A DNA stretch of 64,000 nt from contig JAOPTX010000017.1 in assembly GCA_051532055.1 (NCBI GenBank), forward strand, positions 1-64,000, given 5' to 3'. Numbering within the stretch: position 1 is the first letter of the stretch; each line of letters begins with the position of its first letter. The notes under the pieces were generated by a model. The model made no database searches, was not told where the DNA came from, and saw only the letters and a list, made by a program, of their open reading frames with translations. Position numbers and translations under genes: made by a program. This DNA is from Fibrobacterales bacterium (GTDB lineage: Bacteria; Fibrobacterota; Fibrobacteria; Fibrobacterales; JAOPTW01). Positions 1 through 64,000 of this stretch are shown one piece after another.

Positions 1-117
1 GTAACAATCACAGGTAAATTGATCGCAGATATTGCGATGGATAAAGACCTCCGTTTTGCAATCCGTGAAGGTGGCAGAACTGTTGGTGCTGGTGTTGTCA
101 CTGAAATCATTAAGTAA
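1..117 (+). CDS. tuf: Elongation factor Tu, 3' end (partial)
   Basis: Frame 1 reads ...[23 protein letters not shown], the EF-Tu C-terminus; precedes rpmG-secE-nusG. Confidence 0.97.
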
Positions 118-133
118 TTAATTGGAGTAATTA

Positions 134-286
134 ATGCCAAGAGACTTAATTACGCTCGAGTGTACAGAGTGTAAACAGAGAAATTATAATAAGGACAAGA
201 ATAAGCGTCTTCAACCATCACGTGTTGAGCACAAAAAATATTGCCCTTTCTGTAAGAAACATACACTACACAAAGAGACTAAGTAA
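134..286 (+). CDS. rpmG: 50S ribosomal protein L33, Zn-ribbon form (not in ORF track)
   Basis: Manual translation [18 protein letters not shown]...[21 protein letters not shown] upstream; two CxxC motifs. Confidence 0.97.
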
Positions 287-301
287 CTATTATACGTTTT
301 T

Positions 302-374
302 AGGTCTGTGGCTCAATTGGTAGAGCATCGGTCTCCAAAACCGAGGGTTGGGGGTTCGAGTCCCTCCAGGCCTG
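302..374 (+). tRNA. trnW: tRNA-Trp (CCA anticodon); 3' CCA not encoded
   Basis: Acceptor AGGTCTG/CAGGCCT, D-arm GCTCAATTGGTAGAGC, anticodon loop CTCCAAA, T-loop GTTCGAG; usual position between rpmG and secE. Confidence 0.96.
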
Positions 375-399
375 TAAAAACATAAATAGAATAAGGCTA

Positions 400-594
400 A
401 TGATGAAAAAGTTCCAGAATTACATGAAAGAAGTAGTACAAGAGCTCAAAAAAGTATCTTGGCCTACTATGGAAGAACTGAAAGGTTCAACTACAGTTGT
501 TTGTGTGTTTAGTGTTATAATGGCAATTTATATTTGGGGTGTCGATTTCGGTCTTACCGAAGCGCTCGATTACGTCAGAGGATTGTTTGTATGA
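400..594 (+). CDS. secE: Preprotein translocase subunit SecE
   Basis: ELKKVSWP motif plus one TM helix; synteny. Confidence 0.95.
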   Translation: MMKKFQNYMKEVVQELKKVSWPTMEELKGSTTVVCVFSVIMAIYIWGVDFGLTEALDYVRGLFV

Positions 595-1118
595 AGTGGT
601 ATGTAGTTCACACCTATTCTGGTCAAGAGAATAACGTAAAAAAACATCTTGAAATGATGATCGAACAAGAAGGTCTTCAAGAGATGTTTGGTCAAATACT
701 CGTTCCTACTCAAGAAGTAGTGAGTGTTGCTAGAGGAAAGAGAACTACACGCAACAAAAAGTTTTTTCCATCGTACATAATTGTAGAGATGGAGTTGAAT
801 AAAGAATCAATTCACTATGTGACGGACCTCCCTGGGGTAACACACTTTGTAGGTGTGGATAACAAGCCTCAGGCTATTCGCAAAAGTGAAGTAGAAAGAC
901 TTCTCGGCCAAGTAAATCCGGATGAAGCTGTTAACGAAGTAATGGAAATTCCATACGCAGTTGGCGATGCAGTTCGTATTAAAGAGGGACCATTCAAAGA
1001 GTTTGATGGTTCTGTAGAGGAAGTTTACCCTGATAAGGGTAAACTCAAAGTAATGGTAAACGTATTTGGGAGATCCGCACCTGTCGAACTTGGCTTTATG
1101 CAGGTTGAAGGATTGTAA
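591..1118 (+). CDS. nusG: Transcription termination/antitermination factor NusG
   Basis: MKWYVVHTYSGQE start (ATG 591 overlaps secE stop), FPSY, KOW motif GPFKEFDG, FGR. Confidence 0.97.
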   Translation: MKWYVVHTYSGQENNVKKHLEMMIEQEGLQEMFGQILVPTQEVVSVARGKRTTRNKKFFPSYIIVEMELNKESIHYVTDLPGVTHFVGVDNKPQAIRKSEVERLLGQVNPDEAVNEVMEIPYAVGDAVRIKEGPFKEFDGSVEEVYPDKGKLKVMVNVFGRSAPVELGFMQVEGL

Positions 1119-1138
1119 GCACCAAATAGAGGTAAAAA

Positions 1139-1561
1139 ATGGCAAAAAAAATAGACGGCTATATCAAGCTGCAAATCCAGGCAGGCGGAGCTAACCCTTC
1201 TCCTCCAGTTGGGCCGGCCCTAGGTCAAAAAGGCGTCAACATCATGGAGTTTTGTAAAGCGTTCAATGCTAAGACTCAAGATCAGAAAGGTACGATCTTA
1301 CCAGTAGTCATTACAGTATTCGCAGACAAATCTTTCACATTTATTGTAAAAACACCACCGGTTCCTGTTCTTCTCTTAAAAGCTGCGAAGATTAAAAAAG
1401 GATCGGGAGAACCTAATAGAAAAAAAGTAGGGAAAGTTACTCGTGATCAAATTAAAGAGATCGCTGAGATTAAAATGCCCGATTTAAATACTGTTAGTGT
1501 TGATTCCGCATGTTCAATGGTTGAAGGTACTGCCAAGAGCATGGGTATTGAGGTTGTTTAA
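1139..1561 (+). CDS. rplK: 50S ribosomal protein L11
   Basis: [27 protein letters not shown]. Confidence 0.98.
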
Positions 1562-1576
1562 CACCAAAGGGTTATT

Positions 1577-2263
1577 ATGAAAAGAGGAAAAAATTATAAA
1601 AGTCATGTCGATGGATTTGATAAAGCTAAAGAGTATACAATTCTCGAAGCTTGTGATATCCTAAAAAAGACTAAGATCAAATTTGATCAGACTGTAGAAA
1701 TCCATATGAACCTTGGTATTGACCCACGTCATTCTGATCAAGTTGTTCGTGGAAATGTTAGTCTTCCTAACGGTACTGGTAAAGATGTTCGCGTTGTTGT
1801 ATTTGCAAAAGGCGAACTTGAAGCTCAAGCAAAAGAAGCTGGCGCAGCATTTGTTGGTGCAGAAGAACTTGCTCAGAAAATTCAAGAGGGATGGCTCGAC
1901 TTTGATGTTGTAGTTGCAACTCCTGATATGATGGGACAAGTAGGACGTCTTGCTCGTATTCTTGGACCACGTGGCCTTATGCCAAGTCCAAAATCTGGTA
2001 CAGTAACAAAAGATGTTTCTACTACAGTTAAAGAACTTAAAGCTGGTAAAATCTCTTACCGTGTAGATAAAGGTGCGAACATTCACGCTCCAGTTGGTAA
2101 AGTTTCTTTCACTTCTGATCAATTACAAGAGAATATCTCTACTGTAATTGAGTCGGTGAAAAAAGCAAAACCACAATCTTCAAAAGGTCAGTTTATTAAA
2201 AGCTTAGTTATCACCGCAACCATGACTCCAAGTGTTAAATTGGACATGGGATTAACAAGATAA
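1577..2263 (+). CDS. rplA: 50S ribosomal protein L1
   Basis: [22 protein letters not shown]. Confidence 0.98.
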
Positions 2264-2272
2264 GGAGTTATC

Positions 2273-2797
2273 ATGGCTGCAATTGAAGAAAAGAAAGTAA
2301 TTGTAGATAGCATCGTTGAGAAAATCAACGGGTCTATGGCGCTCTATTTCCTCGACTTTGTAGGAATAAGTGTTGAGCAAGATACAATTTTGCGTAAATC
2401 ACTCACAAATAAAGGTATCGAATACGTAGCGGTTAAAAATACGCTTCTTAAACGTGCTCTTGCTGAGTGTAACATTGAAGGATTTGACGATAAGCTCGTT
2501 GGAACTACTTCAGTTATGTTTGGTTCAGAAGAAGAGCCAATGCTACCTGCAAAAGAAATCGTAGAGTTCTATAAAGCTAACCCAGATCGCCTCGCTGTTA
2601 AAGGTGTGAGCATGGATGGTGAAGATCTTTCTGCGACAGATATTAAAGAAATAGCAAAAATGCCTGGCCGTCAAGAGCTTATTGCTCAGATCGTATCGAT
2701 CGCACTTGGACCTGGAGCTAACCTTGTTGGCATCATTAAGGGCCCTGGTTCAACTATCGCAGGTCAGTTAAAAGCATTAGAAGAGAAATTAAATTAA
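2273..2797 (+). CDS. rplJ: 50S ribosomal protein L10
   Basis: VKNTL motif; position between rplA and rplL. Confidence 0.95.
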   Translation: MAAIEEKKVIVDSIVEKINGSMALYFLDFVGISVEQDTILRKSLTNKGIEYVAVKNTLLKRALAECNIEGFDDKLVGTTSVMFGSEEEPMLPAKEIVEFYKANPDRLAVKGVSMDGEDLSATDIKEIAKMPGRQELIAQIVSIALGPGANLVGIIKGPGSTIAGQLKALEEKLN

Positions 2798-2823
2798 TTA
2801 TCAATAAATAAATGGAGAACAAA

Positions 2824-3198
2824 ATGGCAGTAGATATCAATACTCTCGGAGATCAAATCGCAGGACTTACTCTTATTGAGGCTAAAGGACTTGCTGATTA
2901 CCTTAAAGAAACACACGGCATCGAAGCAGCAGCTGGTGGTGCAGTAGTAATGGCTGGTGGTGCAGCAGCTGAAGCAGTTGAAGAGCAAACTGAGTTTGAC
3001 GTAATCCTTGAAAGCGCTGGTGAGAAAAAAATCAACGTAATTAAAGCGGTTAGAGCAGCTACAGGTCTTGGTCTTAAAGAGGCAAAAGAACTTGTAGATA
3101 GCGCACCTAAACCAGTTAAAGAAGCAGCTTCTAAAGAAGATGCAGAAGCACTCAAAAAAGATCTTGAAGCCGCTGGCGCAGCTGTAACATTAAAATAA
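2824..3198 (+). CDS. rplL: 50S ribosomal protein L7/L12
   Basis: [24 protein letters not shown] 2824 follows GGAG. Confidence 0.97.
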
Positions 3199-3218
3199 TA
3201 GCTGTAATACTAAAAATT

Positions 3219-3246
3219 AACGCCCGCAGTTTTTGCGGGCGTTTTA
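3219..3246 (+). terminator. Intrinsic terminator/attenuator between rplL and rpoB
   Basis: AACGCCCGCA-GTTTT-TGCGGGCGTT followed by T; same position as the known rplL-rpoB attenuator. Confidence 0.75.
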
Positions 3247-3281
3247 GAGTTTAATGTAGTTCTTTAAAATAAGGTACTCTA

Positions 3282-6200
3282 ATGGCAGAAAGAAGAAGCT
3301 ACGCTTCCAAAAAGTTTCAATTAGATCTTCCGAATCTGATTCAAACGCAACTCGACTCATACTTAAATTTTCTTCAGGAAGAAGTTACTTCTAATAAAAG
3401 AGAAAAAATGGGTCTTCAGCAAATTTTCAGTGATATCTTTCCTATTACGGATATCAAAGAGATGTACTCACTGGAATTTGAAAGCTATTCATTTGGTGTG
3501 CCAAAGTACTCAATAAGAGAGTGCCGTGAGCGTGGACTCAGTTACTCACTACCATTGAAAGCTACATTAAGCCTATACGTTTACGAAGGTGAACGCGAAG
3601 ATAAAAAGTTTAAAGAGAAGATTACGAATGATGTGTTCATTTGTGAGCTTCCAATGATGACCCATACTGGATCATTTATAGTTAATGGCGCTGAACGCGT
3701 TGTTGTTTCTCAACTTCACCGATCACCTGGTGTAAGTTTTGATGAAGAGTATCATGCAAGTGGTAAAAGAATGTTTAAATCAAGAATCATTCCTTACAGA
3801 GGTTCTTGGGTTGAATTCCTTATAGATGCATCTGACATTTTGTATGTCAATATAGATAGAAGAAGAAAGTTACCTGCGACTATTCTTCTTAGAGCATTGG
3901 GATATGGAACTAATGAAAAAATATTAGAACTATTCTACGAATCAGAAGATATAATGCTTAATGATACAACGGCTGAAGGACTAGAGGGCCGCGTTCTTTC
4001 TAAAGAGATTATTGATGAAGAAACTGGTGAGCTTATTGCAGAAGCAAATACACCACTTACTCAAGTTATTCTCTCAAAAACTATTGATGCAGGTATCGTT
4101 GAAATTTCAATTGTGAAAGATAGTTTGGAAGATTTTCCAGTAATTCACAATACAATCGCTGCGGACCCAACTGATAATCAAGAAGATGCACTTTTTAGAA
4201 TTTATAGCTTGGTACGACCTGGTGATCCACCAAATGCAGCTACAGCACAGTTGTTATTCGATAAACTCTTTTTCGATGACAAACGCTATGATTTAGGGAA
4301 AGTTGGTCGTTATAGATTAAACTCCCGTTTAAAGCATGAAGTTGACCTTGAAGTCCTTACTATGACTCCTCAAGATTTCATGAGTATTATTCAATACATG
4401 GTAGATCTTCACAGTGGTGAAGGTAGTCTCGATGATATTGATCACCTTGGTAATAGACGTGTACGTTCAGTAGGTGAGCTACTCGGAAACCAATTTGCTC
4501 TTGGTCTTACAAGAATGGCTCGGGCAATACGTGAGAGATTAAGTCTTCGTGATCAAGAAGATCTTACTCCTCAAGACCTTATTAATGCAAGAACTATTTC
4601 ATCAGTGGTATCTACCTTTTTTGGTTCATCACAGTTGTCGCAGTTTATGGACCAAACTAATCCACTTGCAGAACTTACACATAAAAGAAGAATGTCGGCA
4701 TTAGGACCTGGTGGACTTACTCGTGAACGCGCAGGTTTTGAAGTCCGTGACGTTCACCATACACACTATGGTCGTCTTTGTCCTATTGAAACTCCAGAGG
4801 GACCAAATATTGGTCTTATTAACTCACTTGCAATGTATGCTGTGGTAAACCGATTTGGTTTTCTTGAAACTCCATACCGCATAGTTAAAGATGGAAAAGT
4901 AACAGAAGAAATTATTTATCTTACAGCTGATAAAGAAGACAATTATATTATTGCTCCTGCTTCAACTGAACTAAATGATGATCAAGAATTTATTATGGAT
5001 TATCCAATCGTAAGAAGTTCTGGTGAATTCCCGATTGTACCAAAAGCTCAGATCCAATTAATGGACGTATCTACAAAACAGATTGTATCTGTTGCTGCAG
5101 GTCTAATTCCATTCCTTGAGCATGATGATGCGAACCGTGCACTTATGGGATCAAACATGCAACGTCAAGCTGTACCACTTCTTCGCTCAGAAGCACCACA
5201 CGTTGGTACCGGTTTGGAAGGTCGCGCTGCTACCGATTCAGGAACAATTATTATAGCAAATAATTCAGGTGTTGTAGTGGAACTAGATTCTGCTCACATT
5301 GTTATTAAACGTGATGATACTGACTCGATAGAAGATAAATTTCTTGATATTCCAGAGTATGATCGTTATATACTCAGAAAATTTGAACGTTCAAATCAAG
5401 ACTCTTGTCTTAATCAACGTCCATTAGTTAAAAATGGTGAAACTGTCATAAAAGGGCAAGTTATTGCTGACGGTTCGTCAACTCAAAATGGTGAGCTTGC
5501 ACTTGGGAAAAATATCCTTATAGCATTCCTTCCATGGTACGGTTATAACTTTGAAGATGCGATCATTATTTCTGAAGAACTTAGAAAAAATGATACATTC
5601 ACATCGATTCATATCGAACAATTTGAGCTTGAAGTTCGTGACACTAAGCGTGGACCAGAAGAACTTACACGTGAAATACCAAATGTTTCAGAAGAGGCTG
5701 TACGCAACCTTGATGAGGCTGGTGTTATTCGTATCGGAGCTGAAATTGAACCCGGTGATATTCTCGTTGGTAAAATCACTCCTAAAGGTGAAACTGAGTT
5801 ATCACCAGAAGAGCGACTCTTACGTGCAATTTTTGGTGAAAAAGCTGGAGACGTAAAAGATTCATCAATGAAAGCCCCTCCTGGACTTAAAGGTGTGGTT
5901 GTAGAGACTCGAGTATTCTCCCGTAAAGAGCGTGATAAAAAAACAAAAATTGAAGATAAAGAAAAAATCGAGCGTATTAAAGACGATATTGGAAATAGAA
6001 TCCAAGAAGTTATTCGTGCGCGTGATCACAAATTAGTTGAGCTTCTTGTTGGCCAAGAGAGTGGTGAAGTACGTGATGGTACCACCAATGAAATTCTTGT
6101 AGGTAAAGGAAAGAAATATACTGATAAAACGGTGATGAAAATTAACTTTTCTGACATTTCTAATGACTCTGTATTCTCTACGGAAGATGGTATTAACGAC

Positions 6201-7040
6201 GAGTCAGTCAGAGTTGTTACTCAGTCAAATGCAATGATCCAAAAACTTGAAGATACTCTTGATAAAGAGATTGATAAAGTGGTTCGTGGTGATGAATTGA
6301 AACCTGGCGTACTCCAACTCGTTAAAGTGTATGTTGCTAAAAAACGTAAACTTAATGTTGGTGATAAAATGGCTGGTCGTCATGGAAATAAAGGTGTTAT
6401 TTCTAAGATTGTTCCCGTTGAAGATATGCCTTTTACCGAAGATGGACGTCCAGTTCAGATTCTTCTTAATCCACTAGGTGTACCATCGCGTATGAATGTG
6501 GGTCAGGTACTAGAAGTGCATTTAGGATGGGCAGCTCAAGCTCTCGGAATTAACGTGGCTACTCCAGTATTTGATGGCGCTTCTTACGATCACATTACTG
6601 ATTGTTTAGTAGAAGCTGGTTTACCAAAATCAGGTAAATCAAAACTCATCGACGGGAAAACAGGTGTTGCTTTTGATACCCCAGTTACTGTTGGTGTGAT
6701 GTACATGTTAAAACTAAATCACCTTGTTGATGATAAAATGCATGCGCGTTCTATTGGACCGTATTCATTGGTTACTCAACAACCATTGGGTGGTAAATCA
6801 CAGTTTGGTGGTCAACGTTTTGGTGAGATGGAAGTATGGGCAATGGAAGCATATGGTGCTGCATATACTCTACAAGAACTTCTCACCGTTAAGAGTGATG
6901 ACGTTATGGGACGGTCTAAAATTTACGAGTCTATCGTAAAAGGTGAAAATACACCTGAGCCAGGTATCCCTGAGTCATTTAACGTTCTAATTAAAGAGAT
7001 CCAGGCACTCTGCTTAGACGTAACTATTGGAGATGAATAA
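3282..7040 (+). CDS. rpoB: RNA polymerase beta subunit
   Basis: [37 protein letters not shown]. Confidence 0.99.
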
Positions 7041-7041
7041 T

Positions 7042-10000
7042 ATGAGTTTTGTACCAAATAATTTTGATACTGTTGAAAACAAGGGATCAATCTCTATTCA
7101 ACTCGCATCTCCAGATGTGATCCGTAGCTGGTCATATGGTGAAGTGAGTAAGCCAGAAACCATCAATTACCGTTCATTTAAACCAGAACGTGATGGTCTC
7201 TTCTGTGAAAAAATCTTTGGCCCAGTTAAAAATTGGGAATGTAACTGTGGTAAATATAAACGTATTCGTTATCGTGGCGTTGTATGTGACCGTTGTGGAG
7301 TTGAAGTTACTCACTCAAAAGTTCGTCGTGAGCGCATGGGACATATTGAGTTAGCAATACCAGTTGTTCATATTTGGTTTTTTAAATCACTTCCATCAAT
7401 GATTGGATCACTCCTCGCAGTTTCTATGGCGAACCTCGAAAGAGTAATTTACTACGAGTCATATCTCGTACTTGATCCAGGTGACACTGAACTTAAAATT
7501 GGTGATCTCATTTCTGAAGATGATTATATTGATCTCGAAGAAGAGGGAAGAACCTTTGATGCGAAAATGGGTGGACCAGCAATTAAACAATTGCTTGCTA
7601 ATATGGATCTTGACGAAATGTCAGAAGACCTTAAGAGCCGCTTAAAAACTGATAAATCAGTTCAAAAGAAGGCTGATGCATTAAAACGTCTGAAAATTGT
7701 AGAGGCAATTCGTAAATCTGAGAACCGTCCTGAATGGATGGTAATCGATGTACTTCCAGTGATTCCTCCAGACCTTAGACCACTCGTTCCCCTTGAAGGT
7801 GGACGATTTGCAACATCTGATTTGAACGATCTTTACCGCCGCGTAATTAATCGTAATAATCGTCTTAAAAAACTAATTGATATTAAAGCACCTGAAGTAA
7901 TTCTTCGAAATGAAAAAAGAATGCTCCAGGAGTCGGTTGACGTACTATTTGATAATGGTAGAAGAACTTCATCTGTTAAAGGAGAAGGTCGTCGTCCATT
8001 AAAATCACTTTCGGATCTTTTGAAAGGTAAACAAGGTCGTTTCCGTCAGAATCTACTTGGTAAGCGTGTTGACTATTCAGGTCGTTCGGTTATCGTAGTG
8101 GGTCCAGAACTTAAAATGCATGAATGTGGTATTCCAAAGAATATGGCACTTGAGCTCTACAAACCATTTATCATTCAAAAACTTGAAGAAGAAGGGTATG
8201 TACACACTGTAAAGTCTGCAAAGAAATTTGTTGAAAAAGAGCGCCCAGAGGTTTGGGATATTCTCGAAGAGATAATTGAAGACCATCCGGTACTTTTGAA
8301 CCGTGCTCCAACACTTCACAGACTCGGTATTCAAGCTTTCTACCCTAAGTTGATTGAAGGTAAAGCAATACGTCTTCACCCACTCGTGTGCGCAGCGTTT
8401 AATGCTGACTTTGATGGTGACCAGATGGCTGTTCACCTTCCACTTAGTTTTGAAACACAACTTGAATGTCGTGTTATCATGCTTGCTTCAAACAATATTC
8501 TTCACCCTGCTTCAGGCAAACCAATTGCTGTTCCTTCTCAGGATATCGTTCTCGGACTTTATTACATCACTAAACATCGTCCTGGTGCTAAAGGTGAAGG
8601 CAGAGTATTTAATAGTGCAGAAGAAGCGCAACTTGCTTATGAGTCAGGGTACGTCACCCTTCATACAAGTATTAAAGTAAAATTTCTTGAAGACACAATA
8701 ATTTATTCAGGGCATCTTGATAATGAAACTGATGTTATTGATCAACATGGTGACAAACTTCACGTTTTAGCTGGTGGTCAGGTTGAGAATTGTACTCTCA
8801 CAAAGAATGAGATCTTTACTACTACTGTAGGACGTCTCAACATTAATAAAATTATCGATCCAGATATGGGTTATGCAAATATTCTTTTCGACAAAAAGAC
8901 CATCTCTAAATCTATTGATGATCTTTACCGTCTAAAAGGTAATGCACGCACTGTACGCTTTCTTGATGATCTTAAAGACTTAGGATTTGCATGGGCAACT
9001 AAAGCAGGTACTTCTGCAGCTATTTGTGACATGATTATCCCACCAGAAAAACATACTATGATTACTGATACTCAAGAGAAAGTAGATAAAATCTATGACC
9101 TCTATGAAAATGGAGTGATCACAGACGGTGAGCGATATAACCAAATTGTTGATGCATGGTCACACACTACAAATGATGTAGCAAATCTTCTTTTTGATAG
9201 ACTTGCAAGTGACGATGATGGGTTTAACCCAGTATATATGATGGCTGACTCAGGGGCAAGGGGTTCTCGCGAACAGATTAAACAGCTTTCTGGTATGCGT
9301 GGACTGATGCAGAAGCCTACTAAAAAACTTGGTGGACAAGAGGTAATTGAAAATCCAATTAAGTCTTCATTCCGTGAAGGTCTGAATGTAATGGAATACT
9401 TTATCTCTACTCACGGTGCACGTAAAGGTCTCGCGGATACTGCACTTAAAACTGCAGATGCGGGTTATCTTACTCGTCGTCTTGTGGATGTAGCGCAAGA
9501 TGTTGTAATCAACCAACATGACTGTGAAACTGCTCAAGGTATTATCATGCGTGCTATCAAAGATGGCGATGATGTAATCGAAGATCTTGACGAAAGAATT
9601 TTAGGTCGTATTCTTAATGACGATCTTATTCACCCAGTTACTGAAGAAGTAATAGTTAAAGCGGGTGAGATGATTGTGGAAAAACATATTCCGCGTATTA
9701 TCGAAACAGGAATTGATGAAGTTATGGTTCGTTCGGTACTTACGTGCGAAGCTAAAGTTGGTGTTTGTACACAGTGTTATGGTCGTAACCTTGCTAATGG
9801 TCGTCTTGCTGACCAAGGGCAAGCTGTTGGTGTTGTTGCAGCCCAGTCGATCGGTGAGCCAGGTACACAGCTTACACTTCGTACATTCCACATTGGTGGA
9901 GCTTCTTCACGTTTGACAATTGAGTCATCGAAAAAAGCACCAGCTGATACAAAAGTTATTCTTGAACGTATTAATGTAGAAGAAGAAATTATCTACAAAG

Positions 10001-11265
10001 GCGATGATAACATCGTAGTATCACGTTCAGGTGAAATGATTCTTGAAGACGAACACGGTGTTGTACGTGGACGTTATCAGATTCCTTACGGGTCTTTTCT
10101 TCGTGTAGGACAAAATGAGCTTGTTAAAGAAGGACAAGTTCTTTTTGAATGGGATCCGTATCACAGCATGATTATTGCTACAAAAGCAGGTACTGTCGAA
10201 TTCGAAGAACTCGTAAAAGACAAAACAATGCTTGTCGAGTATGATGATGCAACAGGCATGGAAAACATTCGTGTAATGAGTGACAAAAAAGCGAAACTCA
10301 GACCACATATTAATGTTAATAATGCTCTGGGTGAAAGAGTTGCAAACTTTATGATGCCAGAAGGCGCATATTTAAGTATTGAAAATGGTCAAGAGATCAA
10401 AGCTGGTGAAATCCTTGCGAAACTGCCACGTGCTGTAGGTAAGACAAAAGATATTACTGGTGGTCTCCCACGTGTTGCTGAACTTTTTGAAGCTCGTATT
10501 CCTAAAGCTCCAGCGGTAATTGCTCCAATTGATGGTATTATCGAATATGGTGATATCGTTCGTGGTCAGCAAGTTATTTTTGTACGTGAAGAACTTGACG
10601 AAGAAGTAAAAGAGAAAGTGACAATTCCACGTGGTAAACACATCTTTGTACATGAATCAGAACGTGTTCATGCCGGTGATAAATTATGTGAAGGGTCAAT
10701 TAATCCTCATGATATCTTGAGAGTTTTGGGCGTGAACGCTGTTCAAGAGTATCTAGTTCATGAAATCCAGGCGGTATATCGACTTCAAGGTGTAGCTATA
10801 TCTGATAAACACATTGAGTGTATTGTCCGTCAAATGATGCGTAAAGTAAAAGTCAAAAATTCAGGTGATACAAACTTCCTCGAGCAGGAAGATGTTTCTA
10901 AAGCAGTTCTTAGAATACAGAACGAGAAAATGATTGAGCAGAGTTTATCTCCAGCTACATTTACTCCTATGCTCTTAGGAATTACGAAATCTTCACTTGG
11001 TACTGATAGTTTTATCTCTGCAGCATCGTTCCAGGAAACAACAAAAGTACTTACCCGTGCGGCTATCGAGGGTAAGAAAGATGACCTGGTTGGGCTTAAA
11101 GAAAATGTTATTATGGGTAGACTTATTCCTTCAGGAACCGGTTCTGCGCACCTCAAAAGGGTACGTGTCCGTGACTTAGATGCAGAAACTGCTGCAGAGG
11201 AAGAGCCTACTATTGAAGATATTCAACCAATGGAAATTATCGAAGAATCACCCTTTAGAGAGTAA
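7042..11265 (+). CDS. rpoC: RNA polymerase beta' subunit
   Basis: NADFDGDQM catalytic motif, N-terminal Zn finger; start ATG 7042 chosen (7033 possible). Confidence 0.99.
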
Positions 11266-11393
11266 TTTCTTCGTAAGTTGAGTTAATTGAGGGATTTATG
11301 CAAGGATTATATGTAAAATAACTCCTTGCACCCTTTCAAAGGGTTGCCAATTATATTAACTTTACACCCACTAAAATTTAGGAGCAACATTAA

Positions 11394-11774
11394 GTGCCAA
11401 CGGTAAATCAATTAGTTAGAAAAGGCAGAAAGAAGGTCATTACTGGAACCAACTCTCCTGCCCTTAAAAATTGCCCTCAGAAAAGAGGCGTGTGTACTCG
11501 TGTATACACAACTACACCTAAAAAACCAAACTCTGCTCTACGTAAAATTGCACGAGTTCGCCTTTCGAATAAGTTTGAAGTGACTTGTTATATTCCTGGT
11601 GAAGGTCATAACCTTCAGGAACACTCAATTGTACTTATTCGCGGTGGCCGAGTTAAAGACGTTCCAGGTGTTCGTTATCACATCGTTCGTGGTACACTGG
11701 ATACTCAAGGTGTTAATGATCGTAAACAATCTCGTTCAAAATACGGGGTTAAAAAACCTAAGGACAGTAAATAA
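11394..11774 (+). CDS. rpsL: 30S ribosomal protein S12
   Basis: [25 protein letters not shown] start after AGGAG. Confidence 0.99.
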
Positions 11775-12250
11775 TGGCTAGACGTAGATCCGCGGTAAAA
11801 CGCGAAAGGTTACCTGATCCAAAATTTAGTTCAGTTCTTGTTACCGAGTTAATCGGTACTGTTCTAAAAAAAGGTAAAAAAACAGTTGCAGAGAAAATAG
11901 TATACTCTGCTCTTGATCAAATGCATTCAAAGATTGAAGGTGAAGAGTCTATCAAAGAGAAACTCGAAACCTGTCTTTCTAACATCAGACCAACTCTTGA
12001 AGTTAAATCAAGAAGAGTCGGTGGATCAACTTACCAAGTACCTATAGAGGTTCCTGGTAATCGTTCAAAAGCACTGGCACTTCGTTGGTTACTTGAAGCA
12101 TCACGCGGTAGAAATGAGAAAGATATGGCTCAACGTCTAGCGAGTGAGCTTGTTCAAGCGTATAATAATGAAGGTAATGCAGTACGTAGACGTGTTGATA
12201 CACATAAAATGGCTGACGCGAATAAAGCATTTGCTCATTTTAGATGGTAG
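11774..12250 (+). CDS. rpsG: 30S ribosomal protein S7
   Basis: EVKSRRVGGSTYQVP, HKMADANKAFAHFRW. Confidence 0.99.
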   Translation: MARRRSAVKRERLPDPKFSSVLVTELIGTVLKKGKKTVAEKIVYSALDQMHSKIEGEESIKEKLETCLSNIRPTLEVKSRRVGGSTYQVPIEVPGNRSKALALRWLLEASRGRNEKDMAQRLASELVQAYNNEGNAVRRRVDTHKMADANKAFAHFRW

Positions 12251-12272
12251 ACTAAATTACGATAGAATTACT

Positions 12273-12305
12273 AAAAGCCTTGATATTCTATCAAGGCTTT
12301 TTTTA
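12273..12305 (+). terminator. Intrinsic terminator after rpsG
   Basis: AAAAGCCTTGATA-TTC-TATCAAGGCTTTT followed by further T. Confidence 0.85.
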
Positions 12306-12342
12306 TTTTCAAAAGAGCTAACACATAAGAATGGTATAACGT

Positions 12343-12603
12343 ATGACATTTGAAGAGATACTCGAAGTAGTAAAGAAAAGAAAACAAGAAATGCCCGAAG
12401 GAAGCTGGACTACAAAATTATTTGAAAAAGGCGCTCATGGTATAGGTAAGAAACTTGTTGAAGAAGCTGCCGAAAGCTGGATGGCTGCACGATTTGAGTC
12501 AAAAGAGGAATGTGCAGAAGAACTCTCTCAGGTCATGTACTACGTAGCTTGTATGATGGCAGAAAAAGATATTTCAATTGATGAGGTTTATAAGACATTA
12601 TGA
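12343..12603 (+). CDS. hisE: Phosphoribosyl-ATP pyrophosphatase
   Basis: PEGSWTTKLF, KKLVEEAAE, EELSQVMY; overlaps hisG start. Confidence 0.93.
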   Translation: MTFEEILEVVKKRKQEMPEGSWTTKLFEKGAHGIGKKLVEEAAESWMAARFESKEECAEELSQVMYYVACMMAEKDISIDEVYKTL

Positions 12604-13442
12604 TTAAAATGGCTCTTCCTAACAAAGGTCAACTATTTGAACCAACCATTGAACTCCTGAAAGAGTGTGGATATAAGGCAAAAAAATCAAGAAAATCTTT
12701 AACATGTATAGATGTTGAAAATGATATTGAGTTTTACTTTTTGCGACCTTATGATATTCCAATGTATGTTGCAGAAGGAATAATCGATTTAGGTGTTACT
12801 GGGATCGATTTTAATGAAGAACGATGTGGCAAGGCGACTAAAGTTATGGATCTTCATTTTGGCCATTCTAAGCTCTGTGCAGCCGTACCTAATGAAAGTG
12901 ACTACAAAGACATTATGGACCTTAAAAGTGCTCGCATAGCGACTTCTTTTCCAAATACAACTAAGAATTTCTTTGATTCCCCAGATATGCCAATTATAGA
13001 GTTAGAAGGTGCCGTTGAAATTTCGGTCAAATTAGGTATTGCTGATGCTGTAGTAGATATTGTTGAGACAGGTTCAACACTAAAACAGGCAGGACTCCGT
13101 TTGATTGGGGAACCAATGTCATATTCAAATGCTGCTATCTATGCCCATCCTGGAAGAGAAACAAGCCCTGAGCTTTTAAAGCTACAAAAAAGAATTACCG
13201 GTAAGCTTGTTGCATTGGATCATGTTATGGTTGAGTACGACGCTCCAAAAGGGTCACTTGAAGCAGTATGTAGGGTTACTCCCGGTATTGAATCTCCAAC
13301 GGTGATACCACTTCATGACCCTGCATGGTACTCAGTAAAATCTATGATAAAAAAATCTGAGTCAAATGTTATAATGGATAAATTGTCAGAACTCGGATGT
13401 AAAGGCGTCATCATTACTGCTATTGAGAGTGCTAGAATTTAA
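12600..13442 (+). CDS. hisG: ATP phosphoribosyltransferase, long form
   Basis: ALPNKG, GAVE, DIVETGSTL, C-terminal regulatory domain PGIESPTV. Confidence 0.96.
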   Translation: MIKMALPNKGQLFEPTIELLKECGYKAKKSRKSLTCIDVENDIEFYFLRPYDIPMYVAEGIIDLGVTGIDFNEERCGKATKVMDLHFGHSKLCAAVPNESDYKDIMDLKSARIATSFPNTTKNFFDSPDMPIIELEGAVEISVKLGIADAVVDIVETGSTLKQAGLRLIGEPMSYSNAAIYAHPGRETSPELLKLQKRITGKLVALDHVMVEYDAPKGSLEAVCRVTPGIESPTVIPLHDPAWYSVKSMIKKSESNVIMDKLSELGCKGVIITAIESARI

Positions 13443-13467
13443 AAGTATTACCTTAATTACTACAGTG

Positions 13468-13495
13468 GCTGTTATCGAAAAGGTAGCAGCTTTTT
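13468..13495 (+). terminator. Intrinsic terminator after hisG
   Basis: GCTGTTATC-GAAAA-GGTAGCAGC then TTTTT. Confidence 0.65.
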
Positions 13496-13535
13496 ATTAT
13501 TAAATAATCAAGAATAGGCAATTAAACTGAATTAC

Positions 13536-14390
13536 CTATTCTGTAGTATACATGCTCCGATATTCTTTGGGGGTTTTTGATGTTTCTTGTTTGAATTTTT
13601 TGCAAAAATAGGCTGTGTCATTAAATCCACATTGTTCTGCAATTTCGGAAATAGAGACGTTTTGATTGTTCAATAGTGTTATGGCAGAATTAATTTTTCT
13701 TTTAAGAAGATACTCGTTATATGTGAGATCAAAATACGATTTAAAAAGTCTAGAAAAATGAAATTTTGAAAGATTACATAGCAATGCAGCATTATCAAGA
13801 GGTAGGTTATATATCGAATTTTCTTCTAGGTGTTTCAGCAGTGGTGTAAACTGAAGAATTCCCTTAGTGGGCCGATTTGGTGCGATTTCTAAAATTGGGG
13901 CTTGCCGAATCTGGTCTAACACTAGTTGTAAAATGAGGCTAATTATCCGTTGCGCAAGGGTTCTATTTTCAGATTGATACACCTCTTGATACCAATCGAA
14001 AAGATAGTCAAAATGCCGATTTATTTCGTTTGTTAGAATCGATACAGAAGGAGTATGAAATATTTCTTTTACTTGTCCAAAATGATACGCTGTGAGAAGT
14101 GTCGGTTCAAACTGAAGGAGTGACCACGAACGACGTGTTTCTGTGGGGAATCTTATATCATGTACTGACATTGATGGTATAAATACTAAGGTATTTGGTA
14201 CCAAGTCATATTCGATTCCATCAATACTTAAAACTCCATCCGATACATAATCGTATTTTATGATCTCATGAAGTTTGTGAAAGTGGGTAAAATTCCAGAA
14301 TGTATCTTCCGGTTCTTGATCTACCCGTGACAGATATACATGATGACTAGAGTCAGGGGTAATATTTTCATATTGAATAGGTGTAGTCAT
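13536..14390 (-). CDS. AraC family transcriptional regulator
   Basis: N-terminal cupin HFHKLHEI; C-terminal HTH LSKFHFSRLFK...IAEQCGFNDTAYFCKKFK. Confidence 0.92.
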   Translation of the reverse strand: MTTPIQYENITPDSSHHVYLSRVDQEPEDTFWNFTHFHKLHEIIKYDYVSDGVLSIDGIEYDLVPNTLVFIPSMSVHDIRFPTETRRSWSLLQFEPTLLTAYHFGQVKEIFHTPSVSILTNEINRHFDYLFDWYQEVYQSENRTLAQRIISLILQLVLDQIRQAPILEIAPNRPTKGILQFTPLLKHLEENSIYNLPLDNAALLCNLSKFHFSRLFKSYFDLTYNEYLLKRKINSAITLLNNQNVSISEIAEQCGFNDTAYFCKKFKQETSKTPKEYRSMYTTE

Positions 14391-14453
14391 AAATAATTAT
14401 GCGTATTGATAGAACGTCGTAATTACAGATATAATAAAGAGTCGTGGTAAAAA

Positions 14454-15419
14454 CTAGAGCAGGTTACGACGTTGAAGAGATTCAATTAAAGTTGGTGGGA
14501 GCCATTTAAGCATAGGCTTATACTGAGATTTTTTTAATTGTTTTAAATAAGTTGCTGCTTGTGTATTTTCATTAATTTGGGTATGAAATAGTGCGAGATT
14601 GGCTAGGGCGCAGAGGTACCTGACTGATCCTGGAGCGATTGCAGAGTATTCGGTTAAGCTATTTTTATAGATATCAATTGCTTTTTGTATATCTCCTTGG
14701 GTGTAGTAGAAGTCAGCGAGTATTTGGTGAGAGATTCGGTCATCAGGAAAACTTATTAATAGTTTTTTTATGAGAGCTATTGCATCTCCATATCGTTTTT
14801 CTTCTAGATAGATCCAACTTAACGTATGTATAAAATATTTTTTAAACCAGCGGGATGCGTGAGCACCCTTTGCAAGTGGTTGTATATATTCCTTTGCGTT
14901 AGAGAAGGGAACCCATGACAACGACAGCTCGATATAATAATGGTATATTGCAGAAAATGCCTGTGCATCTGTATTTTGAGTGAGGCGGGCAAGGTTATTT
15001 GAAGCAGATCGAATTTGTAAGGCAGCTGATACTGATTTGCCTTGTAATTCGTTTACATAGGCTCTTTGTAAACGAATAAGGTTAAGCCAGAAGAGTGAAT
15101 GGTTACTTTCTTCTATTTGATTAAAATAGTGTTCACAAGGAGAAAGAATCGAATCGGCAACGAGTACATCTGTACTATCACCTAAATCATCAAAACGGTT
15201 AATGTAGACAATTGCTATGAATGTTTGAATTGTCATTTGATGGAGTGTAGATGGAGGGTTTTTAACGGAATATGATTCTAAAAGGGTAATTGCTTTAGAG
15301 TATTGCTGGTTATTTGAAAGGGTTACTGCTGAGTCCAAAAGAGGGTAATGAGTTTGTTTACTGTGTGCAAGAGAGATTAAGTGAAATACAAAGAATAGAG
15401 TGTGGATATATTTGGTCAT
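14454..15419 (-). CDS. Secreted TPR-like hypothetical protein
   Basis: Signal-peptide-like N-terminus; helical repeats such as LADFYYTQGDIQKAIDIY. Confidence 0.65.
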   Translation of the reverse strand: MTKYIHTLFFVFHLISLAHSKQTHYPLLDSAVTLSNNQQYSKAITLLESYSVKNPPSTLHQMTIQTFIAIVYINRFDDLGDSTDVLVADSILSPCEHYFNQIEESNHSLFWLNLIRLQRAYVNELQGKSVSAALQIRSASNNLARLTQNTDAQAFSAIYHYYIELSLSWVPFSNAKEYIQPLAKGAHASRWFKKYFIHTLSWIYLEEKRYGDAIALIKKLLISFPDDRISHQILADFYYTQGDIQKAIDIYKNSLTEYSAIAPGSVRYLCALANLALFHTQINENTQAATYLKQLKKSQYKPMLKWLPPTLIESLQRRNLL

Positions 15420-15472
15420 TGTTTTATATATAGCTATTATTTAATGGATAGGTATGAGAAATTGGTTTGAAA

Positions 15473-16192
15473 ATGACTACACAATCAAGTGGGCCACAGA
15501 TTATAGGGTTGGTAACACCAGAGGTGTTTTTTGATGGAAATTTTAAGTTACAAGATGAAATAGCACTCTGTGATATACTTGAAATTAGATACGATCTTTT
15601 TGAAAACCTGTCAGAGTGGAAATATATAGCACCCGCAGTCCGAGCTTCGTTTAGTGATAAAGAAATCATTGGAACTATAAGATTAGAATCAGATGGAGGG
15701 GCATTTGATAATGGCTTTGTAGAAAAACGTAACACAATACTTTATGAGTTAATGCTTCTTGGAAAATGGGATTGGGTTGACATTGAGTATGAAAACATGA
15801 ATATCATTCCCTCCTTCATAAAAGAAGCTCGTAATACCGAAACTAAAATTATAACGTCACATCATAATTTCAATGCTGCTTATTCTAGAGAAGAGTACAT
15901 TGCAAAATCGATGAAAATGACAGGAGCAGGAAGTGATGCTATTAAGTTTTCAGTCATGGTTTCTACTGAAGAGGAATTAAAGTCACTCTATCGCTTTGTT
16001 GAAGAGAATGAAAATAGAGAGTTGAAGTTACCACTCTTTAGTGTTTTTTCTATGGGGGAGTTTGCTCAATCAACTCGAGTAAAGATGCCGACGCTTGGAG
16101 CACCATGTACATATGGTTTTTTTGGTGAGAATCAACCCGTTTCAGGGCAAATTAGTGTAAAAACTTTGTATCAAAAGCTTAAAAATGGATGA
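15473..16192 (+). CDS. aroD: Type I 3-dehydroquinate dehydratase
   Basis: DILEIRYD, TIRLESDGG, DIE, SHHNF, SMGE, GQ motifs. Confidence 0.85.
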   Translation: MTTQSSGPQIIGLVTPEVFFDGNFKLQDEIALCDILEIRYDLFENLSEWKYIAPAVRASFSDKEIIGTIRLESDGGAFDNGFVEKRNTILYELMLLGKWDWVDIEYENMNIIPSFIKEARNTETKIITSHHNFNAAYSREEYIAKSMKMTGAGSDAIKFSVMVSTEEELKSLYRFVEENENRELKLPLFSVFSMGEFAQSTRVKMPTLGAPCTYGFFGENQPVSGQISVKTLYQKLKNG

Positions 16193-16286
16193 TTTTGGGC
16201 GCTTTTAAATAGGATCCTTAAAAGAAGCTTTTAAGTGCGGTTACAATTTCCTATACTTGGATCACAATTTTTTTGGGTAGCTAATT

Positions 16287-16751
16287 ATGAGACTTTCAGA
16301 ACGACTCATTGAAGATGGTATTATTATTAACTCTGTAAATAGAGAAAAAAATGCCCTCATTGAAGAACTTGTAGATACCCTTGTAAAAGCGTATGGCCTT
16401 GAGCATCGCGACTCTATTCTTGACTCTGTACTTGACCGTGAAAGCAAACTTTCTACAGGCATTGGTTGTGGTCTTGCAGTACCTCACGCTAAGATTGATC
16501 ATATTGATAAAATGTATATGGTAGCGATGAGCGTGAAAGAAGGCGTTGATTTTGAAGCAATTGATAAGGAACCGGTGTTTCTTTTCTTTTTGGTAATTTC
16601 TCCAAGTAGTACCGTAGGGCCCCACATTAAGGCTCTATCATCTATCTCTCGTATAATGGCTGATGCAGAAGTTCGTCAACAGTTGGTTAACGCTGAGTCT
16701 ACAAAAGAGTTCATTGACTTTCTTCTGACCGCCGAAGAAAAATACCTCTAA
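16287..16751 (+). CDS. PTS EIIA domain protein (fructose/nitrogen-regulatory type)
   Basis: RESKLSTGIGCGLAVPHAK phospho-His motif. Confidence 0.88.
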   Translation: MRLSERLIEDGIIINSVNREKNALIEELVDTLVKAYGLEHRDSILDSVLDRESKLSTGIGCGLAVPHAKIDHIDKMYMVAMSVKEGVDFEAIDKEPVFLFFLVISPSSTVGPHIKALSSISRIMADAEVRQQLVNAESTKEFIDFLLTAEEKYL

Positions 16752-16758
16752 ACGTTAC

Positions 16759-16861
16759 TTTTCTATTTTAAACAGTACATTGCTGCGTTATATTCTCCTC
16801 GGCGTACCATGTGTACGAAGTTGTCGGATATGCCTTGCACTGCACTATTTAAAATAGAAAA
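16759..16861. repeat. Structured intergenic hairpin element, copy 1
   Basis: 25 bp terminal inverted repeat TTTTCTATTTTAAACAGTACATTGC with 3 mismatches; core CTGCGTTA..CGTAC..TGTACG..TGCCTTG shared with 20301-20408. Confidence 0.8.
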
Positions 16862-16970
16862 TTGTATTATGTAGCTTACTAGTTCAGTTCGCTTTTCGAG
16901 CCTTTTTGATACCATTATTTGTATGGTTTGCTTTGCAAGCTGTCTCTATCTTAAATCTTTAGGCGGGGTG

Positions 16971-17705
16971 TTACCCTAAACTGATTTGATATTGGGATTG
17001 GGTTATTTCGCCGTTATCGATGCTAATGTAATGAAGAGCAAACAGCCAATCTCCATTTACAATGAAAGAACCGTCTTCTTGGTGAGAGGCGTAAGGGGTG
17101 TGTAAATGGCCTTGGATAAATATATCAGCACTTTCTTCTTTAAGAATTGAGCGGGCAGTAGATTCGTATTCATGCATAAGAGACGTAGTGTCTTTTTGAG
17201 CGTATCTGCTTTTGTTGCCAACGAACCGGGCAAGTCTCATGCCCCAGTCGGGATGGAGAAGCTTAAAAAGAAAATTATTCAATGGACTTCTGATAATTCT
17301 TTTTGCTATTCGATATTTCCAGTCACTCGTTGAAAGCCCATCACCATGCATAAAGCATATTTTTTTATTTCCACTCCACGTGAGATACCGATCAGGGTGG
17401 ACCGTGATACCGAGGTGGGTAGTGAAAAATTGACCGAGATTGAAATCGTGATTGCCGGCAACATAGTGTATCTCAGTTCCTGAGTCAGAAAGAGACTGTA
17501 GAGCAGCGAGTACACGAAAATGATTCTTATTTATATAGTCAGAATACTCCATCCAAAACTCAAAAAAATCTCCGCCTATAATCAGTTGGGAGGCAGTACC
17601 TTTGAGACTTTGAAGAAATGAAATAAGCTGATATTCTCGGTCAGGAACGGTACCGGGCTCATCACATCCCAGATGGACATCAGAGATGAAATAAATAGGC
17701 TTCAT
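16971..17705 (-). CDS. lpxH: UDP-2,3-diacylglucosamine diphosphatase (LpxH-like metallophosphoesterase)
   Basis: FISDVHLG, GDFFEFW, GNHDF, HGD, GHLH; start trimmed to MKPIYF. Confidence 0.8.
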   Translation of the reverse strand: MKPIYFISDVHLGCDEPGTVPDREYQLISFLQSLKGTASQLIIGGDFFEFWMEYSDYINKNHFRVLAALQSLSDSGTEIHYVAGNHDFNLGQFFTTHLGITVHPDRYLTWSGNKKICFMHGDGLSTSDWKYRIAKRIIRSPLNNFLFKLLHPDWGMRLARFVGNKSRYAQKDTTSLMHEYESTARSILKEESADIFIQGHLHTPYASHQEDGSFIVNGDWLFALHYISIDNGEITQSQYQISLG

Positions 17706-17706
17706 A

Positions 17707-18873
17707 TTAGTAGGCGCCTTCGCCTTTAAAAACAACTTTAAAAGTTTTACCAATGAGTTTGAAATCTTCTTTTATGGAGCCGTGGCGAATGTATTGATTG
17801 TCTAGGCGCATCCATTCTTCGAAACCAATATTACTTCTCCCCGATACCTGCCAATGACAGGTGAGCCCAGGCTTGACTGAAAGTCGCATTTGGTGCCATG
17901 GTAGGTATTCTTTTACTTCACGAGGAATTGGTGGTCGCGGCCCTACAATGGACATCTCACCTTTTATTATGTTGATGAGTTGAGGAAGTTCATCAAGACT
18001 ATATTTTCTTATGAATGTTCCAATGGGAGTGACGCGAGGGTCATTTTTTATTTTGAAAACCGGACCATCTGTCTCGTTAAGGCCACTAGATTTTAGCTCA
18101 TTGAGTCGAGCTTCAGCATCGAGGTACATAGAACGAAACTTGATCATATAAAATGTTTTGCCATTAAGACCAACGCGTTCTTGTTTAAAAAATATTGGTC
18201 CCTTGTCGATAAATTTTATGATACCAGAAATAATTAAAAAGAGGGGTAAGAGAATAAGAAGCCCACCCATGGCACCAGAAAAATCTATAGAGCGTTTGAC
18301 GATATTAATAAATGAAAAGCTCCATTTGTTTACTTTGAGTTTAGAGTAACTATAAGGTTCAATGGTAAAGAGACCTTCATTGATGTAATTAAATTTTTCC
18401 ATCAATTTTTCGGTGTTGCTATGTTTCTTACCCGATTGGCCACTAAAGTAAAATGCTTGGAAAAAAGGTTTTTTAGGCTCAAGTTTGGTTCGTACTTTAT
18501 CAAGAAGACCAGCTTCTTCGATATTATGTAGAATCTGTTTCTTGATTTGCTGAATATCTTTTACCGTTTTATTGATAAGAATGATACTCAAGCCAGAGTT
18601 GTTGTGCATAAACCCTTTGATATCAATAATCGAAGAATTGGAAAATACAGTGAGCACAGCGATCTTCCATGCTGTTAAGGTATCATTCGCAATTTTTTCA
18701 AAACCAAAGAGGTCATACTGTTCTGTAGAGATTTGAATGAGGGTAAAGGGCATGTGAGAACGAGTACTCCGGAGAATCTCTTCTTTGAGCCGCATGTCAA
18801 ATAGTTCGGGTGAGTATATCGTTGAGTTGCTATTCTCACCTTCGGTAATGATCTCTTTAATCTCTTCGAGCAT
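17707..18873 (-). CDS. Priming phosphoglycosyl transferase (Bac_transf) with N-terminal degenerate GGDEF-like region
   Basis: KRSIDF, KFRSM, DPRVTPIG, SLDELPQL, VGPRP, KPGLT; N-terminus resembles the start of a GGDEF domain. Confidence 0.9.
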   Translation of the reverse strand: MLEEIKEIITEGENSNSTIYSPELFDMRLKEEILRSTRSHMPFTLIQISTEQYDLFGFEKIANDTLTAWKIAVLTVFSNSSIIDIKGFMHNNSGLSIILINKTVKDIQQIKKQILHNIEEAGLLDKVRTKLEPKKPFFQAFYFSGQSGKKHSNTEKLMEKFNYINEGLFTIEPYSYSKLKVNKWSFSFINIVKRSIDFSGAMGGLLILLPLFLIISGIIKFIDKGPIFFKQERVGLNGKTFYMIKFRSMYLDAEARLNELKSSGLNETDGPVFKIKNDPRVTPIGTFIRKYSLDELPQLINIIKGEMSIVGPRPPIPREVKEYLPWHQMRLSVKPGLTCHWQVSGRSNIGFEEWMRLDNQYIRHGSIKEDFKLIGKTFKVVFKGEGAY

Positions 18874-19023
18874 AGTGCGTCGCTCAGTCCCTGGAATTAA
18901 CCTCTTTGTAACAAATATAGTGAAAAATTGAAATATTTGGCCAATTGAGCACCTTATCTGTGGTGATTTGAAATATGTGAATCAAAATTTGTATTTTTGG
19001 CATAAACATTTATTGAGGCATCT

Positions 19024-20301
19024 ATGAGCATTCGCATTGGTATTATTGGACTAGGTACAGTGGGTTCTGGGACCTACGAAATTCTATCGAGCAAAAGAGA
19101 TTCCTTTATCAAAAACCTTGGGGTGGACCTCGAAGTTACTCTAGTTTGTGCTCGTGAAGATGCTATTTTGTCTGGGTTTGCAGCAAAAGGCATTGCGACA
19201 ACTAAAGATGCACTTGAACTTGTGAATAATGAAAATGTTGATATTGTTATTGAGCTTGCTGGTGGATATGACCTTCCCAAAGAGTGGATTTTAACGGCTC
19301 TTAAAAATAAGAAACATGTCGTTACTGCAAATAAAGCTCTCATTGCCAAGTATGGTGCAGAACTCTTTCCGGTGGCAGAAGCGAATGGTGTTGCGTTGAT
19401 GTTCGAAGCTGCAATTGGTGGCGGGATACCTATCATCAAAGCGATGCAAGAGTCGTTGGTAGGGAATGAATACCAATCGCTGAACTGTATTATTAATGGC
19501 ACCTGTAACTACATTATGACCGAAATGACCCAAAAAGGGTCTGAGTATAAAAAGACCCTGAAAATAGCACAAGAACTTGGGTATGCGGAAGCTGACCCTA
19601 CTTTTGATGTAGAGGGAATTGATTCAGCTCACAAAACAGCTATTCTAGCTTCTATTTGCTCAAAAACATTTGTTGACTTTGAAAAAATGCACATCTCGGG
19701 GATCAGTACTATTGAACCTGTTGATATTGATATCGCAAAAGAGATGGGCTATTGTATCAAACTTCTTGGCACAGTTTGCCAAACTGAGGCTGGTGTCGAC
19801 GCTCGAGTGCACCCGTGTTTAATCTCTTATGATCATCTTCTTGCAGGAGTTAATGGTGTATTGAATGCAGTCTATCTTGAGACTGATAATCTTGGCCCAA
19901 CTCTTCAGACGGGTGCAGGTGCAGGTAAGCTTCCTACAGCATCAGCAGTAGTTGGTGATGTTGTAGATATAGCTCGTCAATTGACTGCTGGTAAAGCGAA
20001 CCCTATCCCAATGGGATACTATAGTCGTGAAAATGAAGCGAAATTAATCTCTATTGATGAGCTTGTTACTAAGTTCTATTTGAGATTTACAGCAAACGAT
20101 GAACCAGGTGTTCTTGCTTCCATCACTTCGGCACTCAGTAAGAAAAATATTTCCGTTGAATCTATTATTCAAAAACCTGTCTCTGAACATGACGCTGCGA
20201 CTATTATTGTAGTAACTCATGAGTGTAGAGAGGCGGATGTGAATGCCGCTGTAGCAAGTCTATCGGGTCTAGAGACCCCTCAAATAATCCGTTTCGCTTA
20301 A
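19024..20301 (+). CDS. hom: Homoserine dehydrogenase with C-terminal ACT domain
   Basis: GLGTVG, VVTANK, EAAIGGGIP, GYAEADPTFDVEG, DEPGVLA. Confidence 0.96.
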   Translation: MSIRIGIIGLGTVGSGTYEILSSKRDSFIKNLGVDLEVTLVCAREDAILSGFAAKGIATTKDALELVNNENVDIVIELAGGYDLPKEWILTALKNKKHVVTANKALIAKYGAELFPVAEANGVALMFEAAIGGGIPIIKAMQESLVGNEYQSLNCIINGTCNYIMTEMTQKGSEYKKTLKIAQELGYAEADPTFDVEGIDSAHKTAILASICSKTFVDFEKMHISGISTIEPVDIDIAKEMGYCIKLLGTVCQTEAGVDARVHPCLISYDHLLAGVNGVLNAVYLETDNLGPTLQTGAGAGKLPTASAVVGDVVDIARQLTAGKANPIPMGYYSRENEAKLISIDELVTKFYLRFTANDEPGVLASITSALSKKNISVESIIQKPVSEHDAATIIVVTHECREADVNAAVASLSGLETPQIIRFA

Positions 20302-20408
20302 TTTTTTCGGAAAGAGGCGTGCATCTACTGCGTTAATTGAAACTTGACGTACAAATGTACGTCTACCTTCCAATTGCCTTGTATCTACACACCTCTTTCC
20401 GAAAAAAT
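20301..20408. repeat. Structured intergenic hairpin element, copy 2
   Basis: Terminal inverted repeat ATTTTTTCGGAAAGAGG; inner GACGTACA-AA-TGTACGTC; same core and spacing as 16759-16861. Confidence 0.8.
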
Positions 20409-20511
20409 GAGTTCATTTTTGTTACTGGATGTACTTCGCACATCTTCGTTTTTTTGGGTTCATGTTAAAATGAGGGGATTGGGGCATAGTATTCATGCAC
20501 TTCGTGGTTCT

Positions 20512-21141
20512 TTAAATGTCTTTTCGGCCTATGGTTGAACAGATGGGGCAGGATTCTCGTTTGTGGCCTCGGGCCATGCAATACTCTCTGCCGTAGAAGA
20601 TGATTTGGAGGTGGAGCTTGTTCCAAAGATCTTCGGGGAAGAGGCGCTTGCAGTCTTTTTCGGTTTGCTCCACATTTTTGCCAATGGAGAGTTTCCAGCG
20701 ATAGGCAAGTCGATGGATGTGGGTGTCTACTGGAAATGCAGGGTAGCCAAAAACCTGGGACATGACAACGGCTGCTGTTTTATGACCCACACCAGGGAGG
20801 GCTTCAAGGTCTTCATAGGTGTCAGGTACTTCACCCCCATGTTCATCAATTAAGATATGGGAGAGGTCATAAATAGCTTTAGATTTTCTTGGTGAGAGGC
20901 CACATGGTCTAATGATTTTTTTGATATCTTCTACCGACTGTTTGGCCATTTTTTGTGGGGTATTGGCCATCCTGAAAAGTGCAGGCGTTACGGTGTTGAC
21001 TCGTGCATCGGTGCATTGAGCAGAGAGGAGTACTGCTATAAGCAGGGTATATGCATCACTATGGTCAAGAGGAATGGGAGTCTCGGGGTAGAGCTCTTCG
21101 AGGGTATCAACTATGTACTGGACTGACTCTTTTTTATTCAT
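20512..21141 (-). CDS. nth: Endonuclease III
   Basis: LLSAQCTD, HhH LPGVGHKTA, VDTHIHR, C-terminal Cys cluster. Confidence 0.95.
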   Translation of the reverse strand: MNKKESVQYIVDTLEELYPETPIPLDHSDAYTLLIAVLLSAQCTDARVNTVTPALFRMANTPQKMAKQSVEDIKKIIRPCGLSPRKSKAIYDLSHILIDEHGGEVPDTYEDLEALPGVGHKTAAVVMSQVFGYPAFPVDTHIHRLAYRWKLSIGKNVEQTEKDCKRLFPEDLWNKLHLQIIFYGREYCMARGHKRESCPICSTIGRKDI

Positions 21142-21146
21142 ATCGT

Positions 21147-21154
21147 CAAAGATA
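21147..21154 (-). promoter_or_regulatory. Putative TAnnTTTG promoter element (TATCTTTG) 5 nt before nth ATG
   Basis: Matches the Bacteroidota -7 consensus; the same 8-mer lies 7 nt before lipA. Confidence 0.45.
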
Positions 21155-21359
21155 AGATATTTGTTATAGGAAAACTCATGTCAAAAAGCTGAAGATCTAT
21201 TTTTTACAACTTCGAGATAGTCCATTAGTATTGGATAAGTGAGGTGTTAGGCAATACCATGGCATTATTCTTTAAATAGTGCCCCCTTCGGTAATCTGCT
21301 TTCAGCCTTTCCTCCCTTTTTTGCTATATTTCATCTATATGTACAGAAATGGATGCCCC

Positions 21360-22649
21360 ATGGAACAGCTTGTTTTACACCCGTCCCGTCTAGTCGATGG
21401 CGAAGTGACGATTCCCGGTTCAAAAAGTCTTTCAAATAGGATTTTACTTCTCGCGGCTCTTGCCGAAGGTGAAACCTCTATTGTGAACCTTCTTTCAAGT
21501 GATGATATAAATCATATGCTTGGGGCTTTTAAAAAATTGGGAATCACCGCTGAGCTTGGAGATACCTGCACGGTACAAGGGTGTGGTGGTCCAGTCTCGG
21601 TATCTGAACCCGTTGAACTCTTTTTAGGGAATGCAGGCACCGCAATGCGCCCACTTGCCGCGGCGCTCTGTCTTGGTCAGGGTGAGTTTATTCTTGATGG
21701 TGAACCTCGTATGCGTGAACGTCCTATTGGTGACCTTGTCGAAGCTCTAAGGCCGCTCGGTGCAGATATTGAATATTTGGCAGCTGAAGGGTATCCACCT
21801 CTTAAAATTAAAGCAAACGGCCTTAAAGGTGGTAAGACATCAGTAAAAGGCGGGATTTCGTCTCAATTCTTAACCGCACTTCTTATGGCGGCTCCCTATG
21901 CAGAAAATGACATTGAAATTACTGTTGAAGGTGAACTGGTTTCTAAGCCGTATATTGATATTACCACTCATGTGATGAAAACATTTGGTGTTGAGGTGGT
22001 TAACAATAATTACCAAAGTTTCGTTGTTAAAGCGGGACAAAAATATCGCGCTCCAGAGAAAGAGGCCTTCGTTGAAGGTGATGCATCGTCAGCATCCTAT
22101 TTTCTGGCAGCAGGAGCTATTGCTGGAGGTACGGTAAAAGTACATGGTTGTGGAACTGAAAGTGTCCAAGGTGATGCAAAATTTGCGGATGTACTCGAGG
22201 CGATGGGTGCAAAGATCACCTGGGGACCTACATGGATTCAGGTGGAAAAAGGTAATTTAACAGCGGTAGATATGGATATGAATCACATTCCTGATGCTGC
22301 AATGACCATTGCTACCACAGCTCTTTTTGCGAAAGGAACTACTGCGATACGAAACATATATAATTGGCGGGTAAAAGAGACTGATCGGTTGTATGCAATG
22401 GCGACTGAGCTCAGAAAGTTGGGCGCGACTGTTGTAGAGGGAGAAGATTTTATTGAAGTAACGCCTCCAGATAAGTTGACTCCAGCGGCTATTGACACCT
22501 ATGATGATCACCGCATTGCGATGTGCTTTTCTTTAGCATCTTTGAATAAAGGATGGCATGATGTAGATATTACCATCAATGATCCTAAAGTGACTTCGAA
22601 AACTTTCCCGACCTATTTTGATGAGTTAGCTAAACTGATTAAAGAATAA
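21360..22649 (+). CDS. aroA: EPSP synthase
   Basis: [40 protein letters not shown]. Confidence 0.97.
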
Positions 22650-22651
22650 GA

Positions 22652-24868
22652 GTGCCTATGGGATCCATTCACATATATACACTATTCGTAGTGATTTCCT
22701 TAATGGTAGCAGGCGTAATCTCGCCAGTGATTGCTGGCCCCGTAGTTTCTGATCATTCTAAAACACTTGAGGAGAAGCTCGATGCTGTTCTCAAGCTCTA
22801 TAAAAATGATGGTAAATTAGGGCTTTCAATTTTTTCTCCACAGAAAAACAAGGCCTTGCACAGTATCAATGCCGATTCACTTTTTAGACCAGCGTCTACG
22901 CTCAAATTACTTGTTACCTCAACCGCTTTACATACATTGGGTACGGAATATCAACCGGTTACCAACTTTACATTGAGTGGTGTTCAGCAAGGCTCTACCT
23001 TTTGGGGGTGGGCAACAATTACCGGTGGTGGAGATCCTAATATTTCTGGTCGGTATTTTGGAAAACCGCTTGTAGCTTTTACTCCTTGGATAGATTCTCT
23101 AAAGGCGTTAGGTATTGATACGATCCGGGGGAGCCTTACTTTTGATCATAGTTATTACACTGACCCTTTTAGGCCGACAACATGGAAAGATGAGTTTTTT
23201 CTCAATTGGTATGGTGCAGAAGTTGCAGCCCTAACGTTTAATGATAATTGCGTAGATGTAACGGTTACTCCAGCAGCTATAGGTGATGATGTCGTGGTTG
23301 GGCAGTCGCCTGAAATAGGGTTTCTTAAAGTGATCAATAAAGCCAAAACAGTTAGGGGGAGTCGTCAACGCTTGGTGTATCACATAGGTGCTGAAGATAA
23401 CAGTCTGACTATAAGTGGGTCAATGGGTATACGTTCTGGAGAGTGGACCCTCTCTGTACCGGTTAAAAATCCCCCTTCATTTTTTGAGGCGTCGCTTCGT
23501 TCTGTGCTCACAAAGTCAGGTATAACGGTTGTTGATGGAACTCCTGATAAGGCGCCCGGCGGCGCTGTAAGTCGTATAGCAGTTTGGCCTCTCACTACTG
23601 CACCTCTATTAAGTCTCCTCGATGAGATAAATCAACGTTCACAAAATCTTCATGCTGAGATGCTTCTCAGAAATATCGGTGGCCACTTTCATGGATCGGG
23701 TTCCTTAGAGAATGGTATTCGAGTAGAGCAAGAGTTTTTGCAGAGCATTGGAATTGATTCTACTCAGTATCACCTTCTGGATGGAAGTGGACTCTCGTAT
23801 GGAAATCGAATTTCACCCAAGGCGATGACGAGTGTACTCACTTCGATGCTTCGACATCCTCAATCGGGCCTTTTTTATAGGTCACTCGCAATACCAGGAA
23901 TAAGTGGCGTGTCAGGTAAAAGGCTCCCGAGTTTAAAATATAAGAGCCGAGTTCGGTTTAAGACGGGTTTTGTTAATTTTACTCAAGGACTTGTAGGGTA
24001 TATACAAACACCGACCTATGACACTTTAGCGGTAGCGCTCTACTTAAACGAATATCGTATCGATGATTATAATGCTCAAAAATTAATGGATAGTCTCTGG
24101 TGTGAAATAACGCTTCACTTTAATCAAGAACAGGAGAGCGTATTAAAAGCTCGCAAATTGTGGTATCCCATAAAAGACACTCTTTATCAAAATAGACTTA
24201 TGGCATTTAGTAAACAGCTCATGGGTGAACCCTACAAACTAGGCCCTACGGGTGAGGGGGTTCATGGGTTGGTTGAGAGAAAGCCACTTATCAACATGTT
24301 TGAGTTTGATTGTGTAACATACATAGAGAGTGTTATGGCTCTTGCGCGTGCAGCATCACCTGACTCCATACTCTCAGAGCTCACGAATATTCGGTACAAA
24401 GAGGGGCAGGTTTATTACTCAATGCGTAAACATTACTTTGTTGAAGACTGGATAGGCGCGAGTCCCGAAATGGTAGAGATTCTTCGCCTGCATGGAGACT
24501 CTGTTGGTGTGCGTGAAATGGACAAAAAGGGTTTTTATGAGAGTAAGGGTTGGGAATATAAATTTGACAACCCTCAAGTTACCTTGAATGTACTGCCCAT
24601 TGATTCAGCCATTGAACGCTATTCGGAAAAGTATCAGGATGAAAGCCGTATATTGGGTGTGGGTTTGGTAGGGAAATATCCAAAAATTTGGGTGACTCAT
24701 ACTGGATTCTTACTTTTCAATCCTGGCAAAGCTCCGACATTTCGGCATGCAAGCTTTAAGCATAAAAAGGTTGAAGAAGTGCCTTTTTCAGAATATCTTA
24801 AAAGTAGATTGGGGTCAATTATTGGTATCGTGCTCTTTGAGTTTAAAGAGCCAGGAGGGAGACAATGA
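22652..24868 (+). CDS. dacB: D-Ala-D-Ala carboxypeptidase/endopeptidase (S13) fused to a DUF1460 NlpC/P60-like domain
   Basis: SxxK PASTLK, SxN SQNLHAE, DGSGLS, KTG; C-terminal FDCVTYIE...RKHYF...THTG. Confidence 0.85.
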   Translation: MPMGSIHIYTLFVVISLMVAGVISPVIAGPVVSDHSKTLEEKLDAVLKLYKNDGKLGLSIFSPQKNKALHSINADSLFRPASTLKLLVTSTALHTLGTEYQPVTNFTLSGVQQGSTFWGWATITGGGDPNISGRYFGKPLVAFTPWIDSLKALGIDTIRGSLTFDHSYYTDPFRPTTWKDEFFLNWYGAEVAALTFNDNCVDVTVTPAAIGDDVVVGQSPEIGFLKVINKAKTVRGSRQRLVYHIGAEDNSLTISGSMGIRSGEWTLSVPVKNPPSFFEASLRSVLTKSGITVVDGTPDKAPGGAVSRIAVWPLTTAPLLSLLDEINQRSQNLHAEMLLRNIGGHFHGSGSLENGIRVEQEFLQSIGIDSTQYHLLDGSGLSYGNRISPKAMTSVLTSMLRHPQSGLFYRSLAIPGISGVSGKRLPSLKYKSRVRFKTGFVNFTQGLVGYIQTPTYDTLAVALYLNEYRIDDYNAQKLMDSLWCEITLHFNQEQESVLKARKLWYPIKDTLYQNRLMAFSKQLMGEPYKLGPTGEGVHGLVERKPLINMFEFDCVTYIESVMALARAASPDSILSELTNIRYKEGQVYYSMRKHYFVEDWIGASPEMVEILRLHGDSVGVREMDKKGFYESKGWEYKFDNPQVTLNVLPIDSAIERYSEKYQDESRILGVGLVGKYPKIWVTHTGFLLFNPGKAPTFRHASFKHKKVEEVPFSEYLKSRLGSIIGIVLFEFKEPGGRQ

Positions 24869-25815
24869 GAATAATGATAATAGTTGCACTGGTAAGTGTA
24901 TCACTTTGGTCGTTTAATCCAGAAGAGTTCTGCTCAGGAATCTATAATTGTATCGCTATTCAGCCCGTTGAATGTAGTGACTCTCTTATCGTTAAAAATG
25001 AAGATATCGAGTATGACTCAACCTTTTGTAGTATCTATCAAGAAGTCCAGTCTCGGGAGCTTGAGCCTGACAGGCCGGAGACGCGAGAGCTTTATTCAAA
25101 CTTAGGAATTGAGCATAGAGTCACATATATCGTAGAAGGTGATCTCCCCATTTCAAAAAAAATGCTCGATTTTTTATTAAGCGATATTCCTCACACTGCC
25201 CTACTCATTAACGCCTATCAAGAAACGGAGTATGATGCACGCTATACAACCCTTGATCATAAAACATTTCATGGCACGAATGGTGGGTCGTTAAAGGGTA
25301 CCATTAGTGAACTTGCTGATAACCCCAGTAAGAGAGAAATCACCTATTTTGGGTATGGCGTAACAGAAGTACTCTTTTGGTCTCTTCGTGGAACAGTGCT
25401 CTTTTTCTTCGAATATCAAGAGACAGCAAATAAAGAGGTTCACTACGCACTAACGGTTACAGTGTTTAATCGAAGCTCGATTATAAATGGCATTATGGAC
25501 CTTGGAATGTTCAGGTCTGTGGTCAATTCAAAAATTGAGAAAATTATTAATCATATTAAAGACTCAGCTCACGAGTATGCAACGGGTAATATTGGTTCTA
25601 TTGATGAGTATGATAAATTGAAAACAGAACTTGCTCAAGAATTTTTGCGAAAACTGCGCATGGTTGATGATACTGTTGTGGCTCCTGAGGAGTCGTTGTC
25701 ATCTAAAGAAGAGGGCGATAGTTTTATTGTAGAGACTGTAGATCAAATGGTGCCAAATCGCATTCGGTTAGAGAACCCCTCTGATACGAGTGTGCCAGTA
25801 GTTGCACCCCGATAA
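24865..25815 (+). CDS. Secreted hypothetical protein
   Basis: 316 aa ORF with signal peptide; ATGA overlap with dacB stop. Confidence 0.65.
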   Translation: MRIMIIVALVSVSLWSFNPEEFCSGIYNCIAIQPVECSDSLIVKNEDIEYDSTFCSIYQEVQSRELEPDRPETRELYSNLGIEHRVTYIVEGDLPISKKMLDFLLSDIPHTALLINAYQETEYDARYTTLDHKTFHGTNGGSLKGTISELADNPSKREITYFGYGVTEVLFWSLRGTVLFFFEYQETANKEVHYALTVTVFNRSSIINGIMDLGMFRSVVNSKIEKIINHIKDSAHEYATGNIGSIDEYDKLKTELAQEFLRKLRMVDDTVVAPEESLSSKEEGDSFIVETVDQMVPNRIRLENPSDTSVPVVAPR

Positions 25816-25823
25816 GGAATAAA

Positions 25824-26495
25824 ATGAATAGTTATGATTTAGATAAAGAAGCACTGCTTAAAGAGTATGGGGATAAGCTGACAGAGCGTCGTATTACCCT
25901 CCTTAACGAAGCGCTTCAGCAGAGAACTCGCCACTTTACCTTAGTTCTCGAAGATCTTTTTGACCCGCACAATATCAGTGCACTTATCCGTACCTCAGAA
26001 GTATATGGCTTGCAAGATGTACATGTTATAGAAGAAGAGAACCCCTATCGTATAAGCAAATCGGTACTTAAAGGGTCATTTAAGTGGCTCAACCTTTATA
26101 AGTATAAACAACGTACACGTTGCATGGAAAATTTGAGAGCTCAGGGATATCAGATCGCTGTTGCATCAACCAATACAGATAAAACGATAGATCAACTGGA
26201 TTTATCAGTTCCAACGGCTTTTTATATGGGGGCTGAGTTTAGAGGTAATCACCCTGATACTCTTAAAGAAGCAGATGTTCATTTTATACTTCCACAATAT
26301 GGCCTCACTGAGTCTATGAATGTATCCGTTGCAGGTGGAGTACTTATGACCTATCTTGATGTGTATCTACGCCAAGAAGGGAGAAGAGCGCAGTATGGGT
26401 TGAGTGAAGAAGAAAAGAAGGAATTGCAGTTTGACTGGTATGAGCGATGCTGTTTTGGCATTGAACGAAACTCTCCTCTTACACAAGTTGAATAG
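25824..26495 (+). CDS. SpoU/TrmH family RNA 2'-O-methyltransferase
   Basis: DPHNISALIRTSE, MGAEFRG, ESMNVSVA. Confidence 0.9.
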   Translation: MNSYDLDKEALLKEYGDKLTERRITLLNEALQQRTRHFTLVLEDLFDPHNISALIRTSEVYGLQDVHVIEEENPYRISKSVLKGSFKWLNLYKYKQRTRCMENLRAQGYQIAVASTNTDKTIDQLDLSVPTAFYMGAEFRGNHPDTLKEADVHFILPQYGLTESMNVSVAGGVLMTYLDVYLRQEGRRAQYGLSEEEKKELQFDWYERCCFGIERNSPLTQVE

Positions 26496-26642
26496 TACTT
26501 GGGCGGTGTTGAGCATCTTCACACCACCTATTTATATTATTACATTATATCAAAATTATTTGAAACTATTGTTGGGCTTACAACAGATGCATAGTGCGAC
26601 TTGGCCTTATGTGAGTATGTTTGCCACTTTTTGGAGAAAACT

Positions 26643-26936
26643 ATGATTAATCATATTGTGATGTGGAAAATTGGCCCTTCTGAAAGTGCCTCAAAAGGAA
26701 AAAATATTCAAACGGCTGCAAAAATGTTAAATGAGCTTCCTTTTGTGATTAGTGAAATACAAAAGTTTGAAGTTGGGGTAAATTGGTGTGATGAAGCGTC
26801 AGCTTTTGACCTCGTATTATACTCAGTCTTTGATTCACAAGAGAGTATGCATACTTATAAAGTGCACCCCGACCACCAGAAGGTTGTGGAATTTATGAAG
26901 TCAGTTGTTACGGAACGTGCTGTGGTTGATTATTAA
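26643..26936 (+). CDS. Dabb family stress-responsive alpha/beta barrel protein
   Basis: MINHIVMWK...YKVHPDHQKV...RAVVDY. Confidence 0.88.
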   Translation: MINHIVMWKIGPSESASKGKNIQTAAKMLNELPFVISEIQKFEVGVNWCDEASAFDLVLYSVFDSQESMHTYKVHPDHQKVVEFMKSVVTERAVVDY

Positions 26937-26992
26937 TTTTTGAGTTATTCATTATCCTTGATGATATTAAATAAAGAGAGTGTAGGAGTGTT

Positions 26993-28468
26993 ATGAGAGT
27001 AAGTATTGAACAACTAATGAATGAATCAGGTGTAACTTTTGGTACGTCTGGTGCCCGGGGGCTTGTCTCTGCTATGACTGATGCAGTCTGCTATGCCTAT
27101 ACACGAGCTTTTTTACAACATCTATCTGATCAAGGTGCTCTTACCGTTGGTGCGGGGGTCGCTATTGCAGGGGACTACCGGCCGAGTAGTGAACGGATAA
27201 TGACAGCGGTAGGACGCGCGGCAGAAGATGGGGGCTATACGGCAGTAAATTGTGGAGCTATTCCTTCACCGGCAGTAGCACTTTATGGTATCGATACGGG
27301 TATTCCTGCAATCATGGTTACGGGGAGTCACATTCCTGATGATAGAAATGGCATTAAGTTTAATAAAGCAACAGGTGAGATCAATAAAGGTGATGAAACA
27401 GGCATTAAGAGCCAGAGTGTTGATATACCTGACGGACTATTTGATAGTGCTGGAATGTTTATAAATAAAGTTTCTTTGCCGACTCAAACAATAGAAGCAG
27501 ATGAGCGTTATATTGCACGGTATGTTGACTACTTTGGTGCGAGCGCTTTGTCGGGGAAAATTATTGGTTTGTATGAACACTCTACTGTAGGGCGTGAAGA
27601 GATGTATCACGTCTTGACTGCCCTTGGCGCAGAAGTGATTAAACTGGGGTATTCAGATACTTTTATCCCGGTAGATACCGAAGCAATTCGTCCCGAAGAC
27701 TGTATACTTGCGAAACAGTGGGCAAAAGAATATACTCTTGATGCTATTGCTTCGGCTGATGGCGATTGTGATAGACCACTCCTGAGTGATGAGCATGGAG
27801 CCTGGTTTCGTGGAGATGTATTAGGAGTACTCTGTGCAGAATATTTAAAAGCAGATGCTGCAGCAACACCGGTCAGTTGTAATACCGTTGCTGAAAAATC
27901 GGGGATTTTTAAGAAGGTTTTGAGGACTCGCATTGGTTCTCCATTTGTTATTGCAGGGATGGAACAGCTCAAAGCTGAAACATTTCAATCCATTATTGGC
28001 TATGAAGCAAATGGTGGCTTTTTAACCTATTCGCCATTTAAATCTGGTGAAAAGGAACTTAAAGCATTACCTACCCGTGATGCGCTACTCCCTATTATTG
28101 CAGCGTTATTATTGTCAATTCAAAAAGAGACGTCACTCAGCCAGTTAGCGGGGGCATACCCAAGTAGATTTACAGCAAGTGATCGTTTAAAAGAGTTCCC
28201 CCTTGAGAAGAGTCGCGCAATTTTAAAGCGACTTGATACAGGGTCATTTGAATCAGATGCACTAGCAATTGAAGAACTCCTCAAGGATGAGTGCGGAACT
28301 GTCGATAGCATTGATAGAACGGATGGTGTGAGAATTACTTTTCATAATCGAGAGATTGTTCACTTAAGACCTTCGGGTAATGCTCCAGAATTTAGGTGTT
28401 ATGCAGAAGCAGAAAGTGATAATCGGGCGGTGGAGTTAACACAAACCTGTCTAAATAAACTAAAATAA
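26993..28468 (+). CDS. manB: Phosphomannomutase
   Basis: FGTSGARG, TGSHIP phospho-Ser, DGDCDRP, GYEANGG, RPSGNAPE. Confidence 0.9.
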   Translation: MRVSIEQLMNESGVTFGTSGARGLVSAMTDAVCYAYTRAFLQHLSDQGALTVGAGVAIAGDYRPSSERIMTAVGRAAEDGGYTAVNCGAIPSPAVALYGIDTGIPAIMVTGSHIPDDRNGIKFNKATGEINKGDETGIKSQSVDIPDGLFDSAGMFINKVSLPTQTIEADERYIARYVDYFGASALSGKIIGLYEHSTVGREEMYHVLTALGAEVIKLGYSDTFIPVDTEAIRPEDCILAKQWAKEYTLDAIASADGDCDRPLLSDEHGAWFRGDVLGVLCAEYLKADAAATPVSCNTVAEKSGIFKKVLRTRIGSPFVIAGMEQLKAETFQSIIGYEANGGFLTYSPFKSGEKELKALPTRDALLPIIAALLLSIQKETSLSQLAGAYPSRFTASDRLKEFPLEKSRAILKRLDTGSFESDALAIEELLKDECGTVDSIDRTDGVRITFHNREIVHLRPSGNAPEFRCYAEAESDNRAVELTQTCLNKLK

Positions 28469-28551
28469 GATTGATCTCAGCTGAGATTATGTAGATTAAA
28501 GGTCATGCCCACAAGTAGGTGGGCGCTGAATCCAGGGGATCGCAGTTGGAC

Positions 28552-28893
28552 ATGGATAAGATGAAACGGGGTCGTTATTTTGATAGTGGTGAGTCGAAAC
28601 CTTTAGAAGAAGAGGTGAGGCCTAAAGGTCGTTCCCGTAAACAAATAGAGCAAGAAAATGCTGAACGCAAAAAACAAGAGCAACTTCAGCGTCAAAAAGA
28701 TCGAATTAAGCGCGAAATTAGACGAGAACATCTCAATGGTCATGAAGAGGTGGATTATGATATTAAAGAACAGTGGGACCATGAGAGCAAAATTGCAGTC
28801 TTTGCTCTTTTTGGCTTAAAAATTCTACTGATCTCATTTGTTATTTTTGAGATATACCACATGATTGTATTTAAGAAATTCTTTCTTTTCTAG
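28552..28893 (+). CDS. Hypothetical protein with charged N-terminus and C-terminal TM helix
   Basis: ORF fills the intergenic gap; hydrophobic C-terminus. Confidence 0.6.
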   Translation: MDKMKRGRYFDSGESKPLEEEVRPKGRSRKQIEQENAERKKQEQLQRQKDRIKREIRREHLNGHEEVDYDIKEQWDHESKIAVFALFGLKILLISFVIFEIYHMIVFKKFFLF

Positions 28894-28898
28894 AATAA

Positions 28899-29480
28899 TT
28901 ACTTTTCAAAAATACCAAGAAGAGCATCATAAAAAGTTCGGTCAGCCTTCTGTGGTGAAACATACTGTATATGTCCATCAGTTTTATTATAGAGCTCCAT
29001 AATGGGGCCGTGTGAATACCCTTTTTCAATGAGAAATTCAGTGAGGGGAGGGTAGACTTTCAGTATCCCAAAGAGAATAGATAAGTCGGATTTATAGGGG
29101 AATTGAGCAATAACACTTGGGACGGGCTTGTAGTCGGCTAAATCAAATGATTCGGCAAGAGTAGCGATCTCTGCAGAATCAGTGAGAGGAACAACACAGC
29201 CTACAAGACTTCTGAGTTCTGACTCCTCTACTTCTTGAGGATTATCCCAGTAAATACCAAATTTAGTAGCGCATCCAATGTTATGAATGGAGAGCTTTGT
29301 TGCAATGGTAAGGATTTTTTCACCCACAGTGCTATAGCTTCCTGTATGCTTTTCATAGGCCAGAACATATCGATTATTCTCTTGTTCTACAAAGGTAATA
29401 GAATCAAAAAGATTAAAGTAGTTAAGGGTTATACCGAGTAATACCACTATGAGGAGAAGAGTTGATAAGATGTATTTCAT
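28899..29480 (-). CDS. GyrI-like small-molecule-binding domain protein, membrane-anchored
   Basis: HTGSY, FGIYWDNPQEV...LRSLVG, KVYP. Confidence 0.75.
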   Translation of the reverse strand: MKYILSTLLLIVVLLGITLNYFNLFDSITFVEQENNRYVLAYEKHTGSYSTVGEKILTIATKLSIHNIGCATKFGIYWDNPQEVEESELRSLVGCVVPLTDSAEIATLAESFDLADYKPVPSVIAQFPYKSDLSILFGILKVYPPLTEFLIEKGYSHGPIMELYNKTDGHIQYVSPQKADRTFYDALLGIFEK

Positions 29481-29499
29481 TATATTTCCTTTTGTGGCG

Positions 29500-29805
29500 T
29501 TAATAGGCAATTTCAAATGATTGAAAGTGCTCTTGGGGTTGTTGCTCTGTGATCGTTACGGATGCGACTATCGCAGCGGGTGGTCCGTCTTGGCACCACT
29601 CATACAGTGCGATCAGTTGTCCAGTAGTTCCTTGGGCGACTATCAATACTGATTCATCCGGCTTGTTTTTTACCCACCCAGTAATGTTGAGCTGTGTTGC
29701 CTTTTGATGTGTAGCATATCTAAAACTAACACCCTGAACCTTACCAATAACAAGTATAGTATACTGCCTGATTGCACTCTCTTGTATTGATGGTTCCATA
29801 ATCAT
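29500..29805 (-). CDS. acyP: Acylphosphatase
   Basis: GKVQGVSFR, GWVKN, GPPAA. Confidence 0.92.
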   Translation of the reverse strand: MIMEPSIQESAIRQYTILVIGKVQGVSFRYATHQKATQLNITGWVKNKPDESVLIVAQGTTGQLIALYEWCQDGPPAAIVASVTITEQQPQEHFQSFEIAY

Positions 29806-29852
29806 AGAGAGGCCGTTCTTAATTTTCTATTTTGTAATAATAAAAACCCCTT

Positions 29853-30650
29853 TTGGATTTGGCGAGATACACGGTGAAAAAAGTAAAAGTTACCTTTGAA
29901 GAATATTATAGTGGTGAATTAGGCGATAGATGGCCAAAGCTCAGAGCTGCTCTGCTAGAGGAAAAAAGCTATTTTGAGCTTAAAGAAGGGCTGAGACAAA
30001 GCTACTTTTTAGACCCGGCATCAGTGAGAGCGGCATCGGCACTCTCCATTGATGAAGGGGATATGATATTAGATCTTTGTGCGGCACCAGGGGGGAAGTC
30101 CCTGGTGATTGCATCAACGCTCCCAGCTATGGCGCATTTAAAGACTAATGAAAAATCTCCGGCTCGTCGCCAGCGCCTCAAAAAAGTTCTTGATGAGCAT
30201 CTTACAGAAACAGTACGGTCTCATACGGAAGTTACGGGATATGATGCAACAAAATGGGGACTCTTTGAAAAAGAGGTTTATGACAAAGTCCTCCTAGATG
30301 CGCCCTGTTCATCTGAAGCGCATGTTCTCCAATCACCAAAACATCTTAAGGAGTGGACTCCATCACGGGTAAAACGGCTCTCACAGCAGCAATTTGCCAT
30401 GGTTGCGAGTGCCTTGGATGCACTCAAAGAAGGTGGTGAGATGATCTATAGCACCTGTGCTCTTGCTGATGCAGAAAATGATGGTGTGATTGAGAAACTC
30501 CATAAAAAACGTTCGGGTAAATTTGAGATACTCCCTGTACAGGAAGAGATTGGTGAGGCAACAGTGTATGGTTGGAAGATGTGGCCCGATACCCACCCCG
30601 GTGTCGGCCCAATCTATTACTGTAAAATAAGGAAAACCTTCTCAAAATAG
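29853..30650 (+). CDS. RsmB/NOP family RNA m5C methyltransferase
   Basis: DLCAAPGGKS, DAPCS, YSTC, ENDGV; start may be GTG 29874. Confidence 0.9.
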   Translation: MDLARYTVKKVKVTFEEYYSGELGDRWPKLRAALLEEKSYFELKEGLRQSYFLDPASVRAASALSIDEGDMILDLCAAPGGKSLVIASTLPAMAHLKTNEKSPARRQRLKKVLDEHLTETVRSHTEVTGYDATKWGLFEKEVYDKVLLDAPCSSEAHVLQSPKHLKEWTPSRVKRLSQQQFAMVASALDALKEGGEMIYSTCALADAENDGVIEKLHKKRSGKFEILPVQEEIGEATVYGWKMWPDTHPGVGPIYYCKIRKTFSK

Positions 30651-30655
30651 AGAGA

Positions 30656-31501
30656 TTAAGAAAAGGGGTTGAGCAGCTTTTGTGTTCGTATTATGTGTAA
30701 AAGTGCAGTAATGCTGTAGACTCCTATAAAGCTGAGAAGTGATAGAGCAACTGCATAGCAGAAAAAGAGCGTGAGTGGAGCAAAGGTTTCTTGAAAAAAT
30801 AAAGCACTGACATTTTGAGAATATCCAGCAGTAGTCCCTATAATATTGAGAGCGAGTAGTGTGATACTCATTGCAATAAAGCCTGAAAACATTCCTTTTA
30901 TATCTGGTGGGCTCAGTTCCATATGGCTTGAGATACTTATTGAAAGATATATAAAGAGCCATGTAGATATTTCGCTGAATTGAAAGAGCGATATGAGATG
31001 GTGTGTAACGGTATATAATGCAGAATAGAAGGTAGTATAGGTGGTTTGTATTGATGAGAGGTCTATAGTTGAAGGGGAAAAGTCTCTTAAGGTCGTGTCA
31101 AAAAAAGTGAGTGTTAGGAGCCATAATAGTAGAGAGCCGAGTAAGAGTGGTCCAATACTAATGAAGAAATTGCCGATAAGGTGGTAGGGATTTTTAGGAT
31201 TAAATTGGTGTTCTATTGATCCCAGCTCAAAGGTTTTTGGATTAAAGAAGTTTGCTTTGGTTACTGTGTGACCAAAAAGAATGCAAAAAATGAGATGTCC
31301 CATTTCGTGAATAGGTACCCCAATGAGGCCGGTGACATAGGAATCAACTTTTTCAAGACCGCTATTTCTCAGAGAATTTCTAGTCCAACGAGAAAAAAGA
31401 TAGAGCAAAAGTCCGAAACTGAGAAGGGGAACAAAAATAAACCCTATATCTCGTAGGGTATTGGAAATACTCGTAGTAATTATTGTAAATACTTCATCCA
31501 T
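30656..31501 (-). CDS. Membrane metalloprotease-like protein (M50-like HExxH)
   Basis: IHEMGH in hydrophobic context, ISIGP, several TM segments. Confidence 0.65.
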   Translation of the reverse strand: MDEVFTIITTSISNTLRDIGFIFVPLLSFGLLLYLFSRWTRNSLRNSGLEKVDSYVTGLIGVPIHEMGHLIFCILFGHTVTKANFFNPKTFELGSIEHQFNPKNPYHLIGNFFISIGPLLLGSLLLWLLTLTFFDTTLRDFSPSTIDLSSIQTTYTTFYSALYTVTHHLISLFQFSEISTWLFIYLSISISSHMELSPPDIKGMFSGFIAMSITLLALNIIGTTAGYSQNVSALFFQETFAPLTLFFCYAVALSLLSFIGVYSITALLHIIRTQKLLNPFS

Positions 31502-31503
31502 TA

Positions 31504-32289
31504 CTATCCTGGTTTTTTACAGACAATATGGATGTATCGTCCGAGAGAGGCAAAGGGTTCTTTACGGCAAAAGTCTTCTTCTACCGCACAGAGTTTATCA
31601 AGATCTTTAGGTGGAGCAGGGGTATGAAGATAATCGTTAAAGATGCGGATCCCACATTTGCTTTCAATGGTATACCCCCACTCAGTAAGCCAAGCGTAAA
31701 CCTCGTTTTGGTCAAGTGGATTTCCGGGGGTTAGGTTGTTGGACTGTCCGAATTGAAACGAATCATCATCTCTAAAATAATTTCCTTTCAGAACTGTATT
31801 CATTATTGCTGAATTACGATTATAGAACATGAGAGAGAGTTGACCACCTGGTGCAAGAAGGGACAAAAGTTTAAAGAGAGTCTCTTTTGGGGACTCGAGC
31901 CATTCTAAAACAGCATGAAAAAGTATCATTGGGTACTGAGGGCCTGTATAGGTTGATACATATTCTTGAATAGTACTGTGAATGGGGGTGATGCGAGAGC
32001 CGTGTGGAGTTGACTGACACTCCTCTTTAGCGAGGGTGAGCATGTCTTGAGAAGCTTCGACAAGATCAATTGAAAAACCGCGTTCTGCACAACGGAGAGC
32101 GGTTCTACCAAAACCTCCCCCTGCATCTAAAAGCGGGGCCTCTGTGGGGCTATTTTCACCTAATAATGATAAGTTGGCCAACATATCATTCCATAGAATG
32201 TATTGCCGTATATACCCTTTGTTTGAGTCATAGATATTACGTCTAAATTTTTCTGCTTTGCCATCAAAAATGGTGTCTTTTGATTTCAT
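31504..32289 (-). CDS. cmoM: SAM-dependent methyltransferase, CmoM/SmtA-like
   Basis: F..NIY..KG.IR N-terminus, DAGGG, FHAVLEW, LSLMFYN, LGRYIH. Confidence 0.75.
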   Translation of the reverse strand: MKSKDTIFDGKAEKFRRNIYDSNKGYIRQYILWNDMLANLSLLGENSPTEAPLLDAGGGFGRTALRCAERGFSIDLVEASQDMLTLAKEECQSTPHGSRITPIHSTIQEYVSTYTGPQYPMILFHAVLEWLESPKETLFKLLSLLAPGGQLSLMFYNRNSAIMNTVLKGNYFRDDDSFQFGQSNNLTPGNPLDQNEVYAWLTEWGYTIESKCGIRIFNDYLHTPAPPKDLDKLCAVEEDFCRKEPFASLGRYIHIVCKKPG

Positions 32290-32416
32290 TGAGTACACTT
32301 TTTGCTCAAATGTAAGAGTGGTTAAGTATTGACATTATGTAAATGTACTTTTTTATATTTGAGCTGTCTTTTAGTGAGAAGAGTTGTATAATTGCAACAA
32401 GAACAAAAGACTAAAT

Positions 32417-34012
32417 ATGATAGAAAAGATTAAGCGTTTTTTTCGCTGGCTTGCGGAAGTCAAAACAGAGGATCCACTACAGGCTCCTCGTGATGGTGCT
32501 ATTAATGTGCTCATAATCTTTTTTTTAGGGGCGACAGTTCTTGTTCAGGCGATGCTCGGTTATGAGATAATTGTATTGGGCAAATTAAACTCTGGATTCT
32601 TTGTAAATATCGTAACATTGTCACTCTATATTCTCTATTTTATTTTGTATAAAAAGGGGTATCGTCGAACAGCATTTGCACTAATTCTCATCTATTTTAT
32701 TCTGATTATGGTTGATTCAGAGTTTACCTATGGTAGCCTCTCAAATGCCTTTTTTGCCTATTTGGTTATTGCTCTTGCCGGCCTCTTTTTTAATCTGCGG
32801 ACTTCTTTTGCAATACTGTGTCTTTATTTAGGAACGATAGTTCTCACTAGGCATTTAGAATCAATAGGAGCTATTCCTCCTTTTAAAAAGGTGGTTGGCC
32901 ATGAACTCATTTTGTGGGCGGCCATGATTGCAAGTGCAGTTCTTGTGATGATTCAAAATGGCCTTTATACTCATAATATGCGTATTGCAATTCAAAATGA
33001 AGTAGTTCGTAAAAAAGAGCTTGAACAACAAAGAGAAAATTTAGAGAAAATGGTAATGGAGCGGACAAAACATTTACTCGAGTCAAATAGTCAGCTTGAA
33101 GAGAGTCGCAGTGAGATTGAAAGGCTCCATGAACGACTGAAAAGTGAATATAAAGAACAAAATTCTGAGCTCGAAGTGGCAAAAGAGAAAGCAGGAAAAG
33201 TTGATCTTATTAGTGGAATGAATGAAATCACTTCATCAACACTGCATAATGTTAAAAATATTATCAATAGCATTAATCTATCTATTGAGCAGACCAAGAA
33301 AATTGAAGATGGTGATGCGATTCAAGCGTTATATAAAGCAACTGATATGCTGAGAACAAATATTAACTCTATTGAAGACTTTATTGTACATGACTCCCGT
33401 GGCAAAAAACTTATGGAGTACTATCTTGCTATTGAAGAAATGTTTGAGGAAGAAGTTGAATACCATAAGCGGAGTGTAGAGAGCCTTATCAAAAAGGTTG
33501 ACTCTATGAATAGTATTATTACAACGCAACAAGTTTATTCGGGAGCCAAAGAGAATGACTTTGTTTCAATTGAAGCAGTGGTTGATGATGCACTACAGAT
33601 TCTAGCCACATCTCTTGAAGCAGTTAAAATAACAGTAGATAAACAGTTTGGTGCAGTCCCAAAAGTTGAGATTCATAAAGTAAAACTCGTGCATGTATTG
33701 GTCAATTTAATCAAGAATGCCATTGAAGCTATTTTTGAGGCTGAGAAGGGCGCAGGGACTATTTCAATTGTTACAGAAAAGACCGATGACTCTATAGCGC
33801 TTAAAATATCTGATAACGGGCCAGGTATATCTGAGAATGATCAAAGTAACCTTTTTCAGTCAGGATTTTCTACCAAGAGTAATGGGCATGGATTCGGATT
33901 GAGTTCAAGTAAACGGTATCTTGAAGAGATGGGAGCAACAATAAGTGTAGAGAGTTCTCCTCAGCTCGGAACGACCTTTAGTATCTTTTTCTCTTCTACT
34001 ATTTCAGAATAA
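32417..34012 (+). CDS. Membrane sensor histidine kinase (orphan)
   Basis: Several TM helices, coiled coil, H-box LHNVKN, NLIKNA, DNGPGI, GHGFGL. Confidence 0.9.
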   Translation: MIEKIKRFFRWLAEVKTEDPLQAPRDGAINVLIIFFLGATVLVQAMLGYEIIVLGKLNSGFFVNIVTLSLYILYFILYKKGYRRTAFALILIYFILIMVDSEFTYGSLSNAFFAYLVIALAGLFFNLRTSFAILCLYLGTIVLTRHLESIGAIPPFKKVVGHELILWAAMIASAVLVMIQNGLYTHNMRIAIQNEVVRKKELEQQRENLEKMVMERTKHLLESNSQLEESRSEIERLHERLKSEYKEQNSELEVAKEKAGKVDLISGMNEITSSTLHNVKNIINSINLSIEQTKKIEDGDAIQALYKATDMLRTNINSIEDFIVHDSRGKKLMEYYLAIEEMFEEEVEYHKRSVESLIKKVDSMNSIITTQQVYSGAKENDFVSIEAVVDDALQILATSLEAVKITVDKQFGAVPKVEIHKVKLVHVLVNLIKNAIEAIFEAEKGAGTISIVTEKTDDSIALKISDNGPGISENDQSNLFQSGFSTKSNGHGFGLSSSKRYLEEMGATISVESSPQLGTTFSIFFSSTISE

Positions 34013-34031
34013 ATAGTAGAAGAGTTGTAAC

Positions 34032-34487
34032 CTAACAATTAAAGGTATTATTCTTTTTGATGAGTGCAGCATAGGCTTTATTTGTTGTTCTTAATCGTCG
34101 GCTAATATTACGAGCGCAGTTCATGATCATCATTAAATAGGTGTCAATAGATGATTGTTTGACAGAAATGATGTCTTTATTACAGATTGAGACAGTAGTG
34201 ACATCTGTATCTGCAGTGATAGTAGCAGATCGTGGCATGATATCTATAAGGTGCATTTCACCAAAACTCTCACCTTCGTGGAGAACAGCTATTTTTTCAC
34301 CATCGACGTAGACAGAGACAGAGCCTTCTATAATCATATAGACCCGTTCACTTCTTTCACCTTGGGTTACAATGTCGTGCCCCGGTTCGAAAGATTTTTC
34401 TGTAAGAACATTAAGAATGATCTCCATTTGATCGACTCTGAGGCCTCCAAAGAGAGAATAATTTTTTAGGTTGGTTACATCTATCAT
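34032..34487 (-). CDS. Stand-alone cyclic nucleotide-binding domain protein
   Basis: LF.GL, IIEGSVSV, FGEM...PRSATI; no HTH. Confidence 0.87.
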   Translation of the reverse strand: MIDVTNLKNYSLFGGLRVDQMEIILNVLTEKSFEPGHDIVTQGERSERVYMIIEGSVSVYVDGEKIAVLHEGESFGEMHLIDIMPRSATITADTDVTTVSICNKDIISVKQSSIDTYLMMIMNCARNISRRLRTTNKAYAALIKKNNTFNC

Positions 34488-34582
34488 CGAAGTCTAATCC
34501 GTAAATATATTGCTGTTAAAATAATATACTAATTCTAATCAATGACATTTTGAAAAAATTGGCGAGCTCATGTCAATGGTGG

Positions 34583-35224
34583 TTATAAAAACTCGATGAT
34601 ATCTGATGGTTTATATGCAAATTTGGTACAGCCTGCAGATTTGAGTTCATCAAGAGAACCATAGCCCCAGGTGACTCCAATGGGAATGATGTCATTTTCA
34701 ATTGCTCCAGTAACGTCATGACTCCGGTCGCCTACCATTACGGTTTCAAGAGGATCAATATTCTCTTTCCGAAGAACATGTGCAAGAAGCTCTGTTTTAT
34801 TACTCAAGCTATTGTCGAGGTTACTCCCATACACATTATTGAAATAAATTGTACAGTCAAAATGTTCAATAATCTGTTTAGCAAATACTTGAGGCTTAGA
34901 GGTCGCAATAAAGAGTCCACCTGTACCATTTAAGCGCATAAGAAGACTCAGGATACCATCGTACAGTTGGTTTTCAAATTTTCCGACATCTGCAAATCGT
35001 TCTCGGTAGGCGGTAACACATCGCTGAACTACAGTGCTATCTTTTGTATCGAGTAGTGTTTCAAAAATTACAGGGAGTGGTGGTCCAATAAGCTCTTTGA
35101 ATGTTGCTTCATCGGGGATCGAGTGCTGACATTTTTCGAGTGCGTACTTTAGGCAGTTGATGATTCCCTCTTGAGAATCGGTAATAGTGCCGTCGAGATC
35201 AAAGAGAATATTTTTAATAGCCAT
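34583..35224 (-). CDS. HAD family hydrolase (phosphoglycolate phosphatase/5'-nucleotidase-like)
   Basis: FDLDGTITD, ATSKP, MVGDRSHD, WGYG. Confidence 0.9.
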   Translation of the reverse strand: MAIKNILFDLDGTITDSQEGIINCLKYALEKCQHSIPDEATFKELIGPPLPVIFETLLDTKDSTVVQRCVTAYRERFADVGKFENQLYDGILSLLMRLNGTGGLFIATSKPQVFAKQIIEHFDCTIYFNNVYGSNLDNSLSNKTELLAHVLRKENIDPLETVMVGDRSHDVTGAIENDIIPIGVTWGYGSLDELKSAGCTKFAYKPSDIIEFL

Positions 35225-35333
35225 GGAGCCTGCTGGTAGATGGTAAAACAAGTATAAAATGAAATGTAATATATAATGAAGAGTAATAACCACCTTAACA
35301 GATAGATTTAGGTAAGATGGTACCTGATTATTG

Positions 35334-37964
35334 TTATGGTTTCATCTCTAAGAGGAGTTCTTTTATGGTCTGATAATCTGTTTTACCGGTACCCAACACT
35401 GGGATGGATTCTACAACAAGTATCTTTTTAATATTGTAGAGTGTTGGGAGTCCTTCACTTCTAAGAAGATCATTAATATACTCACGAGCAAGGTCCTCTG
35501 TGGTTAATAATACAATCTCTTGGTACTCATCAGGGCCAATGACATCAATTGCAATGGCGGGGCCTTCATCGCTTCCAGGATAGTGTTTCTGAAGGGCCGT
35601 CTCAATTGCGGGTAAAGAAACCATTTCACCACCAAGCTTAATAAACCGTTTGAGTCTACCTTTAAAGGTGAGTAGGCCATCAGGGCCTTCAATAACTAGG
35701 TCTCCGGTGCTGTAGTAGGTCTCGCCTTTATAATCAATAAAAGGAGAGGCTCCGTCAAAGTTGAGATAGCCATTAAAAATACTCGAACCCTTAACAATTA
35801 AAAGTCCTTCATCCCCTGGAGCAACTTCTTCATGGGTTTCGTGATGAATAATATGGTAGGTGAGAGAAGGCATAACATAGCCAATTGACCCGGGCACCGA
35901 TGCTTCAACTTTATTGGCACTGACTACAGGTGAACATTCGGTAATGCCATAGCCTTCAATAATGACGGCATTGGGACAGAGTTCAGCAAATTTTTCATAG
36001 ACATAATCAGGACATTTTTCTGCCCCAACGACAGCAAGGCGCGTTGTTTTCAGTCCTTCACCTGTTGCAGAACGAAGGATTCCATTCACAAAAGTAGGTG
36101 TTCCAAAAATGACACGGGGTTTATATGCCTGGATGAGGGTTGCAAGGATCGCCCCTTCAGTGGGGTTTGCATGATAGACTGTTTTCATATTTGAGACGAG
36201 TGGTAATATAATCCCAATGGCGATTCCAAAGGAATGAAATGGTGGGAGCATACTCAATAATGAATCGTCTTTACGGAGATCTATTACTTTAGTGTAATCT
36301 CTATAATTAGCAACGAGGTTCGCGTGGGTAAGAGGGACTGCTTTTGGCTTTGACTCTGAGCCACTCGTAAAGAGGACGACTGCTGTATCACTCTCTGTAG
36401 GTGTATGGAAGGATTTAGTATTGAATCGAGCATTCAACAGAGCAGAAATTTTTTGAATAATTCCAACTTTACTGATGAGGTCCTCGAGAATAAACCAGGT
36501 ACATGTAAGCTGGTCTTGTTTAAATCCTTGGGTTTTTATTTTGTCGAGAAGTTTCTTAGCTGTAATAATTGTGCGTGTATCGGTATTTAAAAGGCCATGT
36601 TGAATGTTCGCCTCTCCTGAGGTCCAGTTGATCATTACAGGGACTTTGCCAGCTGCAATTACTGCAAAATAGAGAACTGATGCAGTTACTGATGCGGGAA
36701 GCATTATGGCTACCTGTTTTTCGGGAATTGCCTCTATAAAGGGCTTGAGTACCATCATTGAAACAAGAATATCATTATACGTTCTATTGCCACTTGTTTG
36801 ATCTGCGATGATCACTTTCTTAGGATTAAGTGCTGCTTGTTTTAAAAAAAGTTCCAGCGCTGTAGAACCGGCAAGAGGTTCGATCCTACCCTGAGGCATA
36901 GGCTCAAACCACTGTTTATGGATGAGGTTTCTATTTATTGCAGTACTATCAAGTGAGATTCCCGCCGCTGCGAGCATGAGTGAACCAACACTTTGCAAGC
37001 TGTCAATAGAGCTAATAGAGGTCGCATATTCTGATTCGAGCCAAGTAACCAACTCGACCATACCGAGGCTATCAATACCGAGATCTTTATTGAGTGAAAG
37101 GTTGATAGTGACTTTGGAGCGGCCCGTCATTTCTTTGACTTTATCTATGATAGCATTTTTAATAGTATCGGGGATATGATCAAGGTCTGTTGACTGAACG
37201 TTACTTTTAGGTTCAGGTTTCACTACTGCATGATATCCCTGCCACCAAAAATAGGGTTTATATGTGTTGGGAACAATACGCCTATTGTAGTAGTTGGACA
37301 GATGAGTGTAGATAGCAGTGCGGCCTTTGTCGAGAGGTAAATCATCAGGCTGTTCAAAAGTTATGGATACCGAACGTTTTGGCATGAAAAAACCGAAATT
37401 ACAGACAATAGCAAGGAGGTAACGTTTCCAATAGGTAAACAGGCCAGGTGGGTGGCCTCCTGCCCAGCTGAAACTGCTCCCCCAGAGACCTTCTGTTTTT
37501 ACAAGCACAATATTTACATCGGGTACTTCTGCAAGAATACGTGAGAGGCTACTTTTGCCACTTAAGTCCTCATGAGTACTCCTATAGAGTTGACCTGAAG
37601 GGTAGAGGAGAACATTGTTGCCTTCCTTCAGACAGGTGTTTACCCGGTTCATACTTTCTATGACTGAATCTTTAACGCTTATCCCACTCTTTTTTATATC
37701 AGGAATGGGGATGAGATTAAACTCTTTAATGATATTTCCCACAATAGGGATGTCAATTTGACTCTCGTCGGCGAGTGAGTGCGGTTGAAATTTTTTAAAC
37801 AGTACGGAGTGCATTAAAACAGGGTCGATAAGAGCGGGGTGATTGGGGAGAAAGAGAAACCCTTTATCATTTTTTTTGGTGAGGGTATCGAGGCCCGAAA
37901 GTGTTACTCTATAACGGAGGCGTAAAACAGTTTTTGTTATGAAAAAAAGAAGGGAAGCAATCAT
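35334..37964 (-). CDS. Aas-like acyltransferase / ACP / acyl-ACP synthetase fusion
   Basis: PlsC NHPALID and YPSG; ACP LGIDSL; AMP-binding FTSGSESKPK, GYGITE, YSTGD, GKTDY. Confidence 0.88.
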   Translation of the reverse strand: MIASLLFFITKTVLRLRYRVTLSGLDTLTKKNDKGFLFLPNHPALIDPVLMHSVLFKKFQPHSLADESQIDIPIVGNIIKEFNLIPIPDIKKSGISVKDSVIESMNRVNTCLKEGNNVLLYPSGQLYRSTHEDLSGKSSLSRILAEVPDVNIVLVKTEGLWGSSFSWAGGHPPGLFTYWKRYLLAIVCNFGFFMPKRSVSITFEQPDDLPLDKGRTAIYTHLSNYYNRRIVPNTYKPYFWWQGYHAVVKPEPKSNVQSTDLDHIPDTIKNAIIDKVKEMTGRSKVTINLSLNKDLGIDSLGMVELVTWLESEYATSISSIDSLQSVGSLMLAAAGISLDSTAINRNLIHKQWFEPMPQGRIEPLAGSTALELFLKQAALNPKKVIIADQTSGNRTYNDILVSMMVLKPFIEAIPEKQVAIMLPASVTASVLYFAVIAAGKVPVMINWTSGEANIQHGLLNTDTRTIITAKKLLDKIKTQGFKQDQLTCTWFILEDLISKVGIIQKISALLNARFNTKSFHTPTESDTAVVLFTSGSESKPKAVPLTHANLVANYRDYTKVIDLRKDDSLLSMLPPFHSFGIAIGIILPLVSNMKTVYHANPTEGAILATLIQAYKPRVIFGTPTFVNGILRSATGEGLKTTRLAVVGAEKCPDYVYEKFAELCPNAVIIEGYGITECSPVVSANKVEASVPGSIGYVMPSLTYHIIHHETHEEVAPGDEGLLIVKGSSIFNGYLNFDGASPFIDYKGETYYSTGDLVIEGPDGLLTFKGRLKRFIKLGGEMVSLPAIETALQKHYPGSDEGPAIAIDVIGPDEYQEIVLLTTEDLAREYINDLLRSEGLPTLYNIKKILVVESIPVLGTGKTDYQTIKELLLEMKP

Positions 37965-38054
37965 ACTATAAATCCATGGTATTTTAATGAAATATACAAT
38001 AAAATAGAGTAAGAGAGGGAGGTATGGTGCTTCCTTGTTTAGGGTTGGTAGACT

Positions 38055-39620
38055 ATGAAACGAGAGATAATGCTTCAGCAATTGCATGAGCACGGTACAT
38101 CCCCTTTTGATATTATTGTTATTGGTGGTGGGGCGAGTGGTCTAGGTACGGCAGTAGATGCTGCGAGTAGGGGATATAGTGCTCTCGTTGTAGAGCAAAG
38201 TGACTTCGCTAAAGGCACTTCGAGTCGCTCAACAAAATTGGTACACGGTGGCGTACGCTATTTAGCCCAAGGTGATATTTCTTTGGTACTCGAAGCGCTC
38301 CGAGAGCGTGGTATTCTTCTTAAAAATGCTCCTCATTTAGTGACCGATCAATCGTTTATTATACCGAACTATGCTTGGTGGGATGGGCCCTTCTATACTA
38401 TTGGCATGAAGGTGTACGACACTATGGCGGGCAAATTAGGTCTGGGGCCTTCGGTTCATATTTCTAAAGAAAAAGTACTTGAGTATATTCCGAATTTAAA
38501 AGAAGATGGTCTTCAGGGTGGGGTGCAATATTATGATGGACAGTTTGATGACGCACGCCTTGCAGTGAACCTTGCTCAAACTGCGGTGGACTATGGAGCG
38601 CTTGCACTCAATTATATGAAAGTGGTTGAATTATCCAAAGATGATAGGGAAATGGTGACTGGGGTTGTGTTAGAAGATACTCTCACAGGAGAGCGGTACA
38701 CCATTCAAGCTCATTCAGTGGTCAATGCAACAGGAGTATTTGCGGATACTATCTTGCAGATGGATGATCCAGCTGCAAAAGCAACAATAAAACCCTCGCA
38801 AGGGGTGCATGTGGTACTTGATCGCTCGTTTTTAAAAGGGAGTGACGCTATTATGATTCCGAAAACGAGCGATGGTCGAGTATTATTTGCAGTGCCTTGG
38901 AAAAATCGTGTGGTGGTTGGTACTACAGATACTGAGTTGGACACAATCTCATTAGAGCCACGAGCCCTCGAAGAGGAGGTTTCATTTATCCTTGATACTG
39001 CTGCAGAGTATTTGGTAAAAGCACCGAATCGATCAGATGTGTTGAGCGTTTTTGCGGGGCTTCGCCCTCTTGCAGCTCCCGAAGAGGATGGTGGGGCAAC
39101 TAAAGAAATCTCACGAGGGCATAAGATATTTGTCTCTCTTTCTGGTTTGGTGTCTGTAACGGGAGGTAAGTGGACAACCTATCGTAAAATGGCTCAAGAT
39201 GCTGTGGATAAAGCGGTACTTGTTGGAGGGCTTCATGAAAAACCATGTCTTACCGAGAGCTTAAGCATCCATGGCTATCGGCAACAATTTGATACTGCTG
39301 ACCCCCTCTCAATGTATGGGTCTGATGCGGTGGGCATTAAAGAGTTAATTTCAGAGAATCCGGGGCTTGGTTTATCACTCACTGACTCATTTGATTTTTG
39401 TGCAGCAGAAGTTATTTGGATATGCAGACATGAAATGGTGTGCAGGCTAGAGGATCTTCTTGCGCGAAGGTTTAGAGCCCTTCTTCTTGACGCTCGGGCA
39501 AGTATCAAGCTTGCAGAGCGAGTAGCTCCTATTATGGCCGAAGAGCTTGGGAATGACCGTACATGGATAGATACTGAATTAGAGCACTATAGACAATTAG
39601 TCAGCGGGTATCTATTGTAA
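38055..39620 (+). CDS. glpD: FAD-dependent glycerol-3-phosphate dehydrogenase
   Basis: IGGGASG, GTSSRSTKLVHGGVRYL, DDARL, GGKWTTYR. Confidence 0.93.
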   Translation: MKREIMLQQLHEHGTSPFDIIVIGGGASGLGTAVDAASRGYSALVVEQSDFAKGTSSRSTKLVHGGVRYLAQGDISLVLEALRERGILLKNAPHLVTDQSFIIPNYAWWDGPFYTIGMKVYDTMAGKLGLGPSVHISKEKVLEYIPNLKEDGLQGGVQYYDGQFDDARLAVNLAQTAVDYGALALNYMKVVELSKDDREMVTGVVLEDTLTGERYTIQAHSVVNATGVFADTILQMDDPAAKATIKPSQGVHVVLDRSFLKGSDAIMIPKTSDGRVLFAVPWKNRVVVGTTDTELDTISLEPRALEEEVSFILDTAAEYLVKAPNRSDVLSVFAGLRPLAAPEEDGGATKEISRGHKIFVSLSGLVSVTGGKWTTYRKMAQDAVDKAVLVGGLHEKPCLTESLSIHGYRQQFDTADPLSMYGSDAVGIKELISENPGLGLSLTDSFDFCAAEVIWICRHEMVCRLEDLLARRFRALLLDARASIKLAERVAPIMAEELGNDRTWIDTELEHYRQLVSGYLL

Positions 39621-39621
39621 C

Positions 39622-39843
39622 TCACTCGTTCTTGCGGAGTGCCATTAGTTTTTTGACAGTGAGCCGGATGAGGAGTATCCAAGGTGCGCCGTGAAAGAGT
39701 ACATCAAACCAATCCATGGGTTGTAACTGATGATAACCCTCAATGATCCACCGCACCTTTTCAACAAGATGGGGCTCTGGCATAAAAGGTGCGAGTCCGA
39801 GAGTTGCACAGAGAAGAATTACAAAGGGCCATTGATTGAGCAT
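39622..39843 (-). CDS. Small conserved membrane protein
   Basis: TLGLAPF.PEPHLVEK...DWFDVLFHGAPW; 3 nt after the desaturase stop. Confidence 0.75.
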   Translation of the reverse strand: MLNQWPFVILLCATLGLAPFMPEPHLVEKVRWIIEGYHQLQPMDWFDVLFHGAPWILLIRLTVKKLMALRKNE

Positions 39844-39846
39844 AGG

Positions 39847-40719
39847 TTAACTCCGCTTAAAGGGGTGCAGTGATTGGGCTATGAAAGTACTGGGCATACT
39901 GGTATCGCCGGGGTAGCCTAGTTCAATATCTCGCCCATCTGAGGGGAGATACACCGTTCCAAAGATATAGTCCCAAAGACTCAGAGTTATTCCAAAATTG
40001 GCCCCATGACGATAGGGACGCGGCATTTTTTTGGAGTGATGCCAGATATGCATTTTGGGGTTGTTGAGCAAGTATTTAAGAGGACCGTAGTCCCAACCAA
40101 CATTGGTATGGTTGAGATGTCCAATAGCTACTGTGGCTATATGTACTATAAAAAAATCATCAATGCCAAAACCGAGTAGTGAAACGGGTACAAATTGAAT
40201 GATTTTATAGAAGATGTTTTCCATCCAGTGGTAACGGAGGTGAGCCGCAAAGCCCATTTCTTTCACTGAATGATGTACTGCATGAAAGCGCCATAATAAA
40301 TTTGATCGGTGAAGGAGTCGATGGGTACACCAAGAAATGAGATCAACAAGTAGAAAGAGGATACTCATTTGGGCCCAACGGGGGAGAGACTGCAGATGGA
40401 TAATTTGAGTATTATTAATTCCAACTGATTGGAGCAAGTCATGAAAGAGTGTGACGCCAATTTGTGAGAGAGCGTTATAGAGTATGAGTGAAAAAAGGAA
40501 AAAGTTGAAGAACATATAGAACCCATCGAGCCAAAAATCTTGCCGAAATAACGGCTGTTTCTTGCGCCAAGGAACTGCAATTTCTAGGGACCATGCTATG
40601 AGTGATAAACTAATGAGCCAGTAGAAGTAATTGTGGAGTGAAGGATGGGTAATTTCTTTTATCAGAAACGAACCATAATCACTATATGCAGATTCTATGA
40701 TGGAAAAGTAGTGGTCCAT
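39847..40719 (-). CDS. Sterol desaturase / fatty acid hydroxylase family protein
   Basis: His boxes HRLLH, HAVHH, HLNH, HIWHH. Confidence 0.9.
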   Translation of the reverse strand: MDHYFSIIESAYSDYGSFLIKEITHPSLHNYFYWLISLSLIAWSLEIAVPWRKKQPLFRQDFWLDGFYMFFNFFLFSLILYNALSQIGVTLFHDLLQSVGINNTQIIHLQSLPRWAQMSILFLLVDLISWCTHRLLHRSNLLWRFHAVHHSVKEMGFAAHLRYHWMENIFYKIIQFVPVSLLGFGIDDFFIVHIATVAIGHLNHTNVGWDYGPLKYLLNNPKMHIWHHSKKMPRPYRHGANFGITLSLWDYIFGTVYLPSDGRDIELGYPGDTSMPSTFIAQSLHPFKRS

Positions 40720-40722
40720 TAT

Positions 40723-41532
40723 CTATCCGTAGTTGCCACCAATGCGGCTATAAATGTTATGGGGTTGCCAGTCCGTCGATCCGTCAAATTCCATTCGAAT
40801 TGGAGTAATTGGTTGTGCTTCAAAACCCTGCTCCATAAGAAATTTTTTGGCAGCTGTGTTTTCTGATGGAATAACAGTAGCCGTTTTGTTTTGGAGTTTA
40901 CAGGTGAGAAGTGCAATGCCTGCAGCTTGTGTATGAGCTAGAATAGGCCCTTCGCCAAGACCAGGAATATAAAAGCCTTCAAGGTTTCCATTGGCAACAT
41001 AGAGCTGTGCTTCGACTAAATGTTGAGTAATAAGTCGACTGCGCCCCTCTCCAGAGATCTCAGTGTCGAGGGCGTAGATATCAGAAAGATACATTTTGTG
41101 ATAAGAGGTAATATGGGGATTTGTGATTTTTTCGCAGAGAGGTGTACTCCGTGTAAAAGCGGTATAGGGAGATACTTCTGTAAAACCGAGACGAGTATAC
41201 ATATTAACACCAAAAGGCGATGCGCTTAACAAACAAGTATGCGCATTACTCTCTTGATAGTGATGTATGAGTGTTTCAGTTATTTTGGAGCCGATGCCCT
41301 TTTTGCGGTGTGCTTCTTTTACGATAATATGAGCAAGCCACATAGTACCACTATAGCTTATGGCACATCCAATACCAGTAATCTCCCCTTTTTCTAAAAC
41401 CTTGATGGGTGAGCAAAAAGGAGAACTGAGATACCGCTCAAATTCTGGGATGATATTGGGCCACCCTTCAGGCTGTAAGTAGTTGAGTTCTGACAGGTCA
41501 TCGTAGGTGACTGGAGTAATAGTAAGGGTCAT
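40723..41532 (-). CDS. GNAT acetyltransferase, two-domain
   Basis: VKEAHRKKGIG, YTRLGF, GPILA. Confidence 0.85.
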   Translation of the reverse strand: MTLTITPVTYDDLSELNYLQPEGWPNIIPEFERYLSSPFCSPIKVLEKGEITGIGCAISYSGTMWLAHIIVKEAHRKKGIGSKITETLIHHYQESNAHTCLLSASPFGVNMYTRLGFTEVSPYTAFTRSTPLCEKITNPHITSYHKMYLSDIYALDTEISGEGRSRLITQHLVEAQLYVANGNLEGFYIPGLGEGPILAHTQAAGIALLTCKLQNKTATVIPSENTAAKKFLMEQGFEAQPITPIRMEFDGSTDWQPHNIYSRIGGNYG

Positions 41533-41963
41533 TGGAAAATAACCTCCTCTAAACGAACATCAATAATGAGTGTGGCATTGGGGCCGATTTTCTTACCAGC
41601 TCCCCGTTTTCCCCAGGCAAGTTCTGGGGGAATGATAAATTTATATCGTGACCCTTCAGGCATCATAAGAAGACCTTCTCGGTATCCTTCAATAGCTTCA
41701 GACAAAGGAAAAGTCGCGGGCTCATCTTTATAAGTGTCAGCCACAATTGTTCCATCGACAAGTGAAATCCGTTGATTTACCGTGACAGAATCAGACTCGT
41801 GCGGACAGATGTTCTCTTTTGGGTCTATAATAGAAAAGAGCATTCCTGATGGGGTTTCTTGGTAGTCGGAGTGACCCCGCATTTTCTCAAAATAGGCATC
41901 GCTATTTTTACGATTTTGCCCTTGAGACCCTTTACCTTTTGGTTTTGTTTTTCCACGCGCCAT
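41529..41963 (-). CDS. FKBP-type peptidyl-prolyl isomerase
   Basis: TPSG, IEGYREGL, IPPELAWG, IGPNATLI. Confidence 0.9.
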   Translation of the reverse strand: MARGKTKPKGKGSQGQNRKNSDAYFEKMRGHSDYQETPSGMLFSIIDPKENICPHESDSVTVNQRISLVDGTIVADTYKDEPATFPLSEAIEGYREGLLMMPEGSRYKFIIPPELAWGKRGAGKKIGPNATLIIDVRLEEVIFQ

Positions 41964-42122
41964 AATATAATAATACATATTGTTTGATACGCCGCGAATG
42001 AGGTTGTTGCCTTCAGTGTAAAAAGTTGTAAAGAAACATCTTATATTACGATTGTTATTGTGTTTTGATTTAAAAAACTGATATTTAAGCCACACAACAC
42101 AGATAAGGCACAGGAGACTGAT

Positions 42123-44039
42123 ATGCCCGTTAAAACACCATACATATTTTTAATTATTACTACTGTAGTTATGACCCTTTCAGCAAGTGTATCCATTAGG
42201 GATACAACATGGGTATTTCGGCAGTATGAAACAGAAGTTCCCTTATTCGACAATGGATATTATCCTGAAAATGGAAACCTATGTAAAGGACCCTGTACTG
42301 TAGGGGGTAAAGGTACCATTGAAATTCCTGATGAAAATGCCAAGATCATCGAGAATGATTTTTTGCGTGTTGTCATTGCTCCGTCGATTGGTGGAAGGGT
42401 CATGTCTATTTATCATAAAGAGAGTAAAACAGAACAGCTCTATCATGCAAATACTGCGGTACCATATCAAGGTCCTCTTGGAGTTTTCTATTATAATCAC
42501 CTCCTAGTACATGGTGGGATCTTGCCAACATTTCCTGGACCTGAGCATGGAAGAACATGGAATCAACATTGGGATATTGAAATTATAGAAGATACTTCTG
42601 AACGCGGTGCGGTTAAAATTAGTTATCTCGATGACCAGAACCGTCAAGCACATGAGTTTAACCCTACCTATAATTTCCCTGTAGAAAAAGACTCAAAGCT
42701 CTATTGTGCAGTAGAAATTTCTTTGGCAGCAGGGCATGCCGCAATGGGATATAAAGTACATTTCGAAAATAAAAATGATCATGCTATTGGGTATGAATTT
42801 TGGACATTGACAACACTTGCTCCCGGCACAGACCCTGACTACACAGCTCTTCCTAAGAACACTCTTATTGTATCGCCCACCAAAAAAGTACAGTTACGAA
42901 ACGACATTTGGGGTTGGATGTCTGATATTGTAAACCCAACAGATGGGGATGGTACTCAGATAAAAGGTGGGGTATTGTCATGGTTTGATAAATCATCGCG
43001 CGTAGATGAGTGGGTTGATGAAGGAATTATGTATGCCTATCCCAAAATGACTAAAGATTGGTGGGGCGCAATTAACCTTGATAATAATACAGGAGTACTC
43101 CGTATTGCACCACATGAGGTTACCCCAGGAATGAAATACTGGTCATGGGGTTTTAAAGCGTTTCAAGATAGTGGTGAACCTGTTGATTTAGATGCTCTTG
43201 ATGAAAATCGGTCTCACATTGAAATCTGGGGCGGTCGTACACGGGAATTTACCGTCCTAGCAGATCCTATTGCTCCTGGCCCAGAGAATGCAATCATCTG
43301 GGATGAATATTATTATCCAACTTTCGAACTTGATACCATACACTTTGCAAATGAGTTTGGGGCCATTCAAGTGAAAGAAAGGAGTGATGATATCGCAGTG
43401 ATGATTTCATCGACTCTTCCTCATCAATTGCATGAAATTTCTATTGGAGGTGCTGCCATTGAGGCTGTTGCGCCTGCAGATAAAGCGATGATTATTGCAG
43501 CAACGACAGGGTGTTTTAGTGACGGTGCATTGATAGAGGTTATAGTTGATGAAAACAAGGTCATAGACTTTAATGAAGCCATTGGAGTGACAGGAGCGGG
43601 CAGCTGTACTCTCACATTAGAACAAGAAGGAGAACAACTATCTAGTTCTGACGCTGTGACTATGAGTTCTGAAGAAATGAGCTCAGCGGATGAAAGTTCA
43701 GAAGATAATATCGGTGATGAAAGTTCTCAAGAGACCATCAGTAGTTCAGCGATTATAGAGTCTTCAGATAGTGGAGACGAACAAAGTTCAGATACAGACG
43801 TGTCGCCTCTTTTAGAGTCAGTATCAGGAGTATATTTTCAAAAGGGTTTAGTGTCGATAGGTAACGTTGCGGCAGATATAACGGTGGTGGATGTGACAGG
43901 AGTACCAGTATACCAATCAAAAGTAAGGGCAGGTTCTACCGTAGCATTATCCCAGTTTATATCTACATCAGGGGCCTATGTTGTTTTTGTTGATGGTATA
44001 AGTAATCGTCAGAAATCCTTTCTTTGGTACAATCAATAA
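42123..44039 (+). CDS. Secreted DUF5107-like protein with Ser/Glu linker and T9SS-like C-terminal domain
   Basis: IENDFLRV..APSIGGRV, GGILPTFPGPEHG; SS-rich linker; C-terminal VVDVTG..V..GAYVV. Confidence 0.65.
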   Translation: MPVKTPYIFLIITTVVMTLSASVSIRDTTWVFRQYETEVPLFDNGYYPENGNLCKGPCTVGGKGTIEIPDENAKIIENDFLRVVIAPSIGGRVMSIYHKESKTEQLYHANTAVPYQGPLGVFYYNHLLVHGGILPTFPGPEHGRTWNQHWDIEIIEDTSERGAVKISYLDDQNRQAHEFNPTYNFPVEKDSKLYCAVEISLAAGHAAMGYKVHFENKNDHAIGYEFWTLTTLAPGTDPDYTALPKNTLIVSPTKKVQLRNDIWGWMSDIVNPTDGDGTQIKGGVLSWFDKSSRVDEWVDEGIMYAYPKMTKDWWGAINLDNNTGVLRIAPHEVTPGMKYWSWGFKAFQDSGEPVDLDALDENRSHIEIWGGRTREFTVLADPIAPGPENAIIWDEYYYPTFELDTIHFANEFGAIQVKERSDDIAVMISSTLPHQLHEISIGGAAIEAVAPADKAMIIAATTGCFSDGALIEVIVDENKVIDFNEAIGVTGAGSCTLTLEQEGEQLSSSDAVTMSSEEMSSADESSEDNIGDESSQETISSSAIIESSDSGDEQSSDTDVSPLLESVSGVYFQKGLVSIGNVAADITVVDVTGVPVYQSKVRAGSTVALSQFISTSGAYVVFVDGISNRQKSFLWYNQ

Positions 44040-44051
44040 AAGAACCATTAA

Positions 44052-44078
44052 ATACAGTCTTCGTTAAGAAGGCTGTAT
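44052..44078. terminator. Hairpin between convergent genes
   Basis: ATACAGTCTTC-GTTAA-GAAGGCTGTAT. Confidence 0.6.
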
Positions 44079-44099
44079 GAGTTTTAAGTATTTCTTTCG

Positions 44100-44528
44100 T
44101 TATCGTTTCACAAAAAACATACCTTGAGAGATATGTTGAAATGAGTCGCGTATGAATTGATACTTGGCCATGAGGGCGTCCATATCATGCCCTGAAAAGA
44201 GCCCAATAAATGCTCCAGGCCCAGTCGATTTAGCGAGATGACTCAGAAGATGATTGAGGATTTCCCGACCACAACCTCGGTGTTGATGATCGGGATGGAT
44301 GATAACATCTTGTATATAATAATAGAGTGCATTATCGCCAACAACTCTTCCAAAGCCAATGACACGTCCCTCATGGGTTAGGCAACAACCATATATGGTA
44401 TGATCAAGCGCCTTTTGCAATTGAGAAGGTAGTGGTGTGTCAAATGCAACTAATGTGGAGAGAGTGGTGAATTCGTGAAGGCTAGGGAGCCGCTCTTCTA
44501 TTAAATATACATCGGTGATTGTGGACAT
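44100..44528 (-). CDS. GNAT acetyltransferase
   Basis: IGFGRVVGD..YYIQDVIIHPDHQHRGCG. Confidence 0.88.
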   Translation of the reverse strand: MSTITDVYLIEERLPSLHEFTTLSTLVAFDTPLPSQLQKALDHTIYGCCLTHEGRVIGFGRVVGDNALYYYIQDVIIHPDHQHRGCGREILNHLLSHLAKSTGPGAFIGLFSGHDMDALMAKYQFIRDSFQHISQGMFFVKR

Positions 44529-44640
44529 ATAATCTCCTCTGTTCTTTTTAGTATACACCTTTTATGTGTGAAACCCTAGTGAAAAGCTATAGAGTTTTTT
44601 GGAGGCCAGAAGCTATTTGAGCTCTTTAATTAAAAGTAGG

Positions 44641-45438
44641 TTAAGAGAGTTGGGGGAACATCTGAATAAAGGCTTTATGAGTCGTTTTATCTAAATAGGG
44701 GTCTTCATCACTGTAGAGTTCTTGCTCTGTGTAACCTGATGCAATTTCGTTAACGACAAGAAAATTACGATCACTATTGATTTTAAAATGGACGCGCCAA
44801 GTACGTGCTCCAAGTTCATAGAGATCAAAATCAGGGTCGAGAAGTGTGATGCGTTTTCGTTTGGAGTTTATAGGGTCTTCAGAAAGCTGAGTCTCTATTA
44901 ATGTGTGAAGGTCATAGTTTGCAGCATGATGAATCCACTCAATTTGTTTTAGCGCACGGGGGGTAATTTCGATTTCAAAGGGTGTATGACTATGGTCTTC
45001 GAGCCAGCCCATAGATGCCATGGGAAAGCTATCTGCATAAGCAAGGTACGGCTTTATATCAACAATGGGGGTACCATCTAAGAGGTCGAAATCTTCTACT
45101 TCTATAGTGAGACCAGTTACCTGAATGAGTTTGACACAGGAGATGCCAATTTGGTTAGGTCGGTAAGGGGCCCTCGTTGCAAATACTCCTCGTTTACCTT
45201 CTCCTCGTGGGGTATTTACTTTGGGCTTCCAGTTATCGTTGCGATCAAAAAGGTATATAAGCCAAACGCGATCAAAAGTGTTGAGGTCTTCGAGGGCTTG
45301 CTCAAAGTTTTGACCGGGATGGAGTTTTATAAATCCTGTCTCACCTCTTCCTTTCAGGGTCCCTTGGCGTGGTGCGAGTTGACGGTATGTGTGATCGCAG
45401 GTAAAGGTGCCAATAGGTGTAATGGTGATGGGCTCCAT
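44641..45438 (-). CDS. trmO: tRNA m6t6A37 methyltransferase TrmO (TsaA)
   Basis: APRQG, GVFATRAPYRPNQIG, DLLDGTPIVDIKPY. Confidence 0.92.
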   Translation of the reverse strand: MEPITITPIGTFTCDHTYRQLAPRQGTLKGRGETGFIKLHPGQNFEQALEDLNTFDRVWLIYLFDRNDNWKPKVNTPRGEGKRGVFATRAPYRPNQIGISCVKLIQVTGLTIEVEDFDLLDGTPIVDIKPYLAYADSFPMASMGWLEDHSHTPFEIEITPRALKQIEWIHHAANYDLHTLIETQLSEDPINSKRKRITLLDPDFDLYELGARTWRVHFKINSDRNFLVVNEIASGYTEQELYSDEDPYLDKTTHKAFIQMFPQLS

Positions 45439-46679
45439 TAGTTGAACCACCCCTTCATAACACTACAGATTTTAAGGAGTTCTTCGTCAGTGATAATATA
45501 GGCAGGGCAGGTATAGAGATAGTTCTCAAAGGGTCTGAGCCATACACCCCGTTCTTGTGCAAAATCTTGCACTCCCTTGAGTGCTGCGGGGTCGATAACC
45601 TCAATGCAAGCCATAGCACCTTTTATGCGGATATCGACAATGGAATCGTGAACAAGAGTGCTCAGAGATCGTTGCAAGAATGACTCAATTGCATGAATCC
45701 GATCGAGGTAATTGTCTTTTTTAAAAACCTCAATACCTTTCAGGGCAATTGCACATGCTGTCGGGTTCCCCATATAGGTTGGTCCATGCATAAAGGCATT
45801 TGAAGGATTCCCATAAAATGTTTCATAGATTTCAGTCGTAGCTAGGGTCGCTGAAAGAGTCAGGTATCCAGCGCTGAGTCCTTTGCCTAATATCATAATA
45901 TCGGGGGTAACTGAAACCTGATCAGCGGCAAAGAGGGTACCCGTTCTTCCAAAACCTGTTGCAACTTCGTCATATATCATGAGTACATTGTGTTTATGAC
46001 AGAGTTTTTGAGCAGCAGCTAAATAGTCTGCACCATGGAGTCTAAAACCGCCAGCTCCTTGCATAAGGGGCTCAACAATCATAGCGGCTATAGAGTCGGC
46101 ACTTTCAGTAAGGATATATTCCAGCTCTTCGAGAGCGGCATTTATTGGTGCCTCAGATGTTTCTGGTGGTGATACAAAAAATTGTTTTGGGAGAAACCCT
46201 TGGAATTTTGCGTGCATGCTGTCATCATCATCCGCTATAGACATGACGGCACAGGTGTCTCCGTGATAAGAATTTTTTAAGGCAATAAAATGATTTTTAG
46301 TCTGAATACCTTTGTTTTTGTGGTATTGTACTGCCATTTTAAGAGCGATTTCAACCCCAACAGATCCACTGTCTCCAAAAAAGACGTGATTCAACCCATC
46401 GGGGGTTATAGAGACTAAAGTGTCTGCCAGGTCATTGGCTGGGGCATGTGTGAGTCCTCCGAGCATGACATGGGGTAGAGTATCCAGTTGTTCTTTTGCA
46501 GCAGTGGTAATTTCAGGATGATTATAACCATGAATGACACACCACCACGAAGAGATAGCATCGATAAGTATTGTGTTATCTTCTAAGGTGAGCTTAACTC
46601 CTTGAGCTGATTTAATAGCAAGGGGTTCTGCCATTGTTTCCATTTGTGCATAAGGGAACCATAAGTGTGGACTACGCAT
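45438..46679 (-). CDS. bioA: Adenosylmethionine-8-amino-7-oxononanoate transaminase
   Basis: HLWFPYAQM, SSWWC, YHGDT, DEVATGFGRTG, GKGL, HGPTYMGNP. Confidence 0.95.
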   Translation of the reverse strand: MRSPHLWFPYAQMETMAEPLAIKSAQGVKLTLEDNTILIDAISSWWCVIHGYNHPEITTAAKEQLDTLPHVMLGGLTHAPANDLADTLVSITPDGLNHVFFGDSGSVGVEIALKMAVQYHKNKGIQTKNHFIALKNSYHGDTCAVMSIADDDDSMHAKFQGFLPKQFFVSPPETSEAPINAALEELEYILTESADSIAAMIVEPLMQGAGGFRLHGADYLAAAQKLCHKHNVLMIYDEVATGFGRTGTLFAADQVSVTPDIMILGKGLSAGYLTLSATLATTEIYETFYGNPSNAFMHGPTYMGNPTACAIALKGIEVFKKDNYLDRIHAIESFLQRSLSTLVHDSIVDIRIKGAMACIEVIDPAALKGVQDFAQERGVWLRPFENYLYTCPAYIITDEELLKICSVMKGWFN

Positions 46680-47538
46680 CACTCTCCTCCAATTCGCCGG
46701 CCATGTATGATGATCGTACAAGGGGGCCTGACATACATTTTTTTATTCCTTTACTTTTTGCATAGGTAGCATATTCATCAAATTCATCGGGATGAACATA
46801 GCGGTCAACTTCTATAAATTCTCTTGCGGGCCGTAAGTATTGTCCTATAGTGAGAATGTCGATAGAGTGCTCAGCCACTTCATCGATATAGTCAAATACT
46901 TCACTCTTAGTTTCACCTAAGCCAACCATAAGACCTGTTTTTGTAGTAAATCCACGTTCTTTCGCATAATCGAGCACTGCAAATGAGTCCTGCCAGTTTG
47001 CTTTTTTACGAATTGTTTTCTGCAGGCGGTGTACTGTTTCGAGGTTGTGGTTAAATACATCGGGGGTAGACTCTAGTACTATATCCAGTAATTCAAGTTT
47101 CCCGTTGAAATCAGGAGTGAGCACTTCTATTTTAATATCTGGATTAAGTTCTCTTGTTTTTAAGATAGTTTGTGCCCAGATTTCGGCCCCTTTATCAGTA
47201 AGGTCATCACGAGTCACTGAGGTGAGGGTGACATACTTGAGTTTCATTGATTTTGCAGAGCGTGCAATTTTAATTGGCTCATTGGTATCTACAGGTCCTG
47301 GCTTTCCTGACTCTACATTGCAGAAACTACAGTGTCGGGTACAAATACCACCGAGAATCATAAAAGTGGCAACACCTTTTGACCAGCATTCGCCTAAATT
47401 TGGGCAACGGGCCTCTTTACAGACCGTATGAAGATTATTGTCATCAACCAATTTCCGGATTTCAGTATACTCTTTGCCACCGCCAATGGTTGCTTTAAGC
47501 CAGTGTGGCTTCTGTATGCGTTTTTCTTGTATTTTCAT
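46672..47538 (-). CDS. lipA: Lipoyl synthase
   Basis: CKEARCPNLGEC, CTRHCSFC, VRSSY. Confidence 0.97.
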   Translation of the reverse strand: MKIQEKRIQKPHWLKATIGGGKEYTEIRKLVDDNNLHTVCKEARCPNLGECWSKGVATFMILGGICTRHCSFCNVESGKPGPVDTNEPIKIARSAKSMKLKYVTLTSVTRDDLTDKGAEIWAQTILKTRELNPDIKIEVLTPDFNGKLELLDIVLESTPDVFNHNLETVHRLQKTIRKKANWQDSFAVLDYAKERGFTTKTGLMVGLGETKSEVFDYIDEVAEHSIDILTIGQYLRPAREFIEVDRYVHPDEFDEYATYAKSKGIKKCMSGPLVRSSYMAGELEESDA

Positions 47539-47545
47539 ATAGAGT

Positions 47546-47553
47546 CAAAGATA
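47546..47553 (-). promoter_or_regulatory. Putative TAnnTTTG promoter element (TATCTTTG) 7 nt before lipA ATG
   Basis: Same 8-mer as upstream of nth. Confidence 0.45.
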
Positions 47554-47723
47554 CCTAAAATTAATTAGTGATCACCTGATTTGAGTAAAAAAGGGAGGTA
47601 TGGGGTTAACTGCTTCAAAGTTGTCAGTTTTGAGAGCGCTTTCTTATAAAATAAGGTGAAATTAGTCTCCTTGTACAGAAAAACTCCTATTTTAGAGTGA
47701 AATACTTCATTGTAAGGTAAACG

Positions 47724-48998
47724 ATGTATATGGTTTTTGATATTAAAAAGACAGTCCGCTTTTTTATGCTCTTAACACTTGTTTTAGGCTTTATTCAGTG
47801 TCAATTAGTAGAAAATGCTGAAGAACAGGCGATAGTGAGTTCTTCAGAGAGTATTAAAAATAGTGAGTCGAGCCAAGGTTCAGATAGACAAGATGCTGTC
47901 AATGAAGAAGCAGAAGATGCTACTGACGAATCACAGGAGGCTGGCTCAGCAACAAATGATGATGTTGCTACTGATACCGGCGAGGCCGATTCTGAAGAGA
48001 CAGCAACTAATGATAAGAATGAGACAGAAGACGGGGCAGGCTTGGATTCTTCTCAGGGAAGTGGCCCAGACAGTGGTGATGCCGATCAAACGACGGATAA
48101 TAGTGGTGAAGAAGATGCTACTCATTCTGATAGCGACTCTAGTGAGGGTGACTCAGGTCAAGATACTACAGGGTCATCTGAAGGAAATGGATCCACAATA
48201 TTTCAGGAATCATGCCCTGCTCAGGATGCTGAAGGTGTTGGAGAGTGCAAAATGTATTTAGGGACTATTTGGAATGGTAGCGAGTGTGTCACTTTGGGCG
48301 GGTGTAGCTGCGAAGGTGATGACTGTGATGAGTTGTTTAAGTCTGAGGATGCATGTAAAGAAAAAATGGAATCGTGCACAGTTACATCTATAGAGCCAGA
48401 GAAATGTAAAGCACAGGACGCTCAAGACGGCCCCAATGCAGCAAATGTTAAGTGTCTTTCTCGATCGTTTTCATGGAATGGCAAAGAGTGTGTTTCTATC
48501 TCATGTGACTGTAAAGGTGATGAGTGTGATGAAATATTTGGTTCAGAAGATGCGTGTAATAAAGAATATAAGACATGTATAGAACCAAGTGAAGGATGTA
48601 CTTCTCCAGATGGAACTCTTGTAAAAATTGGTGATAGTTTTAATGATGGGTGTAATAATCATACCTGTGGTGAAAGCGGCCTCATGATGAGTACAAAACG
48701 TGCATGTGTTGATAAATGCGAATACAACGGCATGTATTATGATTTTAAAGAGACTTTCAAAAGCAGTGATGGCTGTAATAGTTGCTTTTGTAGTGATGGA
48801 GGTGTTGGATGTACTGAGATGGCATGTGTAGAAGACCCGATTTTACTTCCTGTAGAAGAAAAGAATTCAAATGACCAACGTATCTGTCCAACAATATGGG
48901 AACCCGTTTGTGGGGCTGATGGCAAGACCTATTCAAATAAATGTTCTGCAGGAACGGTGAGTATCACAACAAATGGTGAATGTCTTAAAAATAAATGA
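47724..48998 (+). CDS. Cys-rich lipoprotein with acidic linker, two Kunitz-like repeats, two pacifastin/VWC-like modules and a Kazal domain
   Basis: Lipobox-like FIQC; 30 Cys in the C-terminal 260 aa; CNSCFC..G..CTEMAC; CPTIWEPVCGADGKTYSNKC. Confidence 0.75.
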   Translation: MYMVFDIKKTVRFFMLLTLVLGFIQCQLVENAEEQAIVSSSESIKNSESSQGSDRQDAVNEEAEDATDESQEAGSATNDDVATDTGEADSEETATNDKNETEDGAGLDSSQGSGPDSGDADQTTDNSGEEDATHSDSDSSEGDSGQDTTGSSEGNGSTIFQESCPAQDAEGVGECKMYLGTIWNGSECVTLGGCSCEGDDCDELFKSEDACKEKMESCTVTSIEPEKCKAQDAQDGPNAANVKCLSRSFSWNGKECVSISCDCKGDECDEIFGSEDACNKEYKTCIEPSEGCTSPDGTLVKIGDSFNDGCNNHTCGESGLMMSTKRACVDKCEYNGMYYDFKETFKSSDGCNSCFCSDGGVGCTEMACVEDPILLPVEEKNSNDQRICPTIWEPVCGADGKTYSNKCSAGTVSITTNGECLKNK

Positions 48999-49027
48999 CA
49001 TGAGTTAAACAATTGTAGCATTGGTAA

Positions 49028-49071
49028 GTAATACAGAAGGGGCCCTCAATTGAGGGCCCCTTCTGTATTAC
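49028..49071. terminator. Perfect 44 bp palindrome, probable bidirectional terminator
   Basis: GTAATACAGAAGGGGCCCTCAA|TTGAGGGCCCCTTCTGTATTAC between convergent genes. Confidence 0.75.
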
Positions 49072-49101
49072 GCTTTTTGTCATGTCTTAGGAGTGGTAAA
49101 A

Positions 49102-50223
49102 TTACTGCCCGCCCCATTTAAAGAGTTTTAAGTTTCCGGCAGGCACCGCCCAAATAATCAAAGGGATGTGGATTATAAATGCAGGGAGTGCAAAGATTAG
49201 CAAATGGCTACTTTTTAGCTTGCGGGCACCAATAATAAGAAAGATTAAATCAAGAACGAGCTTTATTACAAGTGGCCCAAAGGCATACAGAGATGGGAGC
49301 AGGCCTGCCCAAAAGAGAAGGGGAGCAATAGCAAGGTAGACAATAAAGCTATAGGCCACGAATATGGTGAGTACATAAAAGGTGCTTTCATAGCTGGTTG
49401 AATTACTTGCCCAGCGAGCGCGTTGACTAAAGAGTCCACTCCATGAGTTAACTGCTCCTGTGAGTACTTGTGCGTCGGGGTCCAAATTATAGCAGACATC
49501 TTTTGCCTGTTTACTCATTTTTTGAACGAGCATATCATCATCACCAGATATATATTGGTGCTGACCTTCAAAGCCACCAACTCCTTCGTAAAGTTTTCTG
49601 AGATACCCCAGTGATGGAGCACTTGCAACCATGGGTACTTTTAAGGAGAAAAATGAGGCTTCAATAAGGGTGAGCGCGAGGGTCTCAAGTTTTTGATATA
49701 GGTGAACAAGTGACCGCCCTCCTCGTATTTTCTTTGGCCCTTGTACAATTTCTATGGAATCATGAAAATTTTGGGACATAGAAGTGAGCCAACCAACAGG
49801 AGGTATACAGTCAGCATCAATACTCATGAAGAGTTCATGAGAGGCATGGGCAAAACCTGTCTCAAGTGCCCTTTTTTTGGGTGAGGTTACTCGCTCTGCT
49901 TCTTGGGCAATTGATAGGACGGAGAAGTTATTTTGGGTCGTGGAAAACTCAGTAATAAGTTCAAGAGTGTTGTCAGTTGAGCGGTCATCAACACATAATA
50001 CCTCCCATTTACCGGGATAATTTTGAGCGGCTAGTGCTTTAAGAGTGATAAGTGCGTGTTTTTCTTCATTGTATAAAGGGACAACGACGCTTATACTGGG
50101 GAGGAGAGATGGCTTTTTCCGACGATCTTTAAGGGTAAGCACACCAAAAATAAAAAAAAGTAGAATTCCTCCGTAAGAAAGTGTTAATATAGTAAGGAGA
50201 TATCCGAGTGATATAAGTAGCAT
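49102..50223 (-). CDS. GT2 family glycosyltransferase, membrane-bound
   Basis: PLYNEE, DDRSTD, DADC, GDD, QRARW. Confidence 0.92.
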   Translation of the reverse strand: MLLISLGYLLTILTLSYGGILLFFIFGVLTLKDRRKKPSLLPSISVVVPLYNEEKHALITLKALAAQNYPGKWEVLCVDDRSTDNTLELITEFSTTQNNFSVLSIAQEAERVTSPKKRALETGFAHASHELFMSIDADCIPPVGWLTSMSQNFHDSIEIVQGPKKIRGGRSLVHLYQKLETLALTLIEASFFSLKVPMVASAPSLGYLRKLYEGVGGFEGQHQYISGDDDMLVQKMSKQAKDVCYNLDPDAQVLTGAVNSWSGLFSQRARWASNSTSYESTFYVLTIFVAYSFIVYLAIAPLLFWAGLLPSLYAFGPLVIKLVLDLIFLIIGARKLKSSHLLIFALPAFIIHIPLIIWAVPAGNLKLFKWGGQ

Positions 50224-50385
50224 GCCGTTCGCAAATCATTGAATTGTTGGGGTATAATAGCAAAAATGTGGTTGAAATCACATAGTTGCTCCAACAATGT
50301 GATGGAAATCACGTTTCAATTACGGTTCCTTGTCAGGGTAGGTATTTTTTTTAACATTGCAGAAAGAATAATTGTAGAGGTGCGC

Positions 50386-51222
50386 ATGATTGCAAAATTA
50401 ATGGGAGTAGTATTGGTAGTGGTTGTTACTATATCTGCTCAAATTCAAAGTGTTGATGGTGTCGGAACTGTTGACTGGAATAAACGAGTAGTAACTGCTG
50501 TTGGTATTGGCGTCCCAAATCCATCAGCACCGGCAGTGGCCGCACGCCCAATGGCTATTCGCGCTGCGCGTCAGGTCGCTCTCAGAAATGCACTGGAGCT
50601 CATTAAAGGTATTCATATTGATGGTGAGACCACAATCGAAAACTTCATGGTTAAGAGCGACGTGGTTCAATCACAAGTTGAAGGGTATATTCGGTCATTT
50701 AAAATGGGCGCTCCTAAATATATGAGTGATAAAAGTATCGAAGTATTGGTTGAGGTCCCTCTGTCAGCTGCACTTTTAGAACAAGTACTGCCACAGACTG
50801 TTGCTCAGCCTACATCGGTGGCGCCGGTTCCTGCCCCAGTTGAAGCTATTGAATCGAGCGTTAAGCCTTTGGCGAATGAACAATATACCGGTCTTATAAT
50901 TGACGCTCGTGGTTTGGGTGTTATGCCATCACTCGGGCCTAAGCTTTTTAATGAAAAGGGGACTGAAATTTATGGATCTGCTAATGTTACCCGTTCATTT
51001 GCAGTTAAGTGGGGAATGGCTGGGTATGCAAAAACTCCAGAACAAGCCAAAAAGATGGTCGATCGTTTGGGTGAAAATCCTGGAATAATTAAAGCAAAAA
51101 AAGGTACTGGAGCGAGTCGATGTGATTTAGTACTCAAAAACAAAGATGCAGAAAGTATTGTTGCGGCAGCTGAATCAATGAAATTCTTGGCTGATTGCCG
51201 TGTAGTTATTTTAGTAGACTAA
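50386..51222 (+). CDS. Secreted LPP20-like domain protein
   Basis: Signal peptide; AIRAARQVALRNALE..GIHID.ETTIENF; C-terminal YTGLIIDARG domain. Confidence 0.65.
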   Translation: MIAKLMGVVLVVVVTISAQIQSVDGVGTVDWNKRVVTAVGIGVPNPSAPAVAARPMAIRAARQVALRNALELIKGIHIDGETTIENFMVKSDVVQSQVEGYIRSFKMGAPKYMSDKSIEVLVEVPLSAALLEQVLPQTVAQPTSVAPVPAPVEAIESSVKPLANEQYTGLIIDARGLGVMPSLGPKLFNEKGTEIYGSANVTRSFAVKWGMAGYAKTPEQAKKMVDRLGENPGIIKAKKGTGASRCDLVLKNKDAESIVAAAESMKFLADCRVVILVD

Positions 51223-51237
51223 TTAAGGAAAATAGAT

Positions 51238-52389
51238 ATGAAAAAAGTAGTAATTCTTATTGGACTCTATCTTGCAGTTGTTATTACTGGCTGCTCATCA
51301 AATAGAAAAGCAGAAGGTATGATGGATGACCCTGATACTCATTTTGAGCAAGGGAAGAAGTATTTTGATAAAGGCTCTTTTGCCAAAGCTCAAGAGGAGT
51401 TTAAGCTCGCACAAAGTTTAGATGATGAGTATGGACCTGCATACGCAGGTCTCGGTATGGTTGCGGCGGCAACAGGGGATTTTGATGCTGCTGAGGACTA
51501 TATTAGTGATGGCATTAAATACTGTGATGATAAACACCCTATTGGATATATTGCAAAGGGGCTTATGATTGAGTATAAATATGCAGGGAGTAATGAGGAT
51601 GAGTGGTGGGATGATGCCATGGATGCGTATACAGAAGCGATGGAAATCGCACCGAAAGATGGGGAACCACATTTTCGTGCTGGGCATACCCTTAAATTGG
51701 CATTTCAATTCTCACTCGCTGCTGATGAATTTAGAAAAGTACTTGAGCTCAAAAATGGATATGAAGCTGAGGCAGATACTGAATGGGCGGTAGTGCAAAA
51801 AATTCAAAGGGCGGCCCCAGGTTCAAAAGTGGGTAAGAAAGTTGCCCTTATGGAAGAAATTAGCAGAGCAGATATTGCGGCTCTCTTTATTGTTGAACTC
51901 GAGATTGATCGGATTCTCGACAAACGTAAGGCAAAAGTATACGATACTGGTTTTGTTGCCCCAGTAGACCCACGAAAAATGAAAACAGAGACGGTTACTC
52001 GTATGAAAGATATTGTAGATATTGACGGACACTGGGCTAAGAACTTTATAGAAGACCTACAGAAATTTCAAGTACGCGGCTTAGAACCAACACCAGACCA
52101 TAAATTTCATCCAGATCAAAAGGTGACTCGTTCTGAGTATGCTTTTTTTATTGAGGATATACTGATTGCAATCAGTGGTGACAAAGCCCTCGCAACAAAA
52201 CATATTGGGACTGCGATATCTCGCTTTCCTGATGTAAGCACTGGTTCACCTTATTATAATGCGATTTGTAATGCTGTCGATAAAAATATTATTGATGCAG
52301 ATATCAGTGGAGAATTTCGTGCATTAGAGAGTGTGAGTGGTCCCGATGCTCTATTAATTATCAGAAAGATTAAGGAATTAAGAAGATGA
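51238..52389 (+). CDS. TPR and SLH-like domain lipoprotein
   Basis: Lipobox ITGC; TPRs; SLH-like DIDGHWAKNFI, FHPDQKVTRSE, FPDV...YYNAI. Confidence 0.75.
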   Translation: MKKVVILIGLYLAVVITGCSSNRKAEGMMDDPDTHFEQGKKYFDKGSFAKAQEEFKLAQSLDDEYGPAYAGLGMVAAATGDFDAAEDYISDGIKYCDDKHPIGYIAKGLMIEYKYAGSNEDEWWDDAMDAYTEAMEIAPKDGEPHFRAGHTLKLAFQFSLAADEFRKVLELKNGYEAEADTEWAVVQKIQRAAPGSKVGKKVALMEEISRADIAALFIVELEIDRILDKRKAKVYDTGFVAPVDPRKMKTETVTRMKDIVDIDGHWAKNFIEDLQKFQVRGLEPTPDHKFHPDQKVTRSEYAFFIEDILIAISGDKALATKHIGTAISRFPDVSTGSPYYNAICNAVDKNIIDADISGEFRALESVSGPDALLIIRKIKELRR

Positions 52390-53528
52390 TAGTACGCCTT
52401 CTCTGGGTCTTGTTATTAGCACTTGCTCTTGTATCTGCAGAAACCTTTACGGTAGAAGGTACTGGATGGGGCGTTTCCGAAAATGAAGCAACAATGCAGG
52501 CGAAGCGTGATGCACTTGCTATTGGCATAGGCCAATTGTTGCTAAGTAAAACAGAAGTTGAAAACTTTATGGTAAAGAGAGATCAGATTATTTCTCAGAC
52601 TATGGGGCATGTGAAAAGGTATGAGGTACTCTCAAAAAAAAGAGCCGCTGATGGCTCTTTTGAAGTTACTATCCGTGCTGACGTCTCAAAAGAAGGTATT
52701 TCAGCAGACCTTGCCGCACTTCTCCTTCTTAAGGAGGCAATCGGTAACCCTCGTATCGCTATGTTGATTGAGGAAAAAACAATTGGCCCAGCAGGTGAAT
52801 CAGTGAGTTTGACCGAAACACTTCTTATAGAGTTTTTTAAAAGTCGGGGATTTGAAGTAGTTGACCCCTCTTATGCCCTTACCTTTCGGGAAAGTGAAAA
52901 AGGGGCACAGGCTATGGCCGGTAATTCAGAAATGGCTGCAGAGCTAGGGGCTCAACTCAATGCTGATGTGATTATTGTAGGAAAGGTTGTTGCAATGGAG
53001 TCTGATGTCTCAAACATAAAGGCCTTTACACATTCATCAATGAAATCTGCAAGTGCCAATGTGTCATTAAAGGCTATACATGTACAATCTAGGCAGATTG
53101 CGGCGGCAAAAAAAGTTGACGCCCCTGCAATTCATGTAAATACCCATACCGCAGGGAATCGAGCAATAGAAAAGGCTGTCGCAAAATTACTCGATAGTAA
53201 AGGAAAGAACACAGAGTCATTTTTTGATGCTCTTGTAGAATCGTGGCGCGCTTCAGCTAATGATGGTGCGCTCTTTAGGGTAACTGTTTTAGGGGTCTCT
53301 TCTTATACGTTAAGCAAAAAAGTGACCGAGGCTCTCAGTAGTTCTATAGGGGAGTCCTATACGGCGCGATCCTATACAAAACCTTCCTTAAAAGGTGATC
53401 TTACCTTTATTGGAAATTCCAGTGATCTGTGTGATAAATTAGAAGGTCTACGGGTATCAAAAATGAGGGTGTTGAGTGTTGAAAAATGCGCTCACTCAGA
53501 AATTGATCTCAATCTCATAAAAAAGTAA
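52386..53528 (+). CDS. Secreted FlgT-N/LPP20-like plus CsgG/TolB-N-like protein
   Basis: VEGTG...A.MQAKRDAL; GFEVVD...LGAQLNADVIIVGKV; ATGA overlap with the upstream gene. Confidence 0.6.
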   Translation: MIVRLLWVLLLALALVSAETFTVEGTGWGVSENEATMQAKRDALAIGIGQLLLSKTEVENFMVKRDQIISQTMGHVKRYEVLSKKRAADGSFEVTIRADVSKEGISADLAALLLLKEAIGNPRIAMLIEEKTIGPAGESVSLTETLLIEFFKSRGFEVVDPSYALTFRESEKGAQAMAGNSEMAAELGAQLNADVIIVGKVVAMESDVSNIKAFTHSSMKSASANVSLKAIHVQSRQIAAAKKVDAPAIHVNTHTAGNRAIEKAVAKLLDSKGKNTESFFDALVESWRASANDGALFRVTVLGVSSYTLSKKVTEALSSSIGESYTARSYTKPSLKGDLTFIGNSSDLCDKLEGLRVSKMRVLSVEKCAHSEIDLNLIKK

Positions 53529-53609
53529 TCTCTCTTAATACTAAAATTAAGCGCTTTACACAGAAAAGGATATTTGTATATTCTTATAGGTAGATGAGGA
53601 GAGAGCGTT

Positions 53610-53957
53610 ATGCCTTCAAAATTAAGCAAAAGTGAAATAGATGACATTGCTATGCAGAATGCAAATGTTATGAATCAACAGTATGAATCTGTTCATGATG
53701 CAAAAAAAAGTAAACGTGGTGGGATGGCTTATTTGAAAAGTCATAACATTTGCATTCTTCGTAAAGGGGAACGGGATGAGTGGTGGTTTCGATTACCTCG
53801 CGAATTTAAATATTCTATTGGTATGCGATACGACGAAATTCATGAATGGCTGGTCCAAAATAATAAGCCTTGTTCCGCTGATGTTTTTTATAATCAGTTT
53901 CTCAATCCAGATCGCTTCTCTAAGTCTGAAATTATACGGCTCAATTCAACTGAGTAG
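53610..53957 (+). CDS. Hypothetical protein
   Basis: 115 aa ORF with GAGGAG upstream. Confidence 0.65.
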   Translation: MPSKLSKSEIDDIAMQNANVMNQQYESVHDAKKSKRGGMAYLKSHNICILRKGERDEWWFRLPREFKYSIGMRYDEIHEWLVQNNKPCSADVFYNQFLNPDRFSKSEIIRLNSTE

Positions 53958-54053
53958 AGACAATGTGGCATTATAGCATCTAATAATTATCGACTTGGTA
54001 ACAATATGAGTATCCAGTACGTCTAATAGGAAACAACTCATTAGATAATCACT

Positions 54054-55544
54054 ATGCTCGACCAATCTATTTCTCAATGTAACACTGCTCAAAAAGAGGC
54101 AATTCTTTTTGAGCATTCTAATGGCCCTTTACTCATTTTGGCCGGTGCTGGTACTGGAAAAACAACGGTGCTCACTCTTCGTATTGCACATCTTTGTGCT
54201 TCAGGAATTAACCCAAATACAATTGTAGCTCTCACCTTTACTCAAAAGGCGGCATTTGAGATGCGAGAGCGCCTTGAATCTCTCATTGAAGGTGTGGTGC
54301 CTGATTGTGAAGCACCAACTGCCTCTACTTTTCACTCATTTGCCTATACAATGCTGAATGATGAAATACACGGTATTCCTAATTACAAGAGAGTAGGGTT
54401 TAGAAATAAACCTCGGGTAGCAGATCAGGACAAATTAAGGAGTGTACTTCAGAGTGCTGAGGGTCAGCAGGGTGACAAAGTGAAGGATGAAAGAGGTGAG
54501 ATAAGGGAAAATGCTCTTGAAAATCCCTTTTGTTTGGAGCAGTCTGAAAGTAATTGTACTCAACTACTTAAAAGATGGTGTCTAGAGAATAATGCACTTC
54601 CATTTGAAAGTATGATCTCAATAGCGCGAATTCTGCTCATGGAATCTGAAGTATTGACATGGTATCATACACGGTACACCCATATTCTTATAGATGAGTA
54701 TCAAGATGTTAATATGAATCAATATCTTTTGAGTCGACAGCTTATTGGGAATCGTGAAACTCTATTTGTAGTGGGTGATGATGATCAAGCTATCTATGGA
54801 TTTAGAGGTGCTGATGTACGTAACATTTTAGCTTTTAAAAGTGATTATCCTAGAGCACGTATTATCAAGCTTGAACATAACTATCGCTCGACTTACCCAA
54901 TTGTTACTCTCGCTAATAGAATTTTTTCTGATAAATCCCTTGAGTTTAAAAAAGAGTTACTCGTTGGGGCAAAAAGGGATACACTCCTTTTTAACTCATC
55001 AAGGCCAGTGTGCCGGGTGGATATGCCATCAGGGATTGCTGAACTTATGTGGATTAAAGCGAGAATTGAACAGATTCGTGACGAGTATGGAGTGAGTTAC
55101 AGTGATTGTGCAATTCTTGCTCGACTCAATAGTCAGGTGAGCTATTATCGAGAGGGACTTATTTACCTGAATGTACCAGTAAAAGCAAGTAAAGAGCATG
55201 AAGAAAATGCAGTTGTAGTTCAGACTGTTCATGCGTCCAAAGGGTTACAATACCCTGTGGTATTTTATGGTGGAATCTCTAATGATCTCACTCCATTAGA
55301 GAACAAGGGTGAAGAAAAGGAAAGTTATGATGATGAAGAGCGGCGGGTGTTTTATGTTGGCGTCACCCGTGCTGAGTCCCTTCTTTATCTGATGCATACA
55401 TCTCGAAAAGTATTTAATAAAAAGGCGAGGAGGTTTTCCCCTTCGCCATATTTCAGATATTTACCCGAATCATTAGCTAAAAAAATTAAGCGAAAAGCTT
55501 TCTACGCTTTGAGTGCATCATCAATAGCCTCGACAAGGCTCTGA
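54054..55544 (+). CDS. UvrD/PcrA-like SF1A helicase, compact form lacking 2B
   Basis: AGAGTGKT, TFT, TFHS, DEYQD, GDDDQAIYGFRGA, NYRS, TVHASKGLQY, EERRVFYVGVTRA. Confidence 0.9.
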   Translation: MLDQSISQCNTAQKEAILFEHSNGPLLILAGAGTGKTTVLTLRIAHLCASGINPNTIVALTFTQKAAFEMRERLESLIEGVVPDCEAPTASTFHSFAYTMLNDEIHGIPNYKRVGFRNKPRVADQDKLRSVLQSAEGQQGDKVKDERGEIRENALENPFCLEQSESNCTQLLKRWCLENNALPFESMISIARILLMESEVLTWYHTRYTHILIDEYQDVNMNQYLLSRQLIGNRETLFVVGDDDQAIYGFRGADVRNILAFKSDYPRARIIKLEHNYRSTYPIVTLANRIFSDKSLEFKKELLVGAKRDTLLFNSSRPVCRVDMPSGIAELMWIKARIEQIRDEYGVSYSDCAILARLNSQVSYYREGLIYLNVPVKASKEHEENAVVVQTVHASKGLQYPVVFYGGISNDLTPLENKGEEKESYDDEERRVFYVGVTRAESLLYLMHTSRKVFNKKARRFSPSPYFRYLPESLAKKIKRKAFYALSASSIASTRL

Positions 55545-55861
55545 CGATTAACGCCGCTATGGCTATCATGCCAAATAACAGAACCATTTTTAATGAGGAG
55601 TGCTTGGGGTGATTCATGCTTTATTGAGAGGGATGCTGCTATTTCTTGCGAAATAGGACGTGCACCAATAACGTTAACTTGATAGATATTTACTTTGTCG
55701 TGCAATTCTTTGTTTTCATCTATAAAAACATTAAATTCATTTTGTGAATAGTGGCTCACAGGGCAAACAGGTGAGTATTTAAAAATAAGGGTTGGGCGCT
55801 CTTCACTGCTGCGCATTGCTTCGGGAAGGTGTGATAATTCCGTCATTTCTTGTAAAACCAT
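55502..55861 (-). CDS. ytxJ: YtxJ family monothiol thioredoxin-like protein
   Basis: FKYSPVCPVS, R.ISQEIA, IKHESPQ, WHDSH. Confidence 0.85.
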   Translation of the reverse strand: MVLQEMTELSHLPEAMRSSEERPTLIFKYSPVCPVSHYSQNEFNVFIDENKELHDKVNIYQVNVIGARPISQEIAASLSIKHESPQALLIKNGSVIWHDSHSGVNRQSLVEAIDDALKA

Positions 55862-55982
55862 GGTATGTTCCTGATTATGTTGTGTTCAAAATATATATTT
55901 TGGAAACGCCCTAGGCCTGCTAATAGTATGGTGAATGATACGGGTGGAGAAATATTACAAAGTTTTAATATTAGGGTATACT

Positions 55983-57797
55983 ATGTTGACCTCTTTTCGT
56001 TTTTTATCTCTGAGCCTAACAGTCCTCTTCGGTTTGAGTGGCTGTTTATTTGACAGTGAATCAGATGCTCCTCAAACAACGCCAATCTCATCGGTTGCAG
56101 CATCACTTTCGTCATCCACAACGATCTCATCAGGGGGAGCCTCACTTTCATCATCGTCTACAGTATATCATCTCAGTAGCGTACTCACAATTCCAGATGT
56201 CATTCTTCCCATACAAACAGATTATCAAGTGATTGAATATCAGAATTTAAAGTCTGTGCAACAGGGGGCTTTTATTCCCTTGTATGTGGATAGCGTACTT
56301 GTAAATGGAGTGAAAGTAGATACGATGTATTATAAGGGGGCTTACGTTGATTCGGTTCCTGGCGGGGAGCTCATTGTTGTGGAACTTCCTGATGCTAACT
56401 TTCAATCGATATTAGGGTCAGCAAGAGAGCAGTTGAAAAATTGTAATCCAACTATCGCTTCTCAATATAATAGTGAACGTATTGATAAAATCATTGATAC
56501 TCTTGATCTTTTCTTTCAGTCAGCAATGGTGGGTGATACTGCGGGCTTATACTATATCAATGCTATAGATACCATTGCAATTATATCTCAATATTGTGTA
56601 AATCAAGACCCAATAATGGCAGAGGCCTATACGATTCTTGCCAAAGAGTATCTCTATAGAGAAGACCTTAAACCATTTGAAAGCTATGCAAGTATTGATG
56701 ATCTTTTTGCGGGTTTGTCAGATCGGTACACACAATATGCTCCCGTCACTCCCAACCTTACACAACAGCAGACCCAGTGGTTGGCGCCAATTTCTACAGG
56801 AATCATTGGAATAACGTATCAAAGCAGCGGCAATGGATTAGATGGGTCAGATACTTTGGTAGTAAGTGATGTATTTCCTTTTTCACCGGCTGAACGCGCT
56901 GGCATGCAAAAGGGTGATAAAATTATTCGGGTCAACGACTCCCTTGTTGTTGCAACAGGAAATAATATTAGCCGTTTTAGAACCTTTGCAGATGGGCAAG
57001 AAGGTACTGTCCTTGTTTTTGAGTTGTTGCGTGACCATGCATTACTTACTCTATCGGTGACTAAAGAAAATATAAGAGTACCCACGGTTTGGACTGATTC
57101 AATCAATGGGGTAGCTATTATTTCGATTGATCGATTCTCATCGGTTACATATGATCCAAATGCTCAAGGTACATACTCAGAATTTAGAGATGCACTTCAG
57201 AAGACTGCTCATTTCCCACATACTATTATTGATCTAGAAAATAATGGTGGGGGAGTGGTGTCACAGTGTACAAAAATGGCAGATGAACTGATTAAAGGAG
57301 GCCTCCTGTATAAAATTAAATATATGGAAGAGGGGGTTTTGGTGAATGAAGATGTTCCTGCAACTATAGATGGCTTAGGGGAAGAACGAAGTTTTTCATT
57401 TTTAGCAAATAAGGGAAGTGCGAGCTGTTCTGAGATTTTTCTTATTGCAGTTACAGAAAATCGCTCTGATAAAATTTATGGAACTACAACCTATGGAAAG
57501 GGTATTGGCCAAGGTATTTTTCTGATTCAAGAAGGTTTAGGTGGAACGATAAAGGTTACATCCACAGAGTTTTTAGGGCCGCTGGGTACTTCGTACCACA
57601 TAAAAGGTGTCGCGCCACATGTTGAGGCTACTACAGGCGTCAGTGCACTTGATCTGGCGCTCGAGGCCTATGCTGTCGAAAACACTCCCATTCAAGCCCA
57701 AAAACGTTCTTTGGGGGCGATGCCTGAGACCAATCAGAAATTTTGGGAATATGAGCGTTATAGTGAGCCTGTATTAATAAATGATTTAAGACAATAG
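55983..57797 (+). CDS. S41 family peptidase with PDZ domain, lipoprotein (paralog 1)
   Basis: Lipobox LSGC, Ser-rich linker, SPAERAGMQKGD, DLENNGGG, SASCSE, TYGKG. Confidence 0.87.
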   Translation: MLTSFRFLSLSLTVLFGLSGCLFDSESDAPQTTPISSVAASLSSSTTISSGGASLSSSSTVYHLSSVLTIPDVILPIQTDYQVIEYQNLKSVQQGAFIPLYVDSVLVNGVKVDTMYYKGAYVDSVPGGELIVVELPDANFQSILGSAREQLKNCNPTIASQYNSERIDKIIDTLDLFFQSAMVGDTAGLYYINAIDTIAIISQYCVNQDPIMAEAYTILAKEYLYREDLKPFESYASIDDLFAGLSDRYTQYAPVTPNLTQQQTQWLAPISTGIIGITYQSSGNGLDGSDTLVVSDVFPFSPAERAGMQKGDKIIRVNDSLVVATGNNISRFRTFADGQEGTVLVFELLRDHALLTLSVTKENIRVPTVWTDSINGVAIISIDRFSSVTYDPNAQGTYSEFRDALQKTAHFPHTIIDLENNGGGVVSQCTKMADELIKGGLLYKIKYMEEGVLVNEDVPATIDGLGEERSFSFLANKGSASCSEIFLIAVTENRSDKIYGTTTYGKGIGQGIFLIQEGLGGTIKVTSTEFLGPLGTSYHIKGVAPHVEATTGVSALDLALEAYAVENTPIQAQKRSLGAMPETNQKFWEYERYSEPVLINDLRQ

Positions 57798-57917
57798 TGT
57801 TAGGTGCTCACGGTTTGTGAGCTCTATTTATTAAATGACGTGGTTCTTTTTTCGGTGTTACTCGGTAAATTATATATTATACCTGAGACATATGGGTAAT
57901 TGTGCCCTTTGGAGGAT

Positions 57918-59633
57918 ATGGTGAAGATTTTTTTATCTAAAATGATACGTGTTACTAGTTTGTTTGGGGTGGCACTTCTCTCATCATGCCTGCTTCTTGA
58001 GACAGAATCCAACACTAAATATCCTACAGAATCAGTTGCCTATGAACTTGATGATCACGCTGTTTTTCAGAGTGATAAGAAGGAGATGTTTCTTCGGCTA
58101 AAAACAGATAGTGTCCTTATTGATGGAGCGATGAGTGATAGCATGTATTACCGGGGGTCCTATGTTGATAGTGTCGAAGTTGGCAATTTTAAAATTGTTG
58201 GTCTTCCTGAACCAGGAGCGATGGCACGCCTTGATTCTGCTCATAGTGCTGTGTCACAATGTGAATCGTGGCAATATACAAATGGACAGCAAGCACGACT
58301 ATTAAAGGTAATTGACACTCTTCGAGGTTTTTATGATACGGTAGCAATTGGTCAAGTGTATGACCTTTATTACCACGATGCGATTGACTCTATATCAGCA
58401 GCCGAAAATTTTTGCAAAAATCGCGAAGGCATATTAGCAGAAACCTATAACTTACTTCTCAACGAATATCTTTACGATCAAGACCTTCAGCCTTATACTA
58501 CCTACAGTAATGTTGAATCACTATTTGATGGATTAAGTGATAGGTTTACCAGTTATAGAAAACCTACCCCAAATCCTACCCAGCAGCAAACTCAGTGGCT
58601 TGCCCCTGTTACACAAGGTAAATTGGGTTTGAAGTATAAGAATATTGGCAGTAGTGTAAAGCAGACTGATTCTCTCGAAATTACTGAAGTTTATCCAATG
58701 TCGCCTGCGGAGGATGCAGGGCTTCAAAAAGGTGATAGAATTTTAAGTGTGGACTCTGTAATTGTATATGGAACGGGTGAAAACTCAACACTTTTCAATG
58801 AGGTTACAAAAGGTGAAGCAGGTAAAACAATCCTATTTGAAATTAAAAGAAAGGGAACTGTATTTTTTACTTCGGCTACAAAGGATAATATCCGAGTACC
58901 TACAGTGTGGGTTGATTCAATAATGACAGGATGGTCTAACATTATAAAAGCTATTGGGGTTATTGAAATTGATCGATTTTCTACAGTAACCTATGACCCA
59001 AATGCAAATGGGACAAAATCTGAATTTAAAATTGCCCTCGAAAAGACCGCGCACTTTGAACATACAATTATTGACTTTAGGAGTAATGGTGGAGGTGTGG
59101 TATCCCAATGTACAGACATGGCCGATGAGCTTGTAGCGGGCGGTATTTTATACAGAAGAAACTCAATGTATGAAGGTAAAAAATATAGTTCTGCAGTAGA
59201 GGCAACCCTTGGAGGACTTGGAGAGAACCGGGAATTTACCTTTTTGGTAAATGGCGGTAGTGCAAGTTGTACCGAAATTTTTCTCATTGCTATTCGTGAA
59301 AATCGAGGAGATATCATAATTGGCGATACAACTTATGGTAAAGGTATTGGGCAGGGTATTCATCAAATTAATAAAGGCCTTGGGGGCTCAGCAAAAGTTA
59401 CATCGAGTGAATATATTGGCAAGTTGGGTACTGTGTATCATCTTAAAGGTATTGTTCCTGATATTCTAATCGAAAAAGATCAGGATGCAAAGGAGGTTGC
59501 AATGGAATTACTTGCAGGCTCTTCAACTATTGCTCAAAAACGATCGATTGTTCCCTCGGTTCAGGTGTCTGAACCGGATGATACTCCTGTTGAAGAACCT
59601 TATCTTATCGATGATATGCTACAACCTCGCTAG
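57918..59633 (+). CDS. S41 family peptidase with PDZ domain, lipoprotein (paralog 2)
   Basis: GGAGG RBS; lipobox LSSC; SPAEDAGLQKGD, DFRSNGGG, SASCTE, TYGKG. Confidence 0.87.
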   Translation: MVKIFLSKMIRVTSLFGVALLSSCLLLETESNTKYPTESVAYELDDHAVFQSDKKEMFLRLKTDSVLIDGAMSDSMYYRGSYVDSVEVGNFKIVGLPEPGAMARLDSAHSAVSQCESWQYTNGQQARLLKVIDTLRGFYDTVAIGQVYDLYYHDAIDSISAAENFCKNREGILAETYNLLLNEYLYDQDLQPYTTYSNVESLFDGLSDRFTSYRKPTPNPTQQQTQWLAPVTQGKLGLKYKNIGSSVKQTDSLEITEVYPMSPAEDAGLQKGDRILSVDSVIVYGTGENSTLFNEVTKGEAGKTILFEIKRKGTVFFTSATKDNIRVPTVWVDSIMTGWSNIIKAIGVIEIDRFSTVTYDPNANGTKSEFKIALEKTAHFEHTIIDFRSNGGGVVSQCTDMADELVAGGILYRRNSMYEGKKYSSAVEATLGGLGENREFTFLVNGGSASCTEIFLIAIRENRGDIIIGDTTYGKGIGQGIHQINKGLGGSAKVTSSEYIGKLGTVYHLKGIVPDILIEKDQDAKEVAMELLAGSSTIAQKRSIVPSVQVSEPDDTPVEEPYLIDDMLQPR

Positions 59634-59670
59634 TGCTGATCTTTTTAGATTAATTTTAAAATATTGAGTG

Positions 59671-60672
59671 CTATTCAATGATGTCATATACCAGGTCTTC
59701 AAGCTCCTGGTTTCTATTCTCTACAAAATAGCGCCACACTTGTTCAATGTTTTTTCTACGAATAAACATGAAGTAAGTGCATGGAATAGAGTTCTTGCAC
59801 CCATAGACAAACTCAATCTTAAAATCGCGCTCTATAATACTATCAAGAATAATTCGAATTTTAAGAGGTGTATAGAATTGGTTGGGCGTGATCTTGATAC
59901 CTGGCTTTGATATGAGGTGACGAAACTGTTTAATTTTACTGAGGTCTGTAAAATTGTCATGGTCATTGAGTTTTAAATACTCTTTTTGGTCATCATTTAT
60001 ACTGCAAATAATAGTTGAGTTAAGGAAAATTTCTTCAGAGGTCACCATGCCTATATTTTGAAGTTGAATACTCACGATAATATCAACTTTTTCTTCATAA
60101 ATGATCGGTGGTTCGATAAGGTAGTTGTGGGTTAATATAGGCGCAGGGAGCCCGCCAAACATCTTAGAGAGCATTATATGTGGAATGGATACAAAGGTAG
60201 CGCCTGATCGCATAAAGTATTTTTCGTTGTTGAGTGACCTTAATGGTTCACCTTGGAGTTTTGGAATATATGAGACCATAATACCATCGTCTTCATCAGT
60301 AGGGACGTCAATGTTTTCAACTCCGGGATTTATAGGGATGGTTAAGCCTGAGACAAGTGAATCCATCCAGCTTCTAAAACGTTTTATATTGTGGATTGCA
60401 TGAATTTCGGTGGGAACATCTTTGTCATCGACTTTATTTCGGGCGCACTCAACACCCCAAATGATTAAACCACCTTCGGTATTCGAAAAGCCCGATATTG
60501 CTTTGGAAAAATTGGCTCGATCAATTTTATGAAGGTGCTTATTACCACCGTTGTCGGCTGAACGTTTATAATCGAGGTAGAGTTCTTCAGAGACTTCATC
60601 CTCAATCATTTTGTGGATAGAGCGTAACCCATCTCGTTTAATATTTTCAAATATCTCTTCTGCACGTCCCAT
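59671..60672 (-). CDS. AlbA_2/Schlafen-like domain protein
   Basis: EELYLDYKRS, FSKAISGFSNTEGGLIIWGV, YFMRSGATF. Confidence 0.85.
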   Translation of the reverse strand: MGRAEEIFENIKRDGLRSIHKMIEDEVSEELYLDYKRSADNGGNKHLHKIDRANFSKAISGFSNTEGGLIIWGVECARNKVDDKDVPTEIHAIHNIKRFRSWMDSLVSGLTIPINPGVENIDVPTDEDDGIMVSYIPKLQGEPLRSLNNEKYFMRSGATFVSIPHIMLSKMFGGLPAPILTHNYLIEPPIIYEEKVDIIVSIQLQNIGMVTSEEIFLNSTIICSINDDQKEYLKLNDHDNFTDLSKIKQFRHLISKPGIKITPNQFYTPLKIRIILDSIIERDFKIEFVYGCKNSIPCTYFMFIRRKNIEQVWRYFVENRNQELEDLVYDIIE

Positions 60673-60892
60673 AAAGCCTCCGGAGTCCTTACTTTTAATA
60701 TAAGCAAATAGTAGTGGAGTTTTTTAAAACACATAGGATTCACCTTAAAAATTTTAGATAATTGATAATATTCAGGCTCAATTAAGTTCATATTTGTCTT
60801 TAATGGGTGTAAGTGCTGATTAGAATCGAAGCTAAAATCGTTATTTTGGTCATTTTTCTATCTTAATATTATAATGCTCTAATAGGTAGTAA

Positions 60893-61459
60893 ATGGAACT
60901 CCTCTCTCAGCCGTGGCCATGGTATATCGCAGGCCCTCTTATTGTACTTACAATGTTCCTCCTTCAGTGGCTTGGAAAACGCTTTGGTATTTCGTCAATT
61001 CTTGAAACAACCTGTACGATTGCCGGCGCTGGTAACGTTACCGACTATTTTAAAACAGACTGGAAAAAAGAATACTGGAGCTATCTCTTTATTTTGGGTG
61101 GTATTCTTGGCGGTGTTATTTCTCATACGTTTTTAAACAGTGGTAAGGGTCCTGCGATTTCTGATGAGACAAAGAGTGACCTCATGGCACTTGGTATAAG
61201 TCAGTTTGATCAATTGGTCCCAGTAGAACTCTTTGCGCTTGAGATGCTCTATACTCCTGCTGGGCTCATACTCATGATAGGTGGTGGCTTTTTGGTGGGC
61301 TTTGGAACTCGTTATGCAGGGGGATGTACATCAGGCCATTCAATTTCTGGAATTGCTAATCTTCAACGCTCATCAATTATCGCAACGGTATTTTTCTTCG
61401 TTGGAGGCCTTGTAGGCACTCACCTTCTCCTTCCTCTCATTCTTGGAGGCGTATTATGA
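60893..61459 (+). CDS. YeeE/YedE family sulfur-compound transport protein, subunit 1
   Basis: WPWY.AG, GISS, GFGTRYAGGCTSGH. Confidence 0.9.
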   Translation: MELLSQPWPWYIAGPLIVLTMFLLQWLGKRFGISSILETTCTIAGAGNVTDYFKTDWKKEYWSYLFILGGILGGVISHTFLNSGKGPAISDETKSDLMALGISQFDQLVPVELFALEMLYTPAGLILMIGGGFLVGFGTRYAGGCTSGHSISGIANLQRSSIIATVFFFVGGLVGTHLLLPLILGGVL

Positions 61460-61869
61460 AGTCCCTTGCATTTATAGCTGTTGGAATACTTTTCGGGATA
61501 GTAATGACCCAGGCAGAGATAATCTCGTGGTTTCGCATTCAAGAGATGTTTCGGTTTCAAGCATTTCATATGTATGGCGTGATTGGTTCTGCTGTTGCTC
61601 TTGGTATTTTAATGAATTTTTTCATTAAGAAATTTAGTGTTAAGAGCGTTGACGGCTTAGATATCGTTCCCCCAATAAAGAATAATACTATTGTTCGGAA
61701 TGTTATTGGTGGTACGCTCTTTGGCATTGGCTGGGCCTTTACAGGCGCCTGTCCTGGGCCACTGTTTGTATTGCTGGGTAATGGCCTTCCTTTATTTGGA
61801 GTTGTTATTCTCAGTGCGATACTTGGTGCATTTACCTACGGGTGCTTTGCCAAAAAACTTCCAAAATAA
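61456..61869 (+). CDS. YeeE/YedE family protein, subunit 2
   Basis: SWFRIQEMF, FGIGWAFTGACPGP; overlaps the upstream stop. Confidence 0.88.
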   Translation: MKSLAFIAVGILFGIVMTQAEIISWFRIQEMFRFQAFHMYGVIGSAVALGILMNFFIKKFSVKSVDGLDIVPPIKNNTIVRNVIGGTLFGIGWAFTGACPGPLFVLLGNGLPLFGVVILSAILGAFTYGCFAKKLPK

Positions 61870-61885
61870 TTGTATATTTCTAAAC

Positions 61886-62440
61886 ATGAAATTATTATTA
61901 CTGTTGATCTGTTTTGCAAGCCTTATTTATAGTCAGGAATCAGAAGAAAGAGACTCAGCAATTGTTGAGCCTGTTATTGAAATAAGTTTTGGGTCATCGC
62001 TACTTTATTTGGAACAGGATTTTCTCACTGATGGTGTCGTCGATAGTGAGCGACTTCCCGTTGCTTCAGTGGTGTTTCTTGCAGAATGGCTTTTTTCGAA
62101 AAAATGGTCAGTTCCTTTCGCTATAAATATTCCAACAGAGCCTTCTCGACTTTTCAAAGATAGTGTCATGACAGAAGCTCATGTAGCCTCTACTATTGGA
62201 ACGGGTGTAACCTGGGTTCCCCTCCAATGTAAGCCGTTTGCGAGGGCCCAACTCAACCTGCAAATTGGGGCTATGATTTTTATGGATATAAACCCAAAGG
62301 ATGAACGCACATTTTATCCTTTGCCCTTATCGCGTATTCATATTGAGACCCCTAGTGGTTTTACACTTTACTTTGGTGGGAGCTATATTCCTACTCATCC
62401 TATTTTTGCCATAACCTATGGGGTAGGGCAACGATTTTGA
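61886..62440 (+). CDS. Secreted / outer-membrane beta-rich hypothetical protein
   Basis: Signal peptide MKLLLL; amphipathic strands; C-terminal YGVGQRF. Confidence 0.6.
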   Translation: MKLLLLLICFASLIYSQESEERDSAIVEPVIEISFGSSLLYLEQDFLTDGVVDSERLPVASVVFLAEWLFSKKWSVPFAINIPTEPSRLFKDSVMTEAHVASTIGTGVTWVPLQCKPFARAQLNLQIGAMIFMDINPKDERTFYPLPLSRIHIETPSGFTLYFGGSYIPTHPIFAITYGVGQRF

Positions 62441-62489
62441 TTATTGATGGTTCTCACAAGGTGCTTCTACCATATTTAACGTAGAAATA

Positions 62490-64000
62490 TTACTGTGGTG
62501 TATTGATTATCTCAAGAGTGCGATTCACAATTCCTGACGCATCAATACCACATTTAACATATTGCTCTTCTTGGGTTGCATGATCAATAAATGTGTCGGG
62601 AATACCGAAGCGATTGAGTGAGCCTTTGTAGTTAGACTCGAGAGCGTGTTCTGCAACAGCACTTCCAAATCCTCCAGTGATACACCCGTCTTCAACAGTG
62701 ATGATGTGATCATACTTTTCAAATATAGCAGCAAGGAGTGAAGTGTCCAGTGGCTTTACAAAACGCATGTCGTAGTGGCCTGGGTTGTACCCTTCGTTTT
62801 TCAGTTTTATTAGGGCTTCTGTTACCGCATTGCCAATAGTACCTATGGTTACAAAGGCAATTGACTCCCCGTCAATTAAAGTGCGACCAGTCCCAACAGG
62901 GATTGGTTCAAAAGGACGTTTCCAGTCTGGAGTGACACCGGTCCCCCGTGGATAGCGTATGCTAAAAGGGCCATTAGTGTAGGTTGTTGCGGTGAACATA
63001 AGGTTTCTGAGTTCAATTTCATTCATAGGTGCGCTTACCACCATATGGGGGATTGCCCGCATAAAGGCCATGTCGTATGTGCCTTGGTGTGTAGAACCAT
63101 CAGCTCCCACTAGTCCAGCTCTATCAAGGCAGAAAATTACGGGGAGTTTTTGTATTGCAACATCGTGAATAAGCTGATCATAAGAGCGTTGTAAAAATGA
63201 TGAGTAGACATTGCAAAAAGGGACAATCCCCTGAGCTGCGAGCCCTGCTGAAAAGGTAACTGCATGTTGCTCTGCGATACCAACGTCGAATGTGCGCTCC
63301 GGCATCTCTTTCATCATAAGATTCAATGATGATCCAGACGGCATTGCGGGCGTGATACCCATTATTTTTTCATTTTCACGAGCGAGCTCTAGTATGGTTT
63401 CACCAAAAACATCTTGATACTTCGGTGGTTTTCCGGCATTACTAGTTTTTTTCTCTATTTCACCACTTTGAGCGTCAAAGATTCCTGGTGCTGCGTGCCA
63501 TTTAAGGGGGTCATCTTCAGCGTGTTTAAAGCCTTTCCCTTTTTTGGTGATAACATGAAGGAGTTTTGGCCCATCAATCTCTTTTAAGTCAGAGAGAATT
63601 TTAGTGAGGTGCTCAATATTATGGCCATCAACAGGACCAAAGTAGCGAAAGTTAAGGGATTCAAAAAAGTTACTTTGTTGCGACACTAAGCTTTTCAGTG
63701 AGGTTTCAACAGTATGCGCAAGGTTTTGTGCATGGGTACCAAGGGTTTTAAATTTACCCATCAGGTCCCAGATTTCATCTCTAAGTTTATTAAAGGTGTG
63801 AGAGGTGGTGATGTTTGTGAGGTAGTCCTTGAGGGCGCCTACATTTTCATCAATCGCCATATTGTTATCATTAAGAATAACTAAGATGTTTGACTTTTGA
63901 ACCCCAGCATTATTGAGGCCTTCAAAGGCGATGCCACCCGTAAGTGAGCCGTCACCAATTACAGCTATGTGCTGCCTATCAGGTTCGCCTTGTGCCTTAG
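62490..64000 (-). CDS. dxs: 1-deoxy-D-xylulose-5-phosphate synthase (5' end outside the window)
   Basis: IGDGSLTGG..NDN TPP motif, GPVDGHN, DVGIAEQHAV, DRAGLVGADG.TH, IRYPRG. Confidence 0.97.
   Translation of the reverse strand, partial: KAQGEPDRQHIAVIGDGSLTGGIAFEGLNNAGVQKSNILVILNDNNMAIDENVGALKDYLTNITTSHTFNKLRDEIWDLMGKFKTLGTHAQNLAHTVETSLKSLVSQQSNFFESLNFRYFGPVDGHNIEHLTKILSDLKEIDGPKLLHVITKKGKGFKHAEDDPLKWHAAPGIFDAQSGEIEKKTSNAGKPPKYQDVFGETILELARENEKIMGITPAMPSGSSLNLMMKEMPERTFDVGIAEQHAVTFSAGLAAQGIVPFCNVYSSFLQRSYDQLIHDVAIQKLPVIFCLDRAGLVGADGSTHQGTYDMAFMRAIPHMVVSAPMNEIELRNLMFTATTYTNGPFSIRYPRGTGVTPDWKRPFEPIPVGTGRTLIDGESIAFVTIGTIGNAVTEALIKLKNEGYNPGHYDMRFVKPLDTSLLAAIFEKYDHIITVEDGCITGGFGSAVAEHALESNYKGSLNRFGIPDTFIDHATQEEQYVKCGIDASGIVNRTLEIINTPQ

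Follow-up and report, generated by a model that had tools for sequence, protein, structure and literature searches.

The hairpin repeats known as REP, ERIC and Correia are commonly regarded as selfish DNA peculiar to single lineages. REPs are co-transcribed and have been proposed as mRNA stabilisers, and strand-specific unpaired bases matter in them. ERIC (IRU) and Correia (NEMIS) repeats are imperfect palindromes of 100-150 bp that lie in transcribed intergenic regions and fold in mRNA, affecting message stability in an orientation-dependent manner; each is restricted to a single family or genus, with terminal inverted repeats that are conserved and with TA target duplications. Irregular RNase III hairpins of the phage T7 type, with conserved internal loops, are found at message 3' ends, and their stem is protective after processing. 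REP termini are described in PMC3733652 as a source of stop codons for flanking ORFs, and the repeats treated there are GTAG/CGTC REPs and not the element analyzed here.

The elements analyzed here were first seen in a window of 64,000 nt, a stretch of contig JAOPTX010000017.1 of a Fibrobacterales bacterium, and belong to a family that matches no catalogued RNA or repeat family. They share with ERIC and Correia the long imperfect palindrome within a transcription unit (at a Fibrobacter site ahead of a terminator and in rRNA operons) but differ, as judged from general descriptions of those repeats, in having variable termini, no target duplication, an internal conserved part and a cross-phylum distribution. 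The REP, BIME and REPIN sequences of Enterobacteria and Pseudomonas are likewise dispersed, intergenic imperfect palindromes near gene ends. The unit found here, however, is 95-110 nt long with three helices and two conserved internal loops, compared to 20-40 nt for REP; it has no terminal GTAG/CGTC tag, CTAC being placed inside the hairpin in many copies; it occurs as single asymmetric hairpins and not as the inverted doublets of REPIN; and its core is common to several phyla and archaeal MAGs. An earlier reading of the window from its letters only (the sequence-only reading) had offered REP/REPIN-type transposase substrates as one possibility, against which speak the unit of about 100 nt, the missing terminal GTAG and the lack of Y1 transposase matches in the source genome. 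The E. coli malE-malF REP has TGCG...GCCTTGT in common with the family core, and the family model found no match in 22 kb of REP-bearing E. coli sequence. Unlike the T7-type RNase III hairpins, as these are generally described, the family is chromosomal, multi-copy and present in many phyla, and cleavage is unsupported by the data. The picture of lineage-specific selfish DNA is broken by the cross-phylum core, by the slow divergence of orthologous copies, and by a placement tied to precise gene 3' ends in a single orientation, together with the better predicted fold of the opposite strand.

Two hairpins behind stop codons in the window

Both hairpins were found where the sequence-only reading had placed them, at or just past stop codons and between convergent ORFs (Table 1). 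Element 1 begins 8 nt past the stop codon TAA at 16749-16751, and the final base of the TAA at 20299-20301 is base 1 of element 2. The outer arms of the two elements are dissimilar, as had been noticed (sequences in Table 1), and both elements contain the proposed common motif CTGCGTTA-N7-CTYGRCGTAC-N3/4-TGTACG-N13-TGCCTTG, a looser form of which has 2 matches in the window vs. 0.00 expected from 100 shuffles. The covarying pairs named from the two copies (TGC/GCA vs. TAC/GTA; ATATTC/GGATAT vs. AATTGA/CCAATT) were checked and are present, and the conserved TGCGT and GCCTT do lie opposite each other in an internal loop. In element 1, the middle stem encloses loop 2 and the apical stem. Hairpin boundaries were determined by stepwise extension; minimum-free-energy folding of the whole region gave spurious long-range pairs. 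Relative to shuffles, folding of the + strand gave z = -3.8 for element 1 and -9.4 for element 2, and folding of the - strand -6.0 and -10.5, respectively.

Table 1 Coordinates of the two elements, their parts and their neighbouring genes in the window
Feature	Position	Strand	Remark
Gene upstream of element 1: PTS EIIA-2 (PtsN-like), 154 aa	16287..16751	+	
Element 1, whole imperfect palindrome	16759..16861	+	model match 16762-16858, 87 bits
Element 1, outer 5' arm TTTTCTATTTTAAA	16759..16772	+	partner 16848-16861
Element 1, CTGCGTT, 5' side of internal loop 1	16783..16789	+	opposite GCCTT 16832-16836
Element 1, middle stem	16790..16831	+	ATATTC 16790-16795 with GGATAT 16826-16831
Element 1, apical hairpin CGTAC-CATGT-GTACG	16803..16817	+	
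Weak terminator-like hairpin + T run, 26 nt past element 1	16887..16901	+	consensus match only
Convergent gene past element 1: metallophosphoesterase	16971..17753	-	
Gene upstream of element 2: homoserine dehydrogenase with ACT domain, 425 aa	19024..20301	+	
Element 2, whole imperfect palindrome	20301..20408	+	model match 20307-20402, 91.5 bits
Element 2, outer 5' arm TTTTTTCGGAAAGAGG	20302..20317	+	partner 20392-20407
Element 2, CTGCGTT	20328..20334	+	opposite GCCTT 20376-20380
Element 2, apical hairpin GACGTAC-AAAT-GTACGTC	20346..20363	+	
Convergent gene past element 2: HhH-GPD base-excision glycosylase	20512..21141	-	

A covarying hairpin family spread across phyla

The source genome (G000) and a congener (G001) each contain about 31 copies. 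An nhmmer search of G000 returned 34 matches (E up to 10), 31 of which had E <= 0.003, and the model search at E <= 1 gave 33 matches in G000 and 31 in G001. The G000 copies are spread over more than 20 contigs. Where copies of the family are adjacent, they form direct tandem repeats about 105 nt apart. Full-length copies were also found in Fibrobacter, Bifidobacterium, Desulfobacterales, Burkholderiales, Bdellovibrio, Sulfurimonas, Lactococcus, Patescibacteria and two archaeal MAGs, and the asymmetric core of about 25 bases occurs in Fibrobacterota, Actinomycetota, Desulfobacterota, Pseudomonadota, Bdellovibrionota, Campylobacterota, Bacillota, Patescibacteria and archaeal MAGs. The distribution is patchy, with the element in 29 of 35 genomes of one genus (g6) and in 0 of 14 of another (g4), which shows that cells can dispense with the element.

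According to the sequence-only reading, a lack of further copies would have counted against the proposal, and a match to a described Rfam family would have taken away its novelty; copies proved to be numerous and no Rfam match was obtained. Searches of Rfam 15 gave only a tRNA for the whole window at gathering score, only chance-level miRNA and snoRNA rows for both elements at E <= 10, and only two unrelated weak rows for 20 loci of other taxa at E <= 0.1. No description of the core was found in literature searches on REP and REPIN, hairpin repeats of Bifidobacterium, MITE and stem-loop families, or by a term search of PMC2267715.

Each copy has the architecture of a rod-like hairpin, in which the outer and middle stems are variable in sequence yet covarying, the CGTAC/GTACG apical stem is invariant across copies, and the conserved internal loops are pyrimidine-rich, with TGCGTT opposite GCCTT. 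In a hand-drawn structure for 22 copies of the source genome, 78.1% of cells are paired vs. 58.7% in shuffles and 29 of 36 pairs show change on both sides, values reached by 0 of 500 shuffles. The corresponding proportions for 95 matches in other taxa are 82.2% and 55.3% (0 of 500 shuffles), the alignment in this case being model-fitted and thus favouring the structure. Selection on a folded structure, as had been proposed from the two copies of the window, is supported by covariation within the genome and across phyla, by compensatory changes and by the low divergence of orthologues.

For 29 orthologous pairs of copies in G000 and G001, divergence per site ranges from 0.081 in the apical stem to 0.231 in the apical loop and amounts to 0.085 in the asymmetric internal loops. 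At four-fold degenerate sites of seven flanking genes, 379 of 899 positions differ (0.42); the rate of divergence of orthologous copies is two to five times lower than that of synonymous sites. A total of 39 double compensatory changes were counted between the orthologues, and some orthologous copies have quite different arms, each of which is self-complementary. Empty sites, which the sequence-only reading had suggested looking for in relatives, do exist: a copy on G001:C55 is absent at G000:C92 and another on G001:C25 is absent at G000:C28. At one Fibrobacter gene followed through 26 species there is a full, tandem, partial or no copy. Two sites without the element hold a short hairpin built from its outermost arms.

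One possible explanation for such a family is a selfish, MITE-like foldback repeat without host function, in which template switching in replication would repair and lengthen the palindromes and keep their stems complementary, and the location at stop codons would reflect the purging by selection of insertions elsewhere. This would fit the copy-specific but paired outer arms, which often run into the stop codon or the last codons (in the copy at G000:C7:216411, the stem takes in 13 nt of the ORF under a lenient pairing rule), as well as palindromes that reach beyond the model ends by a mean of 4.5 nt vs. 2.6 nt in a swapped-flank control, the differing, self-complementary arms of some orthologous copies, and presence/absence between G000 and G001 and among Fibrobacter species. 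Nevertheless, template switching would be expected to remove the asymmetric internal loops as well, whereas these loops are the best conserved part (0.085 vs. 0.42), and the strict orientation of the core towards the abutting gene (25 vs. 0 of 31 copies) goes beyond mere tolerance. There is also no consensus of terminal inverted repeats, the outer arms differing from copy to copy; a target-site duplication, sought as a direct repeat of at least 2 nt abutting the palindrome, was found in 0 of 21 copies; and no parent insertion sequence was seen. We regard a purely selfish repeat as quite unlikely.

Position at gene ends and the strand predicted to fold better

In 25 of the 31 copies of the source genome, an ORF of 90 or more codons ends on the sense side between -30 and +20 nt from where the element starts; on the antisense side this holds for 0 of 31. 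The other six copies do not lie flush with a long ORF. The congener shows the same adjacency in 26 (sense) and 3 (antisense) of 31 copies, and other taxa in 60 and 35 of 84 copies, respectively. Upstream genes in G000, where 22 of the 24 listed genes were scanned, are housekeeping genes such as those for PtsN-like EIIA, homoserine dehydrogenase, CheW, the RNR small subunit, PFK and glutamate dehydrogenase, among others; in other taxa, the upstream C-terminal peptides include what we take, by eye, to be the tails of GroES, GroEL, Pgk, GlnS and PurH. In Fibrobacter, the order at one orthologous gene is stop codon, element and canonical stem-plus-T-run terminator, and in Gilvimarinus the element directly follows the CCA end of tRNA-Ile in 3 of 3 rRNA operons and is oriented with transcription. 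One copy (L058), flanked by a tRNA gene on either side, has the antisense direction. BLAST similarity often stops just past the element. The element itself was considered and rejected as an intrinsic terminator: its T runs belong to the 5' arm and pair with A runs of the 3' arm, and the real terminators are further downstream.

The reading that we tentatively prefer, at slightly less than even odds, is that of a gene-end hairpin similar to REP, ERIC and Correia repeats, co-transcribed with the upstream gene and kept by the host. Each copy lies behind the coding sequence of an ordinary gene, within its 3' untranslated region, in one orientation to that gene and ahead of the actual terminator wherever one can be seen. 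It would be transcribed as part of the mRNA of that gene, its long stem possibly protecting or defining the 3' end of the message. We infer that the core is recognised by a conserved nucleic-acid-binding protein, whose site may comprise TGCGTT/GCCTT, CTCGR/CCTTCG and the CGTAC/GTACG apical stem. Copies are held in place long-term by selection and are occasionally gained, lost, tandemly duplicated or replaced, and the family has crossed phylum boundaries. A 3'-UTR RNA motif was one of the options of the sequence-only reading; it is the best fit to position and orientation, but folding is better on the antisense strand, and the form under selection may be RNA or single-stranded DNA.

The antisense strand is predicted to be more stable in 63 of 64 copies of G000 and G001 (mean difference -10.7 kcal/mol) and in 82 of 91 copies of other taxa (-8.4 kcal/mol); the predicted energies for element 2 are -56.1 (antisense) vs. 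-43.3 kcal/mol (sense). On the sense strand, A-C/C-A mismatches outnumber G-T/T-G mismatches (about 148 vs. 64 and 146 vs. 101, excluding one invariant T-G column and one conserved A-C column). The A-C excess and the better antisense fold are contrary to what is expected for a hairpin selected as sense RNA. According to GC skew, the sense strand is the G-rich strand in 26 of 32 copies, and the better-folding strand would therefore be the leading-strand template. Replication strand was rejected as the primary determinant of orientation, since three of the six GC-skew exceptions still follow gene direction.

The stability of the antisense strand is also consistent with a hairpin in antisense RNA that stops or stabilises transcripts reading in from a convergent downstream gene and thereby shields the abutting gene. 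By crude ORF calls, about half of the G000 copies are between convergent genes, which would suit this explanation, and about nine are between co-directional genes, which would not. Copies are also found in rRNA spacers and in a groES-groEL spacer (gene names by eye from peptides), where convergent transcription is not expected, and in neither element is the antisense hairpin followed by a U run. Contigs from a single metatranscriptome run, which give no transcript ends, strand or expression level and are not counted as evidence, cover both upstream genes and reach into element 2. One of the contigs stops at 16757, just before element 1, and another, with a depth of about 4, ends with adapter at 20355 in the apical loop of element 2. 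The adapter orientation there is opposite to that of the contigs inside the hom gene and would fit a minus-strand fragment if the library were strand-specific; RNA support for the antisense hairpin is a single contig end, and we consider such a function very unlikely.

A possible single-stranded DNA site and candidate enzymes

Better folding of the antisense strand, the mismatch bias and the placement of that strand as leading-strand template point to another alternative, a single-stranded DNA site on the bottom strand with the logic of attC or of an IS200/IS605 end. The asymmetric core would be read by a candidate recombinase, transposase or replication-linked activity that installs the element at gene ends, and surviving copies would be those whose active strand is the template for transcription and leading-strand synthesis and rarely folds there. 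The patchy occurrence across phyla and domains is compatible with this, as are the gains, losses, tandem copies and remnants at the Fibrobacter locus and the two empty sites with a short hairpin of outermost arms. The position flush with the stop codon and the fixed orientation recall attC sites behind cassette ORFs, which are structured palindromes of 60-140 nt with a fold conserved over sequence; in these the ORF-antisense strand is the better folder, and in our copies it is the one that energy prediction makes more stable. The conserved sequence, however, is at the base in attC and in the centre here, and in place of cassette arrays beside an integrase there are scattered single sites that follow housekeeping genes or tRNAs or lie in rRNA spacers. 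The attC boxes RYYYAAC/GTTRRRY were present at either end in 0 of 21 copies, and membership of the attC class, to which the sequence-only reading had likened the elements, is not supported.

Searches of the source genome, which is 94.4% complete so that absence is unprovable, gave 0 matches for the RAYT/Y1 HUH transposase (PF01797) and 0 for the TnpB zinc ribbon; the Y1_Tnp control search found matches in 6 of 14 reference genomes. RVT_1 (3 matches) and IS110 (2 matches) are encoded in G000, none of them linked to copies. A tyrosine recombinase upstream of the C44 copy was present in 0 of 21 g6 genomes (E <= 1e-20), 19 of which have elements, and is therefore not the partner. With no enzyme found, attC boxes and target duplications absent, and half of the GC-skew exceptions following gene direction, a single-stranded DNA site is in our view unlikely; the divergence of the 29 orthologous copies, far below the synonymous level even in the unpaired core, would also be unexpected for a merely selfish site.

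The element might also act as a cross-domain "punctuation" of gene ends, active as the bottom DNA strand, installed at gene 3' boundaries and subsequently placed under purifying selection, although we think this improbable. A putative, widely available activity would install it at stop codons and tRNA CCA ends, either by insertion into a small hairpin or through fold-back copying, in which the gene tail becomes the outer stem. DNA would then be inserted site-specifically by a new mechanism, and the product would have a domesticated function.

If, as in the co-transcribed hairpin that we prefer, a conserved protein reads the core, the family would constitute a general, so far unrecognised signal at bacterial gene ends, with a bearing on mRNA stability, 3' UTR annotation and the engineering of expression cassettes, while installation at the DNA level would make it mobile DNA of a new, site-specific type. 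Under either reading the family merits a covariance model in public libraries. Cultured carriers of the element exist in Fibrobacter, Bdellovibrio, Bifidobacterium, Ramlibacter and Gilvimarinus.

Two copies in the window and the family to which they belong

The two hairpin elements that a sequence-only reading had located between convergent genes were borne out at their positions (see the feature table), as were their shared motif (2 matches in the window vs. 0.00 expected), their unrelated outer arms and their covarying pairs. Both elements fold far better than shuffled sequence and the minus strand is the better one, with predicted folding energies of -34.8 kcal/mol (minus) vs. -29.0 kcal/mol (plus) for element 1 and -56.1 vs. 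-43.3 kcal/mol for element 2. In the window scan, element 1 is followed by a weak terminator-like hairpin and none was found past element 2.

Features of the window and of the compared genomes, with their coordinates
Feature	Position	Strand	Remarks
Element 1, imperfect palindrome	window 16759-16861	+	starts 8 nt past TAA (16749-16751) of PtsN-like EIIA gene
Element 2	window 20301-20408		first base shared with TAA (20299-20301) of homoserine dehydrogenase gene
Convergent gene past element 1			metallophosphoesterase
Convergent gene past element 2			HhH-GPD glycosylase
Covarying core flanks, element 1	window 16784-16785 with 16837
Covarying core flanks, element 2	window 20329-20330 with 20381
Adapter remnants on RNA-library contigs	window 19019-20965		one direction within hom gene (19019-19702), opposite at 20355 and 20529
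Tyrosine recombinase	G000:C44:9986-11191		401 aa; Phage_int_SAM_4 and Phage_integrase domains
Two adjacent reverse-transcriptase-domain ORFs	G000:C39:2805-4665		open frames of 677 and 417 aa
IS110-type transposase genes	G000:C122:1223-1708; C119:152-571
Tandem copies, Bifidobacterium tibiigranuli	L212 3541-3857		three copies
malE-malF spacer, E. coli K-12	L250 5077-5229		first REP is GCCGGATGCGGCGTGAACGCCTTGTCCGGCCTAC

Further copies in the genome of the window (G000; 5.17 Mb, 181 contigs, 39.6% GC) were found by a whole-genome search for the apical CGTAC...GTACG hairpin, and a profile from 16 copies recovers 34 hits up to E = 10, of which 31 have E <= 0.003. The structure, drawn on an alignment (A2) of 22/31 copies, consists of an outer stem (P1), a 3x3 internal loop between G-C and T-G pairs with a bulged T, an 8-bp middle stem (P2), a second loop of CTC opposite CTTCG, and an apical stem (P3) of 7 bp closed by a loop of 4-6 nt. 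Pairing holds in 78.1% of cells of A2 vs. 58.7% in shuffles (0/500 reach the observed values), 29/36 pairs have both-sided changes, and pairing falls to 30-44% once the partner is shifted by 1-3 columns. A covariance-model scan and a comparison with Rfam had been proposed as checks: the model built from A2 (R1) has 33 matches at E <= 1 in G000 and 31 in G001, the only other species of the genus, and no Rfam family matches the element.

In several phyla the two bases before CGTT covary with the base after GCCT (columns 28-30 and 85-87 of alignment A4), with TG, GG or CG accompanying T, TT accompanying C, and GT accompanying A. On neither strand are these combinations Watson-Crick or wobble pairs, and they could reflect a non-canonical contact or old subfamilies. 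As a separate observation, the adapter remnants near element 2 would, if the library was strand-specific, mark minus-strand RNA that runs from the convergent gene into the element and stops in its apical loop, as judged from single contigs at a depth of about 4.

Gene ends and conservation in place

An ORF of at least 90 codons ends at -30 to +20 nt from the element start for 25/31 copies in G000 on the sense side and 0/31 on the other, and all 25 adjoining stops lie between -10 and +11; the same count in G001 is 26/31 sense and 3/31 antisense. Other taxa show a sense ORF (>= 35 open codons) ending within 18 nt in 60/84 copies and an antisense one in 35/84, the latter being raised in part by copies that span the entire distance from one convergent stop codon to the other. 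The stop codon is often reached by the palindrome or lies inside it, the distance from stop to first paired base being -13 to +10 (median -2, 21 copies, lenient pairing rule), and under strict pairing the stems run on average 4.5 nt past the model ends vs. 2.6 nt with swapped flanks. As the element consensus contains GTAA...TTAC in Desulfobacterales and ACTGA in Bifidobacterium, the element there provides the stop codon.

The genes 5' of the G000 copies are ordinary (22/24 genes scanned) and include PTS EIIA, homoserine dehydrogenase, response regulators, CheW, formyltransferase, RNR small chain, PFK, glutamate dehydrogenase, a MiaB-like enzyme and an endonuclease IV-like enzyme, among others; C-terminal peptides judged by eye in other taxa belong to GroES, GroEL, Pgk, GlnS and PurH. 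In Gilvimarinus, 3/3 copies lie in rRNA operons directly after the CCA of tRNA-Ile and along transcription. A different copy (L058), flanked by two tRNA genes, faces the other way. The reading that we tentatively prefer is a gene-end hairpin of the REP/ERIC/Correia kind that is co-transcribed as part of the 3' UTR, that the host retains and whose conserved core is a probable protein-binding site. Its role at the RNA level would be protection or processing of the 3' end, as position, orientation and precedent suggest.

The region downstream of one orthologous gene was compared in 26 Fibrobacter species. In the 6/26 with model matches, the stop codon is followed by the element and then by a textbook terminator (GC stem and T run), so that the element lies upstream of the terminator. 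An identity of the elements with terminators was rejected on their folding and on this separate terminator. Depending on the species, the same site is held by two element types with unrelated arms: both stand in tandem in one species, the 3' half of the other type lies past the terminator in two, only a 3' arm is left in two, two have a mini-hairpin (AAGAC-TTC-GTCTT) built of the outermost arm bases, and the remaining species are without any element. Two further small GC-rich hairpin repeats, around CCCCGCGAAGGCGGGG and around GATTCCGGCTCAAGGCCGGAATGAC, occur in that 3' UTR in different species (loci L223, L225, L227, L230, L239, L243; and L234, L236, L238, L242). Several hairpin families have accumulated in this spacer.

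Within the genus, 29/30 queried G000 copies have a counterpart at the orthologous site of G001, with 86% identity overall. Double compensatory changes number 39 over the 29 pairs and pair-breaking differences 116, part of which come from three pairs that align poorly (58-66% identity).

Divergence of element segments over the 29 G000/G001 pairs
Segment	Sites differing	Fraction
Outer stem (P1)	165/1038	0.159
Loop-1 core and flanking pairs	42/493	0.085
Middle stem (P2)	77/462	0.167
Loop 2	35/203	0.172
Apical stem (P3)	33/406	0.081
Apical loop	30/130	0.231

In seven genes near the window's elements, 379/899 four-fold sites (0.42) differ between the two species. Since the divergence of the element is below this value, the whole element, above all its unpaired core, is under constraint in place, a finding that sits poorly with a purely selfish repeat; a foldback repeat without host function appears improbable.

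Empty sites in relatives, which the sequence-only reading had suggested looking for, do occur. A copy on contig C55 of G001 is absent at C92 of G000, where a short hairpin (CATTAA-TTGTGT-TTAATG), made of the gene tail and its inverted copy, has its outermost arm in common with the filled site. This would fit insertion into a small hairpin as well as deletion leaving the stem base. One more G001 copy is without a G000 counterpart and one G000 copy without a G001 match.

Distribution across taxa

Among 40 relatives, R1 has matches in G001 and in 19/21 genomes of another genus, g6 (1-6 weak matches each), and none in 11 genomes of genus g4 or in the remaining genera. Of 151 sampled genomes of the phylum, 35 have a match at E <= 1e-4 (29/35 in g6, 0/14 in g4, single matches in five other genera). 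A 20-base core pattern recovered at least 119 stretches in the species collection vs. about 5 by chance, by our own estimate. By record title, the 80 matches listed include Fibrobacter, Bifidobacterium, Coriobacteriales, Desulfobacterales/Desulfobulbia, Burkholderiales, Sulfurimonas, Bdellovibrio, Lactococcus, Gemmatimonadaceae, Acutalibacteraceae, a Patescibacteria MAG and two archaeal MAGs, and R1 has 93 matches, mostly full length, in these 80 loci. Five named genomes hold 9, 5, 6, 3 and 3 copies. Carriers available in culture include Fibrobacter succinogenes, Bdellovibrio bacteriovorus, a Bifidobacterium, Ramlibacter monticola and Gilvimarinus agarilyticus. The pattern imposed CGTT, CGTAC, GTACG and GCCT, so that the cross-taxon conservation of those letters is ascertainment; it did not prescribe the stems, the segments CTCR and CCTTCG or the closing A-C pair. 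Across 95 matches in other taxa, from 90 sources (three loci omitted against double counting), 82.2% of cells pair vs. 55.3% in shuffles (0/500), in an alignment fitted to the model.

The element belongs to a known class, the structured intergenic repeats, and we found no description of it in the literature searched, as far as this was accessible. Unusual are its cross-phylum core, its conservation in place and its strand asymmetry.

Several copies have features of their own. The three tandem copies in Bifidobacterium tibiigranuli occupy the entire 353-nt gap between convergent genes and are the only model matches in that genome. In Desulfobacterales-type copies (L114, L053, L080, L038, L084, L100, L093) the repeat runs about 60 nt past the hairpin (GTTACAAGTCCTGTGGTTATTGATA...GGGGTGAGTAGTTACC), and two such copies have, nested in the 5' arm, an insert of some 42 nt that is itself a small hairpin. 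The archaeal (L035, L069) and Patescibacteria (L043) copies resemble one another more than other bacterial copies and have in common CTCGCGTAC...GTACGCCAC and similar middle-stem letters, a sequence likeness that hints at transfer between these tiny-genome organisms.

Strand asymmetry and candidate enzymes

The antisense strand is predicted to be the more stable one in 63/64 G000/G001 copies (mean -36.7 vs. -26.0 kcal/mol) and in 82/91 copies of other taxa (-48.1 vs. -39.6 kcal/mol), counts that overstate independence because the copies are related. The energy gap arises in part because the antisense-strand loops are purine-rich. On the sense strand, A-C/C-A outnumber G-T/T-G by 180 vs. 123 in G000/G001 and 211 vs. 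193 in other taxa, or by about 148 vs. 64 and 146 vs. 101 when an invariant T-G column and a conserved A-C column are left out. This strand is pyrimidine-rich (C/G 1.46, C > G in 64/64 copies of G000/G001; C/G 1.27, C > G in 93/95 in other taxa). It is the G-rich genome strand in 26/32 cases, at a GC skew near +/-0.12, yet C exceeds G inside the copies. An exposed DNA strand usually shows a C-to-T bias; the asymmetry has the same direction in separate phyla and is opposite to that bias. An RNA structure acting in antisense is very doubtful as an explanation of the element. The asymmetry keeps alive a DNA-level role resembling that of attC sites, which we consider unlikely, and attC R boxes were found in 0/21 copies.

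Target duplications were likewise seen in 0/21 copies, a Y1/RAYT gene was absent from the search results for G000, and no TnpB zinc ribbon was found in that genome. The tyrosine recombinase on C44 is followed by a copy of the element and is conserved in G001 at 95% identity; it was not found in the 21 g6 genomes, 19/21 of which carry elements, nor in Fibrobacter. The first REP of the E. coli malE-malF spacer and the loop-1 core of the element have TGCG and GCCTTGT in common, in identical order, and resemble each other in their G-T/mismatch pattern; the element model gives this REP no score, and the likeness may be by chance. G000 also encodes the reverse-transcriptase-domain ORFs and the two IS110-type transposase genes listed in the feature table. 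Its contigs show a very strong GC skew (about +/-0.11 to 0.15 over spans of 25-50 kb, e.g. the window +/-25 kb), which should permit mapping of origin and terminus in the draft genome.
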